The position numbers were made by a program, and so were the translations under genes. A stretch of 62,928 bases of DNA, the filler included, from Stramenopiles sp. TOSAG23-3 (lineage: Eukaryota): assembly GCA_900128585.1 (NCBI GenBank). It is 11 parts of 11 records of this genome, joined end to end, with 100 filler letters (N's around TTAATTAATTAA, not from the genome) between each part and the next. Parts side by side here need not be neighbours in the genome. Positions count along the whole stretch, not along the records: positions 33,114 to 41,277 come from LT643056.1; 10 more parts are not named here. One strand, written 5' to 3'. The notes beneath the pieces are model-generated. The model saw nothing but the letters and a program-made list of their open reading frames with translations, was not told the origin of the DNA and made no database searches. Every line of letters begins with the position of its first letter. Position 1 is the first letter of the stretch. Shown here piece after piece: positions 1-62,928 of this stretch.

Positions 1-31
1 GTAACTTCGACTTTTATTTTATTTTATGATT

Positions 32-320
32 AGTTTGCCTGCTATTGTTATGTTAATTTGTATGATTTATATGCTATTTGTATGTTAATTTGTATGATTT
101 ACATGCTATTGTTATGTTAATTAATATATTTACATGCTATTTGTATGTTAATTTGTATGATTTAGATGCTATTGTTATGTTAATTAATATAGTTTACCTG
201 CTATTGTTATGTTAATTAATATAGTTTACATGCTATTGTTATGTTAATTTGTATAGTTTACCTGCTATTGTTATGTTAATTTGTATGATTGACATGCTAT
301 TTGTATGTTAATGTGTATAT
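32..320. repeat. AT-rich minisatellite, ~9 copies of a 32-bp unit (consensus TGCTATTGTTATGTTAATTTGTATGATTTACA)
   Basis: TGCTAT anchors at 40, 72, 104, 135, 167, 199, 231, 263 and 295, i.e. period 32 with one interval of 31. Confidence 0.92.
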
Positions 321-348
321 CAATCTTATTTATCCTATATATTGTTCA

Positions 349-593
349 TACTTGTAAAACACTTAGACTACAATATTATCAAAGTGTTTCGCCTGAAAAC
401 GATCATTTTCTAATACTCTAAGATACAATACAAGTACAATGTTTCTATCTCTTTTATGTTTGTTGCAAAACCAAAACCTGGGGAAAATGTCTTGATAGGC
501 AAACTGTACTTGTAGTCTATTTTAGAGATAGCGTAAATGCAAATATTTAGAGAAACACTTTTGTATATTGGTAGTGTTCATCCTTTACAAGTA
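349..593. repeat. Degenerate ~245-bp inverted repeat (foldback/MITE-like remnant)
   Basis: Nested exact reverse-complement pairs share one axis at ~471: 349-358/584-593, 371-376/565-570, 381-390/552-561, 416-421/522-527, 429-438/505-514. Confidence 0.7.
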
Positions 594-919
594 CGTTTTG
601 TAGTCTATATTAGATAGGTAATTCTTGTCGGACATCACCATTTCATTAATTAACAGGTAATAGCAGGTAAACTATCTTTCGATGCAAGAAAAGCGCATTG
701 AAAAAGAAGAAAGAAAGACAGTTTTACGTAAAAAAACGAAGAGGAGGAAAAAGAAAAGAAACAGAAAAGAAGTGAACCAACCCACCCCACCCCACCCCAC
801 TATGGGTAGAAAACCATCGTCGAACGAGGAAGGCAACGGCTTTAGAAAACGTGTGAAAAAAATTTGCAGTCGTCCATTCACTTATTCATTCACGAATCCA
901 TTTGCAAGCATAACGAAGC

Positions 920-1986
920 ATGGTTAAAACGGGAGGTGGAGGTGGCGACGGTAATGGCGGTGGCAGTAACATCAGTAACATCAGCAGTGGTAATAGCAGC
1001 AGCAGTGGTAATAGCAGCAGCAGTAGTAGTATTGGGGACGGTGGTAAACCGAATCGGTCCGGGGGGGGGGCGGCGGCGGCGGCGGTGGCAGAGCAACGAC
1101 GGTGTCCTCGCAGATTAGCTCGAGATTAAGAAACATAGTCCCCTCAAAGCGCGGTATCTCTCGCACACAGATCGGGACCGTAGAGGCGTTTGTCCGTGTA
1201 GAAAAAGGCGATGGCACGGGCTCGTTCGTCACGAACGGGAAACTCAAGTGCCTCGTCCCTGGGTGCGACCGGACCTTCAACTACTCCGTTTCCCGGCGCC
1301 TTCACATTCGACGGATTCACACGAAGGAGCGCCCGTTCAAGTGCGAGAAGTGCGGCAAAGACTTCATTGCGTGCGGCGATTTGAAGCTTCACGACGAGAC
1401 TGTACATTTGAAAATCAAGTACCCGTGCAACATCTGCGGGATCGAACTGTCCACGAAGAAGTCCTTGAAACGGCACCAGCGGTCCCTCCACGACGAGAGC
1501 AGGAAGTTGTGGGTCTGCCAGCTCTGCGGGGAGGGCCACACCACCGCGGCCATCCTCCAGACGCACGTGAAACGCCACAAGCGCGACCACGCCGTCAAGG
1601 ACATCCGGTTCGACGAACTCGTGAAGAGGTCCAAGGACATGAAACGTGAGGCGGAGCAACGGATGCGCACCAAAGACTTGGAGCTGAAACTCGCCAACAA
1701 AAAGTTTCAATGCTCCCAACGGGAGCTCGCGGGCTTGAAGAAGCTCTTGGAATCGATATGCTCCGAACAGCAGCTCAAACGGGTCGGAAAGTTGGACGCC
1801 AGCGCGCAGCAGATGAAGGAGAAAGCCCTCGGGAACCTTCAGGCACAGGTCGACGAGAGGATCGGAGCGTACGAGGAGATGAAAGCGCAGAAGAAGTTGG
1901 AGAGGCAAGCCGCCAGAGCGAGTAAGAAATCGAAACCCTTGGCAATGCCCGTAAAGGACGGCGTGTCGCGCGAAATGACAGTATGA
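920..1986 (+). CDS. C2H2 zinc-finger protein (4 fingers plus C-terminal coiled coil); Gly/Ser-rich N-terminus joined across a frameshift at G10 (1061-1070)
   Basis: Fingers CLVPGC..HIRRIH, CEKC..HDETVH, CNIC..HQRSLH, CQLC..HVKRH with a TKERPF linker in ORF 1102-1986, which starts at GTG; ATG 920 ORF joins in frame if the G-run has 11 G. Confidence 0.85.
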
Positions 1987-2110
1987 CCCGGCGGTGCGCG
2001 TGCCAAGTGCGCGGGTTTGCCAAGTGTGCGGCACGCCAAGATTAGATGCATATATATCACGCTGCCCGAGACCTTTCTTCGTGTAAGAATTAAACAATAT
2101 AAAAATATAA

Positions 2111-2140
2111 AAAAAAACAAGAAAATTGGCTCCTGTTATT
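2111..2140 (+). promoter_or_regulatory. Copy of recurrent 3'-flank motif AACAAGAAAATTGGCT(CC)TGTTATT
   Basis: ~125 nt downstream of the + strand stop at 1986; related copies at 2299, 15199, 54525, 54861, 61586, 61616. Confidence 0.5.
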
Positions 2141-2183
2141 TTTTAAATTAAAAATTAATGTACCATCAAATTAAAAATTAATG

Positions 2184-2225
2184 TACCATCATTACGAAGT
2201 CACAACTGACTTCGTAATGATGGTA
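2184..2225. repeat. Perfect hairpin, 19-bp arms with a 4-nt loop
   Basis: TACCATCATTACGAAGTCA-CAAC-TGACTTCGTAATGATGGTA; preceded by a 23-bp direct duplication AAATTAAAAATTAATGTACCATC. Confidence 0.9.
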
Positions 2226-2298
2226 ACATATATGATATCTCTCAACATAAATACTATATATTTTGTTTTTTTTTTGATATCTCTCAATCAATATGATC

Positions 2299-2319
2299 AG
2301 CCAATTTTCTTGTTTTTTT
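2299..2319 (-). promoter_or_regulatory. Copy of recurrent 3'-flank motif (AGCCAATTTTCTTGTTTTTTT on +)
   Basis: Exact 21-bp reverse complement of 2111-2131; ~165 nt downstream of the - strand stop at 2483. Confidence 0.5.
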
Positions 2320-2482
2320 ATGATACTATATGCATTCATTTGCCCCTATGAATAGCCTAGAAAATTGTTTGCTGGGTGTGTGTTATTTTGGAAACATATC
2401 CTCTTGTGGTAAAAAAAAACACGCAAGAGAGAGGTAGATTCATTTGACTCGCACGCATTGCCCAGCTCTAATTTAGCACGCA

Positions 2483-3904
2483 CTATTTGTTCTCTCTGTT
2501 CGCGCGCGCCCTGGCGTTTTCTTTCTTTGACAAAGCGCTCTCTCTCCTCTCCTTTCTTTGGGTCCGTCTCACAGACTTGGGAGTGAGACCTGCCCCCCCC
2601 CCCAACGAGCGCCTGCCGCTCTGCTTCTTCCGGCCGGTCTGTTTCCTTCGGAGCGCTGCCATGTTCTTCCGTTCTATTTGCTGACGTTTTTGCCGCCGCT
2701 GCCGGGCCGCCTTTCCGAGCGGGCTGGAATTCGCGACGGCGGCTTTGGACGGGGACGCCGCCCCGCCGCCCATAAGACGGGCCTTGCTACTGCTGTCGGG
2801 CATGTTGTGAAAAATCTCCGGGGACATGGGGCGGACGGGGGCGACGGTGCCCTCGGTTCCGTCCGGAAACGCTTGGGGGCTGTTTGCCGCCGGGGGCACC
2901 TTCTTTGACGTCGCGCGGACGAGCTTTACGACGCGCTCCAGGGCGCTCTCCCTCTCCTTGCACAGGCCCATTGCCGTCTTGAACCCCTGCACCGCCCGGG
3001 CACGGTCGTGCACCGCGCGTTCCAGGGACCGCTTCATCCGGCGAAACTCGGCTGCGCCATCGTCGTCGCCGCGGTGGTGGTCGGAGGGCGGCCAGTCGCC
3101 GCCGCCGTTGGCCGCGCCCGCCGCGCTGCTGTCCATGGCCTCCTGCGGCGCCGCCAAGACCGAGGACTGCCGCCTGTGCCCCTTTCCTCCTCTCTTCCGC
3201 GGGCTCTCTCGTGCCACGCGGGCGGCCTCCTTCTCGGCGTCCCGTGCCGCTTTGATGGCCTTGTTCTTTGCCTTCCCGGCCTTGTCCAGTTCCATGACCA
3301 GCTCGGCTTTCTCCTCGATGGACGCGTCGACCTTCTTTCGGGCCTCCAAGTGCCGCATGTCCGCTTCCCGCTTTTCCTTTCCCAACCGGTTCAATGCCTG
3401 CTTCAATTTTTCGATCGTCGCCTGCGAGTCTTTGATCTTGCGCTGGTGCCGAATAGAGTCGGCCTCGGCCTTGGTCCGCTGCCGTTTTTCCCGAATGAGA
3501 ACCTTGGACATTTTGTCATGCTTCGCCTGTAGCAACTTGTTCTCCCCTTGCAGCTTCCGAATGTCCTCTACTAAAATTTGGACCCGCGACAGCTCCATGG
3601 GGGTCGTGTCTTTCTGCGGGGTAGGCGTGGCCGCTTCGGTCGGGACCACGATGGGGGATGGGGGGCGGTCCCAGCCCATGTCTCTACGGTACTTTGCCTT
3701 TCGCAAATCTGCCTGCGCCCCTTCATTGTGTTTTCGGCTCAAGTGCCCTCGAACGTTTCTCTGTACAATGACTGCGGCATGTTCCGTTTCCGACAACAAT
3801 TTCGGTGGAACAGGCGGGGCAATTTTCCCTGGCCCGGCACTGGCATTCGGCGATGTTGGCGGGGGCGCATCGTTCTTTGCCTTCTTGTTTTTCTTCCTAA
3901 ACAT
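2483..3904 (-). CDS. IQ-motif coiled-coil protein, function unknown
   Basis: Likely start MFRKKNKK (ATG 3904); IQ-like AAVIVQRNVRGHLSRK; long heptad-rich region; basic C-terminus; GC-rich coding composition. Confidence 0.8.
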   Translation of the reverse strand: MFRKKNKKAKNDAPPPTSPNASAGPGKIAPPVPPKLLSETEHAAVIVQRNVRGHLSRKHNEGAQADLRKAKYRRDMGWDRPPSPIVVPTEAATPTPQKDTTPMELSRVQILVEDIRKLQGENKLLQAKHDKMSKVLIREKRQRTKAEADSIRHQRKIKDSQATIEKLKQALNRLGKEKREADMRHLEARKKVDASIEEKAELVMELDKAGKAKNKAIKAARDAEKEAARVARESPRKRGGKGHRRQSSVLAAPQEAMDSSAAGAANGGGDWPPSDHHRGDDDGAAEFRRMKRSLERAVHDRARAVQGFKTAMGLCKERESALERVVKLVRATSKKVPPAANSPQAFPDGTEGTVAPVRPMSPEIFHNMPDSSSKARLMGGGAASPSKAAVANSSPLGKAARQRRQKRQQIERKNMAALRRKQTGRKKQSGRRSLGGGAGLTPKSVRRTQRKERRESALSKKENARARANRENK

Positions 3905-4733
3905 GATCAATGACGGCCAACGCACACGCACACGCACGCATGTATATGTATATTGTATACACAATTCTCAACCGAATCAATCCCAAAACAAAGGAGGATG
4001 ATGCACCGCACGAGAATGTATTTGTAAGCGAATAGAGGGAAAAGAGGATAGAAAGGACGAAAGCGAACGGGTGGGTGGTTATCTAGAAAGAACCCAAAAG
4101 CAAGCAAGCAAGCCATCGATCCATACAAGTCAAACCAAATCAAACTCAAACTCAAACTCAAACCTAACGCAGTTGAAATATTATAAGTGAGCGCGCAGCG
4201 CGGCGACGGCGGCGACGACGGCTATTTTTAGATTTTTAATAATATTTATCTAATTTAATGTACATTATTAGTTTTTACAAATATATAGTAATTGTATAAA
4301 CTTAATTAATCTTTTTTAGATACATTAAATTGAAAGAGATTTACGTTGAAAAATTACTTTTTGCTGCGCCGGACGACACTTTTTTGCTCCATTTGCATTT
4401 CCTTTGCATTTACAATCAAGGAAGGAAAGAAGGAAAGAAAGGACGAAAGAGAGAAAGAAAGGTATTATTGAGAGAAAGAGAGAGATAGAGAGGATTTTGA
4501 AGAAACGTAAGCTCTCTCTTGGTGATCTTGGTGAATTGACAGATTGATAGTGTGTGTGCGTGTGTGATTTGTTCTTCTAGTTTGTATATGAGAAAGTTCC
4601 TTTTCGTTTGAGGGTTGTGTGGATCTTTCGTTACGAATTCATTTTTTTTTGTTTTTTCACTCCTTCGCTCTCTGCGTGTGTGTGTCTGCCTGTCTTACGC
4701 GCGCACTCGCTCGCCCACGCACTTCGTTTCGAA

Positions 4734-5273
4734 ATGGGAAACTTGTGTGCGGCAAACAGTTTGATACCCATTAACATGTTGGTCATTGGGTTGGATGGAA
4801 GTGGGAAAACGACACTGTTGTATAAGATGAGATTGAAAAAGGCAAACCCTTCCTTTGAACCGACGGTGGCCTTTAACTACGAAGTCATTTCACAAAAGTA
4901 TAGAACATCGACCTTTTCCATTTCGACGTGGGACCTATCTGGGGGGACAGAATTGCGTGCCGTTTGGCCTTATTTTTACGACCACATACCGTTCGACGTG
5001 TTCATGTTTGTCGTTCATTCGTGCCATCGAAATAGACTGAAGGAAGCCAAGGTGGAATACCATCGTCTTATCAACGAGTCCAAGTTGTTGGAGTGCACGA
5101 AAGTGGTGATCAACAATGTCGATTCAGGGGACTTGATCAATGCAATATCGGCGGATGAGTTACGATCAAAATTAGACCTTGGCGAGTCGGTGGCTATCAT
5201 AGACGTAAATGCCAGGACGGGCGATGGGGTTGCCGCAATATACCATTATCTTTACACAAAGTGCGTTATATGA
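4734..5273 (+). CDS. ARF-like (Arl) small GTPase, atypical
   Basis: MGNLC myristoylation-type start, G1 GLDGSGKTT, G2 PTVAFN, G3 WDLSGG, G4 NNVD, G5 NARTGDG. Confidence 0.9.
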   Translation: MGNLCAANSLIPINMLVIGLDGSGKTTLLYKMRLKKANPSFEPTVAFNYEVISQKYRTSTFSISTWDLSGGTELRAVWPYFYDHIPFDVFMFVVHSCHRNRLKEAKVEYHRLINESKLLECTKVVINNVDSGDLINAISADELRSKLDLGESVAIIDVNARTGDGVAAIYHYLYTKCVI

Positions 5274-5716
5274 GGAGGGTTGAAAATGTTTTTTTTTTTA
5301 ATAAATTAAAAAAATAAGCCATACTGGGGCGGTTATTATTTTTATGTATTTTTACTCAGAGAGAGATGTGTGATTATATTTTGGAATAATGTGTCTCAAA
5401 TAAACTCTTACGCGCGGGAAACGCGAACGGCCGCACGCGTAAGTATCTCTGTGGTTCACACACGCACGCTTTCGCTTCATATTTTCTTTGCTTTACACAC
5501 TTCCACACTGTGTACGCTCTTACAAAAATAAATGGTGGTGAGATTTTAAAAAAATGGTTTTTTATAAAAAATTTGTACCGAGAATAAAGTTTTTAGTTTA
5601 ATATTTTTACTCTCTACACACAGAAGATATTTCAAGTGTTTGTTTTAAAGGTCAAGAGAGTGAAGGATCTTTCGCCTGTATTAGCCGGCTCCTCCTAATT
5701 CTTTTCAATCTTTTTT

Positions 5717-7108
5717 TTAGTAGTGTTCTAAGTATTGGCTCAATCCCCCGTCGATCGATAGGATAGAGGACCACTGCTCGTACACCCAAATCTTCGTGCG
5801 CAACAATATCTGTTTCTCCATGCGACGGTGCAATATTCCGACCAACGGGCGCGTTGCTTTGAGCTCTTCGTCTTTCGCGGCGCTGGCGATTTCTTTCAAC
5901 TCCGCGTCGTCTTGCGAAAGGGTCGTTGGGTACATCTTTAGCATTTGCTCGCAGGCCATCAAAAGGGTGCGGTAGACGAGGGCTTCGTTGTACAGGCTGA
6001 CGGGGGCGTTGCCGCTTCGAATGACGTTGAAGCGGTCCAACTCTTTCCCACGGAGCAGCTGGACTCGCAAGGCGCGAACGAGCCCGCTTGGGACCGTCCC
6101 GTTATTGGATTTTGCCAAACGAAAGGTCGTCGATGCCGACACCCCTATGGTCCGGAGCATGCGCTCCTTGACGCCGTACAATGGGTCGTCCGAAGACATG
6201 CGGATCGCGATGGGGACGCTGTCGTACGGGTTTCCCTCGATGAACGTCCCATGGTTCAAGAGAAGGTTGTCGCTCCCTTTCATGCCGTTGTTCACGAAGA
6301 TGGACGCGCCCGACTTTGCGCCCGAGAATGACGAGATGACGATGGTTTCGTTGTCAAGCTGGATCGAGCTCGCGTTTTCCACGGTAAGGTCGAACTCGCC
6401 GAACCCTGGCAAGAGCACGGGAACGCTCGCCTCGTTCTCGGACATGCTCAGCAGCAGGGACCGACTGAACACGGTGGAGACTGCCCACGCAAAATGGTTG
6501 AAGGAGAATTCCTCTTCGGTCATGACCCCGTTGTCCTCCACGATCATCTTTGCCAACTTCTTGTAATCATCGGAGGTGGCCACAGAGCGCTTCTGGGCCT
6601 CCCCCAACAGTGGAGAACCGGACAGGCTCTTGAGCTCGTCTTCCCCCCAGTACTGCACGCCGCCAAACGCGGACGGAAGGGACTGGACGTACGCGTAGAT
6701 CTCCGAGTCTTTCCCGAGCTTGTACTTTTCGTACACTAAAAGGACGGCGAGGCCAACCGTTGGGGAAATGTCGCTGCCGGCGAGGACTTTCGCAAGGTCC
6801 TCGTGCCTGGAAATTCGCCCCATCGAAATGAGCTGGTTGACGTGTGCTTCGAACACGACTTCCCCTTCGGCAATGTCCCTGGTCGCGACGACCCCTCTGC
6901 GGCCACCCCTGGACGCCCTGTCCTTCACGCGAGCGCCCGGGAACGTAATCCCTGCGGTCTCAAAGTATCCTGGGAGTAGGTCTGGTTCGGCAGCTTTATC
7001 GTTTGAACCATCCCCGTCCACTTCGATCACTTCGACGTCCTCGTCGGCCACCGCTACTACGACACATAGTGCCAAAGCTAATAAAAGCGCAAGGTTAAAA
7101 ACTCTCAT
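5717..7108 (-). CDS. SET-domain / Rubisco-LSMT substrate-binding domain protein (SETD3/LSMT-like) with N-terminal signal peptide
   Basis: GRRGVVATRDIAEGE, YVQSLP, FAWAVSTVFSRS, YPTTLSQDDAEL, RRMEKQIL; hydrophobic leader MRVFNLALLLALALCVVVAVA. Confidence 0.88.
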   Translation of the reverse strand: MRVFNLALLLALALCVVVAVADEDVEVIEVDGDGSNDKAAEPDLLPGYFETAGITFPGARVKDRASRGGRRGVVATRDIAEGEVVFEAHVNQLISMGRISRHEDLAKVLAGSDISPTVGLAVLLVYEKYKLGKDSEIYAYVQSLPSAFGGVQYWGEDELKSLSGSPLLGEAQKRSVATSDDYKKLAKMIVEDNGVMTEEEFSFNHFAWAVSTVFSRSLLLSMSENEASVPVLLPGFGEFDLTVENASSIQLDNETIVISSFSGAKSGASIFVNNGMKGSDNLLLNHGTFIEGNPYDSVPIAIRMSSDDPLYGVKERMLRTIGVSASTTFRLAKSNNGTVPSGLVRALRVQLLRGKELDRFNVIRSGNAPVSLYNEALVYRTLLMACEQMLKMYPTTLSQDDAELKEIASAAKDEELKATRPLVGILHRRMEKQILLRTKIWVYEQWSSILSIDGGLSQYLEHY

Positions 7109-7636
7109 CTTGAAACTGGTGGTGGTGGTGGTGGTGGATTTCTTCTCGTCGTTCGTTTACTTTTCGGTTGCAAAAACGTTTCGCTTTCGTTCCGCTGGTC
7201 TCCTTCGTCCTTTCTCTAGCTGTAGAAAAGCGTAAGTGTGTAAATTAATGTGTGGAACCTTAATAAACCCCTTCCTTCCTTCGATTCAATCTCTTTCTTT
7301 CTTTAATGAATACTTCGTTTATATAGAAGAAACATATTCATAAATCACTTCTTTTTCAGCCAACCAAAACGGAAAGTGACCAAATCTTTTGAAAATATTG
7401 TTCAATACTTTTATAGTTCTATTAAATTGTTTTATATTATTATATTTTACATATGTTTTTATATGTTTAAAACATTATTAAGTGATTCGTGTCCTTTTTT
7501 AATTAAAAAAAGGAAAAAAGGAAAAACCAAAAGGAAAGAAATCTCATGTTCGTTCTATAGTTAACTTGTTTCATTCTCATTCAATGCGCAAGGCATTCAT
7601 TCCTCTATTCTTTCTCACTCGATTCACTTTAACCCC

Positions 7637-7700
7637 TTCAAAGACTTCAAAGACTTCAAAGACTTCAAAGATTTCAAAGATCTTAAGATCTTAAGATCAT
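7637..7700. repeat. Short tandem repeat (CTTCAAAGA)n grading into (TCTTAAGA)n
   Basis: Directly visible 9-bp then 8-bp units. Confidence 0.8.
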
Positions 7701-8184
7701 TCATTCCATATATTAATAATAAATACAATCAAACAAACAAACAAACAAACAAACAATCGGATGTGTGAATGAATGAACACAAAAACAGAAACCTATCCAA
7801 CCAAAGAAACTGATTGACTGACTGCTAGAAAAGGTATCATAGAAGACAAGACTCGACTCAACTCAAAAGATCAAAAGCAAATACCTTTCTTTTTCTCTTT
7901 CCCTTTCTCTTTCTTTTTCTCTTTTTCTCTTTCTCTTCCTCTTTCTTTTTCTCTTTCTCTTTAAAAACAAGAAAGAAAAAAAGAGAAGAGAATATATAGA
8001 ACGAAAACTTTCTTCTTCATTCGTTTGTTTGTTTGTTTGTTCGTTTCGTTTCGTTTCGTTTGATCAAAGATAATACCTACCATTTATAACATTACACCCA
8101 TAAAAAAATCATCCCATTTCTATCTAAAATTTTTTCTTTCTCTCTCTTTTCTTTTCTATATCTATATCTATAACTCAACTTTTC

Positions 8185-8284
8185 NNNNNNNNNNNNNNNN
8201 NNNNNNNNNNNNNNNNNNNNNNNNNNNNTTAATTAATTAANNNNNNNNNNNNNNNNNNNNNNNNNNNNNNNNNNNNNNNNNNNN
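8185..8284. other. Artificial contig spacer N44-TTAATTAATTAA-N44; also at 16468-16567, 24741-24840, 33014-33113, 41278-41377, 49539-49638, 57796-57895, 59080-59179, 60363-60462, 61646-61745
   Basis: Identical 100-bp structure ten times; the core has stops in all six frames; intervening contigs are sorted by length. Confidence 0.98.
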
Positions 8285-8555
8285 CGCCGAGATTGCGACG
8301 GACATTTTTTCTACTTTTTTTTCTTTTCTTTTTTCTTTCACGTTGCATTTCATCTAAATAGTATTTTTATTATTATTAAATTTCATTATTTATTAACGTA
8401 TTGTGGACTGCTTTCTCTAGAGAGAATAACAACAATTAGTTTCAGCAATTTCAAATTACGTACCCGGGGCCAGCATTGTACAAACCGCTTGCCGAAGCTA
8501 GAGCGTTCGAACGGGTCTCGATTCGTTCCAGTGAACTTTCCCTGACTGACCACCT

Positions 8556-11500
8556 ATGGAGGCGCAACAATTTGAGCAATGCTTGCGGTCGCTGCAAACA
8601 TTGCTGAAATCTCAGAAGAAGGATGGAAAAAAGGGGGGCAAGGCGTTGTCCCTCAAGCGCCAAACGTACAAACAGATAACGCGCTTGCGGACGCATCTGC
8701 GAAAGTCACAGAGAGAGGCCGAAGCAAGAAACAAGAGAAAGGACAAAAGCAGCAACAAGACGACGTTAGAGAGCTTGCAGGTCCACTGCGAGAAACTGCT
8801 GAGCGCGATCGTGCAGCTGCCGCAGCTTCAGAACCAATTGACACGCCCTTTGCGGACTATTGTCGCTGACTGCTACGGTCTGATATATATGGCTGGGTCT
8901 ACGCGGACCATGTTTGATTCTTTGGCGCGGTGGGTTCAGATACTTAACGATAAAAAGACCGTGCGAAACGCCAGGTGCGCCGTGCTGGCGTGTATAGAGA
9001 AGTTGTTTGTAACGCAGGGAAAAAATATTTCGTCGTACCTCCCGGACGTTTTGGGGGCCTGTACGAAGCAGCTAAAGCTGTATTCGCACGAGAACGTGGA
9101 GGTCCGGAAGGGGGCCGTTACTTGCATTTGCGAAGGAGTGTCTTCCTGCGGAACATCTGGAAAGCACGCGCACATGGCTGCGTTGAAATTCTTCAAAATT
9201 GCAACTGGTGACAAGGAGGGTGAGGTCCGCACTTGCGTCGGGAAAGGGGTCGCAAGCCTTGCCCTTGCGTGCAACATTTTTGAGTCTACGCCACTGGAAT
9301 TGATGCTCAACGTGGCAATCAAAGGGGTCGACGATAAAGACGAGAGGGTAAGGTTGTCGTACGCCCGTGCCATCAGCACAATGTTTGCAATTTCTATTTT
9401 AAACCCACCGACGGAGGCAGAAAAGGAAAAAGAATCGAAGCCGGCCAAACAGGGGATTTTTAAAACGGCGAAAAAGAAACCACTATATTTTTCGATGGCT
9501 TCCGCCGTATCTTATTTGTGCGCCAAGATGCAAAAGGCTTCTACCAACAAGTTTCGTTTGGGGATTGCCCATACCATAATCGAATTGATACAGCAGCCTT
9601 ACACGATTGAGATTGTCATGTCCCCGGACATATTGTCAACAATTCTGGACCAACTGCTAGGCCTCGTGAGAGTCGGGACCACGAAACAACAGTCGTCTGC
9701 CGAATATTTAGAATATTCGCAGGCGTTGGTATCGTTTATATGCCGTCGGTCTCTTAGCAAAGGGAGATCAGAACGCCATCTCGGTCTTATCGCTTCGTCC
9801 GTCGTTGATAGATTGCAGCCCGACAAGTCCGACCTGTTAGAAGATTACCAGATAGTGGTCCTGTTGGCGCTGCTCGCTCAGGTGCTGTCCGCTCTTGGGG
9901 ATGCGAGCGGAAGTCTCGGCAAAAAAGCGATGGACGTCTTGGACGACATGGTAGTGCACTCTAACCATTTAGTGCGCCTGGAGGCAGCGGCATGCTGTCG
10001 TTCGCTGATGACGGCGCTTCCAAGCGTTGGGAGTACGATGCTCGACAAGTTGGTCGAAAGGATGGTCGTTGATCACGGGGACCTTGTAAATTTAGCCGTC
10101 ATTGGCAACGGCAGGAAAAAGCCTAGCAAGTCCGACCAGGTTCGCGCAATACAACTTTTAATAGGGCTTCGAGGGCGCAGCCTTGCCGTCGCAGCCCTCC
10201 TGTTGGCCGTCCCTGCTTGCCCTCTTGGGGTTCCTCGCTCAACCACAAACACTGTCCTGTATTTGTCAACGGCCCTTTTGCACCAGTACGCGGACGAAGA
10301 CATGCTGGCCAGCGCGTCGTCGGCCTGTGCCCGGGCTGGTTGGACGCTCGTTGCGGGCGTCATCGGATTGGGTCCTTCGACTATCCGCCCCCATCTTCAG
10401 AATATGATGACTATTTGGAAAGAAGTGTGCCGCCCTAGAGGGCCGCATACGTTGAACCCGACGAAAACGTCTTTGTCCGAGTTAGAAGTCGTTGCTACGG
10501 GAATGGGTGCCTTATCTCTTCTTTTGTCCAGTTGGCCTTCCTTGCAGGTTGACGACGAGGAAGCCATGGGCGAGTGTGTGCAGTGTGTTCTCAACGTGGT
10601 GTCGGCACTATCGCCCCCGCAAAGTTCTTTGGCGGCGCTGGCAAGCAGGAAAAATGTAAAACCCGCCGATGTTGCGTTCATTTCGTTGTACGCCACGTCT
10701 TTGGAGGCCTGCACAAGGCTCGCGCATGCTGGAAAATTGAATTCCGCACTTCCCGCGCTGGTCCAATCCACGGTCAGCGCGTTTATCGACGGCACGTACG
10801 GTCAGACGAGTTTGTTGGATGCTTTACCAATGCTTGATTCAAGCGATGCTGTGTTGCAGGTTGGGGAGCGAAGTTGGCCAGGTATCAATAGAGGACGTGA
10901 TGACGACGCGTACGGGGTAGAAGATGCCGATATACTTCAAGAACCATACCTGTTAGGGCTGGGACGGGATTACTCTGGGCTGAATCCACTCGAGTTGGAG
11001 TTTGCCCTCATCAATGCAATGGCTTGGGCAGCACCAATTGTCGCCAACGGTGCGGGAAAAGGAAAGGAAATTTTGGGCCCGAGGCGATCTTGGCGCCCGA
11101 GTGACTCACCGCCTAGTCCCCGGGCACTCCAAAGGCACGTTGACTCCGCGCTTGGCCTGTTTTGCTCTGTGTTCCCAATTTTGGCCCCTGCCACTCGGCG
11201 ACAAGTTCTGGACGGATTTGTAAAATCTTTGAAAGCTGCCCAAGTCAAAGCGAACGCTACAACTGCATTTGCTGCGCGGAATATTTTAGCGGCAATGCTG
11301 GGGGCAAGCAAGGCCTTGATTGCCCAAGGAGACAATCCCTCACGAAGCAAGGTGGATGAGGCGAAGACTGCCAACGGGAAGCCCAACAATCAGTGGCAGA
11401 GCGTATTTAAAAGCCTCTTAACCAAAGCGTTGAGTATAGAGGACAGCATCGCTCGCCGTGCGGCTGGTGAAGCAATTGGGTACATGGCTCTGGCTCTGAA

Positions 11501-14500
11501 CGACGGTCCATTCGCCAAAGTCGTCGAAAAGACTCTATACGCGCCTTTCAAGTCTCCTGCACCAGGCAAAGCAATCAGTGAGCACTATCGCGCCGGTGCA
11601 GTGTTTGCACTGGCGTGTATTAGAAGGAGACTTGGAAGTATGTACCGGAGCTCCTCGGTCCCATCTCCGTTCTACTACAACCAAGCAAAAGGAACAACGC
11701 AGCCCGTCCGAACTTGGTCGCTCCACTCGTGGTGGATTCTGCTGAACACCATAAGTGTCGATTTCGACAAGTACGTGCAACCAACCATGGCCTTGGTCAA
11801 TGCGCATCTTCTAGCGGGGCGGATAACGGAGAAAGATCGGGAGAAAGAACCTTATGAGGGGCAAACGAATGCTAGTGTTCTAGTTTGCCTCGGGCGATTG
11901 ATAAATTCAATCGCGGGAGGGCTCGGCCCGGATCTTGTTGCCTTCCAGGACACCGACCAACTTTGGGCTTGTTGGGAAGAATTGAAATTGAGTGATTTTG
12001 ATATTATCCAGTCGGAGTGCCTGTCCTTTGTGGAGCAAATTGCCATGTTTTCCCCCCAAGGATTCAATGCTTCTGGAAGCAGTGCCGTGGGTTATAAACT
12101 GCTTGCAAAACGGATCCATGATGGTCGCACAGAAAGCTGTCAACTGCATTCGTAGAATAGTGGAACGCCACAACGACCTGTCGTTTGAAATAGCCCCCTA
12201 TTTGTTTCATGAGTACGACCGGAGGTATTCCGTAATGGAATTTGCCCCCGCAGTAACGTCAATGGGAAACTTTGGAGTGGCTACCCCAGATTCTGATGGT
12301 TCCTCAAAAGCAGCACAAAGAAGTATTTTGACAAACAGCCACGTGCCGGCTCTTAATGCCACGGACGGGGCCGGTTTGGTCATGCTGAGGGCAAAGACTT
12401 CTCCTCGCGGAAGCAACCATGAACTTTCCATGTCGAGACACGCTTTTATCGAAGACATTCGTGATGCATTGGTAGATATGGTATGCCTTAACCACAAAAC
12501 CCCGCCATACTGGACCTCAAACTGGTTCAAAATTATCCAATCTGTCATAATATCAAGCTCAAAAAAGCGTCGGGGATCAAACGCGTCTGCCGATGGAGAG
12601 GAGGACGAAGATACTGACAAACCTAAGAAACGAAAAAAAACAAGACAAGGATCAGAACCTAGTAATAAAAAAGTGCTAGATTTGCCTGAGCCAGACTGGT
12701 GGCCATTAAACGCAGTCAGGTGGCAAACAAAAAATGTTGCTCTGGAGTGCATGCAGAAGCTGGTACGAATGGCGAGTCATTCATGCTTTGCCAAAGAACA
12801 CTTTAATTTGGAAGAAGCAAAGAAAGCATCGGGGGACTACTTAGTTTTGCATCTGCGCGAGATAATTCAAATCGGTTGTATGATGGCGACGTCGTCGACA
12901 GAGGGCGGAGAGCTGTACCAAATGCAAACTCTAGGAATTACTTTCGTTGGGGATATAATCGAGCTGTTTGCACGAACAAAAGATCCTGGCGATCCTTCAG
13001 CAGCACTGTTGCTTCAGTACGAAGCGCAGCTGAATAGTGCACTCCGCCCTTGTTTCAAGAAGGAATCGTACCCCCCATTAACAATACACGCATGTCGCTC
13101 TGTTGCATCCATGATAAGTCTCGGCATCAGTTCGGATGTTGCTATGGCGAGACGTGCAGTCAAAACCTTATTAGCCGGCGCTGACTTGAAAGTTAAACCA
13201 TGTCCTCCAGTAGCAGAAAAACACCAGGAACACGTAACCATGTGCAAGCTGTTAGCAAGGCTTGCGGCATTAGGCACTCTCCAAGTGTCTACTGTCGACC
13301 CGAAACAGCTGGAATGGCCAAGCCTTGATATAGAAAAAAGCGAAAACGATAAGGTAAGGGTGGAGCCTGGAATGCGGAAAGCTCTGTCGAAAGCGTTAGC
13401 ACAATCGCTACCTGATCTGTCGAGGTATTGGTTCACTGCATTGCGAGACTATGTCTCGTTGTACGCCCGAGCAAATGCTGTGATGGGAGGCAAAAATACT
13501 AGAATTCCTGTCCCGGAGAGCAGCCTTCTGGAATACAATGAAGATGCAGCCCAGGTAACTACGGTTTTCGAAGAATTGTGGCCCACAGTTGCAGAGGCAG
13601 TGACTTCTCTTGCTGGGACAAACCTGTGGCCTCTAGATCAAGCATACGGTGACGGCGAGGCGGGTGAAAAAAATATACATGACGACAATTATGATTTAAT
13701 GGTCGGCGTGTGCTTGCGGTATTTAGCCCGGTCCCCGTCTGGTGGGAACATACCGTTGCCGTATATTATTCCAAAAGCCAAGAAGTGTTTTACGGTCCTC
13801 AGGTGGTTGTTTTTGCCTGGATCTATATCGATCACTAGGATTTCTGGGAAATATGCAGTCGAGATTGTAAATGTACTGGCAAACGGTTTGGCACACATTG
13901 AGCAAGGTCATGGTGATATATCCATACTTGGCACGGAGACCATTGCGATGTTGGCACGAAACGGGGCTTGGTTAGACAAGGCATTGAAGCCAACACAGAG
14001 AGAAACCACTTCAGACTATGCCTTGGCACACGCATTTATTGAATTTTCATCAAGAATAATCCACCATCAGATCGCAAGAAGCATCGGCATTCCAATGAAA
14101 GACATATCGGTGTCAGGAAAGATATTAAATGACAGCGGAAGACGCAAACCTCTCATGAAACGAGAACTTCAGAAAGTTATTGCTGCGCTGGAAATCTTGA
14201 CTGGTGTGTTTGCTGCCATGGACGTAGAATGTTTAGACCAGTACCGGCCATCAATAATAAAACTACTTGTATCATCTCAAATTGCCTTTGTTTTTTCTGT
14301 TGGAAATAAATGCCATGAGCTTGTTCCACACTTCCAAAAACTGGCTGATACGATGGTAAGCCGCGATTCAGGCGCGAACGATCACCACTCATACAAGGTT
14401 TACCAGTTGTATGAAAGTGCTGTCAAGTCAGTGGTACATGTTTTGGAACAAATATCAGAGGGCACCATTTTTGACATGGAATCGCCGTCAATGGTGGGAA

Positions 14501-15036
14501 TGCTCTTCGGAACCGCGTTATCTCTCTGTAATTTATGTCGCACTGAAGTCCGACCAACGTTTACTCAGGATATCATGACAGCAGTGAATGGATGTTTGCA
14601 TCCTACTCGCTCTGTGGACATAAACCATGGCGCCGTTGTCTTTGTGCAAAACCTAATAGTTTCTAGTAGTGCGGTCGGTATCACCCCATCGGCCATGATC
14701 GGAGGTGTTGGGCCATTACTAATTCTGCTCCTACGAGAGGACTCGCGGCAACCGGATGACACAGATCTAAAATGTGCGATAATCAAAATACTGGTACAAT
14801 CCGCCTTGCAGATTTGTGACACCCCAGAGTACGCGGATCTGCTCTTCCAAGTTCTAGCCGGGTTCCAGCAAAGCGGCGATAGTCACGATGAAGCCAGCCT
14901 TGTGAGGAAACTGTGCGCTCAATGTGCACTACAACTTCTGAAGACTCCTCATGCACGTTTCAAGAATGCAGTTCAAAAACTTCCTGCTGATGTACAAGGG
15001 TTGTTACAGCAGGGTCTGAAGCGTGTGATGGCTTGA
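8556..15036 (+). CDS. HEATR5: HEAT repeat-containing protein 5 (HEATR5/SWEETIE/Laa1-like AP-1 accessory), split by a 1-nt frameshift at C6 12052-12057
   Basis: Family-like motifs RRAAGEAIG, RAGAVFALACI, VRTWSLHS, CLGRLINSIAGGLGPDL, RWQTK, DYLVLHLREII, LLLQYEAQLNSALRPCF; removing one C gives a single ~2159-aa ORF reading IAMFSPKDSMLLEAVP. Confidence 0.85.
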
Positions 15037-15198
15037 AACGTAAGAAATTCTTTACACTTTTTGAACCCCAGCAATAATTTTAGATATTCATACACCAGAG
15101 ATGTTTCAAAAACAAAATACATGCGTTACACATAATCACACACTAAAAATGATAAAACTTAATGTGGCTTTTCGAAGTTACCTTGTTTATTGTTAGCA

Positions 15199-15221
15199 TA
15201 ACAGCCAATTTTCTTGTTTTT
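15199..15221 (-). promoter_or_regulatory. Copy of recurrent 3'-flank motif (TAACAGCCAATTTTCTTGTTTTT on +)
   Basis: ~80 nt downstream of the - strand stop at 15301. Confidence 0.5.
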
Positions 15222-15300
15222 GAACTTACTAAAGAGTATATATTGATTATTTTATTTTACAAAAACACTAAAGAGTTGTTCTCCCTCCTTTTTGTATTAA

Positions 15301-16467
15301 CTATTGGGACTGTGCACCAAGCAGAAACTGCAGCTTCGTCCGGTTTACTACTTCTGCGTCGCAACTAGACAGAACAGAGAGGTCATTGGCATCTTCAGCA
15401 AATTGATTTTCCTGTTTACGATAGGCCAGCATGCGCTCCTCTATAGAATGTTTCATGTACAAAACATACGTGTTCACATGCTTAGTCTGTCCCATTCGAT
15501 GACAACGGGCAAATGCTTGTTTCTCATCACCAGCTTTTACAAACGGCTCTAGCAGTATAACATTTTGTGCGGCAGTTAGCGTCAGGCCCGCTGCGGCGGC
15601 ACCTGCGTGCAGTAAGAACACTTTGCACGCCCTTTGGGTTGTAAATGTCGCCACCGCACTTTTTTGAAAGGCGGCGTTATCACCCCTGACAATTTTCGTG
15701 TGGGGAATATCTTCTTCCACAAGGACAAAACTTAGGTGTTTGATAGTCGTCACGTACTGCGAAAACACTACAACCTTTTCGTTTTTTGCCGAGCAGGAGT
15801 GTATCATCTGGAGAACTTTTCGAACTTTTGGGGAACGCCGAAGGGGATTCGAGGAAGAGGCTTTTGACGGTGCTTCGATACCAGTGGCAAGTCTCAACGC
15901 GGTCACGAACTCAAGAGACAACGCAGGAAAGCGCCCAATGCGCCTGGCATTTACTTCGCCCAGTGATCGACCGATAACATCAACCTCTTCTTTACTACAC
16001 GCAGATGTAAAAATTGGCCCCGCAGTGTTTTTTGATCGATGCTCTTGTAATATATCACGAATGGATATCGTTTTCGGTTCTTCAACCGCCGTCTTGTTTT
16101 CCTGTTCAGATAAGGACGTGTCTACGCACACAAGTTGACTTGCGGAGAAAGGTTGTCGGCACAACATGCATGGCGCGTACTTCTCGCGGGCAATTGCGAC
16201 TGCACCCTGACGCATTGCGCGTTGCCGCGCCTCAGCACGGCGGCGAGTTTCCTCATCAAGCATTGGCGCTGCCTGCAGCCAGCTGCAAATGCATTCTGCA
16301 CAAGCCAAATGTACACATCGGGTAAACGTTGGCCTTTTCACCGGGCCGTAACAAATAGCACAAGTTGCGGAAGTGTCTCCTTCCATTATTTTCTGGAGAT
16401 TCGAAAACCCATTCTGTTCTACAGAATCTGAACTTGATGTTCCATGGCCAGCGCCGATGGCCCACAA
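15301..16467 (-). CDS. RAD5/RAD16/SHPRH-type SNF2 helicase, C-terminal part (RING + helicase C); 5' partial
   Basis: RING CAIC..CVHLACAEC..CMLC; KVVVFSQY; AAGLTLTAAQNVILLEP; QAFARCHRMGQ; frame is open to the contig edge. Confidence 0.92.
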   Translation of the reverse strand: MWAIGAGHGTSSSDSVEQNGFSNLQKIMEGDTSATCAICYGPVKRPTFTRCVHLACAECICSWLQAAPMLDEETRRRAEARQRAMRQGAVAIAREKYAPCMLCRQPFSASQLVCVDTSLSEQENKTAVEEPKTISIRDILQEHRSKNTAGPIFTSACSKEEVDVIGRSLGEVNARRIGRFPALSLEFVTALRLATGIEAPSKASSSNPLRRSPKVRKVLQMIHSCSAKNEKVVVFSQYVTTIKHLSFVLVEEDIPHTKIVRGDNAAFQKSAVATFTTQRACKVFLLHAGAAAAGLTLTAAQNVILLEPFVKAGDEKQAFARCHRMGQTKHVNTYVLYMKHSIEERMLAYRKQENQFAEDANDLSVLSSCDAEVVNRTKLQFLLGAQSQ

Positions 16468-16585
16468 NNNNNNNNNNNNNNNNNNNNNNNNNNNNNNNNN
16501 NNNNNNNNNNNTTAATTAATTAANNNNNNNNNNNNNNNNNNNNNNNNNNNNNNNNNNNNNNNNNNNNTCGTATCCAAAGCGAACG

Positions 16586-18904
16586 ATGGCGTTTGGTAGG
16601 AGCCGATCCCTTGCTTCGCCAGCAGCAAAGCCTCGGCGGCGAGCAAGGAGCAGTGGTCGATTTTCTCGGAAGAAAGGGGGATCACGCCGTGGGCAACGGT
16701 TCAATGACAGCTTTGAGGATAGTTTTGAGGATGATGACGAGGGGGGTGCCTATAGGAGGCGAAGCAGAAGGCAGCACCGTGAGACACCCACGCCACAGTG
16801 GAGGAACAGCCTGTCCCCCACCCGGAGCCAACGGAAGAGGGAGAGGCGCGGGAGCCGGGAGTACGGGGACCCGTCCCCGCGGCAGCTGAGCCGAAGCCTA
16901 GACGACGATATCATCGCATTTTTGAACAGCTCCCCACGGCACAACGAACGGGCCGGGGGCGGGTTCGACGACAAGGTCACGGCTATCCTGCAGAACTCCA
17001 GGGGCGCCCCGCCCGGGGACGACAGCGGCGGCGACGACCACGACGGCGGCGTCGGGGAAGACTCGTTTCTGAAAGAAATCCGCGACGAGGACGCCAGGCT
17101 GTTCCCGGAGGACGAGAGCCAATTCCAGGTTGGCTCCGAGGCGGGGCAGGCCGACCCAGCGTGGTACTCCCCGAAACGGTCTGCGAAACGAATCCATTTC
17201 GCGGACGAAGTCCTGACCGCAAGCCCGACTCACACGATCTACTCCACCGGCAGCGCTCGGAAAGACGATCCGCGCCGTGGCGAAAATCCCGTGCAACGGA
17301 AAAAATCGGGTGCCGTTCAGAAACGGAAAGGCTCGTCGGCGTCGGCATCTCGCATTTACGGGACGACCAAACCCCACAGGAGACCGAAGAAGGCGCCCGG
17401 GGCCAGTTCGCGCCTGTTTGCCCCGACGGCAAGCAGCGCGAACATGTCCAGGAGAAGCCAGCGAGGGGGCGGCGCTCCCCGTGCCCGCCCTCCGAGACGC
17501 GCAGCGGCCAAGAGGAAGAAAAAAACAAAGCGGAAGAAGAAGAAGACAGGGTCGCGGGTTGCTTCGACGAGCGAAGTGATACTAGATCGATCGTTGGCCC
17601 CGAAGCTTCCGCCGTCCCCGTCCAGGCTCGTGAATGCGAAAGAGACCATCAAAGCATGGTCGAAGGAGGAAGTCACGTCCACGAAACCAAAGAATAAATT
17701 TTCTTCCCTGGAACGCCCATCATCCGCGGGGGCCAGGCTGGTCCACAGCTTCAGTGGCGGGAGCGTCACCGAAGCCCGGGCGAACAAGTTAAATAGTAAG
17801 GTGAAATTGCAAAAGAAAAAGCTGAACACGTTCAAACTGCGGCTTTCCGGGTCCGAAGGGGCCATCGAAGCCCTGCAGAAGCAAATCCGGGCTCGCGACT
17901 TGCACATCGCCGAGCTCAGGGCCATGGTGAAGAAGAGAGAGCGCGCGCTTGTCGTTAGCAAGAATGCCCAAGCAACCGATGCCGCAAACACCAGCGGGCT
18001 CCTGAATCTGTCAACCGACAGCATTCGTTCCGTCGGGTCCACCAAGAGCTCCGCGAGCACCTCGATGCGAAACAGAAAGGAACAGACAAAGCTGGGGAAA
18101 CAGTTGAAGGAGACCCAGCGGCAGATGAAAGAGTTTCGCCGACGCGAAACGCGCGCCGTGGAGATTCATGGGGCCCTCCGGGCAACCATTGACAAAATGA
18201 GAAAAGGGAAGGACGACTTAGGGGACCAAGTGGACGAGCTGACGGCGACGGTCAGGAATCTTAAACGAAGCCTGGAGGCGGAGAGGAAATACAACAAAGA
18301 GTTGATCCGGACGAACATGGGGGAGAGCGAAAACCTAAAGCTGCAGGCGAACAACACGGGGGCAAGCAACAGGATTCTGCGGCAGGAAGTGTCCCGTTTG
18401 AAAGCGTCGCTTGATATCACACGGAGCGCGGTGAAGTCGAAGAACCATGAGCTGGAACGTTTGCGAAAAGAGGTGGAAAAGTACAAGCACGAGAACGGGA
18501 ACCTGTACGTGCAGGTGAAGACTGCCACAATGAAGCGCCGGCTCGACGATTTGAAGAAGGGGGGCTCGGAGGACGACGACGACAGTGACGACTACGGAAC
18601 GTTGGGAGACAGTGGCCCCGTCGCAAAGCCGGCCGCGAGCCGCTTTGCGGACAGCAGCGATAGCAGCGACGAGGAGGAGGACGATAAACCGACCTTCCGC
18701 ACCATTGCCCCCATCGTAGAGACCGGCGTGCTCGAGGCAGCGAAAGCCGACATTGCCATGTCAACAGCTCGATTCAACCGAGTTAAATCGATGTACGAGC
18801 GAATGCAAGGGAAAGGGAAAAACAAAAGCGGGAACAATGGTATTAGTCGGGAGGAGGGAATCACGAATTTGAGCCCTGCCATGGGCACCGAAGTCATGTT
18901 ATGA
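16586..18904 (+). CDS. Large disordered plus coiled-coil protein, function unknown (start may lie beyond the contig edge)
   Basis: 772-aa ORF, GC-rich, with an R/S-rich N-half and a heptad-rich C-half. Confidence 0.8.
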   Translation: MAFGRSRSLASPAAKPRRRARSSGRFSRKKGGSRRGQRFNDSFEDSFEDDDEGGAYRRRSRRQHRETPTPQWRNSLSPTRSQRKRERRGSREYGDPSPRQLSRSLDDDIIAFLNSSPRHNERAGGGFDDKVTAILQNSRGAPPGDDSGGDDHDGGVGEDSFLKEIRDEDARLFPEDESQFQVGSEAGQADPAWYSPKRSAKRIHFADEVLTASPTHTIYSTGSARKDDPRRGENPVQRKKSGAVQKRKGSSASASRIYGTTKPHRRPKKAPGASSRLFAPTASSANMSRRSQRGGGAPRARPPRRAAAKRKKKTKRKKKKTGSRVASTSEVILDRSLAPKLPPSPSRLVNAKETIKAWSKEEVTSTKPKNKFSSLERPSSAGARLVHSFSGGSVTEARANKLNSKVKLQKKKLNTFKLRLSGSEGAIEALQKQIRARDLHIAELRAMVKKRERALVVSKNAQATDAANTSGLLNLSTDSIRSVGSTKSSASTSMRNRKEQTKLGKQLKETQRQMKEFRRRETRAVEIHGALRATIDKMRKGKDDLGDQVDELTATVRNLKRSLEAERKYNKELIRTNMGESENLKLQANNTGASNRILRQEVSRLKASLDITRSAVKSKNHELERLRKEVEKYKHENGNLYVQVKTATMKRRLDDLKKGGSEDDDDSDDYGTLGDSGPVAKPAASRFADSSDSSDEEEDDKPTFRTIAPIVETGVLEAAKADIAMSTARFNRVKSMYERMQGKGKNKSGNNGISREEGITNLSPAMGTEVML

Positions 18905-19080
18905 GGGTGAAGTGATTAGAATTGTTATTTTGCACTACTAAATTTTAATAAATATAGCTTTTGGATACTTGGAGTAAGTCGGTTGGTCAGGTCAACTTTA
19001 ACCACACAGAAGTTTTGTAGATATTATATAGTCTGTCTGTTGTTTTCTCTTGTACTACCTATGGTACCCGTATTATACCT

Positions 19081-19105
19081 GGTACAGGTACCTGGTACCT
19101 GTACC
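19081..19105. repeat. 25-bp palindrome GGTACAGGTACC-T-GGTACCTGTACC
   Basis: Perfect 12-bp arms. Confidence 0.85.
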
Positions 19106-19484
19106 TATTCAAGAATTCCTTCCTATAGCTTGTAACCTGTAAAACACAGAAGGCAATTTAAAATATCCAACAACGATCTGACTGATTGAAGAAACTGACT
19201 GCAAATAAAATCATACCAAGGTACAACAGCATCAAATCCCTTCTCTACTATCTAGTCTACTACCACTTCTTCGTAATTTAATAACGTAGTAGTAACCAAC
19301 CAATTACTATGAGAGATGACGATGATGGTTGGACGATCGCAGCTAAAACACTAGTTTCATTGCTTTCAACAGAACATCTGAATGACACCAACTCAAACAT
19401 GCTTCAGTTCAAAATAAATAATGTGAACGTATTTGTAGAAGGAACGTTTGTATTTGGTAAACTAATCGGGAACGGCCTTGCTCA

Positions 19485-21323
19485 ATGCCCGTTGCCAAAC
19501 CCCTTTCTGTGGTGCTTCGACGCCGGCGCGTGCACTCTTTCTGCAGTACTGTCGGCTGGAACGGTGTTGGGCTCTATGCGCTCGCGTTGGGTGTGGCCGC
19601 CGGTCACTTTTACATCGCTGCGGAGTACACGTTTTACTATCAAATCATGCACGTAGATGGCGTGTGGTTCTTTTTTCTATGTGCAATTTTGTTCGTTGTA
19701 ATGGTCTTATACCACTTGGTCGTGTGGAAGAAGGTCGCCAACGCCGTGACGGCCAGGCGGCCAGGGTCCTTCGTGCGGAGGGGCATGTGCCAGAGGATGG
19801 AGGCGTTCAGGGCAACTTTTGGGATCAATGGCAAACGTTTCCTCTTAAAATTGTATATTTCGGAAATACTCAAGACAGGGATGCAAGTGTACAACCTACT
19901 GACTTTGTACACGTGCGCGTTGCCCCCAGCTCTCCTTTTCGTTTTGTGCCTACTCTTGTGCGTTGAGCACCTTCACAGACTGTACTTTGTTTGGAAGCCC
20001 CTCACTGCCAGCCGGAGGGACACAAAAGTCTTTGTCAATATGTGTGTTGATTTGCTCTGTGCCACCCTTCCTTTAAGTTTCATGTGGCTCTGGTTTCGGG
20101 TGCCAGTGCCAATTAATGAGATGCTTGCCGTGGTTGCCTTGCCTACCATGTTCATTTTAATACGGCTGAACGAACTCATGGCCGAAAACGTTCATCGCCG
20201 CGCGTCCGAGAAGATCGTTCAGTGGCAGAGCGCAAAGTCCATCAAATCAGGCCGCCGACGCTCGACTATGTACGAAAAGACCATTGTGGAAACGGCTGTG
20301 CGGCAACAAGGTATGACAATTAACAGACACATACGATGCGCAGTAACTGTGGGGACAGTGATGACAGGGCTGTTCTTTCTCGGAATGGCAGTTCTCAGCA
20401 TGGCCGTAATTTCATTGACCGACTGCAACCAATTCCTTTGGGATGCATGCATGGTGAAGGTTCCTCTGTGTCGATTCAGCTTTTCGTGCAACTGTGCCGT
20501 GCTGCTCATAAAACGGCACAACCGGACGTCCTTGCCCCCCGCAATTGAATCGATGACGGCCATGAGGAAGTTGCAAATCAACAACGGGCCACTTAAAACC
20601 TTGCCAGAGCTGGGGAGTTTCATGCCCGTGTTGGCGCACGTCAACCTGGATTTCAACAAGTTGAGGGCGCTGCCTGCGTCCTTCGGCGAGGCAAAGCACC
20701 TGGTAATGTTGTACGCGGCCTTCAACGAGATCGCTTTCGTGCCCGGCGCCATACTCCAGCACGACGCAATGACAAATCTAGACTTGAGCACGAACCGTAT
20801 CACACGGCTGCCAAAGATCAGATTGACGCAGTTGCTTTCCTTTATCGTAGCCAACAACTCTATCTCCACGTTGCCGGAAAGTCTGTTCGATCACGCGTAC
20901 ATCGAGAACTTGGTCGTGGACGGGAACCGCTTGAAATCGCTCCCTTCAAACGTTGGCAATTCGGGAAAGACATTAACTTTCTTTGCTGCATCGCGGAATA
21001 ATTTGACGTCTCTGCCGTTTTCCTTTCAACGATTGGGGAAACTGGAAGTCTTGGACTTGAGGAACAATTCTTTGGCGTACTTGCCAGAATGGTTTGATGA
21101 GCTGACGTCGTTGAATCACTTGACGGTCGGTGGAAACCCCCTGTGCTCCAATGGATGGGGTGGCTCTGGAAACGTTCAAAAACTTATGACCAAGAAAGGG
21201 GAAGGGTGCGAAAAGCAGTGCTCCGATATGTGTCTTGACTTAACTCTGTACGAATCAGGAGTTTGTGCGCACGAGTGCACCGCACAAGAATGTGATTTTG
21301 AGGATAAACGGTGTGCTGAATAA
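19485..21323 (+). CDS. Multi-pass membrane protein with C-terminal leucine-rich repeats and an LNR/Notch-like Cys module; true N-terminus possibly in the 19309 frame
   Basis: Several hydrophobic helices; ~8-9 LxxLxLxxNxLxxLP repeats; GGNPLC cap; CSDMC..GVCAHECTAQECDFEDKRC. Confidence 0.85.
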   Translation: MPVAKPLSVVLRRRRVHSFCSTVGWNGVGLYALALGVAAGHFYIAAEYTFYYQIMHVDGVWFFFLCAILFVVMVLYHLVVWKKVANAVTARRPGSFVRRGMCQRMEAFRATFGINGKRFLLKLYISEILKTGMQVYNLLTLYTCALPPALLFVLCLLLCVEHLHRLYFVWKPLTASRRDTKVFVNMCVDLLCATLPLSFMWLWFRVPVPINEMLAVVALPTMFILIRLNELMAENVHRRASEKIVQWQSAKSIKSGRRRSTMYEKTIVETAVRQQGMTINRHIRCAVTVGTVMTGLFFLGMAVLSMAVISLTDCNQFLWDACMVKVPLCRFSFSCNCAVLLIKRHNRTSLPPAIESMTAMRKLQINNGPLKTLPELGSFMPVLAHVNLDFNKLRALPASFGEAKHLVMLYAAFNEIAFVPGAILQHDAMTNLDLSTNRITRLPKIRLTQLLSFIVANNSISTLPESLFDHAYIENLVVDGNRLKSLPSNVGNSGKTLTFFAASRNNLTSLPFSFQRLGKLEVLDLRNNSLAYLPEWFDELTSLNHLTVGGNPLCSNGWGGSGNVQKLMTKKGEGCEKQCSDMCLDLTLYESGVCAHECTAQECDFEDKRCAE

Positions 21324-21506
21324 TTTACGCGCAACATAGAGTATCGTTTTTTTTAAGTTTTCGTTTTACCTGCTTAACGGAAATAGTCCACACCGGCTTT
21401 CCTTTCACTCAATATTTTTCATTTAAGAATTCAGTTTCTCATTTTAATAGAGATGTAAATATTGATATCAATATACACTTCAAAACACATGTATTTATTT
21501 GATATT

Positions 21507-24500
21507 TTACAAACGACAGTTGCTGTTTCTACTCCTGGACAACAACCTTCTCCTTCTCGCTCTGGGGTTTTCCACGGTGCACACCGTCCCCGTCACTTCC
21601 ACAATTTTGGAAAAGTGAAGTCCTCCGCGGTCCTTCAATTCCTTCAGCTTGCAGCGGTTCGTCTTTTCGCACTTCTCGAAATCCTTCGATCCTTTGCAAC
21701 ATGAATCACCGTATTCGTCCTGGTACACCTTAACTGTCAATTCGTTCGACGGCAGATAATTCTCTGTATTGCACTTTGGCATCTCGCTCTTCAAGTACCC
21801 GCCCTCGTTCGTGTTCAACTTGATCACGGCTGCCCAACCCTTTTTGGAACCATGCCCGTTCATTTCGACATGCTGGATGGAAATGTCTTCCGCGCCAAAC
21901 AGTTTGGAAGGGCATTTCTGCGCGTCCTTTACTTCGTACCTGAGCGAGTGTTTTAGGTGCAACATACCTTTATCGGTGTGTTTTAAATCAGGTTCCAAGT
22001 AGTACAATGCCACGTTCTTGATCGTGGGGTTCGTCGTATCGATGTGGTTGATACCTCTGCAAAACATCCTTTTCATCCCTGGCAGCTCGCTAACCTTGAA
22101 CTTGCTCCCTTTTAAACATTGTTGATTGGGCGGGTTCGTCCCTCTCATCTGTTTCTGTAGCATTGTATTTTGCAAAGGCGTTTTGCGAGTGAAAGGCATG
22201 GCGTTCCATTGGCGTCGGCGCATTGCCTTTCCCAGCCGTGCCGTTCCCCCTTCTTCCAAAAACGAATCGGCCGGGCTCCATAAACCCTCCAATGCATTGT
22301 AAAAGTGCACGAGGACGTGACTGTACGGGAAAAACAATTGGCACAACTGCCGCTCTCCGTGGGTCCCCGGCTCTTTTACGATGCGTGGTCCACACAACGA
22401 TACTTCCTTGAAAAACGCATTAATTCTGCTTTTCAAACCATCTGCCTCCTCGTCTTTCATTTGGTCTTTCAGCGCTTCCAACACCTCCATCATGCCGCTG
22501 TGGAGGTACCCGTCCTTTTTCAAAGTATCGCTCACTTCGGCGTACAGGTTGTGCCAGCTGTAGCGCCCGCCTTGAGACAACGCGAAAGGAATTATGTCTT
22601 CCCTCTTAGTTTTCCCCGTCGGGTCCTCACAGGCGCCCAATATTGACCCCCGCCGCTCTTTGCAGCAGATGTTTGGAAAGAATGACGCCGCGTTCTGCTT
22701 AATGCCTTTAATTTGGAGCAAACCGTCCAAGTCCATTCTGAAGTTGCAAAACGCTTTCAACATCTCGTCCCGGTTTGTATCGATGCAGGTCGTATCTTCG
22801 ACGTCTTCGATTTCGTTCGTCACGTCGATGGCCGGGAAGACGACGACCCTATCCTCTTTTTCGTTGCGGCAAAAGTCGTGTTCGCTTTGGCCGTCGCGTT
22901 CGCTTCGTTTTGTCATTAGTTTATCGTGTTTCATTCGAATATTTTCTCGTTGCCACAGCCGCGCATTCTTAAATGACAGATCGTTTTGTTCCTCCTTGAT
23001 TCGCATTATTTCTGCTTCGATGAACGGGAAGATGCACCTGTCCCTTTCCCAGGACGGCTTGCTTCCCCCGGAACATTGTTCACATTTTCCATCGCCGCCT
23101 ACCGATATTTCGCCGGGGCGACATAATGTGCAAATGCCGACATTTTCCTCACTAGCAACTGGGCAATGGCGGTTTCGGGATATTTCCGTTACCGCCCCTA
23201 CGCACACATAGCCCCCAATAGAGTTCAGACCGCACGTGCGAGAATGTCCGGCAGTCGAACCTCCGGCAGTCAATTGTACGTACATTGCGCCATTGTTAGG
23301 TGTTTGCAATTTTGTAACGAATAACCCTCCCTCGTTCAAGCCAACGCATTTGTATTCTCCTTTCGCATTCAAACTGCATATGCGGCTCTGTCTCGCAATC
23401 ACTTGCTTGTGGGGGTTTTCCTGTGTTTTCTTTATAAGCGCATTAAGTGCTAATTGTACTGGTTGCCCTCCCAGTTCCCCATAGCACTCAATCTTTTCGC
23501 CCCTTGTCAATGCGCATACATGTTCTATCCCCACACTTACTTGTATGTAGTTTTGCCCTGTCGGCTCGATCTTGCTTACGCCTTCGCTTCCGAAGCATTC
23601 TATTGCGCCTCTGTCAGTTAATGCACATACGAAAGAGGGGCCCGAACTCACGTGTACGAATTTTCCCTTTGTTGCAAGTTTTGACCAGAGTTCTTTCTTG
23701 CCGTGGTCCCTAAATTTTCCAAAGCACTCGAGCAACCCATTCTTCTCCAAGGTGCACGTGTTTATAAACCCGCAGCTCACTTGGGCATAAATTTTGTCTT
23801 TTTGTGATGTTTTGGGTGCCTGAGTATCCGTGTTAAGGCCTCTGCATTCGTATCGCCCTGTTGATGTGACAGCGCACGTATGAAAACCACCCGCGCTCAC
23901 TTGAACGTATCTGGATCCATCCAAGGGCCTTACCAACCCTTTAGGAGCCTGCCCATGATTGTTCAGCCCAACGCATTGTAGTTCGCCCCTTGTCGACAAT
24001 GCGCACGTATGTTGATCCCCTGCACTGACAAAAGCAAGTATTTGCGTAGAAACAGATGTCCCAAAGGCTCCAGAGGTGGGCCGATTGTTCAAAGGTGCCT
24101 GACCTTTATTATTTCGCCCGACACATTCATATTGCCCATTCGACGTCAACCCGCACGTATGAAATCGGCTCGTGCTCACTTCCACATACTTGGCTGCGTC
24201 ATCTTTTGGCGATTGCAATTCCTTGGGAGCTTGTCGTTCTGCATTGTTTCCAATGCAGACATATCCTCCGTTCGACGTCAGAGCGCATGTGTGATCTTCT
24301 CCTGCGCTAATCTGCACATATTTTGACCCGTCCTTTGGCATTTGCATGTCACTTGGGAGATTGTCGTTTCCCCAACATTTGAACCACCCATTAGAGGACA
24401 AAGCGCATGTATAATCCTCGCCGCAGCTTACCTGGACGTATTGGGAGCCGTCACGGGGAAGCTGCGAATCTCGAGGTGCATATGTTGGTACTGTACGTTT

Positions 24501-24740
24501 TTGGTTTTTAAGCGCACATTCGAAACGGCCGTCTGACGTTAACGCGCACGCGTGAAGGTAACCCAGACTCACTTGGGTGTACTTATAATTTCCCTTTGCC
24601 TTTGGTATCTCCCATTTCGTTTGGCCCGTGCAAGAATAAGCGCCATTCTCTGTTAATGCACAGACGTCAGAAGGGCCTGCGCTAATCTGCATATACCGTT
24701 TTGACCCATCGGCATATGTATACCTGTCTACAGGTTGAGG
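21507..24740 (-). CDS. RCC1/BLIP-II-like repeat protein + Cys-rich (GCC2/GCC3-like) module + coiled coil + unknown C-terminal region; 5' partial
   Basis: ~12 repeats YVQVSxGxxHTCALTSxGxxECxGxN; CTLCRPGEIS..CEQCSGG; frame is open to the contig edge (PQPVDRYTYADGSKRYMQISAG). Confidence 0.85.
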   Translation of the reverse strand, partial: PQPVDRYTYADGSKRYMQISAGPSDVCALTENGAYSCTGQTKWEIPKAKGNYKYTQVSLGYLHACALTSDGRFECALKNQKRTVPTYAPRDSQLPRDGSQYVQVSCGEDYTCALSSNGWFKCWGNDNLPSDMQMPKDGSKYVQISAGEDHTCALTSNGGYVCIGNNAERQAPKELQSPKDDAAKYVEVSTSRFHTCGLTSNGQYECVGRNNKGQAPLNNRPTSGAFGTSVSTQILAFVSAGDQHTCALSTRGELQCVGLNNHGQAPKGLVRPLDGSRYVQVSAGGFHTCAVTSTGRYECRGLNTDTQAPKTSQKDKIYAQVSCGFINTCTLEKNGLLECFGKFRDHGKKELWSKLATKGKFVHVSSGPSFVCALTDRGAIECFGSEGVSKIEPTGQNYIQVSVGIEHVCALTRGEKIECYGELGGQPVQLALNALIKKTQENPHKQVIARQSRICSLNAKGEYKCVGLNEGGLFVTKLQTPNNGAMYVQLTAGGSTAGHSRTCGLNSIGGYVCVGAVTEISRNRHCPVASEENVGICTLCRPGEISVGGDGKCEQCSGGSKPSWERDRCIFPFIEAEIMRIKEEQNDLSFKNARLWQRENIRMKHDKLMTKRSERDGQSEHDFCRNEKEDRVVVFPAIDVTNEIEDVEDTTCIDTNRDEMLKAFCNFRMDLDGLLQIKGIKQNAASFFPNICCKERRGSILGACEDPTGKTKREDIIPFALSQGGRYSWHNLYAEVSDTLKKDGYLHSGMMEVLEALKDQMKDEEADGLKSRINAFFKEVSLCGPRIVKEPGTHGERQLCQLFFPYSHVLVHFYNALEGLWSPADSFLEEGGTARLGKAMRRRQWNAMPFTRKTPLQNTMLQKQMRGTNPPNQQCLKGSKFKVSELPGMKRMFCRGINHIDTTNPTIKNVALYYLEPDLKHTDKGMLHLKHSLRYEVKDAQKCPSKLFGAEDISIQHVEMNGHGSKKGWAAVIKLNTNEGGYLKSEMPKCNTENYLPSNELTVKVYQDEYGDSCCKGSKDFEKCEKTNRCKLKELKDRGGLHFSKIVEVTGTVCTVENPRARRRRLLSRSRNSNCRL

Positions 24741-25285
24741 NNNNNNNNNNNNNNNNNNNNNNNNNNNNNNNNNNNNNNNNNNNNTTAATTAATTAANNNN
24801 NNNNNNNNNNNNNNNNNNNNNNNNNNNNNNNNNNNNNNNNGGTAAATAATATATATAGAATAACAATAAGTAGCGAGATAATACGCGAGCATATTTAACA
24901 GGCGATTACTGTTAGGAATAATGTAAATAGTGGGACACAGCATTACGTATGCTCAAAAATAAAATCTTAAGAAGAAGAAATATTATTTATTATTTTTTAT
25001 TAGGACTATTAATTATTACATTATTTAATTATTTGATGAGATGATGGATGCTCCTACGGCACCCAGGTATTAAATACCTGGTACTACAGGCAGCAGCGGC
25101 GAGGAGCGAGGAGCAGCCAAAAATAATTTTAGGTCTATTATAACTACTACTACTATTTATTTATTTTAACATATAGAAATTAATAATACATCAAAATAAA
25201 CAATATAATAATTAATACAACGTAATGTGTAATTCGGAAGTCTTGTTTGTTTTCTTCTTTTTTTTTATAAACTTTTTTTTATGGA

Positions 25286-26764
25286 TCATGGATCATAAAA
25301 TTCTTTCCTCTTCTTTTCAATTTGCTCTTCAGTATAGTGGTCTAAAAGCAGCCTCTTGTACAGATTGTAAGCAACGTGAGAATCTTGTTGAGACTCCATA
25401 TCTTTTAGCAATTCTACGTGTTCGTCTACCCACGGAGGGCTGGGAACCGGTTTCAAAACTGGCATGTTCGGCGCCACTTCTGGCAGCGGGGGGGTAAAGT
25501 TTGGTCGAAACACTATTTTCTTTCCCGAACCGCTTCTTCCAAGGAGTCGTGAAAGGGGTCTCTTGGACGATGACGACGAGCTTTTCGGGGGGCTAGTGTT
25601 TGCTCGTTGCCCGGTGGAATGGGGCGTTGTCGAAGACTTGAACACTATCTTTTTCTGGGCAACGGAGATGGGCTTCACTTTTGAGCTCCCAGCCTGAGAT
25701 TTTGATGGGGCGGGATCGGCGACGTGTGTCTCGCTCGCACTACTGGCATTGGGCTTAAAAACGATTTTCTTCGGGACCTCCGTCCTTTGGGGCGTCGGAG
25801 TGCCGTGCTTCTTCTTTGCTGCATGCTCGCTGCTCCCCCCAGGGTTTCTGAACTTAATGGTTTTCGAGCTGGGCGATGATGCCCCGGATCCTGCCCTGTC
25901 GTCTTTAATTTTTTGCTTCTTCGTGGAAGACTTTCTGCTCGATCGAGGCCCTTTGCGCTTGCCTGGGGTTCCCAACGCATTGTTCCGCGACACCAGCCTT
26001 GCCCCCTCCAGGGAGGACATAACGTGGTCGCGCTTTGACCCTGGAAACTTTAATGTATACCAGTCGTTTCCTTTCCTGTCCTTGGCAACCTTCTGGACGA
26101 CAGCCTCAAACATTTCGGTAGTTTTGTCTGTCATTTTCCAGGGAACCAATATTCGATCCCCAGCCTTGAACGCTGCCGTGGTGGCCTGTGCTTTTTGTCG
26201 CGGCGATGCCGCTGGTGATTCTGAGGACTCCTGGCACTGCGATGCCCTGGCCCGCCGTGTCCGCCGAGGGCTGTTCACGGTAACGTCGTCGCTGCTCCCG
26301 GCGCCGCTGGCTCCTTCGGCCGTGGGAGCTGCCTTTCGCCTCGAGGTCATTTCCTTGGCATCGTACACGCTCTCTTCGGACATCTCCTCGTTGACTCTAA
26401 GGGTGTAGACGCTGGTGTCCAAAAGCTCTCCACGCTCGCTCGAGTCGTACACCCACATTTCACGAATAGCAAACAACCAGCTCGTCAGCAACGGGTCTTC
26501 CGACACCGGAGGGTTCAAACTCTTCAGCCAGTGTTTTGCGTTCCGTGTTGCTGCGTTGCTCGCAATTTCCCGACTTTTTTCGAACCGCTCGCCTTCCCCT
26601 AATAGCTCCGGGCCGATGTAAAAGTCAACTTCAAATCGGTCGTGCTTCTGGCTCCTATCGAGCGCTACGCCGCCAAGTTCATTCCACATTTTAATAATTC
26701 TCCCGTCGCAGCTTGGACCGAAGACGGCCCTTAGACCATCGAATAGCTTCTTCTTGTTGCTCAT
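25286..26764 (-). CDS. Putative nuclear protein with BRCT-like N-terminus and Tudor-like domain
   Basis: Likely start MSNKKKLFDG; LFDGLRAVF..WNELGG..LTSWL (BRCT-like); FKAGDRILVPWK..FEAVVQKV..WYTLKFPG (Tudor-like); repeated KKIVFK motif. Confidence 0.7.
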   Translation of the reverse strand: MSNKKKLFDGLRAVFGPSCDGRIIKMWNELGGVALDRSQKHDRFEVDFYIGPELLGEGERFEKSREIASNAATRNAKHWLKSLNPPVSEDPLLTSWLFAIREMWVYDSSERGELLDTSVYTLRVNEEMSEESVYDAKEMTSRRKAAPTAEGASGAGSSDDVTVNSPRRTRRARASQCQESSESPAASPRQKAQATTAAFKAGDRILVPWKMTDKTTEMFEAVVQKVAKDRKGNDWYTLKFPGSKRDHVMSSLEGARLVSRNNALGTPGKRKGPRSSRKSSTKKQKIKDDRAGSGASSPSSKTIKFRNPGGSSEHAAKKKHGTPTPQRTEVPKKIVFKPNASSASETHVADPAPSKSQAGSSKVKPISVAQKKIVFKSSTTPHSTGQRANTSPPKSSSSSSKRPLSRLLGRSGSGKKIVFRPNFTPPLPEVAPNMPVLKPVPSPPWVDEHVELLKDMESQQDSHVAYNLYKRLLLDHYTEEQIEKKRKEFYDP

Positions 26765-27443
26765 AGCTGCTATATATAGAGAAAGAGAAATGAACTTGCA
26801 ACTCTTTCGTTGCCTTTTCTCAAACAGAATTAGTAAAGGCGAGGAAACACGAGGTGGAGATCGTGTTCGTTCTCTCGTTCTTCCTTCTGTTACTAATATC
26901 CCGCCCATTTCTTCTTTCTTTCTCTTCTTCTTTCTCTTTCTTCTTTTCTTCCTCCTTTTTTTTTTTAATTAATATAATAATTATAATCATAATAATAATG
27001 AGAAATATTACCACACTATTTTTTTATTATTATTTTTTTTGTTTTTTTTTGTTTTTTTTTGTTTTTGTTTTCTTCTTCTCAATCAAAATCACATTATTAT
27101 TTTAAATAAGACAAACTTATTATAATATTACACAAAATAACTAAATAATAGTAATATGTAAAATACATTATTTATGAATGATCTACACTTCTTGTTTCTT
27201 TCCAATTTTTTAAATGATACTTCTTCGTACGGTGTTCGTAGTGTAGTAACCATATTTGCCTATACTATATAGATCGATCGATCCAGGATCCAGGAGGAGA
27301 TTTAGATGATCGATCGTCGTACACCACCACCACCACCGTGTGTGTATTATTATTTATTATGTATGTCTATATAGAAGAAGAAGAAGAATAGTTTTTAAAA
27401 AAAGGCTCTCTCTTCTGACTCCTTACGATCGATTCAAGTCTAA

Positions 27444-28646
27444 TCAAAGGAAAATTGTCATTGATCGGCCACTTGCAGATCGGAATAATCTGTCTTTCAC
27501 GGCGTCACGATGAGCATGATTATTGCTCGTTTCATCAATATCAAGGACAAAGACGCGCGTGGCTCCATCGATGCTTTCCGACCACCTCAACGCCGCGAAC
27601 AATTGGTTTGCTGCTTCGTCCATGTCTCCGGCCGGGGAGAGGTCCCTGTACCCCAAGCACTTTGGTTCCAAAGACTTCAACGCTCCACCAAAGTCCAAGA
27701 CGACGCTCTCCTTCCACACTGTGTCGGTGGGCGTTTCGTCCACGACAATGCCATCGGCCGCACGGTCCTTCCCGACCACCTTCAACAGCGTTGCCGGGAC
27801 GTCGGGGGCGTAATGCGTCAGGTGCTGCCCGGGGGCCTCCTCCCCGACGCCCTTCAACCCAACCTCTTCCTCTTTGTGAATGACTACTTTGGCTCGGACT
27901 TCCACGGAGAAATCCGAGAACGGGCCCTGCCGAAGTGCACTTTCCAGCTGGGCTTGGGAGATCCCGCCCCGCCGAAACAAAATGATTTTCTTCTCTACGC
28001 CGTCTATTTTGGCAACCGTCGACTCAATCCCCACGGAGCAATCAGTTGCGCTTCCACCGCCGCCACCGTCGTCCCCGCGTCCTACCATTCCACCGTCTAC
28101 TACAAAAATATCGTGCTGGCCCAAATCCTGGAGGACATGGGATGCAGACGTCGGGCTGACGTGCCCGAACCTGTTTGCACTCGGAGCCGCAACGGGGACT
28201 TTGGCCGCCTCCAGCAGCCGCCGTGCAACGGGGTGGTTGGGGCACCGGATGCCGACCATGCCCGTCCCCGCGGTAACGGTCAGTGGGATGGATTCGTGGG
28301 CCCGTCCGACCAAGGTCAGGGGACCAGGCCAGAATGCAGTTGCCAAATATCTGTACAAAGGTTCGATGTCGTTTCCCAGCTGCAGCAGCTCAAGGGCGGC
28401 GTCTGGTGCCGGGACGTGCACGATCAACGGGTCGTTCAACGGACGACCTTTCGTCGTAAATATGCTGCGCACCGCCGCCTCGTCCAGGGCGTTGGCGCCC
28501 AGGCCATACACGGTTTCCGTCGGGAAAGCGACCAGTCCACCGTCCCGCAACCGTTTCCCGGCCTTTTCAAGATCCTCACTCGTGGTAGAAAGCGCCAAAG
28601 CTTTTTGTTCCTGTACAACCTTCCCGCTCGAACCGACGCCGGACAT
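27444..28646 (-). CDS. SUA5: Threonylcarbamoyl-AMP synthase (YrdC + Sua5 C-terminal domain)
   Basis: VAFPTETVYGLGANA, KGRPLNDPLIVH, FWPGPLT, AAPSANRFGHVSPT, GIESTV, APGQHLTHYAP. Confidence 0.96.
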   Translation of the reverse strand: MSGVGSSGKVVQEQKALALSTTSEDLEKAGKRLRDGGLVAFPTETVYGLGANALDEAAVRSIFTTKGRPLNDPLIVHVPAPDAALELLQLGNDIEPLYRYLATAFWPGPLTLVGRAHESIPLTVTAGTGMVGIRCPNHPVARRLLEAAKVPVAAPSANRFGHVSPTSASHVLQDLGQHDIFVVDGGMVGRGDDGGGGGSATDCSVGIESTVAKIDGVEKKIILFRRGGISQAQLESALRQGPFSDFSVEVRAKVVIHKEEEVGLKGVGEEAPGQHLTHYAPDVPATLLKVVGKDRAADGIVVDETPTDTVWKESVVLDFGGALKSLEPKCLGYRDLSPAGDMDEAANQLFAALRWSESIDGATRVFVLDIDETSNNHAHRDAVKDRLFRSASGRSMTIFL

Positions 28647-29197
28647 ATTGTATCGTGCTCACAGAAAGACACCGACACGCGCGCAAACAACGATGCCCTC
28701 GCCCGACTCGCCCCTTCAAACTCGCAGGGCCTCTGTTCCGGCCGGTCGAAAAAGGAACCACTCTTCAACGGTATAGTAGTATATCCACCAAAAATACCCA
28801 ACACACGTATCAACAAATTTTAAACTATACGATGAAGAAATCAACATATAATTCATTCGTCTCGACCTCAATTAAATACGACTAAAGAAGCTCCTGTACA
28901 AATTCTATTAACCTACCTACTCACATAGCTATACCTCATTAATAATCATCAGAATAGATCTGTGGATATATGTCATGGTGGTGGTGGTGATCATCAATCA
29001 AAAAATAATAATAATAAATGTTTGTTCTTCTTTTTTTCTTCTTCTTTCTTCTTTTCTTATTTTATTGTAATAATATTATTATTCTCTCCTCCCATTGTGT
29101 GACGTTGTATTTTATAATATTAATATTTACCATTCTCTTCTTCTTTTTTCTCCTCTTCTTTCTCCTCTTCTTTCTCTTCTTCTTTCTCTTCTTCTTC

Positions 29198-29228
<31 letters not shown>

Positions 29229-29891
29229 GTCTTCTTGCTTCTTTTTCCTTCTTTCTCTTCTTCTCTTTTCTTTCGCAATTATTTTATTTTTTGTTTTGTT
29301 TTGTTTTGTTAATTTTAGTTTAATGGTGAAAAAAAGGAAGAAAGAAAGGCCAAGTCCAGGTCAGCCACAATTAAGACAATTTCCTTTCTTATTAAGGATA
29401 AAAATACATAATTTAAATTATATAGAAATAATACTTTGATTTTATTAAATTATACTATAATATAAGCAAACTAGAAGAAGAAGAAAGAAGAAGAAGAAGA
29501 AGAAGAAGAAGAAATAATAAAAGAAGAAGAAGAAAAGAAGAAGAAGAAATAATAAAAAAGAAGAAGAAGAAGAAATAATAATTAAAAAAAGAAGAAGAAG
29601 ATGGATGATGAAGAGAAGAAGAAGGAAGATATTTTATATTTATTATACTGTAAATGTTTACTTTCTTTTTTTCGTCCTTTCTGTCTTCCTCTCCCTCTTT
29701 CCTTCTTTCTTGTCGTTTCTTCTTGTTCATTCAATGATTCGTTGTGTCATTTTGTATTCTTTCTTTTTTTGAAGTACGCACATACATTTGCATATTTATA
29801 CGCGCACGCAATACACGTGCATCCCTAGGGGTTCCGGTTTCGTCCGCACCACACACACCGTTGTCCGTCCGGGTCTATCCCACCAACGACT

Positions 29892-32162
29892 ATGCCGAAG
29901 CGGAAAGCAATAGAACCGATAGAACCGGTTCCAAGGGGGCCCGACATCATCATAAGCGGAGCGAATCCTCTAAAGAAAAAGAAGATGGCGGACAGTCTGA
30001 TGACATCGTCCCAGCGAAAAAAGAAGAGGAAGATGCAAGAGCCGAGGCCGAAGCGGGTTTCGGCGTACCACCTTTTCTTAAAGGACAAGCGGCCGGCGAT
30101 AGTGGCGGCGAACCCTGAGTTAAAGTTCACCGACACGATCAAGAAAGTAGCAGCGCTGTGGAACTCCTGTTCCCAGCAAGAAAAGTCAAAGTTTCAAGCC
30201 CGGGCTCGTGCAGAGAGTAGAAAGCTTGAGCAGGAGTTTGAGGAGGAGAAGCGTAAGAGGTTCGAAGAAAAGCGGGCGGAACGGATGCGGCAAATATCGA
30301 AGCGGGCAAAGGAAAAGGGGGCAAACGCGAAGAAAAAGAAGAAGTCGAAGTCGTCGATGGAGACGGACTGGGACTGGCGGACGTGCTGGAACCGGAACCT
30401 GCGGAAGGGGGCGGTGCTGAAGGGCATCGACTGCATCCGCAAGCTCGCAGAGGTGAAGGAGAACTTCGATTACTTTGGGAACGATATCATCCAGTGCTTC
30501 TTCGACGTTGCCAACGTGACGGGGGAGCCCATCCGCCAACGGTGCCTTATGTTCCTGGACGAATTGGCGCGCCGGTGGAAGAGGGAGACGACGGAGAACG
30601 GGTGGATAGCGGACCCCGAGAAAGGGTCGACTGCCCAGGAAGTTATCGACGTCGTCATCGGCATGTACTGCCTTGAGCGCATAGGCCTGTCGCACGGCTT
30701 CAAGGAGGGGGCGCTGAAGGAGGCCGCGGCGTTCTCCGCGATGAATTTTTACAGCTGGGACCCGGAGACGGAGGCGACCGTGCCGACGGAGCAAATCCCT
30801 GACAAGTGCCAGCACTGCGGGGAATCCAACCACGAGCGGACGAAAAAGATGTGCGGAGGGTGCGGGAAGAAGCTCGTGCTGATGAGCAAGTACCGCGCGC
30901 TGAGTAACGCGCTGATCAACTCCTTTTTTGCGTACAAAGCCGGGGTCACGCTGGGCTGCGACTTTCCCAAGATCATAACGCACCTTCCCGAAATGCGCCC
31001 GTACAAAGGCCATGACCTGTGCGCCTCCTGGGAGGATTACAACGACCAGTGCTACTTGGTGACACACGTTATCTACGTCCTGAGCAACTGGGGGGAACTA
31101 ACCCTGGACAAGAACGCCTTCCCGCACGAGTACTTTTTTATCATTCGGAACCTTCCGATACACATGCACACGGGCGACATCCACTTGATAAGCGAGTTCA
31201 TCGAGTGCCTTCGCATTTTTGGTGCCCCGGACAGCAACGAAAGGATTAAGGAAGGGATTAACTTCTTGCTTGAGAACCAAAATGCGGACGGCAGCTGGGA
31301 CAGCAGCGCGGGGTCGGACCCCTACACCGTGTACCACGCCACGATGTGCGCGTGCCAAGCCATGCTGGCCCACAGGTATGGTGGGCATGGGCCCGGGATA
31401 GTAGAAGTGGCGCCCCTTCTGGATGAGTGGCACAAGAATGACGTGCAGGCAAGCATCGAATACGAAGCCCGTGAAACGGAAACTCGGGGCGATGACGTAG
31501 AGGAGTTCACGGAGTTGGTCCTGAAGTGCATAAAGGCACGGGACAAAACAGTCTCCGCAGAGCTTGCGCGCGAAGACGCAGAATCCCAAAAAGAAAGACA
31601 GCGCAAAAAGAAAATCACGGCACACTTGGTGGGCGTGAAACAAGCCCTGGAAAAGGAGTCCAAGAAGGCCGGGGCCGCCGAGAAAAAAGCATCTGGCGGC
31701 GGCGGCGGGAAAAGCAAGACAAACTCTATTGGCACCAAAGTTGTCCCTGGCTCGGACTTTACTACGGGTGCAGCGTCCAACAAAGGGGGGGTCACGGACT
31801 TCACCGCGGTGAGAACTGGAAAGAAAAAGGCAAAGAAATCGGCGGGGAAAAAGGCCGCTGCGAAAAAGAGCACGCCGGCCGTCAGCAAGGAAGACCTCTT
31901 GAAGCTGAAGCAATTTGCTGCCACAGCAAAGAAAATGTGCAAGCAATCGTTGGACGATAGCCTTGGGTCGGCGGCCTTTAAAAAGGCGAAGAAGAGCTTG
32001 AAGAAGATTTTGAAGGAGATCGCCAGCATGCGGTCGACCCTTCCCCCGGACGCCTTGAAAATGGCAAAGCTATCGGGCACGCTGAACAAGCTAGCAAATC
32101 ACCCCTCGGACGCAGACATAAAGAAGTGGGCGGCTGGGGTAAAACGGATGTTTGAAACATAA
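29892..32162 (+). CDS. HMG-box protein fused to a Zn-ribbon-containing alpha/alpha enzyme-like domain and a C-terminal TFIIS-N-like bundle
   Basis: HMG box PKRVSAYHLFLKDKR..NPELKFTDTIKKVAALWNS; CQHC..CGGC; YLVTHVIY; FLLENQNADGSWD; YHAT; LSGTLNKLANHPSDADIKKWA. Confidence 0.85.
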   Translation: MPKRKAIEPIEPVPRGPDIIISGANPLKKKKMADSLMTSSQRKKKRKMQEPRPKRVSAYHLFLKDKRPAIVAANPELKFTDTIKKVAALWNSCSQQEKSKFQARARAESRKLEQEFEEEKRKRFEEKRAERMRQISKRAKEKGANAKKKKKSKSSMETDWDWRTCWNRNLRKGAVLKGIDCIRKLAEVKENFDYFGNDIIQCFFDVANVTGEPIRQRCLMFLDELARRWKRETTENGWIADPEKGSTAQEVIDVVIGMYCLERIGLSHGFKEGALKEAAAFSAMNFYSWDPETEATVPTEQIPDKCQHCGESNHERTKKMCGGCGKKLVLMSKYRALSNALINSFFAYKAGVTLGCDFPKIITHLPEMRPYKGHDLCASWEDYNDQCYLVTHVIYVLSNWGELTLDKNAFPHEYFFIIRNLPIHMHTGDIHLISEFIECLRIFGAPDSNERIKEGINFLLENQNADGSWDSSAGSDPYTVYHATMCACQAMLAHRYGGHGPGIVEVAPLLDEWHKNDVQASIEYEARETETRGDDVEEFTELVLKCIKARDKTVSAELAREDAESQKERQRKKKITAHLVGVKQALEKESKKAGAAEKKASGGGGGKSKTNSIGTKVVPGSDFTTGAASNKGGVTDFTAVRTGKKKAKKSAGKKAAAKKSTPAVSKEDLLKLKQFAATAKKMCKQSLDDSLGSAAFKKAKKSLKKILKEIASMRSTLPPDALKMAKLSGTLNKLANHPSDADIKKWAAGVKRMFET

Positions 32163-32302
32163 CAACCAAAACACTGGAGTGTGCGAAAGAGAAACACGCG
32201 CAGTTTTGATTGCTTTATGACTTAAATTTTTTTGTATGACTTAAATATTTTGGTAAGAGTACTTCCTAAGATTAATTCACACACATGTGCATCTATTGCT
32301 TT

Positions 32303-32710
32303 TTACCTCAACTTTCTTGCTACCGACTTGGCCACTCTAGAGCCAAGCACAGCCGCGCCAATGCTTCCGACGTTATTGGCCGTAATGTATCCGAAAGCAA
32401 GAGACGCTCTCCCGCTTTCAAACAGGGCAATGGAGTCGACTGCAAACGTGGAAAATGTAGTAAAACCGCCGCAGAGTCCTACCCCGAGTAACAATTTTGC
32501 CCGTGGCGCAATCGGGGAAGATGCTGCAATCACGCCCAGCACAAAGCTTCCTAAAATATTTACAGTCAACGTCCCAAAGTACCCCCCATGACGTGGGCTC
32601 CGCACCCGCATTGAATTCGAAACGGCAGAGCGGAAAAGGGCTCCCACCCCAGCGCCTACAGAGATTGCACCAGCATCCAACAACATTGCACGCGTTGACC
32701 TACCAGCCAT
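32303..32710 (-). CDS. crcB: Fluoride channel Fluc/CrcB, single domain
   Basis: GAGVGALFR, GTLTVNILGSFVLG, GLCGGFTTFSTF; four TM segments; 135 aa. Confidence 0.93.
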   Translation of the reverse strand: MAGRSTRAMLLDAGAISVGAGVGALFRSAVSNSMRVRSPRHGGYFGTLTVNILGSFVLGVIAASSPIAPRAKLLLGVGLCGGFTTFSTFAVDSIALFESGRASLAFGYITANNVGSIGAAVLGSRVAKSVARKLR

Positions 32711-33351
32711 GGTTCATTTATAAGCAAATGTAATTATGCCAACGAAAAGGAATCAAAACATTTTACAATCTCTTACATTCATTTTCAAAAATCTTTATGA
32801 ATATCTGTTTATTTTTTTTGTTTTTGTTTTATCCATTCTTCTACATTTTTTCTTCACTCTCTCGGTCCTCCTCTTCTTCTTTTTTTTATTAATACACCAA
32901 AGGTATATAATAATAAAACACAACAACAAAAAATAATAAAAATAATAATATTATTATTATTTATTATTTATTATGTTATTATACTTCTTTTTCTTTTCTT
33001 CTTCTTCTTATATNNNNNNNNNNNNNNNNNNNNNNNNNNNNNNNNNNNNNNNNNNNNTTAATTAATTAANNNNNNNNNNNNNNNNNNNNNNNNNNNNNNN
33101 NNNNNNNNNNNNNTTATTATTATTATTATTTATTATTATCGATCTCTACTAGTCTATTACTTGGTAATAATAAAATTATTATTCATAATATACTTTGTAT
33201 ATATATTATGATAAGTAGATGTTTTCTAATTCTCTTATGGTGCCCGGCTTCTAGTAAATCAGACGAGGAACAGAAGTAAAGCTTTAAAAGCAAGTTTATA
33301 CGTATAGCCCGCAATCCTTGTTTGGAAACAAAACCTCAAACCACCACGAAA

Positions 33352-33810
33352 ATGAAAGTTGTTAACTTCGCACTGTTGCTGCTCGCCCTTGCCCTGGGGG
33401 TTGCACTTGCTCAGCCAGGCCAACAGGAACAGAGTTTGGACAGGCAAACGATCGAATGGATTCTTCAAAATATTGATGAAGACTGCAAGGAAGAAATGCA
33501 GAACGCTATGGCGAATCAAGGAGATCTTTCTGATCGATGCAAGTTCACAATCCAGAAAATGCTTATGGACAAAGCGAAGGGAGGGTCTTCCGCAGCTGCC
33601 ACCGCGGAGCCAGTAAGCTTCTTTGCCGACCCAATCACCCACGTATTTCTATTTTTGGGCGTCCTCTTTGCGGCCGTGGGTTTCTACTCATACTATGCGT
33701 ACGACGCCAAGGTCAAAGCAGGCCTTGTAGTGGATTCACAGGACAAAGCCAAGAGAAAGGGAAGCAAATACCGCAAGCGAAAGAAAGTGCCATACAGTGT
33801 TGGGGAGTAA
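33352..33810 (+). CDS. Small type-I membrane protein (signal peptide, Cys pair, single TM, basic tail)
   Basis: MKVVNFALLLLALALGVALA leader; TM VFLFLGVLFAAVGFYSYYAY; KRKGSKYRKRKK tail. Confidence 0.8.
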   Translation: MKVVNFALLLLALALGVALAQPGQQEQSLDRQTIEWILQNIDEDCKEEMQNAMANQGDLSDRCKFTIQKMLMDKAKGGSSAAATAEPVSFFADPITHVFLFLGVLFAAVGFYSYYAYDAKVKAGLVVDSQDKAKRKGSKYRKRKKVPYSVGE

Positions 33811-34750
33811 GTGAGGCGACTGCGCAGCTGGGTGTCGCAGCTGAGGTATCGCAGCCAACAGAGCTTTATTGCCCTCCCCCCTGGCAAAAAGGGGGTGGGG
33901 TGGAGCTCCGGTGTCAGCCCTCGGCAGATTCCATGCCGAAAGGGGGGCTGGTTTAGCAATGCAAAACTTCTACTGTGGGGCTATGAAAAAATATAATCTC
34001 TGGAAGCGTCCACTGAAATTTATAATACCAAGATGTCAATCTTTTTGTGTAGTTATATTATTTAAATTATATATACCTATTCTCCTATAAAAAATATATA
34101 ATATATTTTTTTCAGTGGTGTTATTATAGTTAATATCAATTAGATTATATTCTCTTCTTCTCCATCCATTTTATTATCAATACTAGACTATGCTAAATGC
34201 TAAAAGGGATATATTTAATGTAATAAAATATAATAATAAATACGAAGTACAACACAACTCAAAAAAAAAGAAGAAATTTCCAATAATAATTATATAAAGG
34301 CTATTAATAATAATTATAATACCACCAGATACTATTACCATATTATTATTATTATAAATATTATTAGATAGAAGAATAATAATAATACACTGTAATAAAA
34401 TATTTTTTATAATAATTATTTTATATTACTACTTTAGCTACTAGCCGCCTGCCGGACCGGAGGATGATGATATATGATGATAATAATAATTTCAACAAAA
34501 AAAAAAAAAAAAAAAAGAAGAAGAAGAAGTGGTGAACAACAAAATATTAATACATTCTTTAACACATAGATCTACAGATTGAAATAATTTTACATTATCA
34601 GATATGATATTTTAAATCCATCATCACCGCATCCATAAGCATAACCATACCAGAAAAAAAAATGAAGTCAAAGTCGCCCAATCAGATATTACAGTATATA
34701 TCGTTTTGATCGTGTGAAGGTTCGTTGTTCATATATAAAGTCGTCTAGTA

Positions 34751-35632
34751 ATGGAGGAGTCAAAAATGAAATTTGCTGTAAACGGGGGACATTACCTTGT
34801 TGGAATTTTGACAAAACCTACGACGAACAAGCTAAACACCAACCAGAAAAAGGTGATCATACTGGTCCACGGTGGAATGGCAAACAAGAACAGTTTTTAC
34901 CACAAGCACTTGGCAAAGTGCCTCAGTATCGAGCTGGGGTATTGCACTTTTCGGTACGATCTACTTGCACATGGGGAGTCTGTCCCCATTTTCAAAGAAC
35001 GGGGCAGCAAAGAGCAGTACCGCAACATGATGAGCGGGTTTTTGAAGAATTTGGACGATCTTAAAACAGCTTGTGAATATTTGCAAGGGACCCATGGGCT
35101 GCAAATCGCATATGTTTTTGGCCACAGCGCTGGCGGCCAGTTGGCCCACATGCTAGCAGTACGCCACGGCGAACGGTTTCGATTCGAAGGGGTCGCTGGA
35201 ATTAACATGCGTTTTGACCTAGAGTATTGGCGAAAGACGTACACAAGCAAAAACGGAGACTGGGTGTTAAACTTTAAGAATCGGGGAAAGGCCGTATGCC
35301 ACACTGTAAAACGGCACGATGTGGATGCGTACGCTGACGTGCCAATGAAAGAAGTGTCGGGGATAGAATGCGAGGTCTTGAATGTTTACGGTATCCTGGG
35401 TGAGCAGACGAACCAGGCTAATTACGATACTGGAGCAAAAATGCTCACGGATGGCGTCGTCCCATTTACTGACGTCGAGAGCACGGCAAATTTAATACCG
35501 CACCATACTTTGAAGTTTATGGACAATGTTGGCCATTATTATCGGGAAGATGGTTCTCACGAAAAGTTGTGGGTAGTAATTCGAGACTGGATGAAGAAGT
35601 TGTCTGGCAAGCGTGGACGGGCTCGTTTGTAG
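34751..35632 (+). CDS. Alpha/beta hydrolase with a PTS1-like C-terminus (ARL)
   Basis: LVHGG, GHSAGG nucleophile elbow, DGVV, GHYY; ends RGRARL. Confidence 0.92.
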   Translation: MEESKMKFAVNGGHYLVGILTKPTTNKLNTNQKKVIILVHGGMANKNSFYHKHLAKCLSIELGYCTFRYDLLAHGESVPIFKERGSKEQYRNMMSGFLKNLDDLKTACEYLQGTHGLQIAYVFGHSAGGQLAHMLAVRHGERFRFEGVAGINMRFDLEYWRKTYTSKNGDWVLNFKNRGKAVCHTVKRHDVDAYADVPMKEVSGIECEVLNVYGILGEQTNQANYDTGAKMLTDGVVPFTDVESTANLIPHHTLKFMDNVGHYYREDGSHEKLWVVIRDWMKKLSGKRGRARL

Positions 35633-35991
35633 ATTGGAAAAAAAGGTTTGCATGTTTCTGGGGGTGGGGGGGGGGTTCGATGATCTATTGGCCTACTTCG
35701 TGCAAAGTAATTTCTAAGAATTAATTCTTGTACAAACTCTTGAGAATTAGCGAGAGAACAATCCTAAACTGTGTACGTGTCCCGGTATATTTATAAACAA
35801 AAACGAGAGACTGGGTCTTTTAATTTTTTAATTCTTACACTTTGTACGTGTTAGAGTTTCTCAAACTTACGCTTCAGATAGAGTCGTACGCTTAAATAAA
35901 AATATTATATTTCAACACAACTCCAGCAGCTATTCGAATTCAGGCAATAAAGGGACGAACGATGCTCCAAGTGACTCTGACGAGTTCAGTG

Positions 35992-36140
35992 NNNNNNNNN
36001 NNNNNNNNNNNNNNNNNNNNNNNNNNNNNNNNNNNNNNNNNNNNNNNNNNNNNNNNNNNNNNNNNNNNNNNNNNNNNNNNNNNNNNNNNNNNNNNNNNNN
36101 NNNNNNNNNNNNNNNNNNNNNNNNNNNNNNNNNNNNNNNN
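35992..36140. other. Internal scaffold gap (149 N, no linker)
   Basis: N-run lacks the TTAATTAATTAA core. Confidence 0.95.
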
Positions 36141-36369
36141 TAATCATCCACCACGACGAAACGAAACTAAAAATCAAATTAAAAAATCGAGATAGGATTA
36201 GGGTTGGATTTGAAGTATTTTTGATTTAAAATGAGCATAATAATAATAGTAGTATAATTTGTTTTTTTTTTCATTATAATAATAAAGAGGATATCATAAT
36301 CTGATTATTTGTTTTAAAAAATGTTCATGTCCAATAATACGACGTGCCCCGACAATATTTTTATCTCGT

Positions 36370-37389
36370 TTACCGCGACAACGGACTCCTGCTCCGGTCC
36401 CTTTCCCCATAGCTGTCTCCACGCGGTCTCTCCCCATAGCTACCACCGCGGTCTCTCTCACTCCAGCTCTCGCCACGGCTTCTCTCTCCCCAACTGCCTC
36501 CATGGTCCCTGCCACCCCAACCACCACCACGGCCTGTCTCCCCCCAGCTCCCACCACGGTTGCCATCGTCGCCGTAATTAGAACTTGCATTGTACGCGTC
36601 ACCGGTATGGCGCCGAGGGTTTCGTCTGTAATGCCCCGTTTGGCCCGCGGGATTGCCCTGTTCGGTCGCCCACCCATAACCAGACATTTGAGCTTTACCA
36701 GTATTGTTCCAACCTGCACCATCACCATCATCAATTTCTCCATCCTCTAATATTTCCCCGTCTTCGACCGCCCCATCCTCTGTTTTTCTCTTTGCCTTTT
36801 CCGCTCCGCCCTGTTCCACTCCATCGGTAGCAGCTCTCTTCCCACTTTCACCCTTTGACGGTCGTTTCGACCCCGGCGTCTTTGAAATGATGAAATCGGT
36901 TGTTTTGTACACTTCTCCAGTCACGACGTGAAAGCACTCTTTCTCCCCCCCCGGCAACAGCTTGTAAGCAAACCCTTCACGGTCGTTCGGGTCCCTCCAA
37001 AACGTGGTTTTCGTTTCCCTATTGTAGTAGTACGGCTTGCCGGCAGATTTGCTAAACTCCAACGACCACGCTGGGGGTAGCCCATGCACGCTCTTTGGCA
37101 CATTTAGCCATTCCTTTTGGCGAGTTTTTTCCCCGTTCATTATATTGATATATTCCTTCCTTTTCCCAACGACATGGAAGCCCCAGCCAGCCGGCGCGCC
37201 GTCGACTTTCCAATAGCGTTCCCTTGACTTTTCGTTGAAGTAAAAGTATTTCCTCGTCGACGTCGACTGCTCCAAACGCCAGTCCTCCGGCAAAGAGTCC
37301 CTCTCTTCGTCAACGAGATTGTCCGCATCGGCATCAATATTCTGCCCGTCCTGCTCGGCAGCCCATTTTAACAACAGATTCTCTGCCAT
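36370..37389 (-). CDS. WW-domain protein with tandem EDGEI motifs and an RGG/RS-rich tail (probable RNA-processing factor)
   Basis: LPEDWRLEQSTSTRKYFYFNEKSRERYW, LPPAWSLEFSKSAGKPYYYNRETKTTFWRDP; EDGEILEDGEI; GGSWGE repeats; RSRSP. Confidence 0.85.
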   Translation of the reverse strand: MAENLLLKWAAEQDGQNIDADADNLVDEERDSLPEDWRLEQSTSTRKYFYFNEKSRERYWKVDGAPAGWGFHVVGKRKEYINIMNGEKTRQKEWLNVPKSVHGLPPAWSLEFSKSAGKPYYYNRETKTTFWRDPNDREGFAYKLLPGGEKECFHVVTGEVYKTTDFIISKTPGSKRPSKGESGKRAATDGVEQGGAEKAKRKTEDGAVEDGEILEDGEIDDGDGAGWNNTGKAQMSGYGWATEQGNPAGQTGHYRRNPRRHTGDAYNASSNYGDDGNRGGSWGETGRGGGWGGRDHGGSWGERSRGESWSERDRGGSYGERPRGDSYGERDRSRSPLSR

Positions 37390-37697
37390 AATAACACAAT
37401 ATTCGAGTGTAGCTGCTAAAAAAATAAACAGCAAATTATTCCCTTTGAACGACTGCGTACAGGAGTATTTCTCAAACGCCTACTTTCCTTACCACGCAGT
37501 TTGCAATCCGCTGTTTAGAAAACTACACAAGACTTTGAAAGTTCAACCTTGAATTTTTGAATCCCTTGATCTTATACATAGATGAAATAAACTATAATAT
37601 ACTTATCACTTCTTTGTTGGTAAAAAATATATTAACGACGACTATTATTAATACTACTACAACAAAATTATAATATTTTTAAAAAGAAAATAAATGT

Positions 37698-37698
37698 A

Positions 37699-37744
<46 letters not shown>
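37698..37744. repeat. Poly(T) tract
   Basis: ~46 T with a single C. Confidence 0.9.
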
Positions 37745-37745
<1 letters not shown>

Positions 37746-37994
37746 TCGTCGCTTTTCTCTGTCGTATAATAATAAATAAATAAATATAAAAAATATCTAA
37801 AAAAAGAAGTTCCAGCAGAAGAAGAAGAAAGAAAAGAAAGAAGAGGCCGCCGCCTGCATAAGTGGAATAAGAGGCAAGCAAATCCGTGTGTTTGGGTGGT
37901 GGTGTGGGGTGTGGAATGAATAATAATACCTTAGTTATTAAACTAAAATACATTGTATAATGTATTGTATTATCGCCGCCCGCTCTTCTCTTTT

Positions 37995-38125
37995 AATTCT
38001 TCTTCTATTCTTCTTTTCTTTCTTTTTCTTCTTCTTCTCTTCTTCTTCTTCTTCTTCTTCTTCTTCTTCTTCTTCTTCTTCTTCTTTCTTCTTCTTCTTC
38101 TTTCTTCTTCTTTCTTCTTCTCCCT
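37995..38125. repeat. (TTC)n microsatellite; also 41378-41452 and (GAA)n/(TTC)n tracts at ~29130-29270 and 29470-29630
   Basis: Directly visible. Confidence 0.9.
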
Positions 38126-38346
38126 TCTTTGTTTTTGTTATGTAAAACAGGCATATGATTTTCTATTAATATATACCGTAATGAAAATACAAGCAGTTGA
38201 GAATATGTGGAAAATACTGACCGTTTATCTTACAGTGATGTGTCCACTGCATCAAACGATATACCAGACAGACTCGACAAAAGGGTTCTGGTTAACTGCG
38301 GAAAGAACGTTTCTTTGTTTGAACCCACCCCCTCCCTGCTTCAACA

Positions 38347-39888
38347 ATGGGTAAGCGCGTCCTAGAACTGCGTGGCAGTGGACTGTCGCTCAAGACCTTG
38401 GTATTTTTCTCACGGGCCCCTCGGGATACAATATTGATAAAAGTTTCCGCATCGTCAATAGAAAAAATGAAAACCAATAGAAAATTTGCGGAGACAGTCG
38501 CGGGTCGTGGTGACGCGGTATATGGACTTTCCGTTGGGGTAGGCGTGCGGAAGAAGACTAAAAAAAAAAGGAGCGAGCTTGTTGAGTTCAACAACAGGAT
38601 GGTCAGGGACCACAAGAGCGCGATTGGCCCAAGCCTGCCGACTGATGTTGTAAGGGCTGCGGCGATCCTCCTACTAAACACCCTTGCCGCGGGGCGCACC
38701 AACGTAAGGCCAATGCTCGCCAGTCACTTTGCCGATCGATTATCCAACGGCCCAGAACTGCAGGGCGTGCCAATCTACGGAGGCACGGGGGTAGGGGACG
38801 TTGCCCAACTACCATTTTTGATACTCGACCTTCTCCGAGGTTTTGGTGGCGAAGGAGACATTCGTCTGACCACAGGTGAAGCGCTGCCGCTCATTGCCCA
38901 AAGTAGCATAGTCGCTGCGCACAGCGCTCTTGCAATTTACGACACCGAAATATTGTTGGAAGAGCTAACAGCAAATGCTGCGTTGGATTTAGAAGCATAC
39001 TCGGCGAATCCATCACCTTACAGTGAAATGGTGGGAACGGTAAGGCCGTACGCAGGTTACCAAAAGGCACTGAGAAAAATTCGGAACTACTTGCATGGTG
39101 GGTCCTTGACGAGCAGCATTGCTAAGAAACCGAAACACTTGCAAACGCCGCTGTCGTTTCGAACCTTAGGGATTGTGCTAGGATCGGCGTTCGACGCCCT
39201 ATCGTTCTGTAAGAAACAGATCGCCGTAGAATTGAATGCCCACCAGCAGAACCCGCTGGTGCTGGAGGAAGAGGACAGGATGATGGGGTGTGGGAATTTT
39301 GATATGCAAGCGGTAGCTGCCATGCTTGACTTTATGCGGATTGCTGTGGCACCGTGCTTGACCTCCCAAACGGAACGGTCTATTAAGTTGCTTCAGAAAA
39401 GCGAAACCGGGCTGACTGATGGTTTGGAACCATTAGACGACGCAGGCGGGCACGGATTATCAGAAATTGCGTGGCCGCTGCAAGGCCTTTGCGTGGAAGC
39501 AAAATCTTTGGTGACACCGGTCAGCTGTGAAATCGGATCAAGCTCTCAGGCGGAGGGAATTGAAGATCGAATGTCAATGGCCGGGCTTTCTGCTCGTCGG
39601 CTACATGATATGGTTGCTTTAGGCTTTCGGTGCTTAAGCATAAGCACTGTCATCAGCAACCAAGCCATCGATTTGAGGAATAAAATGGAGGCCCAATTCC
39701 AACAAGGAACCGACTTGGAAGAATCGCATCGCCGGATGAGAGAACTTGTTCCGGAAATGAAGAAATTGTCCAGAGTCCCGGGCCCGGATGCAATGGAGGC
39801 GTTGTATAAAGGGCTGCAAGACGGCCTTTTGTCCAAGTGTGCCAGCAAAAGACCTGCAACCAATCGGTTGAGTCCATGCAAGTTGTAG
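38347..39888 (+). CDS. Aromatic amino acid lyase (HAL/PAL) superfamily protein lacking the MIO ASG triad (ergothionase-like); PTS1-like CKL end
   Basis: VYGLSVGVG, GGTGVGDV where GSVGASGDL is expected, QTPLSFR, ELNAHQQNPLV, GNFD, GIEDRMS; ends SPCKL. Confidence 0.9.
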   Translation: MGKRVLELRGSGLSLKTLVFFSRAPRDTILIKVSASSIEKMKTNRKFAETVAGRGDAVYGLSVGVGVRKKTKKKRSELVEFNNRMVRDHKSAIGPSLPTDVVRAAAILLLNTLAAGRTNVRPMLASHFADRLSNGPELQGVPIYGGTGVGDVAQLPFLILDLLRGFGGEGDIRLTTGEALPLIAQSSIVAAHSALAIYDTEILLEELTANAALDLEAYSANPSPYSEMVGTVRPYAGYQKALRKIRNYLHGGSLTSSIAKKPKHLQTPLSFRTLGIVLGSAFDALSFCKKQIAVELNAHQQNPLVLEEEDRMMGCGNFDMQAVAAMLDFMRIAVAPCLTSQTERSIKLLQKSETGLTDGLEPLDDAGGHGLSEIAWPLQGLCVEAKSLVTPVSCEIGSSSQAEGIEDRMSMAGLSARRLHDMVALGFRCLSISTVISNQAIDLRNKMEAQFQQGTDLEESHRRMRELVPEMKKLSRVPGPDAMEALYKGLQDGLLSKCASKRPATNRLSPCKL

Positions 39889-40089
39889 CAGGGGGGTAAG
39901 ATTGTTTTCGAGGACGATCCATCACACAATTTTTGTACAGAGCATCGGTGCGCATAAGTGGCAGAAAGACAAAATATATTCTCATAAAACAGTTTAAAGA
40001 GGTGGTAGTAAGACGTAAAAGCTAAACGGCATGAATCAGAGATAAGGAGTTGCGTTCGTATTTTGCTTTATTAAATAACAACGTGGGGC

Positions 40090-40863
40090 CTAGTTCCCCC
40101 TAAACGATAGCAGCCTCCCCGCGGCTTTTCTCCCTTGCACGTCGTTCGTTACCTCCTCTGGATCCGGAGGGACCGCTGCATCTGGTACTGCGAAACTCGT
40201 CTGGGTCGGGTTAACGGCAACATAAACTAAAATTGCGGCAATGGCAAGCACGACCAAAAGAAGAAAGACCCAGACGAGCTTGTCGGTCATCACCCGTCTT
40301 CTCAAAACATTAACCGCTTTGGAGGCTCGCTCTATCTGACTTTGAATGTTTCCTGCTTTCGTAATGATCCGATTCAACTTTTCGTTGTTCTCGTCGAGTT
40401 GTTCATTAATTTTCACACCTGTCTGCAAAATTTCCTGGGCCGTTGTAACGGACGAGTCTGCAAGTTCCACGTTCTTCTTTGCTAAATTAACGGTTTCGTC
40501 CGCGATATCTTTGCTGGTCAGGTCCTTTTTTCTCTCCGTCCCCATTAGCTCGTTTGACTCGATCGCGGTCCGCAGCCAGTTCAGCTGCTTGACTATCTCT
40601 TTCTGTCGTGCCATAAATTCTCGATGAAGCTGCTTGGCCTCTTCCCTGTCCGCACCGTTTCCCATGGAAAGGTATGCCTTCTTCATCTGCAAAAGAACAT
40701 CCTTTAAACGCTTTAGTTTACCGTCACTCTTGCTGTCTATTTTTTTAAATAATTCTTGCTTCTCCCTTTCAGACATCTTTCCCCCCCTCATCTTTTGGAC
40801 CGTCCCTTCCAAGTCTTCCACCAGCCGTTCCACCTTCTCTTGGTAGTACGAATAGTCCGTCAT
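40090..40863 (-). CDS. Qb-SNARE (NPSN/VTI1-like)
   Basis: Likely start MTDYSYY; N-terminal helical bundle, SNARE heptads, RRVMTDKLVW followed by a C-terminal TM. Confidence 0.82.
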   Translation of the reverse strand: MTDYSYYQEKVERLVEDLEGTVQKMRGGKMSEREKQELFKKIDSKSDGKLKRLKDVLLQMKKAYLSMGNGADREEAKQLHREFMARQKEIVKQLNWLRTAIESNELMGTERKKDLTSKDIADETVNLAKKNVELADSSVTTAQEILQTGVKINEQLDENNEKLNRIITKAGNIQSQIERASKAVNVLRRRVMTDKLVWVFLLLVVLAIAAILVYVAVNPTQTSFAVPDAAVPPDPEEVTNDVQGRKAAGRLLSFRGN

Positions 40864-42649
40864 GTTGCCAAAGGAGCCCTTGTATATAAAACCAACGTTG
40901 TGTCCCAATGATTAGAGGCGAGGTTTTGAAACAATCTACGATTCTAATGCGGAGGTTAGTATTTGTAAAGAATATCTCACTGTTAACTCGTATGAAATAA
41001 TGCAATTGACGGAAACAAGTTAATTCATCCCTCGTTGCATTTGGCATGATTCGTTGTAGTAGTAGGTAGTATTTAATAATGTACCAAGGTAGTAGCAGCA
41101 TCATCCTCAGCATCATTACATAATACCGAAGAAGGAGATAAATAAAATCTGCTGCTGCTGTGGATGTGGATGTGGATGGGATTATTTATTATTATTTATT
41201 TAGTCTAATTGTCATCTATCTACGGTATCCTATACAAGAAGAAAAAATATTATATAAATAAACAACAACACAACACTNNNNNNNNNNNNNNNNNNNNNNN
41301 NNNNNNNNNNNNNNNNNNNNNTTAATTAATTAANNNNNNNNNNNNNNNNNNNNNNNNNNNNNNNNNNNNNNNNNNNNTTCTTCTTCTTCTTCTTCTTCTT
41401 CTTCTTCTTCTTCTTCTTCTTCTTCTTCTTCTTCTTCTTCTTCTTCTTCTTCTCTCAATTTTTGTTTTTGTTGTTTTTGTTGTTTTGTTGTTGCTCTTCT
41501 CGCTTTCGCACCTTCCTTCTCGTCACACAACTCACAACAACAAACAGGAACACATCATTAGCATCGGCACATCACGATCGGAAGGGGAAAAGGCAGCATT
41601 TTGAGGAGAAGAAAAGATGCTCTCCTTCTTTTTCTTCAAATATTTTATAATATTTTTATTTTTATAAAGAAATAAATATTTTGTGTGAATGAGCAACGTT
41701 CACATTTGTTTTATTATAGTAAAATAACGATATTAATATGATATTTATATAGGAAGGAAGGAAACAAAAAAAATATTGAATTCCCTTATTATTGTATTGT
41801 GTATCATTATAAAAATATTTGGTTTTGTTATATTTATAGGCATGTTTTATTAATTCATATATTAACTCAAGTACGAAGTATATTTGGAATATAAATAATG
41901 AAGCCCTTCTTCCTTGTTTGTCTTTTGTCTGCCACTTCGGTTTTTAATTTCTTACTTACGAGTGTTAATAATAACTGCGCAACTTGGCCGGACCTTTCTT
42001 CTCTTGGTTTCAAAAACTTTTACAGTTTCTGGAAATATGATTTTGTAAGTGTTTTATGTCGTCTCGGCCACGATCCCAGAAGTATAAGAAAATAAAATAA
42101 GCCTTGCCTACTTTATAAATTAAACAACGTAAACGAACTGGAGTGGACCATTAGTGCTTTTTGCGAACAGTTCTTCTTCGAACAACTTTAGTAATTTAAA
42201 TAATAACAACCGCATAAAGAAGGAAGAGGAAGAACGATTTAAAATAAAAACAGTCCTGCATTCCTTTCCTTCCTTCCTTCCTTCCTTCTTTGACGTTAAT
42301 TATTAATTTGCTTCATTTATTATAAAATATCAAACTACAACAAGCAAACGACTGAAAAGTGGAACAGTAGGAACAGTAGGAACACAGTGAAAGGGATTGG
42401 TCAATACTATTCACCCCGACAATCATTATTATTACTACTAACTTCGATGCTATTTCCCTACTTTTCCTCTCCTCATCGTCTCGTCTCTTCTACTTCGTAT
42501 TTCCTATTCTTTGCTCCATTTCTTCAAGTGGCTTCCGTGCAACACACGGTCGAACCAACGAATAACAGTTTCGATTCCACAAAAGAGAACACCGAGTTTA
42601 GTTTTCTACCGGATTACGTTTGTAATACTAACACTCCTGACTTCATAAC

Positions 42650-44353
42650 ATGTCGTATTCCAACGTTACTGCAATCGACGTGTCATCCCCATCGGGTGCA
42701 GGTGCGGCACCGCCGTCTCCAACTGCTAGTAACACCCCCACTCTACCGAAACTGGCTTTGGGCAGTGCCTCGAAAGGCACTCGAAGGCGAAGCAATAAAG
42801 TAGCGGAGATGCAACAGTATTTAAAAGAATTAGAAAAATCGCACGCCAATACACGCAGTCTTGTAGCAGAAATTAAAGGCCCCCCCAAGCGCGACAGAGC
42901 CACTCCAACTCGGAGCCGCCGGAGAAGCACGCACAACTACGACAATGCCCCCGAGTCGCCAAAACCCAAAAAAGTTAGCCCTAGCCACAAAATGTGGGTT
43001 GAATCCCTCGAACGTATGAGAGACAAGCCAAAACATGTCCCTGTTCGAGATATGGGCGTGCAGAATGACGAGCACCACCGGCTTGCCAAACGATTGGCAA
43101 CGCTCGACTTTCCCCTTGAAGCTTGTATAGAGGCACTTGATAAAAGCGATATGGACATACAGAAATCTGTCAACTTACTTTTAAAATGGTATCCCAAGGG
43201 AGAGGGAGGGCGTTCGGCTGTTCAGAAACTACTGAGGGTATTGATAGGAGCGGAGCGAAAACTTGAAAGTATGCGGGGGAAATTGAAAGACCTGTACCAC
43301 CCCGAAAGAGGAATGGGGTCCCCCAGCACTGCGGCGCGAACAATCTTTTCACAATTTGACACGGACAACAGTGGATTCATCGATGCGTCTGAATTTAAAG
43401 CAATGCTCAAAGGCGTTGGTGTTACCATGAGCAACGACGAATTCTTAGAAGCTCTTCGAATTTTAGATGAGGACGGAAATGGTAAGATAGAAACAGATGA
43501 ATTCATACATTGGTGGCAGACACAAACGGGAACGAAATTCAAGGAGATGCCATTAGATTCGGTGTTTGGCCATGTAGAAGAGGAAGGCAAGAAACTTCTG
43601 AATTCGGAAAGGGCCACCTTGTTTCTGTACGATATTGCTGGCTCACAGCTGTGGACACGCCGCTCTGCTGGGTCAAGCCTTTTTGTCGTTCCACCGGGAC
43701 AGTCGTTAGCCCATACCGTCGTGCTGACTGGAAAATTGATAAATATCGCTGATGCGTCCAGCGATAACCGTGTTTCACAGGCGAAGTACCCTGGTGCGAA
43801 GAGCATAATTATCGCTCCCATCACCAAGCCCGGGCGCAATCACGACGTGATTGGTGCAATTGAAGTTGTAAACAAGCTCTGGGGAACGCCCTTTTCTGAA
43901 CCCGACGCGGCACGTTTGCGGAAGCTCTGCGCGCAAACAAGAGTCGGCGTTGAAAAATGCCTGTCGCAACTGAGGAACTGTAGCCCTGTGCGGCCCCCCA
44001 AACCGTTGGCGACCCTTGGAGACCTAGGGTATTCGTCACCCCAGCGTGACGTAGAAAACGATCGCCGGAACAGGGCAGTGACGTTTAATGTATCGCAATT
44101 GGGTTTCCCGGCACTAGGAAAGAAACATATTTTGCCATCGACGATGGCAAAAATACAAGGGCTGCTTGACGAGTACGATGAAGAAAATGACGTCACCTCT
44201 CCAATAAAAACCCAATTAAAAAAGTTAGAAAAAAAATTATCGATGGTGTTAGAAGCCGAGGACGAAGCTGGCGTTGCGGGAACGGGAACCCCTTCCAGAG
44301 AAGATGCCCAAGACTGGATGTCAAGGCTGCGGCAAATCGAGGGTCGTGGATAA
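42650..44353 (+). CDS. UBA-like + EF-hand pair + GAF domain protein
   Basis: LATLDFPLEACIEALDKSDMDIQKSVNLLL (UBA); DTDNSGFIDASE and DEDGNGKIETDE (EF); LNSERATLFLYD..IGAIEVVNK..FSEPD (GAF, NKFxxxD type). Confidence 0.88.
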   Translation: MSYSNVTAIDVSSPSGAGAAPPSPTASNTPTLPKLALGSASKGTRRRSNKVAEMQQYLKELEKSHANTRSLVAEIKGPPKRDRATPTRSRRRSTHNYDNAPESPKPKKVSPSHKMWVESLERMRDKPKHVPVRDMGVQNDEHHRLAKRLATLDFPLEACIEALDKSDMDIQKSVNLLLKWYPKGEGGRSAVQKLLRVLIGAERKLESMRGKLKDLYHPERGMGSPSTAARTIFSQFDTDNSGFIDASEFKAMLKGVGVTMSNDEFLEALRILDEDGNGKIETDEFIHWWQTQTGTKFKEMPLDSVFGHVEEEGKKLLNSERATLFLYDIAGSQLWTRRSAGSSLFVVPPGQSLAHTVVLTGKLINIADASSDNRVSQAKYPGAKSIIIAPITKPGRNHDVIGAIEVVNKLWGTPFSEPDAARLRKLCAQTRVGVEKCLSQLRNCSPVRPPKPLATLGDLGYSSPQRDVENDRRNRAVTFNVSQLGFPALGKKHILPSTMAKIQGLLDEYDEENDVTSPIKTQLKKLEKKLSMVLEAEDEAGVAGTGTPSREDAQDWMSRLRQIEGRG

Positions 44354-44493
44354 GGCCAAACGCACACGCCTCTAAATATTAAATATTTACGAAGTACGAC
44401 ACAATATTTTAAAACAACCTGGGCACGGTGCATTTATAATTCGTATTTATATTAAATTACAGTGGTATATGGGGGACACATATATACTACGTA

Positions 44494-45927
44494 CTAATTA
44501 CTGGTAGCCGCGAGCGTGATTTTTTTCGGGGCAAAATTTCCTAGCTTTTCCCCAACGAGTGTTTTGTCGCATACTGCCCATTTTGAGTTACATTCTTCAA
44601 GGGTTGTGTACGGTGTCTTTAAGCAGGAGTGATGCTCTGTTTTGCATTTAATCATGTTCAGCCTAGTTTCTAACGGGTGGCACTCTCCAGGGCATATTTC
44701 CTCAGAGCAGTAATGAGTATGCTTCAGCCATAAACACAAACCTTCGTAAAAATTAGGGGAATGCTGCGTTTTGTTGTGTTCTATATTTTTGTCTATTTTT
44801 GTTTTGTTTTCGACGCTATCAGCACGTGCTACGTTCACATCCTTATATGCCATCTTCATGGCTGTATTTAAATCTTCGTCACCTTCGCGATTTGACCTCT
44901 TTATGTCGTCGCGCAGTTCTTTGTACGTTTCCAACGTCTCAATAGAGGAGTTGTATGTGGTTTCCAAGGCATTATCGTAAAATCCTCCCATGTGCACATC
45001 TGTCGCTACACCGCGAAGTAATTGGCTAGCCTCGTCGCCCAGGTGCCGTAGTGCGTCTGCTGCCGCCGAATCAATGTGTCTACGCACTCCAAGGTGGAGG
45101 CGTTGAGACCGCAAAATTTTTTCCGCCGTTTTGTCGTGGGATTCCGGGAGCTCAGCTTCCAATGCGTGTTTCATTACCTTGTCTAAGTCGTCTTTGGACT
45201 TTTGTTTTGCTTCCTGGTTCGACAATCTATCTCTTCGGTTTGCCACATTTAATCTATTAACTATATTTTCGATGTCACGAGCGTGTCTTCCCAAGTCCGG
45301 TTTCGAAACAACGGGTTTCTTCACCGCTTTCCCGAGAAATTCCGCGTCTTCGCGCGCTATGTCGTGGAGTTGCTTGAAGACACCGCCCTTTGACAGTCGT
45401 TCATGGTCGCTTTCCTTCACTTGCTCTATTTCATCGCGCAGTTCGGTCATATAATGCCCCGTTGCACCGGTCATATAATGTCCCGTTGCACCGGTCATAT
45501 AGTGTCCCGTTGCACCGGTCATTGCCATACCCAACCCCGTGCTTCCCGTATTACTACCCCCGGTTGCACCCGTCTGCCATAGATCAATACCATACGTCCC
45601 TGAGGCGTCCTTCCAAACAGAATCGGAAGGGCCGGTCACACTAGAGCCCCTGGAGGCACCAGTTGAGCCAATAAGAGCAGTCGGGCCAGTTAGACCAGTC
45701 GAGCCGGTAGCTTCTTCAGTTTCTTTTTCCGCCTGGGCAACCACGGCATTCTTAACCGCATCTACGTTTCCTCGTTTGGGACTATTCAAGCGCTGGTTAG
45801 GAGCATCTAAATTCCCCAGCAGCGCATCCGCCTCTTTATCCAACGCTTTGTCGAGATTAGGCAACTGCCCGAATGTGCCAGTAACCAGCAAAAACAGGAC
45901 GTAAAGCTGCAACCCCTTCACAATCAT
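44494..45927 (-). CDS. Secreted protein with Gly-X-Thr (TGATG) repeats and a Cys-rich C-terminus
   Basis: Signal peptide MIVKGLQLYVLFLLVTGTFG; TGSTGLTGPT; (MTGATGHY)3; Cys cluster at the end. Confidence 0.82.
   Translation of the reverse strand: MIVKGLQLYVLFLLVTGTFGQLPNLDKALDKEADALLGNLDAPNQRLNSPKRGNVDAVKNAVVAQAEKETEEATGSTGLTGPTALIGSTGASRGSSVTGPSDSVWKDASGTYGIDLWQTGATGGSNTGSTGLGMAMTGATGHYMTGATGHYMTGATGHYMTELRDEIEQVKESDHERLSKGGVFKQLHDIAREDAEFLGKAVKKPVVSKPDLGRHARDIENIVNRLNVANRRDRLSNQEAKQKSKDDLDKVMKHALEAELPESHDKTAEKILRSQRLHLGVRRHIDSAAADALRHLGDEASQLLRGVATDVHMGGFYDNALETTYNSSIETLETYKELRDDIKRSNREGDEDLNTAMKMAYKDVNVARADSVENKTKIDKNIEHNKTQHSPNFYEGLCLWLKHTHYCSEEICPGECHPLETRLNMIKCKTEHHSCLKTPYTTLEECNSKWAVCDKTLVGEKLGNFAPKKITLAATSN
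45444..45522. repeat. In-frame 24-bp tandem repeat, 3.3 copies, encoding MTGATGHY
   Basis: CGGTCATATAATGCCCCGTTGCAC units. Confidence 0.92.
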
Positions 45928-46636
45928 CCTGTTGCGGGTACGAACACTCAGCTAACAAGATCCTTTGTAGAAAAAAGAGATCACGATTAGTACCTCAGCC
46001 TTTCCTCAAATCGGTACAAGATGAACCGAACTCTTCGAAATGTAAATCTGTCGTGGAAATTATCTCATACCAGCAATCTGATCCTTGGATGATAATATTT
46101 CTAATCCCAATCCTGTATTTATTTATCAATAGATGACTAAAAAGAATGTGGCGTTTAACCTATTCCCTCCTTTTTTGTTTTTATTCAATGGTAGTTCCAG
46201 GTACAGATATTGAGATCTTCTTTTTATACTGCTCTAGCATATGATAACCCCCCCCCCCCTTCCATCAAAGGACCTACAGTTTCTTTTCTGTTCTTCCTCC
46301 TCATTTCAGATTTTACTAGTACAATAGAGATAGCATTGGATTTTAAATATACATTTCATATAGGAATAGATAGTAACAATGGTACTAACTATGGTATACT
46401 AACATATATAGATAGTCATTTGTTATTTAATATCTATTAATCCAATTAATACATATACAATCAGTAGTGTGAAGAAATGAATTTTCAGTTGTTGATTATT
46501 GATGATGATTTGCTTAGTACTACTACTAGACCTACAATAAATATTTTAATAATATTTTATTGTATATAATAAAAATGAAAGTTAAGACCTTTCCTTTATT
46601 TTCAGCACACAAAGCACAACCATCGGATGACTTTGC

Positions 46637-48628
46637 CTATTCTCGTAAAGCCTTCATCAAATTCTTGTACTTTAGCGAACATTCTTTCAGCAAGTCCTGC
46701 CCATGCCCTTTGACCTTCTTTTGTTCCTCCACCAGCGCTAAAAATTTTGCTTTCTGCTCCTCACTGCTCGCCTTTCCAGCTGCTTCCAAATACTCTCCTT
46801 CCAACGTCATGGCATCACTAATTTGGGTTAGAATTGGGTTACTTTCATCCAATTGCGATCCAAATATGGCCACCTGCTTTTCTGCTTTCGCGGCTGCTTC
46901 GGCATCGCCGCGTGCTCTTGCTTCTTTGATTTCCCGCATTGCTTTGGACACTTCGATAGACAGGAACAGCGTGAGGAAGTTTCGAATTCCGAACCCGCCA
47001 CATCCTGGCTTGATTGGCTTGCACGTCCCGTCCTCATTTTTCTTGTCGGAGCATAAGCGCTGAATGAATTCAAGAAACGGGGCTTCTTCGCCCCCGTTTC
47101 GTTGCAAAACGCAGGAAGTAAAAATTTGGTAGAGAAGGTCCCCGCCTTGTATGTCGACCAAAATTTTGTTCCGCACAATTTTTAAGTAAGCCTTTTCATC
47201 CAGGTGGTCCTTCAAGAGTTTGTAAAGGTTGCAGTACCGAGACGCTTTGATGACGGAAGCAATCTTGTCCGTCTGCGGCGTACGTTCGCTTTCGATACAC
47301 AAGAGCGCATCGGATGCCTCTTCGTCGCTGATGTCTAATTTGACGATTCCGTTTATGTCCATCAGATTTTTTTCCATTAATGCTTGCATTACCATGTCTG
47401 CCGTGTCTCCCGTCAGCTCCGCCTTTTCTTCTAAATCTGCCTTCGCCAGCCGACCGTAATACGACCGTGGGATGTTTAAAAACGAAAACCCTTCCCCCGT
47501 CATGGTGCGGTAATCGTTCGCTCGTTGAATAAAGGAAGGCAAATCTTTCACTCTGCTAGCAATGTGCTGCACGCCTTGCCCTAGCTCTTCCAAGAACCAG
47601 TGGACGTGGCCAACGCTACTAAGGGCATTGTTGATGGGCAGGTATACCTGGGACTGGTCCACTAGGGCCTCGGCAGTATTCACGGTTTCTAAAGTGGTGC
47701 TGTTGCCAGTTACAGTACTTTCAATTTGTGCTTCCCCCGCCGCAACGACGCCTGCGTTGAAATCCACCTTTGGGGTAAAGCCTAGCGTGTCGTTGAGCGT
47801 GTCCAAAAACCCTTCCCTTGACACCACGTTGCTTACCCAATGGTCGCAGTATGCCGGCAAGCAGGTAGAGTCGTACTCTGCTTTCTCGCGGCTGAATCCT
47901 GGGAGGACGAGGTTGTCCACGTTCTTGGACCGGTCAATCTCGAGGAAGCGGATGATCGTTCCCGAGTCAGCATCCGTCACTTGCTTGTCCCCCTTGTAGT
48001 ACGCAAACACTTCCAGCACGCGAAATCCATCTTCGGGGTAATCCATGATTTCCCCAGAGGCAATCAATTTCGGGTGCACCCGCTTGTAACGGGAGTAGAT
48101 GGTGTCTAGGCCGCCCGTGCCAAGCTCAAAGGAAAGGACTGCAATGCCCTGCTTGCCACCGTGAGCGTCCGCGAAGCGGGTTAAGTGAGACGCGTTGAAA
48201 TGGTCGTACGCTTTCCCGCCGGTCTTCTGTTTCTTCTCGGATGGTTCGCCGGACGATTTGCAGGTAATGATGAATTGGACCCCACACTGGTCAACGGAGC
48301 GGACGCACATCGACCTTGTGGTGCTTCCTATGTGCTCGCCAACGACTCTCCACCCGACCCCGTGCAAGAGTTGGGTTACCAAGTCTTGCCCTTGTGAAAT
48401 ATATTTGCTCGGGTCCACGGTTTTCCCGGTCACCTGGGTCCACGACTTGGTACCAGCGGCACAATCACATTTGTCTTCCTGATCGCCCTTTGTGTACGAT
48501 TTTGCAAAACTATTCAGCGACTGTTCCATTTTTTTGTACTCCTCCAAGGGTTTGATGTCGTCGACGTACATATGCAAGTGGTGGAACTTGAACGACGGGA
48601 TCGCGGTTTGCTGCTTCTGGCCTGCCAT
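46637..48628 (-). CDS. HPPD: 4-hydroxyphenylpyruvate dioxygenase family protein (long form)
   Basis: DHWVSNV, GVQHIA, LYQIFT, PFLEFIQR, GCGGFGIRNFLTLFLSIE; His/His/Glu iron ligands present. Confidence 0.85.
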   Translation of the reverse strand: MAGQKQQTAIPSFKFHHLHMYVDDIKPLEEYKKMEQSLNSFAKSYTKGDQEDKCDCAAGTKSWTQVTGKTVDPSKYISQGQDLVTQLLHGVGWRVVGEHIGSTTRSMCVRSVDQCGVQFIITCKSSGEPSEKKQKTGGKAYDHFNASHLTRFADAHGGKQGIAVLSFELGTGGLDTIYSRYKRVHPKLIASGEIMDYPEDGFRVLEVFAYYKGDKQVTDADSGTIIRFLEIDRSKNVDNLVLPGFSREKAEYDSTCLPAYCDHWVSNVVSREGFLDTLNDTLGFTPKVDFNAGVVAAGEAQIESTVTGNSTTLETVNTAEALVDQSQVYLPINNALSSVGHVHWFLEELGQGVQHIASRVKDLPSFIQRANDYRTMTGEGFSFLNIPRSYYGRLAKADLEEKAELTGDTADMVMQALMEKNLMDINGIVKLDISDEEASDALLCIESERTPQTDKIASVIKASRYCNLYKLLKDHLDEKAYLKIVRNKILVDIQGGDLLYQIFTSCVLQRNGGEEAPFLEFIQRLCSDKKNEDGTCKPIKPGCGGFGIRNFLTLFLSIEVSKAMREIKEARARGDAEAAAKAEKQVAIFGSQLDESNPILTQISDAMTLEGEYLEAAGKASSEEQKAKFLALVEEQKKVKGHGQDLLKECSLKYKNLMKALRE

Positions 48629-49638
48629 TTTTGTTGAGTTCGTTACAGTGGGTAGGGAAATCTTTCGATAATTTCTTTATAAAGTAAATGGTCAAATTAT
48701 ATATGATTATTTTACTGTTCCGATTCAATCCCATTTAAACATTTACGTATGTTAACATAAAGTAAAATGTAGATTTGGGTTAGAGGGTGTTTGTATCCCA
48801 AATTCCTTGTGCACAAGGGAACTCTTACTTGAAGAAGAACCGAACCCCACCACCCAACGAAAGGTCGAAAGAGCTCTGTTTATTTAAGGTTTACATATAA
48901 GATTGATATTCATTACGTTGTAATGTTTATTAATATGTGGTCTTAAAAAAATCTGCGAAGCAACAAACTAATAATATAATATAACAATGTCCTTAATTAA
49001 TCTATGGGTTTGTTTGAGGAAGCAATCGATTAAAATATTATAATTATACATATTAAATATTTATGTAATCCAATAATAATAATAACAAGATTTATTAGTT
49101 TCATTCATGTATCCCACAACATAACATTTTCGGATATCTATCTTCCTTCCTTTCCTTTCCTTTCCTTTCCTGACCGCCGCCCCGCGACTCCCAAATATAA
49201 TTATACAATACAATAATTAAGTATATCTATATAATATATTGCCTATTTAAAATCGACTATTTTCATATAGGAAACATTATACTATACAATACGTATTCTA
49301 TTATTTGGAATATACAACGATTAAGTATAATTTATACTTTATCTTTCCTAATTGTAAAATCTCGTTTCTGATTGGTTGGGTTTTCCCCTTATTTATTAAA
49401 TTTAATGAGCATTCCAATTCCAATTTCCAATGAGATTCGTTGAAGAAAGAAGAAAGAAAAGAAGAAGAATAGAAGAATGCAACTTAATTTCTTATAGCTT
49501 CATTCATACCATTTATACATAGCACAGTATGCTTTTTGNNNNNNNNNNNNNNNNNNNNNNNNNNNNNNNNNNNNNNNNNNNNTTAATTAATTAANNNNNN
49601 NNNNNNNNNNNNNNNNNNNNNNNNNNNNNNNNNNNNNN

Positions 49639-49984
49639 CCGACGGAGTTCTATGCTTCGCCGTCAGGGACGGCACCGGGGACATGAATCGTTTCCGGCTA
49701 GATGTCGAGGAGGAGGACCCCAACCCTCCCCCCTCCTCTTCCACCAGTGTTTCTTGCATAGACGGTTCGATACTAAACTTTCGCTTTCGCTTTCTTTGTC
49801 TCGACGACGGGCCGGCCCCGCCTGAGGAACTTGCACTTTCGTCGTCTGGGCGTCTCTTTCTCTTTCTTTTTGCATCCCCCCCCGCTTTCTTTTCTTTCTC
49901 CACCGGCTTCTCCACCGGCTTCTTCACCGCGCGGTAAACCTTCCGGAGCCCGGCTGTAAACCTAGAGAACATAGACATGTTCAT
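49639..49984 (-). CDS. 5' fragment of a basic/Ser-rich protein running into the contig edge
   Basis: GC-rich open frame from ATG 49984/49978; NLS-like KRKRKRR. Confidence 0.6.
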
Positions 49985-51558
49985 GCCCCCCCACCTCGAA
50001 CGAACGCTCGCTACGTAACGTTACGGGTAGCACACTTCTCTTTCCCCCAAAAGCAACCAGCTCAAAAATTAGACAATATTGTGTTTAATATGTCCTGCGT
50101 AAAACCACTAAATTTAATTATAGAAATAAAGAAACGTGAACGGTCTCTCTCTTTGTGGAAATGAAGTTTGATACAAAGCCTACTTTTATTTATACGTTTC
50201 TCTCTTTCAATTATTCTAATTATTTTATTATTTAAGAAGAAGAAGTAAAAAAAATAACAATCAATATTAATAATATACCATTACCACCAAGAATAAAAAA
50301 AATTGAATTGTTGTGTCATCCTGTACTACAATCAATCAATCACAACTTAAACTATGGAGTAAGTGTAGTAAACGTTTAATTTTTCATAGGGATTATATAG
50401 AAAAGCTCATCGTTCTTTATTCCTTCTTTCTATTCAATGTTCCATGGTGGTCCATTCCTCCTTTTATTTCGACTTAAATTATTAAACTAAAACTCAATCG
50501 ATGTCTTTTTCTTTCTTCCCGCCAAAGTATAAATAATAAGAAGAACGATTATTATATTTAATATATAATCAATGGTATTACTACTATATAATAAATAGAA
50601 TTATCATCAGGCTTCTTCAGACTACGAGGAGTACGAAGGAGGAGAAAGGAACTTCTTTTAATGTTTATCTAATAAAACAATACCCAAATACAAGTACAAC
50701 AGAAACTATTTATCAACAATACGTACTCCGTAGGTCTCGCGATCTTCTTCAAAGGAACTTTGGAGCTCAAATAAAATAGTAAACAGATTGATCTCCAGTG
50801 AAAATAATTTGGGATATTTTATAGTTGTTATCTTGTCTAATTTCCACTAATATTTATTAATTACAGTTCTTACCGCACTTCCTAGACTCCTCGTACACGT
50901 ATAATACGCCTAGCCTAGGCAGTGAGTGAGTGTAATACGAGGTAGAAGATGAAATTTTCATTTTTCATTTTTCTTTCTTTCTTCTTCCATCAAATTCTTC
51001 GCCTAAATTGGTGGGCAGGCAAGCGATGTGCAGAAAGGATTCGTAGAGTTTAAGGTGATAGAGTCCAGAGTAGAGTTTAAAGGTGTGGAAGGAAGGGCCC
51101 TCGCCTCGGTTGCTCCCTTGATCATCGGCCGTAAAATAATAACCGAGCATAGCAGGAACCCACCAGCATTTTTGACCAATAAAATGATTTATTATGTAAA
51201 TAAAATGAATGATGATGATGACACATTTTATTTCATTCTTCTTCTTCATTCACAATTGCTTCTATATCTTCTATCTTTCTCTTGTCCATCATTCTACTTC
51301 TCCATCTCATCGTGATATTGATTAAAATTGGCGGGGTTGGTGGGCTTAACACTACATCACTTTTCACATCGACCACATAACTTTCGATAGAAACGAATTC
51401 TATCGTTTTCACCCGGAGTATTTTTATTTTGCGCGAAACTTGACAGAAATCATTCGCAAACAAATATATTAAACAAAGACGTACAAACAAAGCGTCCGTC
51501 CATCCGTTGTGCGCGTGTGTTTTCCCCGGTGCTGCATACTTTGTAGAATACTATCGGC

Positions 51559-54522
51559 ATGGTGTTACTGGAGTGCATACGGGGTGGTTCGGAAGTGTAC
51601 GGTGACCTTGATGAAATCAAAGCGGGTGCCCTTGTGAGCGACCAGAACGACGAAGTAGGGGAGGATGGGGTAGCGAATATTGATTATAAAATTGCCCACG
51701 AGTACTGCAAGGCCTGCGTTCCTCGGCGTGTGATGGAAGTAGACCCTTCGGCCCCTGACGGGATCGCACGAGACGCCAACGGCGTCCCGATTCGCCGGTT
51801 GCGGCAGCCAGGGGACCAAGGTACCCCAAGTCTGTACACGGTCTTTGGCTGCAAGTCGTCCCACAAGGCCCTGTACGACTTTGGGATTGGCGTAGGGCTG
51901 TACTTTCACCAGCTTTTGGAATTTTCTGTCCTCTGCGCGGTCCTGTTCGCGGTCAACCTCCCTGTCCTGCTCTGCAACACAACCTTCAAGCGGCACCTGG
52001 AAAGCGGCGGTCCAGCGCCACCCAATATTTGTGGGTTGAATTTTGAGGACATGAAGAAGCAATACGTTGATGCCGGGATTTGGCCGAGCAACTATACCAT
52101 CGCTCAGTTAGACTACAAAACAAATGCAGACTGGAAGTCCATGGGGGATTATGGTCACATAAAAACGCAGGTCACTGCCCTACAGGCGGCCGTAGAGTTT
52201 GCAAGTGTGTTCATCATGCTTGCGTTTCTTTTCTTTTCGAAGATGTACAATGAAAAGTTTGCCACCAAGATTGATTTGTCCATGCAAACTGCGCAAGATT
52301 ACGGGGTGATCGTGACCAGCCGATCGGGATTTTTGCCGAGGAATGCGAGCGACATCAAGCAGGCGTACAAGGAGCTGCTGCCAGCGTATGAAGTGGTCAG
52401 CGTGTCGCTCGTCTACAACAACCGCAAGATGTTCAAGCTCCTCCGGAAACTGGTGCTTCAGCATCGCGCGCTCATCAGCAAGCGCGTCAACGAGCTCAAA
52501 AACAAGAAAAAGAATGTGTCGAAAGCAGACTTGGAAAGGATAGAAGGCCAGGCGAAGAAGGAGGCCAGGGAGGGCAAAAAAATCAAAGTGGAAGGCGCAA
52601 AAAAGTTCGGCATTGGCTGCGATTTTAACATTCACGCCCACCGTTATTACGAGTTGTTGCACGAGATTGACGAGTTGAACAAAGAGATCGAAGCAGACTC
52701 AGAGCGGAAGCCAAAGGCGGCGTACGTTGTATTCGATACCGAAGGCGGCGCAAGGACTGCGTGCGAATTATACGGGCAGAGTTCCCTGGAAAAAATGAAC
52801 TTATGCGGCTGCACGGAGAACATCCAGCGAGTGAAAGACGTGTACAACTCCGGCCGAGACCCGCTCGTAACGGACCTAATACAGGCCTGTAACCACGAGG
52901 AAGCCAGGGAACCGTCGGATTTGCTGTGGGAAAACATTGGCGTTAGCAACATGGAAGTCAACGTGAGAAGCAGTCTCTCATGGGTTGCCGCGGGAGTGGT
53001 GTGCTCGATCTTGTTTGGGATCCTTCTTGCCATGAAAGGGGACCAGGCTCGACAAAAGGCGGGGAACTCGGTGGGCGGCGACTACGTGGACGCTGCCCTT
53101 TCCACCGTGGCCTCCATGGTCATTGTCGTGTTGAACATGGCCCTTCCCAGGGTCATGAAGGCGTCTTGCAGTGTTGAGGTTCATAAATCGGTCACCGACA
53201 AGCAGAACTCAATGATGACAAAGCTGTCCATCGTTCGATTTTTCAACACAGCTATTCTAACCTTCCTCCTTACCCCGTCGGGTAACGTTCTGAGCTCCCG
53301 CACAATCACGGACGTGCAAAGTATTTTGATTGCCGACCTTACCATCCCGGCGATGAGCAGGTTGGTGGACGTGTACAACCTGGTCATGCGTTACGGGGTT
53401 GGGAGATCCGCCGCGACGCAGACGCAATTAAATCAATATTTCAGCGGGACGGAGTGGAAGCTTGCCGAGCGATACACTGACGTGTCAAAAACTATATTTG
53501 TATGCTTGTTCTATGGAGCCATTCTTCCGTCTGGGTACGCAATTTGCGCGATTACCTTTTTGGTGACCTACCTGACCGACAAATACTTGCTCCTACGCCG
53601 GTGGAGGGAGCCCCCGAAGTACGACGACGAGATGACAAAGCGAAGCCGAATGCTGCTCTTCATGGGCGTCTTGGCACATGTGTGTGTCACCAAATTCTTT
53701 TACGACTTCTGGCCATTTATCTGCCCGAAAGGCAAAGAAGATGACTGCAACAAGCCGATCAGCCAGGCAGTTGGAGTCCGCAAGCCCACCATGGATGACG
53801 CGCCAAGCACGACAACCATCGCTATTATTATGTTTATCGTCATGATTGCTACTATTGTGTACTTCTTGAAAGAAACCATCCTGTCTAAACTTTACAGCGT
53901 TTGGAAACGGTATTGCACAGCAAAGCATGCAGAGCAAGGTGGGCGTGCAACGAACTTGAGCTACAGCACAAGAGAAACCATCGATACGTACGAGCCCAGG
54001 CTTGACATCCCGCCGCTCGATATTCCTTGCGTTCTCCGCCGGGGCAAGTATGAAAAACCGACCGGATTTTCCACGTACATGCACGATGTTGCCTGCAAAA
54101 CAATGTCAGATTTTACTGGCCAGGAGAACTGGAAATTTGCTGGCCAAACAAGTGCACCAAAACAGCCATTTACGTCAGACAAGATGTTCCAATTTAAGCT
54201 GTGGTTCACCCACACCGCGGGAACGAAAGCTGCGCCGGTCAACGCGGCCGCCGCCATGCTGCAGCAGCAACAAGCGCAGCAGCAACGAATGCTACTGGAG
54301 CAGCAACAATTGCAGATGGCGCAGCGACTGGCGATGGGACAGAGGGGCCCAGCACCGCAAATAAATCCAATTGGTGCTGGTGGGACGGTTGCGATTCAGG
54401 TAACAATACCCCATGGGGTTGCGCCAGGAAGTTTGATGAGCGTTCAAACTCCGAAGGGGCTAGTTCAAGTCAAAGTCCCCTTCGGAATGGCCCCTGGAAT
54501 GCAATTTGTGGTGAATGTTTGA
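51559..54522 (+). CDS. OSCA/TMEM63 (CSC1)-like mechanosensitive channel with a Q-rich linker and a C-terminal VxIPxGxxPG module
   Basis: FGIGVGLYF, TAQDYGVIV, AYVVFDTE, EAREPSDLLWENI, DKYLLLR; ~10 TM segments. Confidence 0.85.
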   Translation: MVLLECIRGGSEVYGDLDEIKAGALVSDQNDEVGEDGVANIDYKIAHEYCKACVPRRVMEVDPSAPDGIARDANGVPIRRLRQPGDQGTPSLYTVFGCKSSHKALYDFGIGVGLYFHQLLEFSVLCAVLFAVNLPVLLCNTTFKRHLESGGPAPPNICGLNFEDMKKQYVDAGIWPSNYTIAQLDYKTNADWKSMGDYGHIKTQVTALQAAVEFASVFIMLAFLFFSKMYNEKFATKIDLSMQTAQDYGVIVTSRSGFLPRNASDIKQAYKELLPAYEVVSVSLVYNNRKMFKLLRKLVLQHRALISKRVNELKNKKKNVSKADLERIEGQAKKEAREGKKIKVEGAKKFGIGCDFNIHAHRYYELLHEIDELNKEIEADSERKPKAAYVVFDTEGGARTACELYGQSSLEKMNLCGCTENIQRVKDVYNSGRDPLVTDLIQACNHEEAREPSDLLWENIGVSNMEVNVRSSLSWVAAGVVCSILFGILLAMKGDQARQKAGNSVGGDYVDAALSTVASMVIVVLNMALPRVMKASCSVEVHKSVTDKQNSMMTKLSIVRFFNTAILTFLLTPSGNVLSSRTITDVQSILIADLTIPAMSRLVDVYNLVMRYGVGRSAATQTQLNQYFSGTEWKLAERYTDVSKTIFVCLFYGAILPSGYAICAITFLVTYLTDKYLLLRRWREPPKYDDEMTKRSRMLLFMGVLAHVCVTKFFYDFWPFICPKGKEDDCNKPISQAVGVRKPTMDDAPSTTTIAIIMFIVMIATIVYFLKETILSKLYSVWKRYCTAKHAEQGGRATNLSYSTRETIDTYEPRLDIPPLDIPCVLRRGKYEKPTGFSTYMHDVACKTMSDFTGQENWKFAGQTSAPKQPFTSDKMFQFKLWFTHTAGTKAAPVNAAAAMLQQQQAQQQRMLLEQQQLQMAQRLAMGQRGPAPQINPIGAGGTVAIQVTIPHGVAPGSLMSVQTPKGLVQVKVPFGMAPGMQFVVNV

Positions 54523-54524
54523 TG

Positions 54525-54549
54525 AAAACAAAATTGATGGCTGTTATTT
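54525..54549 (+). promoter_or_regulatory. Variant of recurrent 3'-flank motif (AAAACAAAATTGATGGCTGTTATTT)
   Basis: Immediately after the + strand stop at 54522. Confidence 0.4.
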
Positions 54550-54860
54550 GAGTCATAATAAATACGAACGCAAGGGTAAATTTTAGTGTTTTAAGAATAT
54601 TGATAATTTAAAAACAAATTATGTATTATTAGTATTGTTTTAATACGATAAAAATGTGCTGTAAATTTACTCTATTACAAAATTTCAAAAATCTGATTGA
54701 CGTACTTCCTAAATATGCATATCATATTTGTTCAAACAAAAAATCTTATTTCAACAACTTTTTAAAGCAAAGATAAGTTCGCAGTACATGAAGGAATGTA
54801 AACCTTGAATTGTCTAAATCTAGAGTTCAGTTCGCAGTACCATTAATTTTAATTACTTAA

Positions 54861-54881
54861 ATAACAGCCAGTTTTCTTGTT
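54861..54881 (-). promoter_or_regulatory. Copy of recurrent 3'-flank motif (ATAACAGCCAGTTTTCTTGTT on +)
   Basis: ~140 nt downstream of the - strand stop at 55022. Confidence 0.5.
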
Positions 54882-55021
54882 GAATAAAAAAACACCAAAA
54901 ATGTTTTTTATTACTTCGGTGTATTTTTTTCAGACGTCGTATTTAATATATCATGTTGTTGTTTTTGTACGAAAGTCAAACCTTTTAAACCGAAAAAATA
55001 ACGAAGTACTTGCTTTCCTTT

Positions 55022-55879
55022 TCACCGTTTCCCCAAATGTACCACAGTATTATTACCACAAATAATTTTCTGCTTACCGGTTTCTAATTCCTCTTTTACG
55101 ATTCCAAGAGGAGAAGTCACAACCCCACCTGCTTCTGCTATGATACAGGCCCCTGCAGCAATATCCCAAATTCCACCAATGTTCAATTCATAGTAGCAGC
55201 TCAATTTTGCAGCAGCAGTGTAGGCCATGCTAACGCAGCATGAACCGAGCATACGGATAGAGCGGGCGTTCTCCTTCATCAAACCATGAACGCACGACAC
55301 CTGCTCTTGAACAATGGACGGGTCCCTAGAGTGCCCAAAATTCGACGCTATCAGGGCTTCGGAAAGGTTGGCCGAGTTGTCAACAAAGATTTGACGCCCG
55401 TTCAGGAAAGCTCCGTAACCCCGTCCAGCTTGAAACATTTCGTCCGACGCTGGGAGGTAAATAACACCCATGACCGGTTTCTTGTTTATTAGCAACCCAA
55501 TACTAATGGCAAAGAGGGGGGTGAGTGCATGTACAAAGTTTGTCGTTCCGTCTATAGGATCGACACACCAGGTTGGCTTGTCTGTCAGGACTGAGTCTGC
55601 AGAGCTTTCTTCCCCAATGAAGCAGTGGTCCGGAAACCGCTTCCGCAACCGCTGAAAAATATTTTCTTCACACTTTTTATCAACCGCTGTCACCAGGTCT
55701 ATGCCACCCTTGCTAATAACACCAAGGGCATTATCATTGTTCCCACCTGCATCCAGGGAATTGATCAGCTTCATGGCCAAGTTACCAGCAGACCTAGCGG
55801 CGTGAGAGGCTTCCACAACGTAGTCGTCCACCATCAGTTGGTCGTTCCTACCTTGTTCTTCCGTGAGTAAAGAGGCCAT
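55022..55879 (-). CDS. IMPA: Inositol monophosphatase
   Basis: DLVTAVDKKCE, FIGEE, WCVDPIDGTTNFVH, RSIRMLGS, WDIAAG. Confidence 0.95.
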   Translation of the reverse strand: MASLLTEEQGRNDQLMVDDYVVEASHAARSAGNLAMKLINSLDAGGNNDNALGVISKGGIDLVTAVDKKCEENIFQRLRKRFPDHCFIGEESSADSVLTDKPTWCVDPIDGTTNFVHALTPLFAISIGLLINKKPVMGVIYLPASDEMFQAGRGYGAFLNGRQIFVDNSANLSEALIASNFGHSRDPSIVQEQVSCVHGLMKENARSIRMLGSCCVSMAYTAAAKLSCYYELNIGGIWDIAAGACIIAEAGGVVTSPLGIVKEELETGKQKIICGNNTVVHLGKR

Positions 55880-56683
55880 TGTTGTTCAAGCGAAAAGAAA
55901 TTCAAAGTCAAGTATAATTGTGTAAACAATCGTGCTAAATGTCTGGGATTTCTTCACATTCTCTTGCTAATTATTAAGACTTCTTAAATACATGATATAT
56001 ATGATAAGTTTTGTATGGAATTTTCAATCATTTATCGTAGAGTGGTGGTGGTGGTCTACGGAGAAGATTAATAATTTGATAATAATTTATTATATTATTT
56101 AATAATAAATTATTATTATTAAAATAAAAAAATAATATTAATAATAGCTTTACACCACACGCACAAGTGGCAACAAGAGGAGGCATGGCGCACGGCACGA
56201 CGACTGAGCCGGCGGTAGTACGGAACGAAAAAAAAAGGATTTCATCATGCTCCTCATATAATCCCAAACAGCAAAGCCACAACAGCATCAGGGCTTTCGT
56301 GTCTTTCAATCCTTCTTCTTTCTTTCAATCCTGTCCAAATAATAAATATGCCATTTTTTCAACAACAAGGGAGAGGAGGAGAGAGGATTCGATCCAACAC
56401 AATTCATATTACAATACGGTATAATACCAAGGTATATAATACAAAAGTACCGGTAAAACAACAAAGTCAAAAAAAGAAATAAAAAAAAAATCTGCTGTGG
56501 TGCCTCGGTTGTGATAGGAGGATTGAATTGGACGTTTTGGGGTAATAATATAGTACACTATATTATACGTCACATATTGAGACCAAAACAATTCTGGGCA
56601 AAAAAGATAGATAAGTATCACGAATATGTAAGAAATAAGTATTTCATCATATTGCCCGTTCGACGGGACGTTTGCATGCGCAA

Positions 56684-57795
56684 ATGGCGTTTCTTTTGCA
56701 TCCTTTTCAATATTTGTTTTCATCCTCCAAGGAGGACGGGGGGACTAAGAAACTTGATTGTGGTATAGTGAAGCTTTTATTTGCGAAGGATAGTGCCGAT
56801 GTTCTTGGGGATGTTTTGTTTCACCGTTTGCAGACAGCGTGTGCGAAAAAAATCGAGGTGAGCCCTAATCCCTCGAATGACTGTGCGACTGTTCTGATCA
56901 AGTTGAAACATATCAAAGCTCCCAATCTTCTCGAAGCGTTGCTTTTAAAAGTACCAAACAGTGATTATTTCGAGGAAACCGCGAGTGCACAATCTGTCTT
57001 GGAGGGCGATGTCATAGTTGTATGCGTTCCTTTAGACTCCAGAGAAACATTTATGAGAGTTCAACGCGAGTGGGTCTCAAATTTCCGGCGTGTAAACCCG
57101 ACAGGAACAAAGCCATACCTCTTTTGCGGTATTTCCGACGCGGCAAGTAAGGGCCAAGCCGTTAACAGCACGGAGGCACTGTTGTTTGCCCAAGAACTAT
57201 CGGAAATTAATCGTGCCATTTTATCCGAGGGTACCCGCCACCCAAAAAAGCCTGACCCTTTTGTATCTCCTATCCGGTACATAGAAGTCAGAGTCAATTC
57301 CAAGCATGAGAGTGTGCTGAAAAATGTACATACACTTTTGTACGGTGCTGGGATTTTGGGCTACTACGAACGCTCTCTTCGCGAGCCACGAGAGTTTACA
57401 CGAGCTGTATTATCAAACCCACACAGGGTTGCGAAAGTCTTGAATAAGATAGAAAGGCGGGGTGTGCCATGGCGAAGAATGTTCAACTGGACACCATCAG
57501 CCCATTTGAAGGTGTGCTGCGATGACCAGCAGCGCGCGATTTTGGCATCGGCGCTGGTCTTGTTGAGGCATAAAATCCCAGGTCACATTTCAAAACAAAT
57601 CATATTTTCGTTTCTTCCTATCTGTATCTGTGCCTACCAATGGAGAGGGACAATGGTGAACAAGGAGGATGCTTACGGCGTGCGTTTGCAGAGCATAGCA
57701 ACTGCGGCTACATTAAAAAAACAAAATAAAGGGTTAGAAAACGTTCCAAAAAATACGCTATCAGACGAATTTTTGAACAAAGATTTTGCACAATT
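56684..57795 (+). CDS. Protein with a degenerate Rho-like GTPase fold (no P-loop) and a WxPxxH..LP..IFSFL module; 3' partial
   Basis: DVIVVCVPLDSRETFMRVQREWVSNFRR..PYLFCG resembles the Rho beta4-alpha3-beta5 region; runs into the spacer. Confidence 0.65.
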
Positions 57796-57895
57796 NNNNN
57801 NNNNNNNNNNNNNNNNNNNNNNNNNNNNNNNNNNNNNNNTTAATTAATTAANNNNNNNNNNNNNNNNNNNNNNNNNNNNNNNNNNNNNNNNNNNN

Positions 57896-57963
57896 GACTG
57901 CCCCACCACGAGCAGGACCAGCAACACGCACACCAGACGACCGTTCGCCGTTGACTTGACCAT
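57896..57963 (-). CDS. 5' fragment (signal peptide) of a secreted protein
   Basis: MVKSTANGRLVCVLLVLLVVGQ running into the spacer. Confidence 0.45.
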
Positions 57964-59179
57964 TGTGTGTGTGTGTGTATATATATGTACCAAACACACG
58001 ACTATAATACTAACTAAAGTATGAAAGGTAAAGAATACTAACGAATGGAATGACAAGAAACGTTTCAACCCTTAACCAAAGCATGGAAACTAAACCTTTC
58101 TTCTTCATTTCCTTTTCTCTTGTACTTCTTTCATTCAGTTTACGTCACTACACTTCTAAGTAGTTTCTTATTAATAATAAATCTACCTTCATCTCTTCTT
58201 CTTTCTATAGATAGAACCATATTAATTTTATGTTTGTATACTTATGCTATAATAAGTATAAATTATACTCTATTTAAATATATATTCTATTAGACCAAGA
58301 CAAAATAAGCAACATTTAAGGAGATATTTCAATAATGATTATATATGCTGTATGTATGTAAAAGAGGTATATTTTATCACTTTTTTAAATTCTATTTAGT
58401 TATAATTAATATTGAGAAATGATTTAATCTAAATCCCTTTAGATATATATAGTCTTATCATATAAAAAGGGATTCTATATAGTTATATCCTTAATTATGG
58501 ATTATCTTGTTCATCCCTATTTATTAAGTTATTCTATTGTATATATCTCCTATTATATTATATGTATACTTAATAGTACTTATACTACTCCCCCCCCATT
58601 TCTTTAATTTCTTTTTAATTTCTTTGATTTGACCTTCCTTCTTCTTCTTCTTTCTTCACTCTTTCCTTTTTTGTAGAAGAGACCATTATAGAATATGTAT
58701 TTAAATTATGTAATTAATTAAAGTACATATTACCTATCAGATTAAAAAGACACTTCTTCTTCTTATATAAAAAAAAAAAGAAGAAGAGAAGAAGAAGAAA
58801 GACCATTCTTCTTCTTCTTACTTATATACACGACTATTATTATTATGTGATACGAGTAGTATTACTTGTTTTTTTAAACTTATCTTTTAGAGGAGTGATA
58901 AACGAACGAGGCAGGTTAAAAATTTGTTAAAATGATCAATGACTTGACAAGTAATTCCTCAACAATTTAGTTTGGATTAAGGTAAAACTACCATAATAGA
59001 TTGATTGGTTTGTGGAGGGTACGGAAGGAAAGAAAGCAACGAAAGGAAACGAAGCCGACCATGGAACCAACCGGGGCGANNNNNNNNNNNNNNNNNNNNN
59101 NNNNNNNNNNNNNNNNNNNNNNNTTAATTAATTAANNNNNNNNNNNNNNNNNNNNNNNNNNNNNNNNNNNNNNNNNNNN

Positions 59180-59322
59180 TAAGCGGTCCCGAAATCATAG
59201 CCTTGCCCTTGCAGCGTTCCATCTTCGTCCAGAGTGAAAGAAAAACTATAAATTTCGTGTATGAAAAGTACTATTGTTACCGCCACCAGCGCGAGCCTCC
59301 TAAGAGACAATTGCATCGCCAT
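59180..59322 (-). CDS. 5' fragment of a secreted protein
   Basis: MAMQLSLRRLALVAVTIVLFIHEIYSFSFTLDEDGTLQGQGYDFGTA running into the spacer. Confidence 0.6.
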
Positions 59323-60362
59323 TCCACAAACTTCACGATATTACGGTCACGTATTTCGCAGAGATATTTTACACCGACGGGGACGTTCACGCGTACTACT
59401 AGACCAATTGAAAAAGTTTTCAAATAGTTGCAACTATTCTACGTCAAAATTGGTACGTTTGACCTAAATTAGGATACATTTCTGATCATAATACATAAGA
59501 CGACACAACTTCTTCTTCTTCGATATTATTTATTATTATTATCATCATCATCATGGTGTATGATGATATTATTATACAGGAAGTAGAAGAAAAAATAATA
59601 TTAATTTTTGTTTCGAGAAGAAGAAGGAAAAAGAAGAAAGAAGAAGAAGAGATTTTTTTTTTAATCTTGTTGTCAAAAATAATAATTAGTATAAATTCGA
59701 ATATTATAACAATCCGATCGAGGATTCCAATGAAATTGCCTATCACTGACTGTACTTATAGCAACTCAAACCAGTCAATATCGCGGGTGTGCGACTAGAA
59801 AACTGCAACACAAACCTTGTGGTTTTACGGTTTAAAACGTAAATAGATTTTTTTAATTTACATTAGTACATGTATCCATAGTCTACTACGATACGATATT
59901 TTTTCAAGTTTCAAATGCAGAGACGATGATGAAGATCAAATGTGTACAGCAATGTGCAGCGAAGTACTAATTCTTCTACTCGATGTAACAATTGCCTATC
60001 TGATATTTCATCTTTCAAGATAATCAGACTTTTAAAAGACAGAACTGCATAGAATATAGAGGTACGGTCATAATTAGAAACGGAACTCTTGGCCACTGGT
60101 ATAGATTTCAGTGGTCTTTGTATACGTCTGGTTGGAGAACTACAGAATTGAATCCAATTGATAGGGGATTTCTTACCCCATTTAACCCCAAAAAATCAAA
60201 AATAATTTGTATCAAATCTTTATACTAAGAGTCAAAGTCATAACTGCCAAAAAAAGAAATCGTCTTCAAAAAGTAGTTAGTATACGAAATTTATAGTTTT
60301 TCTTTCACTCTGGACGAAGATGGAACGCTGCAAGGGCAAGGCTATGATTTCGGGACCGCTTA
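59180..60362. repeat. Contig bounded by perfect 79-bp inverted repeats (59180-59258 / 60284-60362)
   Basis: TAAGCGGTCCCGAAATC...AATTTCGT is the exact reverse complement of ACGAAATT...GATTTCGGGACCGCTTA. Confidence 0.95.
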
Positions 60363-60464
60363 NNNNNNNNNNNNNNNNNNNNNNNNNNNNNNNNNNNNNN
60401 NNNNNNTTAATTAATTAANNNNNNNNNNNNNNNNNNNNNNNNNNNNNNNNNNNNNNNNNNNNAA

Positions 60465-61208
60465 GCATTCTTGAGGGGGCGCCCTGGACTGAATCACATT
60501 GGGTTGGATGAGTTTTTGCGTTTGTACGATGAGCACGAGCACGCGATGGTGTTCCGTGTTGCGTCGGCGTCCGACCAAGAAAACCTAAGCGACGACAACT
60601 CGAGGGCAGGGTACCCAGGAAGCACCGCGCAGCCGAAGAAGTACAGCACTGTTAAATGGGCATCTCGGAAGTCTGACACGAGTGGCGCCAGAGACCGTTT
60701 GTCATCGACGGCCCCTGACGTATCTAGCAAGCTCAAATCTGTATTTGATGGCTATGACGTGAACAGGGACGGCGTGATCTCGTTCATCGATTTGCGGACT
60801 GCATTTGACGAACGACAACAAAATGTCCCAGACAGCGAGATCCGGCGGTGGATATCGGAAAAGGATACCACTGGCGATGGAACAGTAAACATGGAAGAGT
60901 TTGTCAGGAGCTATGCCCATTTGGTTCCAGAGGAACAGAAAAAAATGACAAAGACGGCGAACAAAGATAGTGAAATGGACGAAACAAAATCGTCTGAAGA
61001 AGAGGGCACCGAAAAGGAACCACAACGACCAAAAAAGTCTGGACGGCGGAAGAAAAAATACAGCAGTGAGGATAGCGTGTCCAGTGAAGACGAGCGGAGG
61101 AGTCGCAGAGATCGCAGAAAGAAACGCGAACGCAGAAAGCGCAAAAAAGAAAGCAGGGACAGGCGAAAAGACTACCGGACAAATTCCTCCGAGGATTACT
61201 CGGATTGA
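60465..61208 (+). CDS. EF-hand protein, C-terminal part, with a K/R/S/D-rich tail; 5' partial
   Basis: DVNRDGVISFID and DTTGDGTVNMEE loops. Confidence 0.85.
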   Translation, partial: AFLRGRPGLNHIGLDEFLRLYDEHEHAMVFRVASASDQENLSDDNSRAGYPGSTAQPKKYSTVKWASRKSDTSGARDRLSSTAPDVSSKLKSVFDGYDVNRDGVISFIDLRTAFDERQQNVPDSEIRRWISEKDTTGDGTVNMEEFVRSYAHLVPEEQKKMTKTANKDSEMDETKSSEEEGTEKEPQRPKKSGRRKKKYSSEDSVSSEDERRSRRDRRKKRERRKRKKESRDRRKDYRTNSSEDYSD

Positions 61209-61585
61209 AAAAGCAGAGGAAAGGGAAGAAGGTGAAAAATAAGAAAAACACAGAGAAAATTACTTTTTTCTGAGTAAAAGTGTACATACATATACATCAA
61301 ATAAATTAAAATAAAAAATTGTATTTTAACAAAACATGATTCTATAAATAAATACGAAATAATTAAAATATGCAGGTAAATAGTATATAGTACCAAAGAC
61401 ATCCTTAAAATAAGAAATGCCTGGATGTTGACAATTATTCGAACAATATATAAAGAATACAAAACATGTACTTATTTAATATATTATTATATAGGTAAAT
61501 ACTTTTTCTTTTTTCCTCCTTCATTCTTCTCCTCATCATCTCATCATATTATCTCTCAGCAGATTCATTTTAATTACTATAAAAA

Positions 61586-61635
61586 ATAACAGCCAATTTT
61601 TCTTGTTTTAAAAATTGCCAATTTTTCTTGTTTAA
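61586..61635 (-). promoter_or_regulatory. Two tandem copies of the recurrent 3'-flank motif
   Basis: ATAACAGCCAATTTTTCTTGTTTTAAAAATT-GCCAATTTTTCTTGTTTAAAAATT. Confidence 0.45.
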
Positions 61636-61747
61636 AAATTTTAATNNNNNNNNNNNNNNNNNNNNNNNNNNNNNNNNNNNNNNNNNNNNTTAATTAATTA
61701 ANNNNNNNNNNNNNNNNNNNNNNNNNNNNNNNNNNNNNNNNNNNNTG

Positions 61748-62926
61748 CTAAATAAATTAGCAGATAGACGTGCAGTACTTGCGAAGACAGATGCTGATAT
61801 AAGTAAAAGGCGTGGTAAAGTGCGTGATGATTGGAAAAAGTATTTAGAAGATCGTGAGGTAGCATTGGAAAAACTAAAAGAGCAACGGAAGAAAGATTTC
61901 GTAGAAGCTTCAAAAGCTGGATCCACAAGAGCAGATATGTTTTGTACGCAAATTGATGGTCGTTATGTAGTCGTCACAATTAATGTTAGTACATCCGCAT
62001 CTGCTCCAAGGCCAAGTTCGACTTGTGTACATATAATAGCATATGAACCGTTAACCAGAGAAAGGGCGGAAGTTAAATTGTCAGGTTGGGAAATTTTTAG
62101 ATTGCTTCCTCAACCACCACGTTGTAAGTCAAAGGAAGAGAAATTCCAATTCGATGAATTTGAAGAAATGGAATTGTATTTTACCGATATTTTCAATGAA
62201 GAAATACGCTTGAGGCCATCTCGTTGGGATGGTCCTGTTCCGACACATTTTCAAAGTTTAGGGAAAAGTGAAGTAAACCCAACCACAACACCTATGATGG
62301 AACGTATGCGATGGGTGAAAGTGATAAATAAATGGTGGACAAACTGGGCAGAACGAAGGAAACATTTATGGCTTCTTCTAATACCAAAATTACATTGGGA
62401 ACATGGCGTGCCTGTAAAACATGAAGTAAAAGAACATGAAACTATTGTATCTGCGTTACGATATGCTATCCCAGAATCAATAGCCGTTCCTAGACATAAA
62501 GCTGATGTCGAAGAGTATGAGACCAAAATGAAAGATTTTAAAGAAGAACATGATACGGCCACTGCCATTGTAACAAAGGATGATGAAACAAAAACGGAGC
62601 AGCTGCGTGTAGCAGTTGAACGTGCGCTGAAAAAAGATAAAGGTAAAATGATTTTGAAATTAATATCAATGGTTCCAAGCCCAGAAATAGATGAAGATGC
62701 TGAACCAGGGCCAGGGGCACCGACTGGACAAGATGGGCAATTAATAGTAGCATTGCCTGGTGCAGAAGGGACCCGACTTGGAGAAGTACAATCTTCCGTG
62801 CGAGGTCGTGATGAAGCGGAGGAATGGGCAGCAGCAGAGGAAGCTGCTAGGGAAGAGGAGCGATTGGCGCTTGCAGAGGCAACACTTTCATATATTGTTT
62901 GCGGTGCACATGATGGGTTTGGAAAA
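61748..62926 (+). CDS. Internal fragment (~393 codons) of an unknown protein, open at both ends; absent from the ORF track
   Basis: Manual translation LNKLADRRAVLAKTDADISKRRGKVRDDWKKYLEDREVALEKLKEQ...YIVCGAHDGFGK has no stop. Confidence 0.85.
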
Positions 62927-62928
62927 GT

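Follow-up and report, generated by a model that had tools for sequence, protein, structure and literature searches.

A HAL homologue without the capacity to form MIO, and with a PTS1-like C-terminus, in an uncultured marine protist

An intron-less open reading frame in the window (the whole stretch of DNA analyzed, 62,928 nucleotides) encodes a HAL homologue whose 'cofactor' loop is shortened and lacks the residues from which MIO is built. That this is a real eukaryotic MIO-less gene is, in our judgment, close to certain, and by its sequence the protein is a member of a MIO-less PF00221 subfamily in which no member has been characterized. Our best explanation as a whole, in which we place about even confidence, is that an uncultured marine protist carries the ORF as a working gene in its nuclear genome, that this gene came from actinobacteria, and that its product, a HAL homologue without MIO capacity, is imported into peroxisomes and splits trimethylamine from a betaine, more likely a sulfur-free one of the histidine type than ergothioneine. 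To our knowledge, MIO-less HAL-fold lyases have so far comprised a handful of bacterial enzymes, namely the ergothionases and two histidine-betaine lyases of Shewanella that were described very recently. We found no report of a eukaryotic or peroxisomal MIO-less HAL-fold lyase in the literature searched.

Gene, protein family and eukaryotic setting

The gene and its immediate surroundings are as follows.

36370..37434, minus strand: upstream neighbor, a eukaryotic WW-domain protein with an RGG-rich tail (PF00397, E 2.3e-10)
37657..38130, no strand: low-complexity poly(T)/poly(A) intergenic tract, seen as F and K runs in ORF translations
38347..39888, plus strand: MIO-less PF00221 lyase ORF, intron-less and complete, 513 aa plus stop
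40090..40908, minus strand: downstream neighbor, a eukaryotic SNARE-like membrane protein (V-SNARE_C, E 0.002, a weak match below the cut-off)

The translation of the lyase ORF has no internal stop and ends in LSPCKL. The preliminary description of this DNA had proposed a full-length HAL-fold ORF, and Pfam PF00221 (Lyase_aromatic) indeed matched residues 28-465 with E 3.2e-71 and 240.8 bits (cut-off 27.3), the match extending over profile positions 13-465 of 466, which corresponds to full-length membership of the fold; the Pfam scan recovered no fused domain. The NCBIfam HutH models scored 190-201 bits, below their cut-offs of 524-539, and a Protein Atlas lookup returned generic PF00221 clusters only. 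The AlphaFold2 model had a mean pLDDT of 88.8 and a pTM of 0.92. In a comparison with the Treponema ergothionase that had been proposed as a check, 6S7J proved the closest solved structure both by sequence (best match in the PDB, E 5.6e-30) and by fold (Foldseek E 2.6e-27, TM 0.86), and at about 24% identity it is the nearest characterized enzyme. The Pseudomonas putida HAL 1B8F was nearly equal by fold (E 2.9e-26, TM 0.86), so that the fold search was unable to separate ergothionase from HAL. A 513-aa protein (P0002), 98% identical to the query and with the same loop and CKL end, was present in other public assemblies.

We weighed the possibility that the gene is a bacterial contaminant or the product of a chimeric assembly, since its nearest named relatives are bacterial (52-59% identity) and the upstream low-complexity tract was not crossed by any short-read contig. 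The setting is eukaryotic: of the 22 large ORFs scanned in the window, 15 gave Pfam matches, largely to families typical of eukaryotes (Arf, RCC1, HMG-box, HEATR5, anoctamin, EF-hand, RING-helicase and C2H2). An independent metagenome contig, X5 record 26, spans 39808-41000 with 0 differences and joins the lyase gene to the SNARE-like gene. The junction check called for in the preliminary description succeeded downstream, while upstream no contig passed through 37683-38129. Short-read contigs break at the tract, where the repeats 37683-37844 and 37996-38129 were skipped; we read the gap as a lapse of coverage over repetitive sequence, not as evidence against linkage. The GC3 of the lyase gene (0.547) lies within the window range of 0.44-0.75 and far below the 0.8-0.97 of the regions of the actinobacterial homologues. 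The gene also carries an A10 run and a PTS1-type tail, neither of which is present in bacterial homologues, and the protein clusters with other sequences from eukaryotic contigs. With these observations we regard contamination or chimerism as very improbable, and the earlier claim of a eukaryotic gene is upheld by its neighbors and by the contig that links it to one of them. RNA-library contigs on the gene comprised four pieces in X15 and one in the poly-A library X16, although RNA libraries can contain DNA; X15 had none over the intergenic stretch 36771-38654. Separately, an anoctamin-like neighbor had six relatives at E <= 1e-10, the sole named one coming from a brown alga at 27% identity. 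Taken with a lyase homologue labeled Ectocarpus (below), this hints faintly at a stramenopile host but falls short of an assignment.

The cofactor loop and the active site

The features of the active site and tail, and the contigs that cover the loop, are listed below.

38521..38544, plus strand: Tyr loop Y59-GLSVGVG (residues 59-66), with Tyr59 the presumed beta-proton acceptor
38611..38613, plus strand: His89, equivalent by alignment to the imidazole-binding His of histidine-type lyases
38779..38799, plus strand: shortened 'cofactor' loop G145-G-T-G-V-G-D151, from translation, alignment and independent contigs
39142..39162, plus strand: Q266-TPLSF-R272, with the carboxylate-binding Gln and Arg by equivalence, both conserved in the alignment
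39235..39255, plus strand: N297-AHQQ-N302-P303, with two Asn conserved in the alignment
39472..39474, plus strand: Trp376, at the site of the ergothionase thiolate-binding Lys384 (hand count on the 6S7J alignment)
39562..39570, plus strand: E406-D407-R408, with Glu406 the equivalent of the imidazole-binding Glu and Arg408 in place of His
39835..39885, plus strand: C-terminal extension, residues 497-513, ending in C511-K512-L513 (39877-39885; alignment A1, columns 601-680)
38734-39781: metagenome X5 record 25, loop covered, no difference
38435-38796 and 38778-39352: metagenome X11 records 1 and 2, loop covered, no difference

In enzymes that depend on MIO (HAL, PAL, TAL, TAM and PAM), an Ala/Ser/Thr/Cys-Ser-Gly tripeptide in this loop cyclizes to form the cofactor. 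We aligned 207 near-full-length relatives (430-820 aa, out of 267 proteins) with MAFFT, and the loop of the query was one residue shorter than that of the 20 G[AS]SGD sequences. The loop holds no X-Ser-Gly, and by the tripeptide the protein is no member of the MIO-dependent ammonia-lyases and aminomutases. MIO cannot form without Ala-Ser-Gly, in agreement with the earlier claim, which rested on the absence of Ser from GGTGVGD and on its missing residue. It had been suggested that sequencing reads might reveal an intact ASG. The loop was identical in contigs from two marine metagenome runs of separate studies (X5 and X11), both reading GGTGVGD, and since independent contigs reproduce the same sequence, it is not an assembly slip. 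A worry raised at the same time, that the loop has Val where an acidic residue was expected, turned out not to be diagnostic, as the ergothionase-like clade itself has E in three rows, M in two and A in one at that position.

We counted residues in five groups of rows: 12 query-like eukaryotic, 17 bacterial sister, 6 of a second eukaryotic subclade, 6 ergothionase-like and 20 ASG rows. Roles were taken from the available text of the Bertsova preprints (bioRxiv 2025/2026), where the catalytic Tyr of the Tyr loop is the beta-proton acceptor, and were mapped onto the query by motif and spacing on the 6S7J alignment, in which the chain index is the published number minus one (checked on Tyr54). 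The Tyr loop had been described as retained, and it is: YGLSVGVG is in place and Tyr59 is invariant in alignment A1, its column being Tyr in all 200 sequences with a residue there, bar one Arg. The His89 and Glu406 columns are His and Glu, respectively, throughout the query-like (12/12), bacterial sister (17/17), ergothionase-like (6/6) and ASG (20/20) rows. Asn297, at Arg+25 by spacing counted on the same alignment, is the counterpart of the carboxylate-binding Asn339 of Swoo_3913. All six residues to which the available preprint text assigns binding of the carboxylate or the imidazole, or abstraction of the proton, are kept in the query, with Gln266, Arg272, Asn297, His89 and Glu406 forming the conserved substrate-binding set of the trimethylammonia-lyases, and Lys384 is not kept. 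A retained Tyr without Ala-Ser-Gly on a PF00221 fold is the sequence hallmark of a MIO-less trimethylammonia-lyase, and the query shows it.

Other positions set the subfamily apart. In the Lys384 column, five of the six ergothionase-like rows have K, and all 12 query-like and all 17 bacterial sister rows have W. Position 269 is Leu in all MIO-less groups, including the query and ergothionase, against Tyr in 20/20 ASG rows (the YSxR of HAL). The subfamily signature HQQNP stands where HAL and ergothionase carry xxDNP, and position 408 is R in the groups of the query but mostly H elsewhere, with His in both HAL and ergothionase. The changes specific to the subfamily (HQQNP for DNP, EDR for EDH, and QSS for NGT or SSN) show a pocket that differs from those of both HAL and ergothionase.

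Origin, bacterial relatives and the C-terminal tail

In a careful tree of 44 rows (18 eukaryote-like and 26 bacterial), the 18 eukaryote-like rows formed a clade with support 100/99. Its sister group (94/88) consisted of 10 freshwater Gaiellales/Thermoleophilia rows, and the pair was nested in further Actinomycetota rows (99/95, 99/96). Among the best 80 of 430 confirmed bacterial loci, the titles were all Actinomycetota, bar one 'uncultured bacterium', and the Gaiellales/Thermoleophilia relatives were 52-59% identical to the query. An actinobacterial origin of the gene is therefore highly probable, as the nesting of the clade in Actinomycetota fits the acquisition from bacteria proposed earlier; we envisage a single ancient transfer from Thermoleophilia/Gaiellales-like Actinomycetota to eukaryotes. 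On two further eukaryotic contigs (L100 and L101), homologues ending in SKL have AMOP-domain and pectinacetylesterase genes as neighbors, and another homologue, P0006, is labeled Ectocarpus fasciculatus. The subfamily numbers roughly 50 sequences at >=47% identity.

In an 87-row tree, 80 rows including the query made up the MIO-less side, and a 100* branch set them apart from 7 ASG rows. The ergothionase-like clade held a basal position within the MIO-less group, with several starred branches between it and the query; the characterized ergothionases themselves, Swoo_3913 and SO_3299 are not among the rows, and the clade is named from P0264, the one of its six rows compared with 6S7J (3e-177). 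Neither nesting in canonical HAL nor relaxed selection, both raised in the preliminary description, was found. The gene is under strong purifying selection, with a dN/dS of 0.125 between two eukaryotic homologues; of the 15 population SNPs that fall in the ORF, 9 are synonymous.

The freshwater Gaiellales/Thermoleophilia 'aromatic amino acid lyase' genes share the active-site signature of the query (TG[MV]GD, PLIxQSS, NAHQQNP, AW.LQ, AEGIEDR). Unlike the query, they have no C-terminal extension or PTS1, with ends such as GLLA, and they lie in a high-GC bacterial context and coexist with canonical HutH. The neighbors of the closest ones (Ccm and heme-synthesis genes, a PfkB kinase and a TRZ/ATZ-type amidohydrolase) gave no clue to the substrate. 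In five syntenic Gaiellales loci, an amidohydrolase with a Pfam 'HUTI_composite' match lies 2.3-4.0 kb downstream, but a link to a Hut operon was rejected, as NCBIfam pointed to a TRZ/ATZ-type hydrolase far below every cut-off (hutI 54 bits against 298); a conserved upstream ORF of 321-337 aa, considered in the same check, had no family match. Replacement of HutH was also rejected, because in each of three genomes (G001-G003) a HutH with the canonical GSVGASGD loop, along with a single urocanase, is encoded on other contigs. EgtD (PF10017) was recovered in 0/5 genomes of the bacterial relatives, which is no evidence of absence because these MAGs are incomplete. The N-terminal extension of one 805-aa homologue (P0122) is of low complexity, without a domain, and gave no functional clue.

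The extension at residues 497-513 is not in the bacterial relatives (alignment A1), and its end, residues 506-513, was modeled as flexible by AlphaFold2, as indicated by pLDDT < 50. The preliminary description had pointed to a PTS1-type C-terminus, and CKL fits [SAC][KRH][LM] at the extreme end of a tail that the model predicts to be accessible. CKL is reported to act as a PTS1 both in Idp3 of yeast and on a malic enzyme of the cryptophyte Guillardia when that enzyme is expressed in a diatom. PTS1-like ends (SKL, SRL, PRL, ARL or CKL) occurred in 13/18 rows of the eukaryote-like clade and in 0/26 bacterial rows of the same tree, which much strengthens the plausibility of the claim, the signal being conserved in orthologues and absent from relatives that are not peroxisomal. 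Across the family, ends matching [SACP][KRH][LM] were found in 14/207 sequences, 13 of them in the eukaryote-like clade and one outlier (P0194) outside. A PTS1 has been noted on a protist enzyme of the HAL family before: a table in PMC7237986 includes the T. cruzi HAL, with a PTS1, as one of its glycosomal candidates. Judged from its C-terminus, the enzyme is probably peroxisomal: after transfer, a tail of ~17 residues with a PTS1 would have been gained, and an enzyme ending in such a tail would most likely be imported into peroxisomes by PEX5.

Candidate substrate, rival readings and significance

Without MIO, ammonia would be too poor a leaving group, and the substrate would then be one whose alpha-N is already a good leaving group, i.e. 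a trimethylammonium betaine. On this reasoning, and by analogy with known enzymes, we lean slightly toward a trimethylamine-type elimination. Gln266, Arg272 and Asn297 would hold the carboxylate and His89 and Glu406 an imidazole-type ring, while Tyr59 would take the beta-proton; the products would be trimethylamine and a urocanate-type alpha,beta-unsaturated acid. In the available text of the Bertsova preprints, the characterized MIO-less PF00221 enzymes are all trimethylammonia-lyases requiring an alpha-trimethylammonium group, and the substrate of every one is a histidine-derived betaine. A substrate of the histidine-betaine type is a possibility that we put forward tentatively by the same analogy. 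A histidine betaine free of sulfur, either hercynine or a relative with a modified ring, would be more likely than ergothioneine because the thiolate-binding Lys is Trp376 in the query, Lys384 being described as essential for binding the ergothioneine thiolate in the same preprints. In Swoo_3913 (the histidine betaine trimethylammonia-lyase of Shewanella woodyi) and SO_3299 (S. oneidensis), MIO-less like the query and keeping the same Tyr, Gln/Arg/Asn and His/Glu, the available text gives a neutral Asn or Gln at the Lys384 site where the query has Trp, and by the same logic a sulfur-free histidine betaine would be expected here. Prediction of a substrate from the missing Lys has failed once before, since SO_3299, though without the Lys, is described there as acting on N(pi)-methyl histidine betaine alone, with no use of hercynine or ergothioneine. 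Unlike the query, both are described as periplasmic and coupled to flavocytochrome c reductases in anaerobic respiration.

The Treponema denticola ergothionase (6S7J/6S7Q) resembles the query in its PF00221 fold, its short loop without Ala-Ser-Gly, its GVG Tyr-loop with the Tyr, its Q..PLSFR motif and its imidazole-binding His and Glu, and it is the best PDB match. We nevertheless consider it unlikely that the query is a true ergothionase converting ergothioneine to thiourocanate and trimethylamine. Trp replaces the essential Lys384 in all 29 query-like and bacterial sister rows, the ergothionase has DNP and EDH where the query has QNP and EDR, and the two clades are strongly separated, so that neither Lys384 nor grouping with the ergothionases was found; with the low identity, these differences led us to set aside a strict reading of the earlier ergothionase claim. 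The fold match itself discriminates little, given the score of 1B8F. The ergothionase is moreover bacterial and described, in the available source, as cytoplasmic, whereas the query is eukaryotic with a PTS1 tail. Canonical HALs (P. putida HutH 1B8F and T. cruzi HAL 6V6H; fold TM 0.85-0.88) have the same substrate-binding residues as the query, but they possess Ala-Ser-Gly/MIO, a loop one residue longer and the Tyr of YSxR, all three of which the query lacks. That Gly146-Thr147-Gly148 forms an alternative electrophile, with ammonia elimination still possible, is extremely improbable: Thr147 is kept in 34/35 rows of the three groups of the query (12 + 17 + 6), and cyclization and dehydration of X-Thr-Gly are chemically possible in principle, but the column is hydrophobic V/I/L in ASG enzymes and other MIO-less subfamilies, it is not the Ser position, and the loop is one residue short. 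We know of no precedent for such an electrophile.

A less likely but serious alternative to a histidine betaine is that the protein is an active MIO-independent lyase for another substrate class, either a betaine not derived from histidine or a compound whose alpha-carbon bears some other good leaving group. The pocket residues specific to the subfamily (HQQNP, EDR, QSS and Trp376) would accommodate this reading. The sister eukaryotic subclade has kept Tyr59, Gln266 and Arg272 and has lost His89 in 6/6 rows (all Thr) and Glu406 in 4/6 rows (Glu406 to Gly), with Trp376 changed to Phe, which indicates that the family does shift substrates. Distant Gaiellaceae paralogues (~40% identity) adjoin MetE-like, BHMT-like and DAO-type genes and MFS or ABC transporters, with methyl-transfer genes (MetE-like, BHMT-like or RACo) within 5 kb in 4/12 loci examined. 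Both imidazole-binding residues are, however, kept in the query, and the MIO-less members characterized in the available preprint text all act on histidine-derived betaines. The protein might also be non-catalytic, for instance a ligand-binding protein of HAL-fold descent, since fusions to EAL, GGDEF-PAS or cNMP-binding domains (5 of 10 long proteins scanned) suggest sensor roles for some other MIO-less PF00221 subfamilies. We find this improbable as well, because the catalytic Tyr and the substrate-binding residues are invariant in the query-like eukaryotic and bacterial sister rows, the gene is under strong purifying selection, and the query has no fused domain.

Returning to the trimethylammonia-lyase reading, we suggest, more tentatively still, that marine protists break down histidine-derived betaines (hercynine, ring-methylated or ovothiol-related) in peroxisomes, by a route not recognized before, with an enzyme from Thermoleophilia-like actinobacteria, and that the sister subclade has been retooled for a non-imidazole betaine. 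The subfamily is common to freshwater Thermoleophilia and a protist clade, and the gene offers a clean example of transfer from a bacterium to a eukaryote followed by the acquisition of a signal for targeting to an organelle. Should the substrate prove to be a histidine betaine, the enzyme would provide a handle on the eukaryotic degradation of hercynine- and ergothioneine-type compounds and would add a protist source to marine trimethylamine production. If the wider proposal is true, eukaryotic plankton would be direct producers of trimethylamine from histidine-derived betaines, and the enzyme would rank as the first in eukaryotes to catabolize metabolites of the ergothioneine/hercynine family.

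The lyase gene and its relatives

The preliminary description had noted an ORF, a cofactor-type loop, a Tyr loop and a CKL end, and all were present, at the coordinates it gave, in the ORF listing and translation:

38347-39888, + strand: lyase ORF, 513 codons, uninterrupted
38779-38799, + strand: cofactor-type loop G-G-T-G-V-G-D (residues 145-151)
Residues 59-66, + strand: Tyr loop YGLSVGVG
End of the protein, + strand: C-terminal tripeptide CKL

Pfam family PF00221 (aromatic amino acid lyase) matched residues 28-465 of the protein over profile positions 13-465 of 466 (E 3.2e-71). The NCBIfam HutH models gave 190-201 bits against cut-offs of 524-539, so far below them that the protein is not a canonical HAL. 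Of 267 relatives, the 207 that were near full length (430-820 aa) were aligned; G[AS]SGD was found in 20, where the loop is one residue longer than in the lyase and the other 186. Judged from its sequence, the lyase lacks the defining feature of MIO enzymes and has the features of the broad MIO-less trimethylammonia-lyase group.

A word-indexed protein search gave 165 matches among 7999 scored candidates, all PF00221; among the 120 of 165 matches listed were P0002, at 98% identity, and about 50 proteins at 47-59%. An exhaustive search of representatives yielded 3877 matches at E <= 1e-3, 155 of them at E <= 1e-30. We confirmed 430 of 555 pattern matches in bacterial species-representative genomes. 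The best 80 of these 430 loci were titled as Actinomycetota taxa (Gaiellales, Gaiellaceae, Thermoleophilia, ‘Actinomycetes’, one Mycobacterium MAG and two Bifidobacterium-labelled MAGs), plus one ‘uncultured bacterium’, and the closest of the 80 were freshwater Gaiellales/Thermoleophilia MAGs at 52-59% identity. The two Bifidobacterium-titled loci (L002, L012) carry a Gaiellales-type gene surrounded by Ccm, heme and TatC genes much as in Gaiellales, and they cluster with Gaiellales/Thermoleophilia in the tree; these labels look wrong. Distant MIO-less PF00221 domains were also seen in fusion proteins (P0161, P0167, P0202, P0260, P0266, P0204, P0185, P0071/P0123) with EAL, PAS-GGDEF-EAL, cNMP-binding, arginase, cysteine-dioxygenase-like or GNAT partners, and certain MIO-less branches may be sensors or components of bifunctional enzymes.

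Genomic setting of the lyase gene

Pfam matches were obtained for 15 of the 22 large window ORFs scanned, and the families were largely eukaryote-typical (Arf, RCC1, HMG-box, HEATR5 repeat, anoctamin, EF-hand, RING-helicase, C2H2 zinc finger, Rubisco-LSMT substrate-binding domain, LRR and inositol monophosphatase). The window genes are long ORFs without introns on both strands. The lyase is flanked upstream by a WW-domain protein and downstream by a SNARE-like protein (weak Pfam match, below cut-off), and the window neighbours had no functional relation to it. GC3 was 0.547 in the lyase ORF, 0.44-0.75 in the other window ORFs and 0.8-0.97 in regions around the actinobacterial homologues. Two ORFs, 8556-12155 (+, 1199 aa) and 11992-15036 (+, 1014 aa), use different frames and have about 160 nt in common; a Laa1/Sip1/HEATR5 repeat lies in the second, and the pair may be a single HEATR5-type gene broken by a frameshift or short intron. 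The anoctamin-like protein at 51559-54522 (+) had only 6 relatives at E <= 1e-10 among 5.8 billion proteins, the best named one being a brown-algal protein with 27% identity. The host belongs to a marine lineage with poor sampling, for which there is only a faint hint of stramenopile affinity.

Of 24 public runs listed, 20, from 10 studies, contain the 4.7 kb surrounding the lyase; several marine metagenomes are among them. Four runs were compared in detail: X5 and X11 (DNA, two studies) and X15 and X16 (RNA libraries, X16 poly-A). An assembly error hiding an intact ASG had been raised as a possibility, but X5 and X11 contigs covered the loop with zero differences. Coverage of the junctions to the flanking genes had also been proposed as a check. 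The downstream junction was bridged by X5 record 26, which starts at 39808, takes in the intergenic region and the entire SNARE-like ORF and reaches past 41000 with 0 differences; no contig of the four runs spans the upstream poly(T)/poly(A) tract at 37683-38129, flagged as a skipped repeat. The intergenic tract at 37657-38354 contains long T and A runs that produce spurious poly-F/poly-K ORFs, and the short-read contigs of all four runs end within it. RNA-library contigs on the lyase gene comprised four pieces from X15, none over 36771-38654, and one from poly-A X16; these are consistent with transcription but, as DNA may be present in RNA libraries, no proof of it. Fifteen variant positions were found in the lyase ORF, nine synonymous and six replacements (residues 34, 40, 110, 479, 496 and 505), all six outside the motifs. 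An A10 homopolymer at 38560-38569, confirmed in X11 and X5 contigs, gives rise to the KKK in RKKTKKKR, a surface stretch rich in Lys; allele P0002 (98% identical) has RKNRDVER at this position, nearer the family consensus than the lyase.

Phylogeny and the C-terminal signal

A quick ML tree was made from 87 chosen rows (22 of 80 loci, 40 family proteins and 25 distant representatives). A 100* branch divided 7 ASG rows, with an Ala-Ser-Gly-type MIO loop, from 80 MIO-less rows. Close to the base of the MIO-less side branched a six-row clade with P0264, the one of its rows that was checked against the Treponema denticola ergothionase structure 6S7J (3.1e-177). The lyase lay many starred branches from this clade, and the earlier term ‘ergothionase-like’, taken strictly, was not supported by the phylogeny. 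Both this position and the presence of Trp376 in place of Lys384 speak against an ergothionase proper.

In a second, careful tree of 44 rows (LG+C20 PMSF; ultrafast bootstrap/SH-aLRT), the lyase fell within an 18-row eukaryote-like clade (100/99), whose sister was a group of 10 freshwater Gaiellales/Thermoleophilia rows (94/88), both nested inside further Actinomycetota rows (99/95 and 99/96). The tree was rooted on more distant Gaiellaceae paralogues, a root that sets the direction of transfer from bacterium to eukaryote, in agreement with the suggested bacterial acquisition. The 18-row clade was taken as eukaryotic because of the eukaryotic nature of the window, the Ectocarpus fasciculatus label of P0006 and the neighbours of two homologues on metagenome contigs, L100 and L101 (L101 cut from a 26-kb contig), namely AMOP domain, pectinacetylesterase, MFS transporter and NOL1/NOP2/Sun-type methyltransferase genes. 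Between the L100 and L101 genes dN/dS was 0.125 (dN 0.091, dS 0.729).

In the alignment, bacterial relatives stop near residue 496 of the lyase (…GLLA) and eukaryote-like ones extend about 15-25 residues more. An [SACP][KR][LM] end was present in 13 of the 18 clade rows, compared to none of the 26 bacterial rows, supporting the proposal that CKL is a PTS1-type end. These ends were SKL, SRL, PRL, ARL and CKL (about six SKL, four SRL and two PRL); among all 207 aligned sequences there was one more, ARL in the distant P0194. The signal is missing from five clade rows, one of which ends in SML; some of the five may be truncated gene models. The AlphaFold2 model (pLDDT 88.8, pTM 0.92) fell under pLDDT 50 only at residues 506-513, as expected of a predicted exposed tail. 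According to PMC4526572 and PMC9244630, CKL suffices in experiments for yeast Idp3 to function in peroxisomes, and it targets a malic enzyme of Guillardia to the peroxisomes of a diatom. A canonical HAL with PTS1 appears among the kinetoplastid glycosome candidates in PMC7237986, giving peroxisomal HAL-family enzymes a precedent.

Active site, gene context and putative substrate

The Bertsova et al. preprints (bioRxiv 2025/2026) describe MIO-less PF00221 enzymes as trimethylammonia-lyases, trimethylamine being a leaving group good enough without MIO. In their account the carboxylate is bound by Gln, Arg and Asn and the imidazole nitrogens by His and Glu, a Tyr abstracts the beta-proton, and Treponema Lys384 is essential and binds the ergothioneine thiolate. 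The equivalent positions were located from motifs and their spacing in structure-sequence alignments (6S7J) and the 207-row alignment. The lyase has Tyr59, His89, Gln266, Arg272, Asn297 (also Asn302) and Glu406, conserved in 12 query-like eukaryotic and 17 bacterial sister rows. The Lys384 column holds Trp in all of these rows (12/12 and 17/17; Trp376 in the lyase) and Lys in five of six ergothionase-like rows. Position 269 is Leu in the lyase, Leu or Ile throughout the MIO-less groups and Tyr in 20/20 ASG rows; HQQNP versus xxDNP, EDR versus EDH and QSS versus the NGT of HAL are specific to the subfamily. The loop Val, set against an acidic residue expected in ergothionases, had been read as a hint of a different substrate, but this column is E3/M2/A1 in the ergothionase-like clade and the Val is uninformative. 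In a second eukaryote-like subclade (P0030, P0032, P0034, P0035, P0038, P0043), Tyr59, Gln266, Arg272 and the PTS1 ends are kept, and Thr stands in place of His89 (6/6), Phe in place of Trp376 (5/6) and Gly in place of Glu406 (4/6); this coordinated loss of imidazole-binding residues suggests that the substrate has changed to one without an imidazole.

Lyase loci of the closest bacteria contained cytochrome-c maturation and heme genes, a PfkB kinase and a TRZ/ATZ-type amidohydrolase. The amidohydrolase was rejected as HutI; its Pfam ‘HUTI composite’ match is misleading because it scored 54 bits against the NCBIfam hutI cut-off of 298. Three genomes of these bacteria (G001-G003) also carry canonical HutH (GSVGASGD) and urocanase on other contigs, and EgtD was found in none of the five bacterial genomes searched, which are incomplete MAGs. 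The loci of the closest bacteria and the window neighbours gave no functional clue to the lyase. More distant Gaiellaceae paralogues (~40% identity) adjoin MFS or ABC transporters, and 4 of 12 loci examined had MetE-like, BHMT-like or RACo methyl-transfer genes within 5 kb, one also with a DAO-type oxidoreductase; the paralogue neighbourhoods faintly suggest metabolism of N-methylated compounds. On contig C14 of the Actinomycetota MAG G004 (L092, L098), a second urocanase paralogue and another MIO-less paralogue, with the loop GSVGQADL, are ~5.5 kb apart, which recalls gene clusters for ergothioneine or hercynine catabolism.

The lyase retains the parts for alpha-carboxylate binding, imidazole-like ring binding and beta-proton abstraction, and the electrophile for activating an amino group is missing. 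The most economical reading would be anti-elimination of a pre-activated nitrogen (trimethylammonium), yielding trimethylamine and a urocanate-type acid, and the enzyme would then resemble ergothionase and the histidine-betaine lyases in its action. As the Lys that binds the thiolate is missing, the substrate is more likely a histidine betaine without sulfur than ergothioneine; candidates are hercynine and ring-modified relatives. The same logic mispredicted the Shewanella lyase SO_3299, which, according to the Bertsova et al. preprints, needs an N(pi)-methyl histidine betaine. We infer both mechanism and substrate class by analogy.

The literature searched, with few subscription journals, yielded no eukaryotic or peroxisomal MIO-less member. 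The new elements are a MIO-less subfamily without prior characterization, its presence in eukaryotes via one ancient transfer from Actinomycetota, and a conserved PTS1 on the eukaryotic members. The identity of the substrate would decide the importance of the enzyme.
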